This document shows, in pieces, positions 1-30,455 of a stretch of 30,455 nucleotides of DNA. Where the stretch lies: the NCBI RefSeq assembly GCF_004010195.1, contig NC_057749.1, forward strand, positions 6,074,862 to 6,105,316, in the 5' to 3' direction. Each line of letters opens with the position of its first letter. The stretch's first letter is position 1. The stretch is from Chiloscyllium plagiosum. Taxonomy: Eukaryota. Position numbers and translations under genes: made by a program. Under the pieces are notes generated by a model. The model ran no database searches. It was not told the DNA's origin and was given only the letters and a program-made list of their open reading frames with translations.

Positions 1-159
1 ACATGGTTAATGGCTGAAGGGCACAGTTCTTTCGAGAATATTGCTCACAGATTCAACTCATTGGACAGAATTTTCCAAATCCTGGTGTGGCAAAGCGAGA
101 GGCTGGTTGTTGGTGGGACAGGGCAGGAAGCATTCTCCCACTGCCATGGGGATTTCCTG

Positions 160-452
160 TGGGTGGTGATTATGTAGTGGTACTGTCATCTGACTAGCAA
201 TCCAGAGGTCTAGGGTAATGCTCTAGAGATGTTGGTTCAAATCCCAGCATGGGAGATGGTGATGTTTGATACAAAGAAAAACTTTGGACAAGCAGCTGGT
301 CTAATGGTGATTATAGAACCACTGTCAATTGTTTTATCAACCCATCTGGTTCACTCGGATCCTTCAGGGAAGCAAATCTGCATCTCTTACTTGGTCTAGC
401 CTACATAATAAATACCAGCCCAGCCAGTGATATCCATATCCCAAGTATGCAT
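160..452 (+). mobile_element. Degraded tRNA-derived SINE (common shark family)
   Basis: A-box-like gtagtggta and B-box ggttcaaatccc. Body and tail (ctggttcact..cttcagggaag..cagccagtgatatccatatccca) match copies at 3960-4135 and 16480-16850. Confidence 0.65.
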
Positions 453-458
453 AAAACA

Positions 459-660
459 AATTGAATTGAATTATTGTCACGTGTATCGAGGCACAGTGAA
501 AAGCTTTGTCTTGCGAACAATACAGGCAGATCACAGAGTTAAGTAGCATAGATAGTAAATAATAGGTAAACAGCAGCAAAAACAAAAACACAGGTACAGA
601 CATATGTTAAGAGCTTGTGAGTCCATTCAGTATTCTAACAACAGTAGGGTAGAAACTGTT
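459..660 (-). mobile_element. Rex1/Babar-like LINE 3' end
   Basis: Reverse complement of the 3' UTR at about 995-1200, with the (attca)n tail seen as ttgaattgaa. Confidence 0.8.
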
Positions 661-669
661 ATTATGTTC

Positions 670-1500
670 AAGAAATGAGAAAGGGCCATCATTGCTTAAT
701 TACTACAAAGAGAATTAAAGTGTTCCAAAATAATTAAAGAGGATAGGCAGGGTAGATGTATGTAAGATATGGCAACTGTACCATTCAAGATTAGAGATGA
801 TTACAGAGAGTGATGAACTCGGCCCGGACAATCACAAAGGCCAACCTCCCATCTATAGAATCCACCTACCAGGCCCGCTGTCAAGGAAAGGCCGCCAGCA
901 TTCTCAAAGATCCATCCCACCCCGTCAATGTTTTTCTACAACCTCTATCATCGGGAAGAAGGTACAGAAACGTGAACACATGCCCCAGCCGGTTTCTACC
1001 TGACTGTTGTGAGAATACTGAATGGACTCACAAACTCTTCGCATTCGCCTGTACCTGTGTTTTTGTTTTTGCTGCTGTTTACCTATTATTTACATATCTA
1101 TGCTATTTAACTCTGTGATCTGCCTGTATTGCTTGCAAGACAAAGCTTTTCACTGTGCCTCGGTACATGTGACAATAAATTCAATTCAATTCAATTCAGT
1201 TCAATTCATAAGATGTTTCACCTGGTTGGGAGTCTAGAACTGGGGGCGCACTTGAAAAATAAACAGGAAAGCTGAGGAGAAATGAATTATTCAGAACCTT
1301 TGGGACGCGCGATCACTGAGGGCTGTGGAAACTCAAGTCTTTGAGCATGTTTAAGTTAGAAATTGATCAATTTTTGATTACCAGTAGTGTATAGAGTTAT
1401 GAGGTTGGGTTAAGTAAAAAGCATTGAAGTATTCAATCAGCCATGATCATATCGAATGGTGGTGCAGACTTGATGGACTAAATCACTTCCTCATGTTCCA
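670..1500 (+). mobile_element. Old CR1-type LINE 3' end interrupted by the Rex1/Babar insertion
   Basis: ggatag..ggtagatg | aagatgtttcacctggttgggagtctagaact..atcagccatgatcatatcgaatggtgg reads continuously across the insertion. Confidence 0.6.
769..1208 (+). mobile_element. 5'-truncated Rex1/Babar-like LINE (ORF2 C-terminus, 3' UTR, (attca)n tail)
   Basis: Translation YGNCTIQD*R*LQRVMNSARTITKANLPSIESTYQARCQGKAASILKDPSHP..LSSGRRYR is typical of the Rex1/Babar RT C-terminal region. TSD taagat at 763-768 and 1209-1214. Confidence 0.85.
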
Positions 1501-1756
1501 ACCTTCCCAACTTTAAAATACAATTACAGCCAAAAACCTCGTTCTTTGACTTTGTTCAATATTGAGGTCTTTGAATGTGCCCTGCACTGAGTTTACCCAG
1601 ATTGTTGCGGCGATAGATGATGTTACCTCCAAGATTTGAACAAGTCGTCAATGCTAATGCTGCAGAGGAAGAATAACAACAACTCGCATTTATATAGCAC
1701 CTCTAAAGCATTGCACAACACTTTGCAGGAATGTTGTTCATACACTGAGCCATTGA

Positions 1757-2073
1757 GGGAGAGGCTCAGTGGTTAGCACTGCTGCCTCACAGCACCAGGG
1801 ACCTGGGTTCAATTCCTGCCTCGGGCGACTGTCTTTGTGGAGTTTGCACATTCACCCCGTGTCTGCGTGGGTTTCCTCCGGGTGCTCCGGATTCCTTCCA
1901 CAGTCCAAAGATGTGCAGGTCAGGTAGATTGGCCATGCTAAATTGCCCATAGTGTTAGGTGTCAGGGGTAGATGTAGGGGAATGGGTCTGGGTGGGATGC
2001 TGTTCGGAGGGTTGGTGTGAACTTGTTGGGCTGAAGGGCCTGTTTCCACACTGTAGGGAATGTAATCTAATCT
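1757..2073 (+). mobile_element. HE1-type V-SINE
   Basis: Head ggctcagtggttagcactgctgcctcacagc, B-box gggttcaattcc, V-domain gtggagtttgcacattc..gggtttcctccgggtgctccgg, tail gggcctgtttccacactgta(atcta)n. Confidence 0.9.
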
Positions 2074-2096
2074 GGAAACAACGACCAAAGATTTAT

Positions 2097-2434
2097 TCAT
2101 AGCATCCCTACAGTGTGGAAGCAGGCCATTCAGCCCACACTGACCTACCAAACAAATCCTATCCAGATCCACCCACCTACTCTATCCCTGTAAGCTTGCA
2201 ATTCCCATGGCCAATCCACCTAACTTGCGCATTACTGAATACTATGGACAATTTAGCACGGCCAACCATTCTAAACTGCATGACTTTGGATTGTGAGAGG
2301 AAACTGAAGCGCCTAGAGGAAACCCACACAGACACGGAGAGGATGGGCAAACTCCGCACAGTCACCCAAGGATGGAATCAAACTCAGGTCACTGACACTA
2401 TGAGGCAGCAGTGCTAACCACTGAGTCACTGTGC
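2097..2434 (-). mobile_element. HE1-type V-SINE, older copy
   Basis: Reverse complement of head (tgaggcagcagtgctaaccactgag) and V-domain (ggaaacccacacagacacgg). Confidence 0.8.
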
Positions 2435-2569
2435 TTCAGTGCAATGCCTTAAAGAAGTAGGAAGAGCTGGGACTTAGGGATTTTGTGCAATGAAATGAAT
2501 CTTTACCAGTCCCCTGTAGCCCAGTACGTGAATTTTTAAGTAAGAATAAAAAATTGAACGTCAATTGTG

Positions 2570-2775
2570 TCTAGCCTTTGCCAACATCTTCAGCTCACTC
2601 ACACACCAAACTCTCTGCTCTTCCAAATCTGCTTCATAGTGCATTCCACCCAGCGACAATTCTGCCATCAGCAGCACCCTGGTCAGCTGTTGCATACCCA
2701 CCACCTACAATTCTCTTCCGAAATTATTTCACTCTTTCAAAGGCCCACCTCTCCAACCATGTCTTTAACTAGCTC
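2570..2775 (+). mobile_element. Degraded L2-like LINE 3' fragment
   Basis: Weak resemblance to L2 3' ends (..cagcagcaccctggtcagctg..ttcaaaggcccacctctccaaccatgtcttt). Confidence 0.35.
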
Positions 2776-3359
2776 CTGTGAGACAGCTTCCGTTGACCAA
2801 ACCTTTCTTTCCTCAGTCGGTGAAGTTGTTGATGTCACTTGGTAATTTTCGGAGTTCGGTTGCTGTCCAGAATTGCTTATGCCTCTCATTAGACAGAGGG
2901 TCATCTCTGCCAATCCCCTTGCAAAGGGTGGAAAAAGGGCAAGGATATTAATGTGGCATTAATTTAACAGTATTTCACAGGACCTTGAAAAAACACCTGA
3001 CACAATTATAGCATTGTTTCAAGTTATTAAATATTAATTGAATACTTTTAACTAATCAATAGAATATTTGATTAAACAAATAATTGGTTGGCAGTGTCTT
3101 AAATGGAAGTACACCTGATGCCATGATTATAATTAACTCATTCGAAAGATTCATGAATTCAATCATGATTACATAGTCCTGTTGCACAATTATTGTAGGC
3201 CGGTAAGTTTTTCTTTCATTTTTCACACAATGTTTGCTGGGTCCTTCAGAATTCACCGAGTACGATCACCATGCTACATTTATTTTAAAAATTGGTCCTG
3301 ATAATCTTACTCCCATTTTTAAGAAGAACCTTTGTAACAAGATGTGTAAAAAGAAAACA

Positions 3360-3945
3360 AAGGAAGACTTTCTAGACCACAAGAAATCCCAAAGCACTTC
3401 ATAGACGATGAAGTACATAAAGTTATAGTCCAACAGGTTTACTTGAAGTCACAAATTTGAAGATTTCACCTGACAAAGGAGGAGTGCTCCAAAAGTTTGT
3501 GATTTCAAATAAACCTGTCGGACCATAACCTGGTGTCATGTGACTTCTCCTTTGTCCACCCCAGTCCAACACTAGCACTCCCATATTAAGTGAAAGTTAG
3601 TCACCAGTACAATGTAGAAAATACAGCAGCCAATTTGCACACAACAAGTTTGTACAAACAGCAATGTTAATGACCAGATAGCCAGTTTTGGTGGATGGTG
3701 TTTTGGGGGATCAATGTTGGCCTGGAAACTAGGGATTACTCCCCTGCTCTCTCTTAAAGTATGACACGGGATGTTTTGCTTCAGAACAAGACCTCAGAAT
3801 AACACCCCATCCAAAATGGCACCTCTAACAACGCAGCAGTCCTGAACTGAATTGCCAGCAGCAATTTTCCTGCTCAGTTCTCTGAATTGAGACTTGAATA
3901 CACTGCCTTCTAACTCTGAGGTACAGTTGCCACCCTCAGAGTGAC
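3360..3945 (-). mobile_element. SacSINE1/DeuSINE-type SINE, interrupted at about 3420-3588
   Basis: Reverse-strand hallmarks cccaaagcact, cagcagccaatttgcacac, actcccctgctct, ggcacctctaaca and gacttgaa..ccttctaactctgagg (tRNA head). Confidence 0.75.
3422..3585 (+). mobile_element. Short Penelope-derived element in inverted configuration with decayed hammerhead core
   Basis: Arms 3422-3458 and 3492-3529 are imperfect inverted repeats. ctgacaa-a-ggagg-agt-gctcc-aaaa at 3470-3494 is a CpG-decayed CTGANGA..GAAA core (compare 23675-23703). Confidence 0.65.
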
Positions 3946-3959
3946 AGCAATTTCAGCAA

Positions 3960-4135
3960 TGGCTCACTAACGTCCTTTAGGCAAAGAAACTACCATGTCG
4001 ACCTGGTCTGGCCTACATGGGACTCCAGGCCCACAGCAATGTGGTTGACTCTTAACAACCCTCTTGGCAATTAGGGACGGGCAACAAATGCTGGCCTAGC
4101 CAGTGACGCCTCATCCCATGAATGAATAAAGAAAA
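3960..4135 (+). mobile_element. 3' half of tRNA-derived shark SINE
   Basis: Matches 16655-16850 (ctggtctggcctaca..gactccag..ggcaattaggga..atgaatgaataaa). Confidence 0.75.
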
Positions 4136-4229
4136 ATTGCAGGCAAGCTAGTTTAACGTTTTAGAATTAGAGAACCATAGAGTTGTCCAGCTTGGAAACA
4201 GAACCAATGCCGACCAGATAATCTGTGAT

Positions 4230-4760
4230 AAGCCTCATTTCTGTTTTGCTTGCTTTCCCCCGTAACCATTGATTTCCTTACTGATTAAAGTTCTGTCTAT
4301 CTCCACCTTGAACATACAGTCTGTTCTGCTATAATGTGTGCTTCTTCAAGGCGAATCGAAGAATTTAGACCGTTATTTGTAGAATGCAAACTTTCCTCAC
4401 CTGCATTGACTACAATGCGTTTCTGGCCCCATTAGTTAAAATGGTGCAGCTATTGCAAGATTTTCTTATAACACGAGATCGCACGAGAACGGAGCTCTCC
4501 GGCTATATCAGAGCCGACTGTACTTAACATTCCAGACACGACAGCCCTGTAAGGTAAAGGATTCCCCAAAGATTGACTACCCCCTGAAAGAAGTAATTCC
4601 ACCTCATCTCTGGCATAAACAGATGAATCCTTAATCTGAGATTACACCTCTGGTTTCAGATTCTCCTGAGAAAGGAAACATGTTTTCCGCATCTACCCTG
4701 TCAAGTCCCCTAAGAATGATGTATGTTTCCAAAAGGTAACCAGTCATTCTTCTAAACTCC
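4230..4760 (-). mobile_element. CR1-type LINE 3' fragment interrupted by a MITE
   Basis: Same family as 12400-12680 and 21860-22750 (..atctaccctgtcaagtcccctaagaat..cattcttctaaactcc). Confidence 0.65.
4317..4520. mobile_element. Tc1/mariner (pogo/Tigger-like) MITE
   Basis: TA TSDs at 4315-4316 and 4521-4522. Imperfect TIRs cagtctgttctgctata / tatatcagagccgactg. 204 bp, non-coding. Confidence 0.85.
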
Positions 4761-5271
4761 AAAACTATTCTGCAAAATGAACATGTGATAATAATCAAGA
4801 ACAAGCTACACTAATAACTTAGATATTGTTTCTAAAACTACGGGCAGATCAAGGATAACAGGTCTGTCCCCTTTGACATCCTAGCACATTCATTTTGCAG
4901 AATAGTTTTGCCTTTTCAAATCCAACTCCCTATTATGTCATCAGGTTGGGTGGACCTTAATGCGGCTTCAGAATTAACCATTTCTGAACCATTACCTCAC
5001 ACAACAGTTGTTAAGTGACATGAAAAAAGACAAAGATTTGGATAGAAAGCATAAAAAACCTCAAATTTTGCTGAAAATGGACAAATGCAAGAATGCCAAT
5101 CATGACAATTTATACCTTCGCTGAAAGGGATGATGACTTATTGATAAGTTGTCTCTGATTGGCTGAGATGTTGCCATGGCAAATGCAGGGTGCCTTGCAG
5201 CTCACCAAGCTCTCGGCTACTTCAGAAATGAGCCTAAGTTTAAATCTATTATTTTATTTGGATGGAATGAA

Positions 5272-7340
5272 TCCTTCAACAGTGCAGCACCCTCAGCACT
5301 GACCTTCCAAGAGTGCCCACTCCCTCAGCACTGACCTTCCAACAGTGTCTGTTTCCTCAGCATTGATCCTCCAACAATGCCCCTTCCCTCAGCACTGACC
5401 TTCCACTCGTGCCTGTTTCCTCAGCACTGACCCTCCGACAGTGCGGCTCTCCCTCAGCACTGACCTTCCGACAGTGCTGCAATCCCTCAGCACTGACCCT
5501 CCAATAGTGCCCATTCCCTCAGCACTGACCCTCCGACAGTGCCCGATCCCTTAGCACTGACCCTCCGACAGTGCNNNNNNNNNNNNNNNNNNNNNNNNNN
5601 NNNNNNNNNNNNNNNNNNNNNNNNNNNNNNNNNNNNNNNNNNNNNNNNNNNNNNNNNNNNNNNNNNNNNNNNNNNNNNNNNNNNNNNNNNNNNNNNNNNN
5701 NNNNNNNNNNNNNNNNNNNNNNNNNNNNNNNNNNNNNNNNNNNNNNNNNNNNNNNNNNNNNNNNNNNNNNNNNNNNNNNNNNNNNNNNNNNNNNNNNNNN
5801 NNNNNNNNNNNNNNNNNNNNNNNNNNNNNNNNNNNNNNNNNNNNNNNNNNNNNNNNNNNNNNNNNNNNNNNNNNNNNNNNNNNNNNNNNNNNNNNNNNNN
5901 NNNNNNNNNNNNNNNNNNNNNNNNNNNNNNNNNNNNNNNNNNNNNNNNNNNNNNNNNNNNNNNNNNNNNNNNNNNNNNNNNNNNNNNNNNNNNNNNNNNN
6001 NNNNNNNNNNNNNNNNNNNNNNNNNNNNNNNNNNNNNNNNNNNNNNNNNNNNNNNNNNNNNNNNNNNNNNNNNNNNNNNNNNNNNNNNNNNNNNNNNNNN
6101 NNNNNNNNNNNNNNNNNNNNNNNNNNNNNNNNNNNNNNNNNNNNNNNNNNNNNNNNNNNNNNNNNNNNNNNNNNNNNNNNNNNNNNNNNNNNNNNNNNNN
6201 NNNNNNNNNNNNNNNNNNNNNNNNNNNNNNNNNNNNNNNNNNNNNNNNCTGCACTCTCTCAGCACTGATCCTCCGACAATGCCCGCTCCCTCAGCACTGA
6301 CCCTCTGACAGTGCCCGCTCCCTCGGCACTGGCCCTCCGACAGTGCCTGCTTCCTCAGCACTGACCCTCTGACAGTGCTGCACTCAATCAGCACTGACCC
6401 TCCGACATTTGGGCACTTCCTCAGCACTGACTCTCCGACAGTGCCTACTTCTTCAGCACTGACCCTCCGACAGTGCGGCACTCTCTCAGCCCTGACCCTC
6501 CGACAGTGCTGCACTCTCTCAGCACTGACCCTCCGACAGTGCAGCACTCTCTCAGCACTGACCCTCCGACATTTGGGCACTTCCTCAGCACTGACCCTCC
6601 GACAGTGCCTACTTCCTCAGCACTGACCCTCCGACAGTGCTGCACTCTCTCAGCACTGATCCTCCGACAGTGCCCGCTCCCTCAGCACTGACCCTCTGAC
6701 AGTGCCCGCTCCCTCGGCACTGACCCTCCGACAGCGCCTGCTTCCTCAGCACTGACCCTCCGACAGTGTCCGCTCCCTCAGCACTGACCCTCCAAAAGTG
6801 TCCATTCCCTCGGCACTGACGCTCTGACAGTGCCCGCTCCGTCAGCATTGGCCCTCCGACAGTGCTGCACTCACTCAGCACTGACCCTCCGACATTTGGG
6901 CACTTCCTCAGCACTGACCGTCCGACAGTGCGGCCATCTCTCAGCCCTGACACTCCGACAGTGCTGCACTCTCTCAGCACTGACCCTTTGACAGTGCCCA
7001 CTCCCTCAGCACTGACCCTCTGACATGCCCGCTCCCTCAGCACTGACCCTCTGACAGTGCTCGCTCCCTCAGCACTGACCCTCTGACAGTGCTGCACTCC
7101 CTTAGCACTGACCCTCCAACAGTGTTGCAATCCCTCAGCGCTGACCCTTCGACAGTGCGGCACTTCCTCAGCGCTGACCCTTCGACAGTGCGGCACTTCC
7201 TCAGCACTGGCCCTCTGACAGTGCTGCAATCCCTCAGCGCTGACCCTTCGACAGTGCGGCACTTCCTCAGTGCTGACCCTCCGACTGTGCTGCAATCCCT
7301 CAGCGCTGACCCTCCGACAGTGCCTGCTTCCTCAGCACAG
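5272..7340. repeat. 32/33-bp tandem satellite (consensus about cctcagcactgaccctccgacagtgcnncactc) containing a 674-N gap
   Basis: Dozens of tandem copies are directly visible. N run at 5575-6248. Confidence 0.97.
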
Positions 7341-7899
7341 TGAATGTCTGTTCCTCAAGCATTTGTGAAGAAGTCACAATGTGAGCTGTTCTGATTACCT
7401 TCGATTAAGTGATAAAAGGACATTAAAAGATTAGATGTAACACATGTGAGGAGGATGAGCATCCTTTAATATGTTTAATTTCAATGTAAAGAAACAAAAT
7501 GCCAATACACCTACTTAAGTTGAGATCTAACAGATGGCTTTTAATGTGAAAGTAAATGACGGGTAATCCACACAGGAGCAAATAACAGGCAACTGGCCCA
7601 TAACTAAAAAGGATCCCAAATATTCTTAAATTCATGGAATTGGACAACAGGGAGAGATCAGATGATGCATTATGAACCAGCAAGATGAAGTAAATTTCAT
7701 TTAGGTTTGATTTTAAACTTGGTCAAGTAAAAACAACGGAGACAGCAATTGGTGTGGAATATCCGACTTCAGTATCCTAAAGACAGTGAAGATTAAAATC
7801 AGACAGAGCTTCCTTCCCTGATTATTAACCATGATTCTGACTGGAAAGAGCTCTAGTCTGATCCTTAGGAAATGAAATCAACAGACCAAAAAATATCTG

Positions 7900-8202
7900 T
7901 GCTGGTTGATACTGATGGCAGCTTTATATATGCCAGAATGACTATTAAACAGATGTCTTGAAGTTTATTTGCAACACCATCTACCTCCAAGACAATGATA
8001 TCAGAGAGGTACACGCATGGACTGTGTACTGTGCTTGCTGATGTTACTGTAAATTACACATAACTGATTAACTATACTGATCCATTACACAGTGAGACTG
8101 ACCACAGGTGAGGCAGGTGCTTTTATACTGAACCATCCTGTGTTGTGTGATCATGTAGCTTGTCCAAAAGATCTTGTCTGTAATCCATACCATAATATGA
8201 CA
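7900..8202 (-). mobile_element. Putative 3' LTR of the Gypsy relic
   Basis: On the minus strand: purine-rich aaatgaaatggag, then TGTCATA at 8202, TATAAAAG at 8120-8127 and AATAAA at 7964-7969, in LTR order. The lower boundary is uncertain. Confidence 0.5.
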
Positions 8203-8459
8203 TGACTCCATTTCATTTAAAGGATGGGTATCCTTTCCTGGTAATAAGTTTTGGGATGCATATAAGTACTGAATATTGACTCTGTACATTTAGATAACAC
8301 AATGATGGATGAACAACATGACTAGATTGAGGTCCTATACACTTATCATGAATTCATTTAGCTTCACTTCTGCAATGTGCTATGTCCCTTGTGTATCATT
8401 CATCATAGAAATAATGGTTGATGTCATCATCCTGTATGATGGATGGTTGTTGATATGCA

Positions 8460-9650
8460 GTATGGATTTGTTGTCAAATTCTGTGTAGTACCTGGTTGTT
8501 GTTCATTACAATGTCATATGTCCTTGGCTGAATACAACGATGTAATATCTTTTCAGAAAGCCAAATGTTTGTGTGAATATCTCAGGCTTGTGTGGTTTGA
8601 TCTGGGTTACTGGCTGCATGCTCATTGATCATGCTGTTCCATCATTTTCTCCCTTCTTTCCAGGAATGGTTTATGCACATAAGGTTAGGTAGCAAGTGTA
8701 TGGGAGGGAAGAGCTGTCTGGATCTGTCACCCAAACATGGGATCCACCAATGAAAGAAATCATTACCTGGAGTAGCACCACAATTTAACATTGAAAATCT
8801 TGGCAAGTCTCTTTTCCTTTAACAAGTTTGCAGTATGGACCACAGTGGGGAGAGTGGGTAATATGTTGAACACCCTAATTCCTGCTCATGTCTTTGAAGG
8901 ATGAAGTAGTGTACTGTCAGACTGTTGTTGGATACAGTTTATTCTGGAATGCTGAACATACTGAATATGGCAGTCAATGTGTCAACAACCATTACACTAG
9001 TGGTATATTTGATTTATCATACAAAAGTTAATTTGGTGAAATTGCCACCAGGACTTATTCCTGTCCTTGGACAGTTGCATATCAATCAAAGATATCAACC
9101 TTGCACCGCATCTCAAAAGAAATAAATGTGTTCCATTGTGGAGGTTGAGGGAATTGACAAGTTTTACATGCCTTGATTAATTTATTAATGTCATAATTAA
9201 TACTGGGCCAATATGGGGATTCACACACCAATCTCTTACTTTTGTTTCTGCACCATATTTCCTTTATGGGTATGGTCTAGCTTGTGTTGATGGAGAGCTC
9301 GCAGACTTATGTCTTGTTCACCTTTGAAGACTGCATCCTTAGAAAATCTGTGTCTCTAAGTGAGCAGAAAGAATGTCTGAACTGGGGGAGCTGTTGGATG
9401 CATTTAAGTTACATGTTGATTTTTTTTTTCCCAATTAACCTGTTCAGAAACGTTATTACACACCTCTGGGGCAGATGGGACTGGGAGTTGTGCCTCCTTG
9501 TCCAAAAGTAGGGACACTACCACTATGCCATAAGAGGGCCAGGCTGTTGATGATGATCTTTTCGAGCAGTTGCAGCTGGCTATCATCTGACATAGCTTAT
9601 TGAATCTGCTGTCTTTAGCTGTGAACAAAATGCATTAGATTAATGTTGCG
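8460..9650 (-). pseudogene. Ty3/Gypsy integrase remnant (stops, frameshifts)
   Basis: Manual translation: QQIQ*AMSDDSQLQLLEKIIIN; AVFKGEQ; YWPSINYDINKLIKACKTCQ (9154-9213, Zn finger); TTSVMVVDTLTAIFSMFSIPE*TVSNN (from 9004); QYTTSSFKDMSRN*GVQHITHSPH (8845-8916); MFG*QIQTALP (8706-8738); W....CIQPRTYDIV. Confidence 0.85.
9421..9544 (-). mobile_element. Short (about 124 bp) tRNA-derived SINE with poly(A) tail, inserted in the Gypsy relic
   Basis: A-box-like tggcatagtggtag and an A-tail on the minus strand. 7-bp TSD tgttgat at 9414-9420 and 9545-9551. Confidence 0.75.
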
Positions 9651-9871
9651 GTCTGGAATCTTTCACCATGCAACTGAACATTTCGTCAACTTGCAGACTG
9701 TGATAATATGTGGATCTGTGCATGCTGGTAAAACAAGGGTGGAAGGTTCACGTATTTCAACAGTGCAAATGATTTCAGATGCCATCTGAAAGATCTGAAT
9801 TGGCATTTAAGATGGGTAATGCCAACGCATGGGATATCAGACCCATTGTAAGTAGGAGAGGAAGCTTGACA

Positions 9872-10190
9872 GGGTGGCACAATGCCTCAGTGGTTAGCAC
9901 TGCTGCCTCACAGCGCCAGGGACCCGGGTTCAATTCCAGCCTTGGGCAAGTGTCTGTGTAGAGTTTGCACATTCTCCCCATGTCTGCGTGGGTTTCGTCC
10001 CACAGCCCAAAGCTGTACAGGTTAGGTGATTTGGCTATGCTAAATTGTCCAAGGTGTTCAGGGATGTGTAGATTAGGTGCATTAGTCAGGGGTAAATATA
10101 GAGTAGGAGGGTGTGTTACTCTTTGGAGGATTGGTGTGGACTTGTTGGGCTGAAGGGCCTGTTTCCATATTGTAGGGATTCTTAAAAAAA
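9872..10190 (+). mobile_element. HE1-type V-SINE
   Basis: gggtggcac..cagtggttagcactgctgcctcacagcgccagggacccgggttcaattcc..gggcctgtttcca. Confidence 0.9.
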
Positions 10191-10194
10191 CAGT

Positions 10195-10276
10195 CAGTGA
10201 GGATTATCAGCCATAATCAAATTGAATGATGGAACATGCTTGAGGGACCAAATGGCTTACTCCTGCTCCTATGTTA
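10195..10276 (+). mobile_element. CR1-type 3' tail fragment
   Basis: atcagccataatcaaattgaatg..gcttgagggaccaaatggcttactcctgctcctatgtt. Confidence 0.6.
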
Positions 10277-10669
10277 CTTTATCCTGCATGGATGGCACCT
10301 GCTATGCCAGTTTTTAGATGCTGTCTCATGTAAAATTCATGAAGGGATGATATGTGCATTGTCAGCTGTATTACCTTCGACATCCAGTGCCCGATGTCCA
10401 TTCCTTTTGTGATGTAACGCTTGAATGGAGGTGAAGGCTTCAGCTTTTCCTACAGTATCCGTACAGCATGTCAAATTGACCACGTGTATTGACTGAATGG
10501 GGTCGACATATTGAAACATTGCAGGTTACCTCTTGAACTTTGTTGATGTGTTTCTGTGCTGTGGACTGAACATTGGAAATTTTTAACATTGTTCCTTGGT
10601 CAGCCCTTCATCACATGCTGCGGGGAGCTTGTGTGATGCGTTTGGATTTCTCTGGGCAGTTGGGCTGGC

Positions 10670-11260
10670 TACTCATTTGACCCTGATGTCCTCTTGCAGG
10701 TCAGAGCTTGTATATATCCTGAAATGTTAGATAGTCCCCTTGGTGGGTGAGACAAACCATACCACATACAAGATTTGGATGTTCCACTGAACCTACTAAT
10801 TGCATTAATTACTCCAGTGTCAAGTTCTTGCAGATGCTACTTGCCTGCTACAATTGTTTTGAACGACCACCCTTAAATATATTGCAACACACTCCAATCA
10901 TGGGGTCTTCCTTTGTTTTTGACCCCAGCAGTGCATTTCAAAAAGATCTGTTTGGGACAATCAGGTGTATGAGCTGCGCAAGCCTTTCTGCTAATTTGGC
11001 TTCAGTGAAATCACACTCGCATCAATACCAGCCCGTAAATTAATTAATTGTTTCACCTCGCTGTTGGCATTATGACACGTACTGAAGCCCATGTGTCCTG
11101 AAATTGCCTCAAACATTAAGTTGATCTCAACTTTCTGAAAAAAAAAATCATGATGATCTTTGCAGTCGTTGTCAGAAATGCTGGAGAATTTTATTGTTCT
11201 TAATTCTTCAAAGCAGGAAATTTCACTGCCTGCCTCCTTTGTCAATTTTCTGTTCATGCG
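10670..11260 (-). pseudogene. Ty3/Gypsy gag remnant
   Basis: CECDFTEAKLAERLAQLI..F*NALL and decayed zinc-knuckle spacing CMWYGLSHPPR / YLTFQDIYKL*PARGHQGQMS. Position immediately upstream of the protease. Confidence 0.55.
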
Positions 11261-11839
11261 TGGAGTGGTGCTTTCTTAACATTACTGAATTTTTGATGGA
11301 ACATCATAAAAGTGGCAATCCTTGATTAAATATTGCCTTCTTGTTTTGCAGGTGTTGTCTTTGTTTTAGAAGTTTATTTACTTTTTTTTACTGGTTTGCT
11401 TCTCTTTGCTTTCACTCTTTCTTTTTATTCCCTCCAATTTCTTTTTAGCTTTCTCTTTTTACTTCTATTGATGCTGACACTGACTGAGATTAAAGAAAAG
11501 GTTCCTTTCCCCAGATTGGCTTAGTTTTAATGGACACAAGACACCCTCGTAATAGGTCACATTATTCCAGTCAGCTCACATAAAACAGAACAATACTGCA
11601 GACTTTGCACTGAGCAACATGAGAAATAGAATTAGGATGAGGATTAGAATTAGAGTTTTTTTTTGTGACGTGCTCTGAAAAGTTTCCAACTCGCTACTTA
11701 TGATGCCAGTTTAAGTACCAAGGTACCTAGGTACAGATTCTTAAGTACAAGTTCTGTTGGAAAAACAAATTAGAAAAATAAAGAAATAAAAAGTCCAGCA
11801 ATAAATGAGGGAAAATAAGAGTTCAGAATAACAGTCAAA

Positions 11840-12381
11840 GTCATAGAGATGTACAGCATGGAAACAAACACTTCAGTCCAACTCGTCCATGCCGACCAGA
11901 TATCCCAACCCATTTGCCAGCATCCGGCCCATATCCCTCCAAACCTTTCCTATTCATATACCCATCCAGATGCCTTTTAAATGTTGCAATTGTACCAGCC
12001 TCCACCACTTCCTCTGGCAGCTCATTCCATACACATACCACCCTCTGAGTGAAAAAGTTGCCTCTTAGGGCTCTTTTATATCTTTCCCCTCTCACTCTAA
12101 ATCTATGTCTGGACTCCCTCACCCCAGGGAAAATACCTTGTCTATTTATCCTATCCATGCTCTTCATGATTTTATAAGACTCCATCAGGTCACCCCTCAG
12201 CCTCCAACGCTCCAGGGAAAACAGCCTAACCTATTCAACCTCTCCCTATAGCTCAAATCTTCCAATCCTGGCAACCTCCTTGTAAATCTTTTCTGAACTC
12301 TTTCAAGTTTCATGATATCTTTCCGATAGGAAGCAGACCAGAATTGCATACAATATTCCAACAGTGGCCTAACCAATGTCC
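11840..12381 (-). mobile_element. CR1 LINE 3' end (ORF2 C-terminus and 3' UTR)
   Basis: RTLVRPLLEYCMQFWS..KLERVQKRFTR..RGNFFTQRVVCVWNELP. Homologous to 15380-15935. Confidence 0.92.
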
Positions 12382-12399
12382 TTCTAAATAGGAGCTGGA

Positions 12400-13160
12400 A
12401 GAAGCTGTATATTCCTTGAACCAGCTCCACAGTTCAATGGTTGATCTGATATTGATCTCAATTCCACTCTTCTTGCTTGTTGTGCATAACCCTTGACTTC
12501 CAAAAGTTTAACAAATGGCCAAACTCAACTTTGAATATATTTGATGGTTCTGCCTTCAAAGTCCCCTCGGGTCAGAGAATTCCAAAGAGTAATAACTCTG
12601 TGAAACTTGATTCCTCCTCAATTGCAGCTTAAATGCCAATGAGGTTATTGTGAAGTTATGATCCTGGTTCCTGATTCATTTTTTCACCACATAGAGTGCC
12701 AAACCACTTCCGAATCTTAGCCGACAGAGAAACAGAGTTGATGTTTTGAGTTCAGTATGACTCTTCTTCCGAATCTCGAACAATCCTGAGAACATACTTC
12801 TTTTAAGACCTTAAGACCATAAGACATAGGAGTTGAAGTAAGGCCATTCAGCCCAGTGAGTCCACTCCACCATTCAGTCATGGCTGATGGGCATTTCAAC
12901 ACCACTTACCCGCACTCTCCCTGTATCCCTTAATTCTTGTTTGTTTCTCCACAGATGCTACTGCACCTTTTGTGCCTGCATCAGATTTCCAGTATCTGCA
13001 GTGTTCTGTTTTTATTCCTCAGAATCATATATGTTCAATAAGATTCCCTCTCACTTTTCTAAAATCCAATGAATACAAGCACAACCTGCTCAACCTCTTG
13101 TCATAAAGGCATTCCTTCAACTCAAGAATTAATCGGGTGGACCTCCTCTGGACTGTCTCA
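12400..13160 (-). mobile_element. Older CR1-type 3' fragment with nested inserts
   Basis: Same family as 4230-4760. Nested CR1 tail at 12805-12938 with an (aagacc/t) microsatellite end. Confidence 0.55.
12722..13018. mobile_element. Penelope-derived short element in inverted configuration (minus arm 12722-12772, plus arm about 12940-13018)
   Basis: Minus arm reads cggaagaagagtcatactgaactcaaaacatcaactctgtttctc (decayed hammerhead). Plus arm reads tttctccacagatgct..tcagatttccagtatctgcag. Confidence 0.55.
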
Positions 13161-14134
13161 TAGGAAAAAGGAACAGGAGTAGGCCATTCAGCCCATTGAA
13201 CTGTCTCCTGTATTCCATAACATGATGGTTAATCTTCGACATCAGTGCAATTTTTCCACACTATTTCCATATCCCTTGATATCTCCAAATCTTCTGAAAC
13301 GGGGAGAACAAAATCTGAAATAAAATAAAAGTTAATGGGAAAAGCATTGTGTGGAGAGAGCAAGAAATAGAATTTGTGGTTTAGGTTTGTAACTTTTACA
13401 TCAGACCTTAAATCTTCACATATCTATATTGCCTTGCATTTGATTTCAAAGATTAATCTTTTAAGATGATAAGCCAGGTTAATGAACATTCCTGTTATTC
13501 ACTCTGGCAATTTCTATAAAACCAGATCATAGAAGAGACATCACACTTAATTTTGATGGAATTATAAATTGTTCTTCCTGCTGACAGTAAGCCGATGAAT
13601 TCAGCAGGCAACCTCTGCCCAACATTAGCACTCTTACTTCTGGTGATTTTCATAATTCTTTAATAAACTGCGGCTGTCTCTGGAGAAATTTACATAATCC
13701 TGAGAGTTTGCGGACCTAATTAACTCCCAGCCAGCTGCCTCTGGTGTAAGCCTTTATTTACAACATTGCTTATTGACTGACAGAGCAGGTGGACACATGT
13801 TCAACATCTGTCAGGACCACCGCCAAAGGATTGAGCGGAGAGTGGACTCAAATTGCTACTTAGTCTCAGTATAATGAGGAATGATTAAAATTGAACAAGT
13901 ATGAAAAAATAATCATATGCGGCGGAGATAACACAGCAAATTGTTGCGAATCTCTTCCTAATGGCGCTGTAGGAGTAGCTGCATTAGAAGGACTTAAGCA
14001 GTTCATCATGACCATTTCAAAGACAAGTTGAGATAGAAAAACCCCAGCCATTGATACCTACATCCCATGAAGGAATTTTAAAAAATCTTTAGGATGGTTT
14101 AGGGAGCAGCTCCATAATTCCCTCCTAAATCTTA

Positions 14135-14292
14135 ACATTCACCTGTACCTGTATTTTTGTTTTTGCTGCTATTTATCTATTATTTACTATCTATGCTACT
14201 TAACTTTGTGATCTGCCTGTACTGCTCGCAAAACAAAGCTTTTCACTGTGCCTCGGTACACTGACAGTAAATTCAATTCAATTCAATTCAAT
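14135..14292 (+). mobile_element. Rex1/Babar-like 3' UTR
   Basis: Near-identical to 1042-1200, with (attca)n tail. Confidence 0.85.
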
Positions 14293-14500
14293 AAATCTTA
14301 TTTTTAAAGCCTTGACCATCACGTGTGGGAATTAACTTTAAAGTTCTAAGACTTCTACGTATGAAAATGAATCCATCAACTTCCCCATCGATGCATCACC
14401 AATCTCTCAAATAGTCAAATCAAGTGTAACATTGTCAGTAGTCTAAGCTCACTAAAAATTGTGAAACATAAAATAACAAAAGCTACAGCATCGATGACTG

Positions 14501-15947
14501 TTGGTTAAGGTGGTGCTACTGTTTAAAAAGGGTGGTAAGGACAAGCCAGGGAACTATAGATCAATGTGCCTGACATCGGTGGTAGGCAAGTTGTTGGAGG
14601 GAATTCTGAGGGACAGGATATACATGCATTTGGAAAGGCAAGGACTGATTAGGGATAGTCAACATGGCTTTGTGCGTGGGAAATCATGTCTCACAAACTT
14701 GAATGAGTTTTTTGAAGAAGTAACAAGGAGGATTGATTAGGGCAGAGCGGTGGACGCGATCTATATGGACTTCAGTAAGGCATTCGACAAGGTTCCCCCT
14801 GGGAGACTGATTAGCAAGGTTAGATCTCATGGAATACAGGGAGAACTAGCCATTTGGATACAGAACTGGCTCAAAGGTAGAAGACAGAAGGTGGTGGTGG
14901 TGCAGGGTTGTTTTTCAGATGGGAGGCCTGTGACCAGTGGAGTACCACAAGGATCGGTGCTGGGTCCACTACTTTTCATCATTTATATAAATGATTTGGA
15001 TGTAAACATAAGACATATAGTTGGTAAGTTTGCAGGTGAAAACAAAATTGGAGGTGTAGTGGACAGCGAAGGAGGTTACCTCAGACTACAATGGAATCTT
15101 GACCAGATGGGCCAATGGTTTGAGGAGCAACAGATGGAGTTTAATTTAGATAAATGTGAGGTGCTGCATTTTGGGAAAGCAAATCTTAGCAGGACTTATA
15201 CACTTTATGGTGTGGTTCTGTGGAGTATTGCTGAACAAAGAGACCTTGGAGTGCACATTCATAGCTCCTTGAAAGTGTAGTCACAGGTAGATAGGATAGT
15301 GAAGAAGGCGATTGGTATGCTTTCCTTTATTGGTCAGACTATTGAGTACAGGAGTTGGGAGGTCATGTTGTGGCTGTACAGGACATTGGCTAGGCCACTT
15401 TTGGAATATTGCGTGCAAATCTGGTCTTCTTCCTATTGGAAGGATGTTGTGAAACTTGAAAGGGTTCAGAAAAGATTTACAAGGATGTTGCCAGGGTTGG
15501 AGGATTTGAGCTTTGGGAAAGATTAATAGACTGGGACTGTTTTCCCTGGAGCGCTGGGGGCTGAGTGGTGACCTTATAGAGGTTTATAAAATCATGAGGG
15601 GCATGGATAGGATAAATGGACAATGTCTTTTCTCTGGGGTCGGGGAGTCCAGAACTAGAGGGCATAGGTTTATGGTGAGAGGGGAAAGATATAAGGGAGA
15701 CCTAAGGGACAACCTTTTTCATGCAGAGGGTGGTACGTGTATGGAATGAGCTGCCAGAGGAAATGATGTAGGCTAGTACAATTGCAACATTTAAAAGGCA
15801 TCTGATAAATAGGAAGGGTTTGGAGAGATATTTGCCGGGTGCTAGCAGGTGGGACTAGATTGGGTTGGGACATCTGGTCGGCATGGATGAGTTGGACCGA
15901 AGGGTGTGTTTCCATGCTGTACATCTCTATGACTCCATGACTCTATG
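14501..15947 (+). mobile_element. 5'-truncated CR1 LINE: disrupted reverse transcriptase and 3' UTR
   Basis: GNYRSMCLTSVVGKLLE, QHGF..GKSCLTNL, DFSKAFDKV, GVPQGSVLGPLLF; catalytic FADD decayed to FAGE; in-frame stops at 14740 and 15280; (ctatgact)n tail. Confidence 0.95.
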
Positions 15948-16479
15948 AACAGTAATGAAGACATTCTAACTTCTAACAGAGATGATAATAATGATGATGC
16001 CGCTGTGTTCTGTGGGAGGATAAAACTAGCAAGTGGTCTGATGGGAAGAAAGCTGTTGCCTCCACCATTACTATCCATTGCCCCAAATGACAATAAGCAT
16101 GTAAAGTATGTTGCCATAGCAATTCAGAGCCCCTAGTGAAATGTAGCTCACGTAGCATTACATTATCAAATTTGTCTGTGTCCTCCTGAGATCTGTAGCA
16201 ACCCGCTCACCATTTGACAGATTTCCAAGCTTTGTGTCGTATGCGAACTTTGAAACTGTTTCCTTTCTACATGCATCTGAATCTTTCAGAAATCAAACCA
16301 AGGCAATGGAGCTAATCCTAACTCCAGCGAGTACCATTGTTACTTGCCCCCCCCCCCCCACGGCCCAGTCTGAAAAACAAATGGACAACAGCACGTTCTG
16401 CTTTCTGCCTTTTAATCTATTTCATATCCATACTTGCTCTCTTGCATTAAGCCCATCAATTTTAGTTTTGTTAACAATT

Positions 16480-16850
16480 GGGGAGGTGATAGCTCAGTGG
16501 TATTATTGCTGGACTTTTAATATACAAACCCTGACTGGTTCTGGGATGCAGGAGTTAAATCTTGCCATGTCAGGGGGTGGAATTTGAATTCAATAAAAAT
16601 CTGGAACTAAGAGTTTAATGGTGACCAGGAATCAATTGTTGGAACACCCGTCTCGTTCACTGGTGTCCTTTAGGGAAGGAGCACTGCCATCCTTACCTGG
16701 TGTGACTCCATGTCACTTCTCACCTACTTGTAAGTCCAGACCCACAACAATGTGCTTGACTCTTAACTACCCACTGGACAATTAGGAATGGGCAATAAAT
16801 GCTGTCCTAGCGAGTAATGTCCCTGTCCTGTGAATGAATGAAGAAAAACA
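16480..16850 (+). mobile_element. Near full-length tRNA-derived shark SINE
   Basis: ggaggtgatagctcagtggta..gagttaaatc..tttagggaagga..caattaggaatgggcaataaatgctg..atgaatgaagaaaaa. Confidence 0.75.
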
Positions 16851-17404
16851 ATTCTCTGGCAGTTTATCACCTTGAGCTGATAGCAATGGATTAAGAGCTG
16901 ATGTTAGGATTTTTTTTTAACGGAGTTAAGTGCTTTTAGGTAGAGTAGTGAAGACGTAAACCTGGCAGTTGTTTCAGGAGGAATTAAATATTGTACTAGG
17001 CCATTGCAGGAACTGTATAGACATGAATTAAGATGGGCTGAATGGCGTACCTTTTCTGTCGACCTTTGCAAAATCTTGAAGCAGGAAGGAATACTTTGCC
17101 CTGAAAAAGTGTTTAAATCTTAAATTACAAACTGGTGCTGAGGTCTGAATATGTTCCTGTATGAGACATGCCATGGTAATAATCTTGTTGCAATATTTAC
17201 TACTCTACCATCCTTTGGAGGTAATTGAATTATCTGTAAAAACTCTAGACTCCTCAGCTACTGTAATGTTGGAGGACCAAACTCTTCCTTTGGAAGGTAT
17301 AATCCAGCATATATATTCGTTCTGAAACCTTATTTGATCAATCTGTTGAGGGAGAGGGAACAATCTTGCCCACATTTCACTTCAACTAACTGTTAAACCC
17401 AAAT

Positions 17405-17728
17405 GGAATCCCTTCAGTGTGGACACAGGCCATTCAGCCCACCAAGCTTACACCAATTCTCCAAAGAACATTCCTCCCAGACACACACTCCTGTCCTATC
17501 CCTGGAACCCTGCATTTCACTTGGCTAATCCACCTGGCCTGCACACCCCTGGACACTGGCAATTGAGCATGGCCAATCCGCCTGACCTGCACATCTTTGG
17601 ACTGTGGAAGAAACCTGGAGCACCCGGAGGAAACCCACACAGACATGAGGAGAATGTGCAAACTCCACACGGACAGTCACCTGAGGGTAGAACTGAACCC
17701 AGGTCCCTGGCACTGTGAGGCAGCACCC
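17405..17728 (-). mobile_element. HE1-type V-SINE
   Basis: ggagcacccggaggaaacccacacagaca..gtgcaaactccacac..ctgtgaggcagca. Confidence 0.88.
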
Positions 17729-17982
17729 ACCATACCGTAACCTGAAGACTGACCTTTGGATGAACTTGACAGATGAGGACCTTTAATGATGTTAGTGAAG
17801 ATTAAGATCCTTTATTAACTATTAACACTAGGACATTTTCAGAACCGTTTACACTTACATTCCAATTCCATGTGATCAGACATCACTAATAATATACTCC
17901 AGATATTAGCATGTAGCTAATAACCCCCTTGTATTGCACCAACATTTGAAGCACTGTCTACCGTCACAAGCTTGGTGAGGCC

Positions 17983-18608
17983 TGTTATAGATTGGGCCAG
18001 ACCACTCAAAACATTCTTAAGCAGGCAGCCCAGACCATAACTATGCAATTTGTTTCGATAAGTGTACAGTGAAAAATTACCTGGAGTAAGTTAGCGAGGT
18101 TAACGACCAGGTTTTAAAACAGTCAAAAATTTATTCACAAAATTACACAATGAAACGCAAAAAACAGGATAAAAAACCCCTACAGAACTCAATCTATCCA
18201 AACTAGACTTAATTATGCTGTTCCGAATATATACAACAGTCCCAATAAGCAAACTCCCTTAAAAACCAGTACAAATGGAACACATGCTTACAGGTGGAAG
18301 TTGGAAGGGCAGAAAAAAAAATTGTTTCCACACAGCTTACTGTTGAACTCCCAACCAGTTCTGGACTAAACTGAACTGCTGACCACTCCCCTTTCATTCT
18401 ACAGGTAACTTCTAAAACATGACCACTTTGGCCTGAAGTCTTATCTATTTACATATAAACAAAAGGCCTCTCAATACCCTTTAATCTCTGTACCAAACCA
18501 GTCTGATTGTAACCCAGCCTGGTTTATTACCCCTCTGAAAAAAATCAAGGACAGAGTATCCTGAGCCAAGGAACAGGTTTTAGGAAAAAAAGGACTAGCT
18601 TTGTGATA
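17983..18608 (-). mobile_element. Solo LTR (626 bp)
   Basis: Termini TGTTATA...TGTGATA. 4-bp TSD ggcc at 17979-17982 and 18609-18612. AATAAA on the minus strand at 18130-18135. Confidence 0.75.
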
Positions 18609-18699
18609 GGCCGAGGGAGAATTAAACTGGAATTGATATACCTTTGTTCGGCAAGCATATAGAGATTACAAAACCAGGGCAAGTATACATGGATAAGGT

Positions 18700-19050
18700 A
18701 CATAGAGTCATAAAGATGTACAGCATGGAAACATGCTTCGGTCCATGCTGACCAGATATCCTAACCTGATTTAGTCCCATTTACCAGCACTTGGCCCATC
18801 TCCCTCTAAACCCTTCCTATTCATATACCCACCCAGATGCCTTTTAAATGCTGTAATTGTACCAGCCTGCATCACTGCCTCTGGCACCTCATTCCACACA
18901 TGCACCACCCTGTGTGAAAACGTTGCCCCTTAGGTCCATTTTATATTTTTCCCCTCGCACTCTAAACCTATGCACTCTAGTTTTGGACTTCCCCACCCCG
19001 GGAAAAGACCTTGTCTATTTATCCTATCCATGCCCCTCATGATTTATAAA
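18700..19050 (-). mobile_element. CR1 LINE 3' end
   Basis: Homologous to 11840-12180. Confidence 0.9.
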
Positions 19051-19213
19051 CAGGATCCTTTCAATGTTAATCAAGCCATCCCTCAATCTTCCAAACTCTA
19101 GTGGAAACAAGCCCAACCTGTCAGGTTCACCTAACCCACCATAAGACAATACACTCATTTCAAGTAACAATCTAGTGAAACTCCTCTGAAATGTCTCCAA
19201 TGCATCTTTATCC

Positions 19214-19490
19214 TGTGATGATACTATGGCTTTAGGAGATGCATTTTGTCCTTTTTTCAAAATGAAGTAAGGTTGAGATAGAGGTACCGAGCAGTCTGCT
19301 CCATGCCAGTAAAGTAAATAGCTCGTGTGAGTCCTTGGGGGTTCTTTTTGGTGTTGGAAAAATAAAAGCAGCATGAATAGGTGAGGACAGGCTTACACAG
19401 AACCAAGATTTTAGTTTAGCTTTCAGAACCTGTTGGGGTTTTTTGAAGTTGGCTATAGAAGCTCCTTCTCGTAGACTTTTCTCTCAGATC
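19214..19490 (+). mobile_element. Possible truncated LTR fragment
   Basis: Begins TGTGATG where an older LINE fragment breaks off. No matching end or TSD found. Confidence 0.3.
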
Positions 19491-19629
19491 TATTAAAATC
19501 TATTTGATTGATTGGATAGATCTCAGGGACAGTATGGTCCCATCTATTCCCATGTCCTTTATCTCAGTCCAATCTGAGAGCAGCCTATGGTCCAGCAGAA
19601 CTATGCCACTTTATCTTAGTTTTCTGTTC

Positions 19630-19790
19630 CTCCGATCACCAGAACTGATCAACTGATTGGTATGTCGTTACTGCACATGGGACCTACTGTTGCATTTCCT
19701 TCATTACAGTAGGGATACACTTTGAAGGTAAATATATCTCCTGTAAAGTATGTTGGGTTGTCAAGGGCAACATAGAAACGTGACAACTTT
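19630..19790 (+). mobile_element. DeuSINE/SacSINE-type 3' fragment
   Basis: ctgttgcatttccttcattaca..acactttgaa..ctgtaaagtatgttggg is the reverse-complement homolog of 3385-3690. Confidence 0.5.
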
Positions 19791-20675
19791 CTTGATTGTC
19801 CTATCCATCTCACTCATTAACTCACAATTCCCTGCCATCTTGGCCCTTGTTTACTAATAGTGAGCTGCGAACTGGAACTGAAAGTGTTAAAGGCGACTAG
19901 CTTATACCAGAAAAACCAATAAATTTTGCTGGCCACAGCTCAATACTGAAGTGAGGGAAATGACTAAATCAGACATTTCTGCCTGCTGATTGTAGTCGGC
20001 ACTGAAAATTGGCAGGCGTGAGCTACTGATCTGCAGGGAACACCTAGCATAACGCAGAGTGAAATTAAATGGGCACAATTTCATCTTCTGCAAAGCTCTG
20101 ATTAATCACTGTTAGTTTGTGGACATCTAGTGTTAGATTGCATTCACAATGTAATGCCACATCTCTGGTGTCTATGTGTGCATTTTTCCAGAAGTATGTT
20201 TTCATCCCTCCTTTGATTCATCATTGAAAGATTGTGGTGCTAGATGCTGCAAGTCATTAACTTTGAATCATGAGAATCCAAATGGTTGAGTTGGTTGAGC
20301 CAGCGAGACGTAGGAGATCTCAGGTTTTACCCTTTGTCAGGAGATGACTTCTGGTAGAATGGTGGTACAAGTGCTACAATGATTTTCAATATTCTTGAGC
20401 TATTGGCAAGTTTCACATTCCTGATTATTTGACTCTCATATGTCATGAAACATCAAATGTAGCCATCTCATCTCACAGATTACACACTATCTCAACACAT
20501 CTTAATAAATTATGATTTTATTAAATAGCGGGACAGGCTTGAAGGGCCACATGATCTACTCCTCCTCCATGGTCATTTGCTCTTATGTGTATTCTCAGCA
20601 AGGTTATATGCATAGAAGCAAGACATGTTCACTCCTCTACTAAAATCCTCTTGTGACGAAGATCAACATGTCTTT

Positions 20676-21197
20676 GGAGTCACAGCATGGAGACAGGCCT
20701 TTTGGTCCAACTCATCCATTCTGACCAGACATCCTAAACTGATCTAATCCCATTTGCCAGCATTTGAACTATATCCTCGAAATCCTTTCTATTCATGTAC
20801 CCATCCATTTGCATTTTAAATGTTGTAACTGTACCAGCCTCCACCATTCCCTCTGGCAGCTCATTCCATACATGCACAACTATCTGCATGAAACAGTTGC
20901 TCATTATGTTACTTTTAAATCTTTCTCCCTCACCTTAAACCTACGCTGTCTGGTTTTGAATTCCCCTACTCTATCCATGCCCCTCATGATTTTATAAACC
21001 TCTATAAGGTAACCCTCATTCTCCGATGCTCCATGGAATATAGCCCCAGTCTATTTGGCCTCTCCCTATAGCTCAAGCCCTCCAACCCCAGCAACATCCT
21101 TGTAAATCTTTTCTGATCTCTTTCAAGTTTCACAACATCCTTCCTATAGCAGGGAGACGAGAATTGAATACAGTATTCCAAAAGTGCCCTAATCAAT
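20676..21197 (-). mobile_element. CR1 LINE 3' end
   Basis: IRALLEYCIQFSSPCYRKDVVKLERDQKRFTRML; 3' UTR as at 11840. Confidence 0.9.
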
Positions 21198-21199
21198 TT

Positions 21200-21425
21200 G
21201 CTGCCCTGATTTCTTCCTGCAAGTGCATGTTCGCTTTCAATGAATTGTGAATAAAGATGTCCTTTGGACTTCCCAGTGTCTCACCAGTTCAGAAATACCT
21301 GCATTTCTGCTCTTCCTTCCAAAGTGAATAACCTCATGTGTATCCACTTTATATTCCATCTGCCATGTTCCTGCCCATTCGCTCAGCCTGTCGAAATCTC
21401 CTTTAAGTCTCTTTTCACCCATCTT
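21200..21425 (-). mobile_element. Older CR1 RT fragment
   Basis: LKGDFDRLSEWAGTWQMEYKVDTHEVIHFGRK. Confidence 0.75.
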
Positions 21426-21429
21426 TAAG

Positions 21430-21431
<2 letters not shown>

Positions 21432-21460
<29 letters not shown>

Positions 21461-21568
21461 NNNNNNNNNNNNNNNNNNNNNNNNNNNNNNNNNNNNNNNN
21501 NNNNNNNNNNNNNNACACACACACACACACACCCATAGCCACACACACACAGCCCCACACACACACAC
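21432..21568. repeat. (CA)n microsatellite with 54-N gap
   Basis: Directly visible. N at 21461-21514. Confidence 0.97.
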
Positions 21569-21859
21569 TGTCTGAGGGTCCATGCACAGTGATGAGTGTG
21601 CCGATGTCGTTTGCACTATTGACCTCCAGTTCTGGAAGCTGCTGCAATGCATGGACCTCAGAGATTCGCACAGAAAAGAACTAGCGGGAGTGCTGCTCTC
21701 TACTGCTAAAATCCACAGGCAATAAGTCAGGAGTGATTGCAGTATCTTCCGCTTGCCTGGATAAGTGAAGCACCAACAGAACTCATTAAACTTGACACCA
21801 TCCAGGAGAAAGCTGCTAGCTTGATTTGCACCCTATCTGCCACCTTAAACCTTCATCGC

Positions 21860-22752
21860 AACATCGGACTTAGGAGCAGGAATAAGCTATTTGGTCCCTT
21901 GAGCTTACTCTACTATTCACTGAGTTCATGTCTAATCTGATTGTGGTCTCAACTCCACTTCCCTGTCTGCCTTGCATAATATATGAGTTCCTTGTCAATC
22001 AAAAATCTATTTAACTCAGCCTTAAATAAATTCAATGCCACAGCATCAATTGCTTTCGAGTGAAGTTAATTCCATCGACTAATGACTCTCTAAGAGAAAA
22101 AAAAATCTCTTGATATCTGTCTGAAAAGGAAGATCTCTTATGTTTAATAAAACATCAGAAAGTTCCGGAGACACTCTTCAGATCTGGCAACATCTGTGGA
22201 GACAGAAACAGAATTAACCCTTTGACTTGAATAGGACTCTCCTTCAGAATCTCATACTTTAAAATGTGTCCTCTAGTTCTGGTTTCACCCGCAAGAGGAA
22301 ACATCTTCTGGGTATCCATATCAACTCACCTGAAATTCTTATATGGTACCATAAATTCACCTCTCATTCTGATATTCAAGCCTACAATTGATGTAACTTG
22401 AACCTGTTCAATATTTATTCATAAAATAAGCTCCTTTATTCCAGGAATGAGTTAAGTGAACTTTCTTCGAGTTGTTTTAAGTGAAGTTATACTTTTTATT
22501 AAAACTGCACACAACTCTGCAGATGTGGTCTCACTAATGACATGTACAGCTGCAGAAAACCTTTACTGTTTTTGTACCCTACTCCCTTTGCAATAAATGT
22601 CAGCATTCTATTTGCCTTCTAATCACTGGCTGCATCTGCATTCTATACTTTTTTTGTAATTCACACATCAAGATACCCAGATCCCTCTGCACCATTGTGT
22701 TCTGCAATCTCTCTCCATTTATTTTGAGCACTGCGTTTCTATTCATCCTGCC
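21860..22752 (-). mobile_element. Old CR1-type LINE 3' portion
   Basis: taggagcaggaataagctatt tail; aactgcacacaactctgcagatgtggtctcac (VRPHL..CVQF on the minus strand). Confidence 0.75.
22145..22250 (-). mobile_element. Penelope-derived short element with heavily decayed hammerhead
   Basis: Minus strand ttctgaaggagagtcctattcaagtcaaagggttaattctgtttctgtctccacagatgttgccaga, same family as 12722-13018. Confidence 0.55.
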
Positions 22753-22994
22753 ATTCACCTGCTCCTCCACCACTGCAGTACCTCTTCAAAGTACCTTCTA
22801 AAATCGGCAATCATCTCTAAAAGGATAAGGACAGCAGCTACATGGAAGCACCACCCCTTGAAATTTCTCTTCCAAGACCCACACAATCCTGGCTTGCAAC
22901 TGTCTCACTGCTGCTTCACTCTCACTGGGTTCAAACTCCTGGAACAGATAGTGTAGCTGCAGCTAGTTATGAAGTTAGCTCATCGCCACCACCA

Positions 22995-23490
22995 ATACCA
23001 ATGGACAACAGGCAGAAAACTAGCCACCAGGAAACATGAACATCAACGAGCCATAAAGTGGCATGACCCTCTCTCACTAGTATCCTTACATATAGATATG
23101 GAAGGACACCACCTCGACTGGGACAACACCCACCCTAGGACAAGTCAAACAGAGACATGCATGAGAATTCCTAGAAGCTTGGCATTCCAACCAGAACTCT
23201 ATCAACAAACATATTCATTTGGATCCCATACATCACCCCCTGAGAAAAAGAACAGGAAATGGCATCACCGTAGGAAATGATGTCACCACAGGAAATGACA
23301 TTACCAACCCAAGGAAACTCAAACATACAAATAGAAAGCAGGAAACACCAGCAGTGCTTCGTCCGGAGGCTCACTGAAGATGTTACCTAGTATGGTGATG
23401 AAACATCTGAAAATGAACCTTTCAGCTCAGTGAGCAAACCTACATCCAGAACCAAAACCTGAGCTACAAATCTTCTCAAAACTCACTAAC
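22995..23490 (+). mobile_element. Penelope-like element 3' end: GIY-YIG endonuclease remnant and 3' terminal repeat
   Basis: TGRKLATRKHEHQRAIK.HDPLSLVSLH..EGHHLDWDNT, then after a frameshift LGQVKQRHA*EFLEAWHSNQNSINKHIHLDP. 18-bp x3 repeat at about 23254-23307. Hammerhead downstream. Confidence 0.88.
23371..23410 (+). ncRNA. Minimal type I hammerhead ribozyme motif (CpG-decayed)
   Basis: tca-CTGAAGA-t-gttacc-tagtat-ggtgat-GAAA-catc-tga. Confidence 0.7.
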
Positions 23491-23559
23491 AACATTTACA
23501 GGCCGAATCGGCAATTCCCTTGACAGAAACAGAATACCGGAGCTTCTTTCGTTTCTCAT

Positions 23560-23811
23560 GGTCAGAAGTCACACGGCACCAGGTTATATTCCAAGAGCGC
23601 TGCTGTGAAAGCTTGTGACTTTAAATAAACCTCACAACACCAGGTTCTATTCCAACAGGTTTATTTGTAAGTACAAGCTTTCGGAGCACTGCTCCTTCAT
23701 CGGTCCAACACTGACACCTTCACCTCAAATAAACCTGTTTGACTATGGTCTTTTATCGTGTGACTTCTGAGCTTGTCTAGCCCAGTCCAACACCGGCACT
23801 TCCACATCTTA
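23560..23811. mobile_element. Composite of Penelope-derived short elements in both orientations
   Basis: Same family as 3422-3585. Flanked by 9-bp direct repeat gtttctcat (23551-23559, 23812-23820). Confidence 0.7.
23675..23703 (-). ncRNA. Minimal hammerhead motif (one core mismatch)
   Basis: Minus strand CcGATGA-a-ggagc-agt-gctcc-GAAA-gctt. Confidence 0.55.
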
Positions 23812-24214
23812 GTTTCTCATCATAATCACTGAATGCAGAAGTCAAATCATTTTAATTAAAAATTTCAGCAGTGCAATTACTCTCGCCCCCTCACTCCTTT
23901 GTTTGCTGATTTTTAAATCATATATTTCAGAAATTTAGTCTTGCAGATATATTTTATGAAGCTTCGGGGAGTACAGAATTAAGCTTCCCTGTCACATTTT
24001 TACTTCAATGGAATCAGTGCCAGTTCCAGAGTTGAGGACAGAATCATGCTTTGATGCAAAGCCTTACCCACCTTCAGGACAGCCCCAGGCGATGCAGACT
24101 GCAGTCGCTGTAAATTTGAATGCAGACACGTAACAGCAGGAGGCCATAAATAACAAATAAACTAAATGAGTGGTTTAGTTTTGGTAGATAGACAAACTTT
24201 AGCTACTAACACCT

Positions 24215-24250
24215 ATTCCTGATGAAGGGCTTTTGCCCGAAATGTTGATT
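24215..24250 (+). ncRNA. Minimal type I hammerhead ribozyme motif
   Basis: CTGATGA (24219-24225)-a-gggc-tttt-gccc-GAAA (24239-24242)-tgttg. Confidence 0.72.
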
Positions 24251-24343
24251 TTACTGCTCTGCGGATGCTGCCTGAACTGCTGTGCTCTTCCAGCATCACT
24301 AATCCAGAATCTGGTTTCCAGCATCCGCAGTCATTGTTTTTAC
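24215..24343 (+). mobile_element. 129-bp hammerhead-headed retroposed element
   Basis: 12-bp TSD ctactaacacct (24203-24214, 24344-24355). Body homologous to the arms of 24401-24561. Confidence 0.85.
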
Positions 24344-24400
24344 CTACTAACACCTGGGGCCAAGCTTCTGCCAAATAGAGCCTATAGATCCACCTAAATA

Positions 24401-24561
24401 GGAGAAAGTGAGGACTGCAGATGCTGGAGATCAGAGCTGAAAATGTGTTGCTGGAAAAGTGCAGCAGGTCGGGCAGCATCCAAGGAACAGGAGAATCGAC
24501 GATTCTCCTGTTCCTTGGATGCTGCCCGACCTACTGCGCTTTTCCAGCAACACATTTTCAG
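24401..24561. mobile_element. Inverted (palindromic) insertion of the hammerhead-element family
   Basis: 62-bp arms 24437-24498 / 24500-24561 with 2 mismatches. TSD atccacctaaata (24388-24400, 24562-24574). Confidence 0.88.
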
Positions 24562-26719
24562 ATCCACCTAAATAAGCAATCAGAGTGTCTGTTTAGTGCT
24601 AATTCACCTTTGACCTGCCGTGTACTGGCCCAGAGGGCAGATTGCCCTCACCCTGTTGAAGAAACATACAGTTAACTGTCTCCCGTTACGTGTCATGGTT
24701 ATTAGACACTCAAAGAAGAAAGGCCTCCTCTTACTGGTTTGAACTTAGGTGTGACAGTGGCCAACACCTGAATTATCCAGCAATAGGATCAATTTCCCAC
24801 AACAGTTTCACAGATGTTTGACTTTGCTGTTGGATGAAACTATAGCAAGGCACTGCAGGAAGTGCCTGTATGAAATCTGATCACGACATATCAATATTGG
24901 GGAGAGTTCAGGCCAGTATTCTGTATCAAATAGCAAGACTTAATTGTGACATTTAGGAGTAAATTTAAGAGTTGTACTGCTAGCACAATGTGGTCAATGC
25001 CTGTGTCTTTTTTTTAACCTTACTCTATTTATTGTCGATCTTTTCTGTCAATACACTGGCCATTTGGCCCATTGGTTCATGCTGTTCTTTATGCTCCATT
25101 TATATCTCTTGTCACCATTCCTCAAACTTCCATTGTTATCTCACCCATTCACCATAATCTTTTGCATCTTTCTCTTTCAAATATTGTTCTCATTTCTACA
25201 TAACTCATCATCCTATTCAACACCAGCATCTGCTTGTGGCTGTCATTTCCACAGGCTCTGGATAAGCAGTCAATTCCCTATTAGGTTTATTACTGACTAT
25301 CTTATGCTTATGGCCCCTAGTTACTGTCCAGTCACACAAGTGGAAACATAATTTTTATGTATCAAATCCTTTCATAATTTTAAAGATCTCCAACAGGTCA
25401 TCCAACAGATTTCTCTTTTCTTAATAGATAGAAAATTGACAAAGTTTGAAATTCTAACCCTCGTGCCTTACTCCATTATGTGCACCAGCCTGTACACCTG
25501 CACATACCACAGCAAACATTTATTTAGCAATCAATTTGTTCTTCAGTTTTTGTTTCAATCTGCTTTGACCTTGGTTTCTGTCAATTTTGCACCCAGTTTG
25601 GCTTTCTAATTCTGTGAAGTCCAATTTTCATCCTCTTGAGTCCTTAGAAACTTTGGTTTTCATTAAGCAAATGAAGAGCGAGATCCAAGGGTTTCACCTT
25701 ATGCCATCCGCATAGTTGCAAGATGTACCAATAATTTGTCTGTTGACTGACCTACCTCAATCGATTCATATCCAGAAAACCCAGACATGATGCAAGGAGA
25801 AACTCAGTGGTAGAGAGTTTTGGGACCTGCAGAAACAAGGTCAAAGGTTCCTCCCCAAAGTATGCTCCACTCACCACACATCATGTCTCAAATCACTCAT
25901 ATGCTGTATCCGAAAGGAATCTATCTAATTAAATTTGAATGAATCACTACTAATTGCTTTCACCATCAACTTAGGAAGCCTATTCTATAGATCAACCACT
26001 AGCTCATTGAAATTATTTCTGCTGATTACTTTTGAATGTAGTCCCCTTCAAGTGCACACTGTGGTCTTTGGTTCCACTTGTCCTGGGCAAGTTGACATAG
26101 CTTGTCATGGTCCAAATTGTCATTTTCTCTTGAGTAATAGTTAATATTAAGTAAACGTTGAACTAAGACTTTTGGCCAAAAATTCTTCATTCTTGATACA
26201 TGCTTATAAGCTGACCACTGACTTTTAAACTAATGTGCATTTGTCCCATGTTTGTTATGGGAGGGGAGTTAGTGTGGACAGTCTGGTGTTTTTTTTTATA
26301 ATTGCTCGTATCACATTTAAATCATCAGAATTAATAAGCTGGGAGTGCAGTTTGCTGCTGAAATCATGACCATGGTCAGCAACCACTCAAATAGCGTCCT
26401 TATCGACAGCTCCCAGGAACTAGCATTAACTTTGACTCCTAGGAAACCTCACTTAAATATAATTCAACCCCGTACACTTTGCTCAAAAACATTTGCACAA
26501 AGTAGATAACAGCTAGTTAATTTAGAATGCTAAAATCAGCTCTCATATCACTTTTCAATCTACTCTTTAACAGTGAGAGCAAACCTAACTTACATTATCG
26601 CTTCTCACATTTCAATCCTTCCATTCCCTCATTTTACAGGTTGCTCTTTTTCTGCAGTGTCATTTCCATACTGCAGTCAATACTCACACTTACTGGCTAG
26701 TTTTATTAATTATCATTCT

Positions 26720-26951
26720 TTTATTACACCGTAATTTGTACACCACTGTGCCTATTGTCTTGGCGTGTCAGGAATTATTGTGTTGTCTTGCATGTTTTGC
26801 ACTTCTTATGCACCTTATGCCGCCCTGTGTATGATTGTGTCATTTGTGCTGTTCATGTAGCATTTTTGTCCCTGGGGGAACTCTGTCTCGTTTTGACTCT
26901 ATCAGTTGTATGTGGTAGAAATGACAAATAAAGCTACTCTTGACTTGACTC
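26720..26951 (+). mobile_element. LINE 3' UTR with (cttga)n tail (Rex1/Babar-like, second family)
   Basis: ..tcctgggggaac..ctcgtttt..gaaatgacaaataaagctactcttgacttgact. Confidence 0.55.
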
Positions 26952-27299
26952 TCTTAGTGGCTAATTCTCACATGTGACCAAACAAAATGGAGAAGTGTTT
27001 TTGGTTAAGGACCAAGCATGTTGAGAGACTTTGTCACAAACATGCTGGGAAAGTGAGGTGTCCGAGAGAGTGCACGACTCTCCAATTGACCTATTCAACC
27101 AAACCTACTCTGCAGAATCTGCCAATTGTACATTAGATTTAGCAACTCTCTTAGAACCCACTGAACTTAAAGTGGAAAACCACGTAATCCATGATTCCAA
27201 ATGACTTCCTAAAATAAAAGAATAGTTTTCTTACTTCAGAAACCAAACTGCACACAGTATTCTAAATGCAATTAGACCAATTAATTGTGAAGATTTTCT

Positions 27300-27610
27300 T
27301 TTTTTAATTCATTCATGGGATGTGGACTTCATTGGCCATCCCAATTGCTCTTAAGGAAAAGGTAGGAGTGATATTTCTGAATGGCTTGCCAGGCAATTTT
27401 AGAGTCAACCACATTGGCATGAGTCAAGCATCACAAATTAGCAAATCTGAGGTTCCACCCACAAAGGTTAAGGGTGACCCTTGAGGATTATCATAGCAAT
27501 GCCTTCATTCAAATGCTGATGCTTGCTTTACAGTTCTGGATTTATTTTGCCAATTGAGTTCAAGTGCTTGGTCACCATATTGGAAGTTGAATTCAAATTT
27601 CATCATGGTG
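27300..27610 (-). mobile_element. Degraded tRNA-SINE/LINE tail
   Basis: attcattcatgggatgtggac..ccatcccaattgc..agagtcaaccacattg is the reverse complement of the 3960-4135 family. Confidence 0.55.
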
Positions 27611-27780
27611 GTACACTCAGAGAATATCCAGCTACATTAGATGGACACCCCTCAACAACTCCCTCGCCAGGTCCCGTTCCCAACTAATCAAAGGTCATCA
27701 ACACCCTGGATCCAGTTCTTCACAGGGGTCTGCACAGTCCCCTCTCCCCACCAAAGTGCGGGGTCTCTGGCATTTGCCTT

Positions 27781-28228
27781 AGAGTCATAGAATCATGGAG
27801 GCATACAGCCTCAGTCCGACTTGTCCATGCCAACTAGGTATCCTAAATTAATCTGGTCCCATTTGTCAACATTTAGCCCATATCCCACTAAGCCCTTCCT
27901 ATTTATCTACCCATCTAGATGCCTTTTAAATGTTGTAACTGCACCAGCCTCCATCATTTCTTCTGGCAGCTCATTCCATCCACTCACCACCCTCTGTGTG
28001 AAAAAGTCACCCCTTAGGTCCCTTTTAAATCTTTCGTCTCGCCTTAAGCCTGTGCCCTCTAGTTCTGGACTCGCCTACCCTGGGAAAAAAAGACCTTAGC
28101 CATTCATCCTATCCATGCCCCTCATGATTTTATAAACCTCTATAAGATCACCCCTCAGCCTCCAGGGAAAACAGCCCCAGGCTATTCAGCCTCTCCCGAT
28201 AGCTCAAACCCCCCCAACCTCAGCAACA
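27781..28228 (-). mobile_element. CR1 LINE 3' end
   Basis: Homologous to 11840-12275. Confidence 0.9.
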
Positions 28229-28529
28229 AAACAGGGAATGCCCCAGTTTACAGACGATGAAGTATTTCTGAAGTTGTAATGTTGAAAATTGCAACATGCC
28301 TAACGTCTCACAGAACCTTTCATGCAATTACTTTGAATTGTAATGATTTGCTAAATGGGTAAGTAATTTATCATACCACAACCCATGACAGAGGGTGTGC
28401 AGTGGTAATGTCATGATCTTTGGACCAGAAGATCTGAGTTTGTGGAGAAAGTGAGGACAGTAGATGCTGAGTTTGTGGCCCATTTAAGGCTGTGATGGCC
28501 CAAAGGTATGTCACAGTACACCCAAACAC

Positions 28530-28750
28530 TGATGTTTTTAAAAAAAAACTCACAAACAACAATGAGGAGATTGTTCACCCAATCCATTTTGGGTTGTGTA
28601 GGTGGAAGTGAATTGATTCAATCTCTTGATATTCTTATGATCGTCTTCAAATAGAGCCATTGGATCTCGGACATCTATCTGAACAGGGAGACAGAATTTC
28701 AGTTTAATATCACTTCTAAAAGATAGCATCCGCAGCATTTAGCTCAGGAG
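28530..28750 (-). mobile_element. Degraded DeuSINE/SacSINE-type fragment
   Basis: cacaaacaacaatg..tcttcaaatagagccattggatct..gacagaatttcagtttaatatc..aaagatagcatcc. Confidence 0.6.
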
Positions 28751-28787
28751 TCTTCAACAAGGAGGTTGAGTGAAGTGATTACGCCAC

Positions 28788-29045
28788 AATTCCCGCCTCA
28801 GGCAACTGTTTGTGTGGATTTTGCACATTCTCCCCGTGTCTGCATGGGTTTCCTCTGGGTGCTCCGGTTTCCTCCCACAGTCCAAAAATGTGCAGGTTAG
28901 GTGAATTGGCCATGCTAAATTGCCCGCAGTGTTAGGTGAAGGGGTAAATGTAGGGGAATGGGTCTGGGTGGGTTGTGCTTCGGAGGGTCGGTGTGGACTT
29001 GTTGGGCTGAAGGGCCTGTTTCCACACTGTAAGTAATCTAATGTA
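28788..29045 (+). mobile_element. HE1-type V-SINE, 5'-truncated
   Basis: Highly similar to 1810-2073. Confidence 0.9.
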
Positions 29046-29057
29046 ATACTACAGTGG

Positions 29058-29370
29058 GGCTTCGGACAACTAGGAAGAAGGCTGAAAAGCAGGACGTCCA
29101 GGGTGGTTATCTCTGGTTTGCTTCCAGTTCCTTGGACTGGAGAGGCCAGAAACAGGGAGGTAATGGATTTGAATGTGTGGCTGGGGAACTGGTACAGGAA
29201 GCAAGGATTTAAATTCTTGGATCACTATGTTTTGTGGTAAGCATAAATGATACAAGAGAGATGGTTTGCACCTTAATAGGTTGGGGACCAGCATTCTAGC
29301 AGGCAGGTTTGCTACTGCAACACAGCTACAGGCAGGTTGGCTACTGCAACATAACTGCTTTTAAACTAAG
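29058..29370 (+). pseudogene. CR1 ORF1 SGNH-esterase domain remnant
   Basis: LGRRLKSRTSRVVISGLLPVP..RNREVMDLNVWLGNWYRKQGFKFLDH, then after a frameshift YKRDGLHLNRLGTSILAGRF. Confidence 0.85.
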
Positions 29371-29496
29371 TAGCGGGAGGGAGGGGACAAACTGGATGTT
29401 TAAGAAGGAATTGAAGGGAAAGTTAGAACAAGAGAAGTCAGGAAAGACAACGGTATCAATGAAGCAGAAAACTCAAAAAGGGATCATGCCATAAGG

Positions 29497-30455
29497 TTGA
29501 GTGAAATAGGGGTTGATAGGAAGGGTGAGGGCAATAACAAATTAAAAATGCTATATATGAATGGACGAAGTATTAGAAATAAGATGGATGAGCTTGAGGC
29601 TCGTTTGGAAATTGCCGGCTACGATATTGTGGGGATAACTGAGACGTGGCTTCAAGTGGACAGGGCCTGGGAAATGAATATTCAAGGCTATCCATGCTAT
29701 TGTAAGGACAGACTGACGGGCAGAGGGGGTAGGGTGGCCCTGTTGGTAAGGGATGATATTCAGTCCCTTGCGCGGGGGGACCTAGGATTCAGGGGATGTA
29801 GAGTCAATATGGATAGAGCTGAGAAATTCGAAGGGTAGAAAGACCCTTTTGAGAGTTATCTACAGGTCCCCAAATAGTAGTATGGATGTAGGGTGTAAGT
29901 TGAATAAGGAGCTGAAATTGGCCTGTCGCAAAGATGTTACTACAGTTGTTATGGGGGATTTCAACATGCAGGTAGACTGGGAGAATCAGGATGGTATTGG
30001 ACCTCAAGAAAGAGACTTTGTGGAGTGCCTCCGAGATGGATTCTTAGAACAGCTGGTGCTGGAGCCTACCTGGGCGAAGGCAATTCTGGATCTGTATTGT
30101 GCAACGAACCAGAATTGATCAGGGACCTCAAAGTGAAGGAGCCATTAGGAGGTAGTGACCATAATACAATAAGCTACAATCTGCAATTTGAAAGGGAGAG
30201 GGTATAATCGGTAGTGACAATATTTCAGTTGAATAAAGGGAACTATGGAGCTGTGAGGGAGGAGCTGGCCAGAGTTCAATGGTGCAATACCTTAGCAGGG
30301 ATGACCGTGGAGTAACAATGGTGGGTATTTCTGTGAATAATGCAGAAGATGCAGGATCAGTTCATACCAAAAAGGAAGAAAGATCCTATGAGGAGGCAGG
30401 GGTGGCCGTGGCTGACGAGGGAAGTTAAGAAACATATAAAGTCAAAAGAGAAAAA
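29497..30455 (+). pseudogene. CR1 ORF2 AP-endonuclease remnant (frameshifted, runs off the window)
   Basis: YMNGRSIRNK, DIVGITETWL, GGRVALLV, VIYRSP, VMGDFN, AILDL, GSDHN. Confidence 0.93.

Follow-up and report, generated by a model that had tools for sequence, protein, structure and literature searches.

A probable 129-bp retrocopy of a Penelope-like element that begins at a minimal hammerhead motif in Chiloscyllium plagiosum

What kind of element is a 129-bp insert whose first bases spell out a hammerhead ribozyme core? The insert occupies 24215–24343 of the window, by which we mean the whole 30,455-nucleotide stretch of Chiloscyllium plagiosum DNA analyzed here. As the original prediction stated, it is bounded by exact 12-bp repeats, and the bases adjoining the two repeats differ (Table 1). 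The same prediction assigned it to a separate non-autonomous, retrozyme-like family mobilized by the machinery of Penelope-like elements (PLEs). Our answer keeps the machinery and drops the separate family. We regard the insert, with a probability of about 0.8, as a dead retrocopy of the 3′ pseudo-LTR segment of an abundant PLE that encodes reverse transcriptase (RT) and a GIY-YIG endonuclease; the copy would have been made by target-primed reverse transcription, and it carries the element’s own minimal hammerhead. This reading draws on the anatomy of the insert, its family membership, the graded 5′ ends of its relatives, the tail, the decay of the window copy, and the lack of tandem arrays.

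The insert starts with ATTC-CTGATGA-A-GGGC-TTTT-GCCC-GAAA, followed by TGTTG. The predicted hammerhead core at its start is indeed there: CTGATGA-A-GGGC-TTTT-GCCC-GAAA (24219–24242, + strand) is the sole match in the window at up to three mismatches, and none of 100 shuffles gave a match. The window copy retains the four-base 5′ strand of helix I and nothing upstream of ATTC. Compared with 55 other copies covering all 129 bp, it has the majority base at 123 of 129 positions. Two of the six departures are CpG-to-TpG changes, at 24243 and 24246, where C is found in 37/55 and 41/55 copies, respectively, and the window copy has T. Since most copies have C at both positions, TGTT is a CpG-decayed CGTC, as had been proposed for the TGTTG that follows GAAA; the related cgacg noted at 24497–24501 is present too. 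There is a small ambiguity at the right-hand boundary: in family copies, ...TTTTTAC is nearly always followed by C and then usually by T, so the first one or two bases of the right-hand repeat could be element sequence. ARAGORN found no tRNA-like gene in 23900–24800, i.e., nothing resembling a tRNA-derived SINE head. The insert is probably a dead retrocopy, and nothing suggests that the window copy is transcribed on its own account.

Table 1. Positions of the insert, its hammerhead parts, and neighboring insertions within the window
Feature	Position	Strand	Details
Left target-site duplication	24203..24214	.	CTACTAACACCT; exact match to 24344-24355
AUUC, helix I 5′ strand (2.4-2.1)	24215..24218	+	first bases of copy; pairs read from sequence
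PLE family A 3′-terminal pseudo-LTR retrocopy (probable)	24215..24343	+	129 bp; genomic matches, majority comparison
CUGAUGA catalytic box (C3-A9)	24219..24225	+	motif search
Unpaired extra A between A9 and G10.1	24226..24226	+	read from sequence
Helix II hairpin GGGC-UUUU-GCCC, G10.1-C11.1 closing pair	24227..24238	+	predicted folds
GAAA box (G12-A15.1)	24239..24242	+	motif search
UGUU, decayed CGUC (15.2, 16.2, 16.1, C17)	24243..24246	+	family’s presumed cleavage site after 24246
GAUU, helix I 3′ strand (1.1-1.4)	24247..24250	+	read from sequence
5′ arm of 12-bp stem (CUGCGGAUGCUG)	24259..24270	+	pairs perfectly with 24319-24330 in predicted fold
Optional ~32-bp PLE tail	24312..24343	+	holds stem 3′ arm 24319-24330; outer 3′ end ...CATTGTTTTTAC
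Right target-site duplication	24344..24355	.	CTACTAACACCT; bases adjoining both repeats differ
Left 15-bp target-site duplication, neighbor insertion	24386..24400	.	AGATCCACCTAAATA; exact match to 24560-24574
Head-to-head inverted pair, 5′-truncated, older subfamily of family A PLE	24401..24559	.	BLAST 77% to family reference
Right 15-bp target-site duplication, neighbor insertion	24560..24574	.	exact match to 24386-24400
Family C PLE endonuclease-region remnant	22987..23371	+	tblastn with L065 ORF, 55-58% identity, E = 5e-24
Decayed minimal hammerhead, subfamily C2	23370..23413	+	CTCA-CTGAAGA-T-GTTACCT-AGTA-TGGTGAT-GAAACATC-TGAAAA

The insert has many relatives, which we refer to as family A. 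Related organisms carry this family as well. A first look at the 3.56-Gb assembly with the 129-bp query gave 2161 candidates; the best 40 of these were scored, and all 40 match at 95–100% identity across the full 129 bp. The four nearest relatives among the scored matches (97% identity) all reach further upstream of ATTC, one by 242 bp, one by 375 bp, and two up to runs of N. Thirty loci were oriented relative to one another: all share the 3′ end ...GCAGTCATTGTTTTTAC, most share the sequence ...cttatctctccacgcttcaggctctctgccttt upstream of ATTC, and their 5′ ends, as mapped by BLAST, are graded from 129 to >400 bp, with some of the mapped ends fixed by runs of N in the assembly. Frequent 5′ truncation combined with a common 3′ end is a PLE trait. 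Upstream lies an ORF with a GIY-YIG match (PF01541, 23.1–23.4 bits; cut-off 22.6). In one locus (L038), GIY-YIG is part of a 517-aa ORF that contains, in the same open frame, a YIDD motif (...RYIDDCIG...) and a truncated RVT_1 match too weak to reach the Pfam cut-off (E = 0.023); the best language-model cluster for this ORF carries RVT_1 and GIY-YIG (score 0.97), which is a lead, not proof. The RT region of the long copies consists of N, and RVT_1 is seen as a remnant, not as a whole domain. A PDB sequence search with the 517-aa ORF gave no match at E up to 1. The ORF linker, FPCHRRNCKTC, has the form CX4CX2C and resembles the CX2-5CxxC linker of Neptune PLEs (PMC8557442), a likeness rather than a placement. 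Genome-wide, the endonuclease query gave 124,293 first-look candidates. Judging from these sequence matches, the best explanation is an autonomous PLE whose single ORF would encode RT followed by a C-terminal GIY-YIG endonuclease, and the insert appears as the 3′ end of this very abundant element, not as a separate family. The original prediction was therefore right about Penelope machinery as the mobilizer. Its separate non-autonomous family gives way to the upstream extension of the relatives and to a near-absence of head-to-tail junctions, of which there are five (see below).

The 3′ side of the family shows further PLE signatures. We number positions from the C of CTGATGA (+1) and use a sample of 33 unique copies, drawn from the first 34 places listed for an internal 23-nt anchor, together with anchor matches in loci already sampled. 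The 3′ ends fall into two classes ~33 bp apart: 18/33 copies end at +124/+125, with the tail, and 13/33 end at +82 to +98, without it. An optional PLE tail of 30–40 bp has been described before (PMC8557442; PMC11167929), and two adjacent internal RT start sites account for it in the study by Frangieh et al. (PMC11167929). Folding of the window copy predicts a 12-bp stem (z = −3.5) between the tail and +41 to +52 that encloses the inner RT start site; an intact copy is predicted to form a shorter stem, of 8+5 bp. Three of the six departures of the window copy from the majority improve the predicted stem, in a combination unique among 56 copies, and we take them to reflect chance or a rare subfamily. 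The family A stem may recall the stem-loop at the Anolis RT start (PMC11167929).

Two kinds of junction complete the PLE picture. Head-to-head inverted, 5′-truncated copies are common (24401–24559 in the window; loci L011, L012, L028, L071, and L081), and about 8 of 100 tails run on into conserved internal sequence (CCTNNTTGATTTTAACC...), with the ORF ATG ~45 nt beyond the tail in these copies. Exact tail-to-internal junctions number 1,189 genome-wide. Thus, both the partial tandems known as pseudo-LTRs and the adjacent inverted truncated copies that mark PLEs are found. Among 16 informative 5′ repeats adjoining the internal region, seven comprise the tail only (starting at +93 to ~+113), one starts at ATTC, and the rest start elsewhere.

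The transposition steps can be proposed by analogy with the Anolis PLE. The GIY-YIG endonuclease would make staggered cuts in the target, 12 bp apart, and target-primed reverse transcription would then produce the window copy. RT would have started from the outer of two internal sites, hence the tail of the window copy, and cDNA synthesis would have stopped 4 nt past the CUGAUGA box, on its upstream side. The reference system is PAc, the Poseidon PLE of Anolis carolinensis, which Frangieh et al. examined in vitro in 2024 (PMC11167929). PAc has RT and GIY-YIG in one ORF, a hammerhead near the repeat/ORF junction, and, as in family A, two adjacent internal RT starts that yield the optional tail; both target strands are cut and extended, which fits the inverted pairs seen here. 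The two elements also differ. The ORF of PAc starts inside the hammerhead, with the RT start 111–118 nt into the ORF, whereas the ATG of family A lies past the tail. PAc prefers ATT targets, whereas the window target is CTACTAACACCT. Lastly, the accessible description of PAc mentions no hot spot of 5′ ends at the hammerhead.

Family A does have such a hot spot. The base concerned is the A of ATTCCUGAUGA, which marks the hammerhead’s 5′ edge and precedes the CUGAUGA box by 4 nt. Among the first 100 of 52,436 matches to H-N11-ATTCCTGATGAAGGGC, 39 are immediately preceded by unrelated or inverted sequence, with ~8 of these 39 junctions, by hand count, perhaps cut a few bases earlier. In the anchor sample, 5/33 copies start within −3 to +3. 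We also aligned three runs to a long copy (L056:1150–1700, in which ATTC is at 1497–1500). In each of them (147 reads, 43 contigs, and 62 contigs), the highest-ranking “loose end before” place is position 1497, and the flanks of these loose ends show low agreement. Depth rises ~5- to 10-fold at 1492–1510 and falls at 1626–1627, the top “behind” places; older subfamilies with upstream sequence too diverged to align may add to the step. Several inverted pairs have both arms ending at the hammerhead 5′ edge. Ends were sampled in ~130 copies in all, and by extrapolation the ATTC-start class comprises ~2×10^4 copies. The notion of a tiny unit starting with a hammerhead is therefore sound insofar as the ATTC-start copies form a large discrete class; that this class is a family of its own does not follow.

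The hot spot raises the prospect of a distinct non-autonomous mini-element of ~95–131 nt, extending from the hammerhead as far as the RT start site, with source copies or RNA of its own, and copied in trans by the PLE protein. The discrete ends among the first 100 matches, the loose ends and depth changes at 1497 and 1626–1627 of L056, and the inverted pairs with both arms ending at the edge all speak for such a unit. In addition, PLE RT starts internally on any RNA that holds its site (PMC11167929), and non-autonomous PLE derivatives are known (PMC8557442). However, the supposed unit cannot be told apart in sequence from the 3′ ends of long copies, all four of the window copy’s nearest relatives reach beyond it on the upstream side, the unit has no evident promoter or, by ARAGORN, tRNA-like gene, and RNA reads are about equal on both strands, as expected for copies embedded in other transcripts. 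Moreover, 129 bp at ~4% divergence is too short to resolve lineages among the sampled copies. We consider a mini-element with its own lineage unlikely, and prefer to see the insert as a retrocopy of the PLE itself.

Recombination between the terminal repeats of a full-length insertion, leaving a solo pseudo-LTR, is much less probable still. It would leave flanking target-site duplications, as with a solo LTR, and elements with two repeats exist, as attested by the 1,189 tail-to-internal junctions. However, with one of 16 informative 5′ repeats starting at ATTC and seven comprising the tail only, full-length copies rarely carry the 129-bp repeat that recombination requires, and the extrapolated ATTC-start class far exceeds the junction count.

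A retrozyme in the strict sense, i.e., a tandem hammerhead unit cut into monomers that are then circularized, is hard to credit here. Animal non-LTR retrozymes resemble the insert in being short non-coding hammerhead units related to PLE pseudo-LTRs, and they are presumably moved by PLE protein (Cervera and de la Pena 2020, PMC7229834; Li, Clavereau and Pollet 2026, 10.64898/2026.07.22.740005). The dimer-dependent type of hammerhead motif and the PLE link fit what has been proposed for them. Yet retrozymes are defined by tandem arrays, with mostly canonical type-I hammerheads, whereas family A has the minimal form and five tandem junctions in 3.56 Gb: the tail followed by ATTCCTGATGAAG within 10 nt occurs at five genomic sites, versus 52,436 unit-start matches. 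There is no unit-to-unit joint among the joints listed in the L056 alignments, and one of 33 copies starts at the cleavage site.

The hammerhead itself is of the minimal type I, Penelope kind, as originally suggested: A9 is followed by an extra base, and a palindrome takes the place of helix III. Helix I can form the pairs C2.1–G1.1, U2.2–A1.2, and A2.4–U1.4 around a U–U mismatch at 1.3/2.3. The helix II hairpin appears in both the minimum-energy and the centroid predicted folds, for the window copy as well as for an intact copy, and its G10.1–C11.1 pair joins G24227 to C24238. At the palindromic 15.2–16.2 positions and the U16.1 and H17 that follow, the family majority reads ACGUC; the window copy, with AUGUU, has lost the palindrome. 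G–U wobbles and U17 are formally possible in AUGUU. The ACGU palindrome of the family may let two RNAs pair, replacing helix III, and, by analogy with known hammerheads, the intact family motif would cut after C17 (GAAACGUC|GA). The motif sits in the terminal repeat: the GIY-YIG ORF is ~330 bp upstream of it, and the 3′ end ~125 bp away. Across the whole genome, CTGATGA-N9-22-GAAACGTC occurs 43,814 times, versus 89 for a reversed control (~490-fold), well beyond what chance would give.

Two further expectations of the original prediction, recognition by Rfam and covariation in helix II, fared less well. Whether at gathering score or with E allowed up to 10, none of the Rfam hammerhead models (type I, II, III, HH9, and HH10) matched the window, 20 loci that hold intact copies, or one copy of a second PLE family, family C; these misses probably reflect the helix III hairpin that the models presuppose. 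Between the two closest subfamilies of family A, helix II shows no covariation, and the loop alone differs (TTTT versus TTAT). Within family A, compensatory change in helix II is limited to one or two GAGC/GCTC doubles per 100 rows listed, beside many singles, about what would be expected under neutral decay. Covariation is visible only against family C.

Family C is an unrelated PLE with a GIY-YIG-like ORF (a weak match, E = 0.017). Its motif, CCA-CUGAUGA-U-GUUACCU-AGCC-AGGUAAU-GAAACGUC-UGG, has a 7-bp helix II and a 3-bp helix I that differs from that of family A. Among the 100 rows listed, counted by hand, C2.3–G1.3 (60/66 GCCA copies) is replaced by U2.3–A1.3 in another subfamily (25/28 CTCA copies), and helix II pairing is kept between subfamilies via wobbles. 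A chance hammerhead resemblance in an ordinary repeat, for which the missing Rfam match and the weak helix I might be cited, is scarcely credible given the ~490-fold enrichment, the same architecture with compensated helices in family C, and the presence of all PLE-hammerhead sequence features listed in PMC4209133.

These features come from the minimal hammerheads (min-HHRs) reported from PLE pseudo-LTRs by Cervera and De la Pena in 2014 (PMC4209133). Family A shares with them the CUGAUGA and GAAA boxes, the unpaired base between A9 and 10.1, the G10.1–C11.1 pair, the palindromic 15.2–16.2 (ACGU) without a helix III hairpin, a short helix I, the location in a PLE terminal repeat, and a massive spread in which most motifs stand singly in truncated copies. 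There are also differences. Helix II is 4 bp in family A, versus the 6–8 bp stressed in PMC4209133 and the 7 bp of family C. Helix I of min-HHRs has ~4–5 bp, versus three pairs around the mismatch in family A and 3 bp in family C. The window copy, in addition, has lost both CpGs. PLE hammerheads are known to cleave poorly in vitro (PMC4209133).

The locus is thus mostly ordinary: a decayed, 5′-shortened PLE retrocopy with a minimal hammerhead, i.e., a new example and not a new kind. The only unexplained part is the hot spot at the hammerhead 5′ edge. Plain random 5′ truncation is insufficient, because ~39/100 hammerhead-bearing copies share one start base. We considered several specific causes and set them aside. 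Hammerhead cleavage predicts ends at +29, which are found in one of 33 copies (L083), and, reasoning from sequence, no alternative pairing puts a cleavable UH site at −4/−3. Microhomology between ATT and the cut target is excluded for the window copy, whose empty site, ...ACACCT|GGGG, lacks ATT. If new copies had inserted into older ones at ATT, tail|ATTCC junctions would result; there are five of these, and the window copy has non-PLE flanks. An extra G derived from a cap is also unconvincing: G precedes ATTC in 8/39 non-family junctions (hand count), which we take as near the background rate. Other ribozymes offer a parallel in form. HDV-like ribozymes cut at their own 5′ edge; the hammerhead cuts 3′ of its core. 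As the cut falls at +28/+29 here, known chemistry cannot make ATTC ends. The likeness to elements with HDV-like ribozymes is that many copies begin at the first base of the ribozyme motif; such ribozymes, as cited in PMC4209133, occupy the 5′ ends of the non-LTR retrotransposons R2, RTE, and L1Tc.

Our best guess, which is also the simplest of the readings left, is a template RNA that frequently started at ATTC. RNA data neither back nor contradict such a start: one raw RNA run (X22) gave 1315 reads, about equally on both strands, with no place where many molecules begin or end, and a second (X23) gave no matching reads. The single ATTC start among 16 informative 5′ repeats weakens the case for a start site shared with full-length copies; a site used mainly for short RNAs is made less likely, but not refuted, by the same count. 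The sequence ttATTCC fits the loose initiator pattern YYANWYY. Transcription starts inside the pseudo-LTR have been reported for Penelope of Drosophila virilis and for a Chlamys element (PMC8557442). Building on this, we put forward a tentative proposal, with the odds somewhat against it: an RNA 5′ end may form at the first nucleotide of the minimal hammerhead, by a transcription start or a processing step, and the resulting RNA of 95–131 nt, from hammerhead to RT start site, may be copied efficiently through internal RT initiation, yielding the commonest form of the element (~39/100).

If this proposal were true, the PLE hammerhead would be tied to the template RNA’s 5′ end, and a mini-element would have been created by internal RT initiation, not by deletion. 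The literature already contains PLE min-HHRs, the dispersal of single motifs within truncated copies, the tail, and the inverted pairs. To these, the window adds a clean, well-dated example, and the genome adds a very large natural data set, in which motifs number in the tens of thousands and two PLE families show compensated helices. The point of possible importance is a hot spot present in one PLE family and absent from the other: in family C, among the 100 rows listed and read by hand, nearly all have family sequence upstream, with at most ~3 possible junctions. If the ATTC edge is a real RNA end, it would provide a handle on the in vivo role of PLE hammerheads, a question open in PMC4209133, PMC8557442, and PMC11167929.

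The window holds two further PLE remnants near the insert. In the neighboring inverted pair, the tail is present in the left arm, which lies on the − strand, and missing from the right arm, which lies on the + strand. The arms (24434–24498 and 24500–24564) are 95% complementary, with 1 nt between them, and join at cgacg|attctcc, at or beside the hammerhead cleavage site; the pair is without a catalytic hammerhead core. The older subfamily to which it belongs has the motif CTGATGA-A-GGGC-TTAT-GCCC-GAAACGTC-GATTCTCC, with 3,361 exact genomic matches. Microrna-like Rfam hits in this region correspond to the long palindrome of the pair. The second remnant comes from family C, and its hammerhead, of subfamily C2, has decayed by T to A in the CUGAUGA box and by CG to CA after GAAA.

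A probable 3' boundary of the family A Penelope-like element (PLE) can be placed from the first 100 genome-wide matches. Nearly all of these continue ...TTTTTAC with a C, usually followed by T, and for this reason the true end of the element is probably ...TTTTTACC(T). In several copies (e.g., those at loci L025 and L049), CTAC precedes the target-site duplication (TSD).

Family copies elsewhere in the genome show two further features. First, in internally deleted derivatives, i.e., L056:1135-1500 (G000:C1:688276-688641) and copies at L075 and L029, the first 90-160 nt of the element, a stretch in which the ORF begins, are fused directly to the 3' untranslated region, with breakpoints that vary between copies. 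Second, among copies retaining the internal region, the conserved sequence that follows the optional tail and opens the ORF (loci L093-L112), 7 of 16 informative 5' ends cluster within the tail, from +93 to ~+113 (the C of CTGATGA in the hammerhead being +1). This clustering suggests either an RT stop, at the stem or protein site, or the start of the messenger RNA.

The copy in the window differs from the family majority at six positions, three of which (24260, 24261 and 24326) lie within its stem and convert a mismatched 8-bp stem into a perfect 12-bp stem. Two of these three changes are also present in the copy at L008.

Selected features of the window
Feature	Position	Flanking TSDs	Description
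Stem of the window copy	24259-24270 / 24319-24330		12 bp
Inverted pair	24401-24559	24386-24400 and 24560-24574	head-to-head; older subfamily of family A PLE
Family C remnant	22987-23413		second PLE family; endonuclease region, then hammerhead

The inverted pair next to the window copy is flanked on both sides by a 15-bp TSD. Only one of the two arms carries the tail, and the junction between the arms falls at the presumed hammerhead cleavage site or ≤3 nt away. The catalytic hammerhead core is absent from the pair. Weak microRNA-like Rfam matches here merely reflect the palindrome that the two arms form.

In the family C remnant, the endonuclease region was identified by tblastn (E = 5e-24); behind it, at 23370-23413, lies a minimal hammerhead that has decayed and whose helix II is 7 bp long.

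Between 36% and 70% of words sampled from one family copy are present in sequencing runs from four different organisms, indicating that the PLE family, as judged from these shared words, is common to several related organisms.

Elsewhere in the window, long tandem-repeat arrays with a unit of about 32-33 bp (5250-7360) are unrelated to the PLE insert, and a run of Ns lies within a CA-rich microsatellite (21460-21514).
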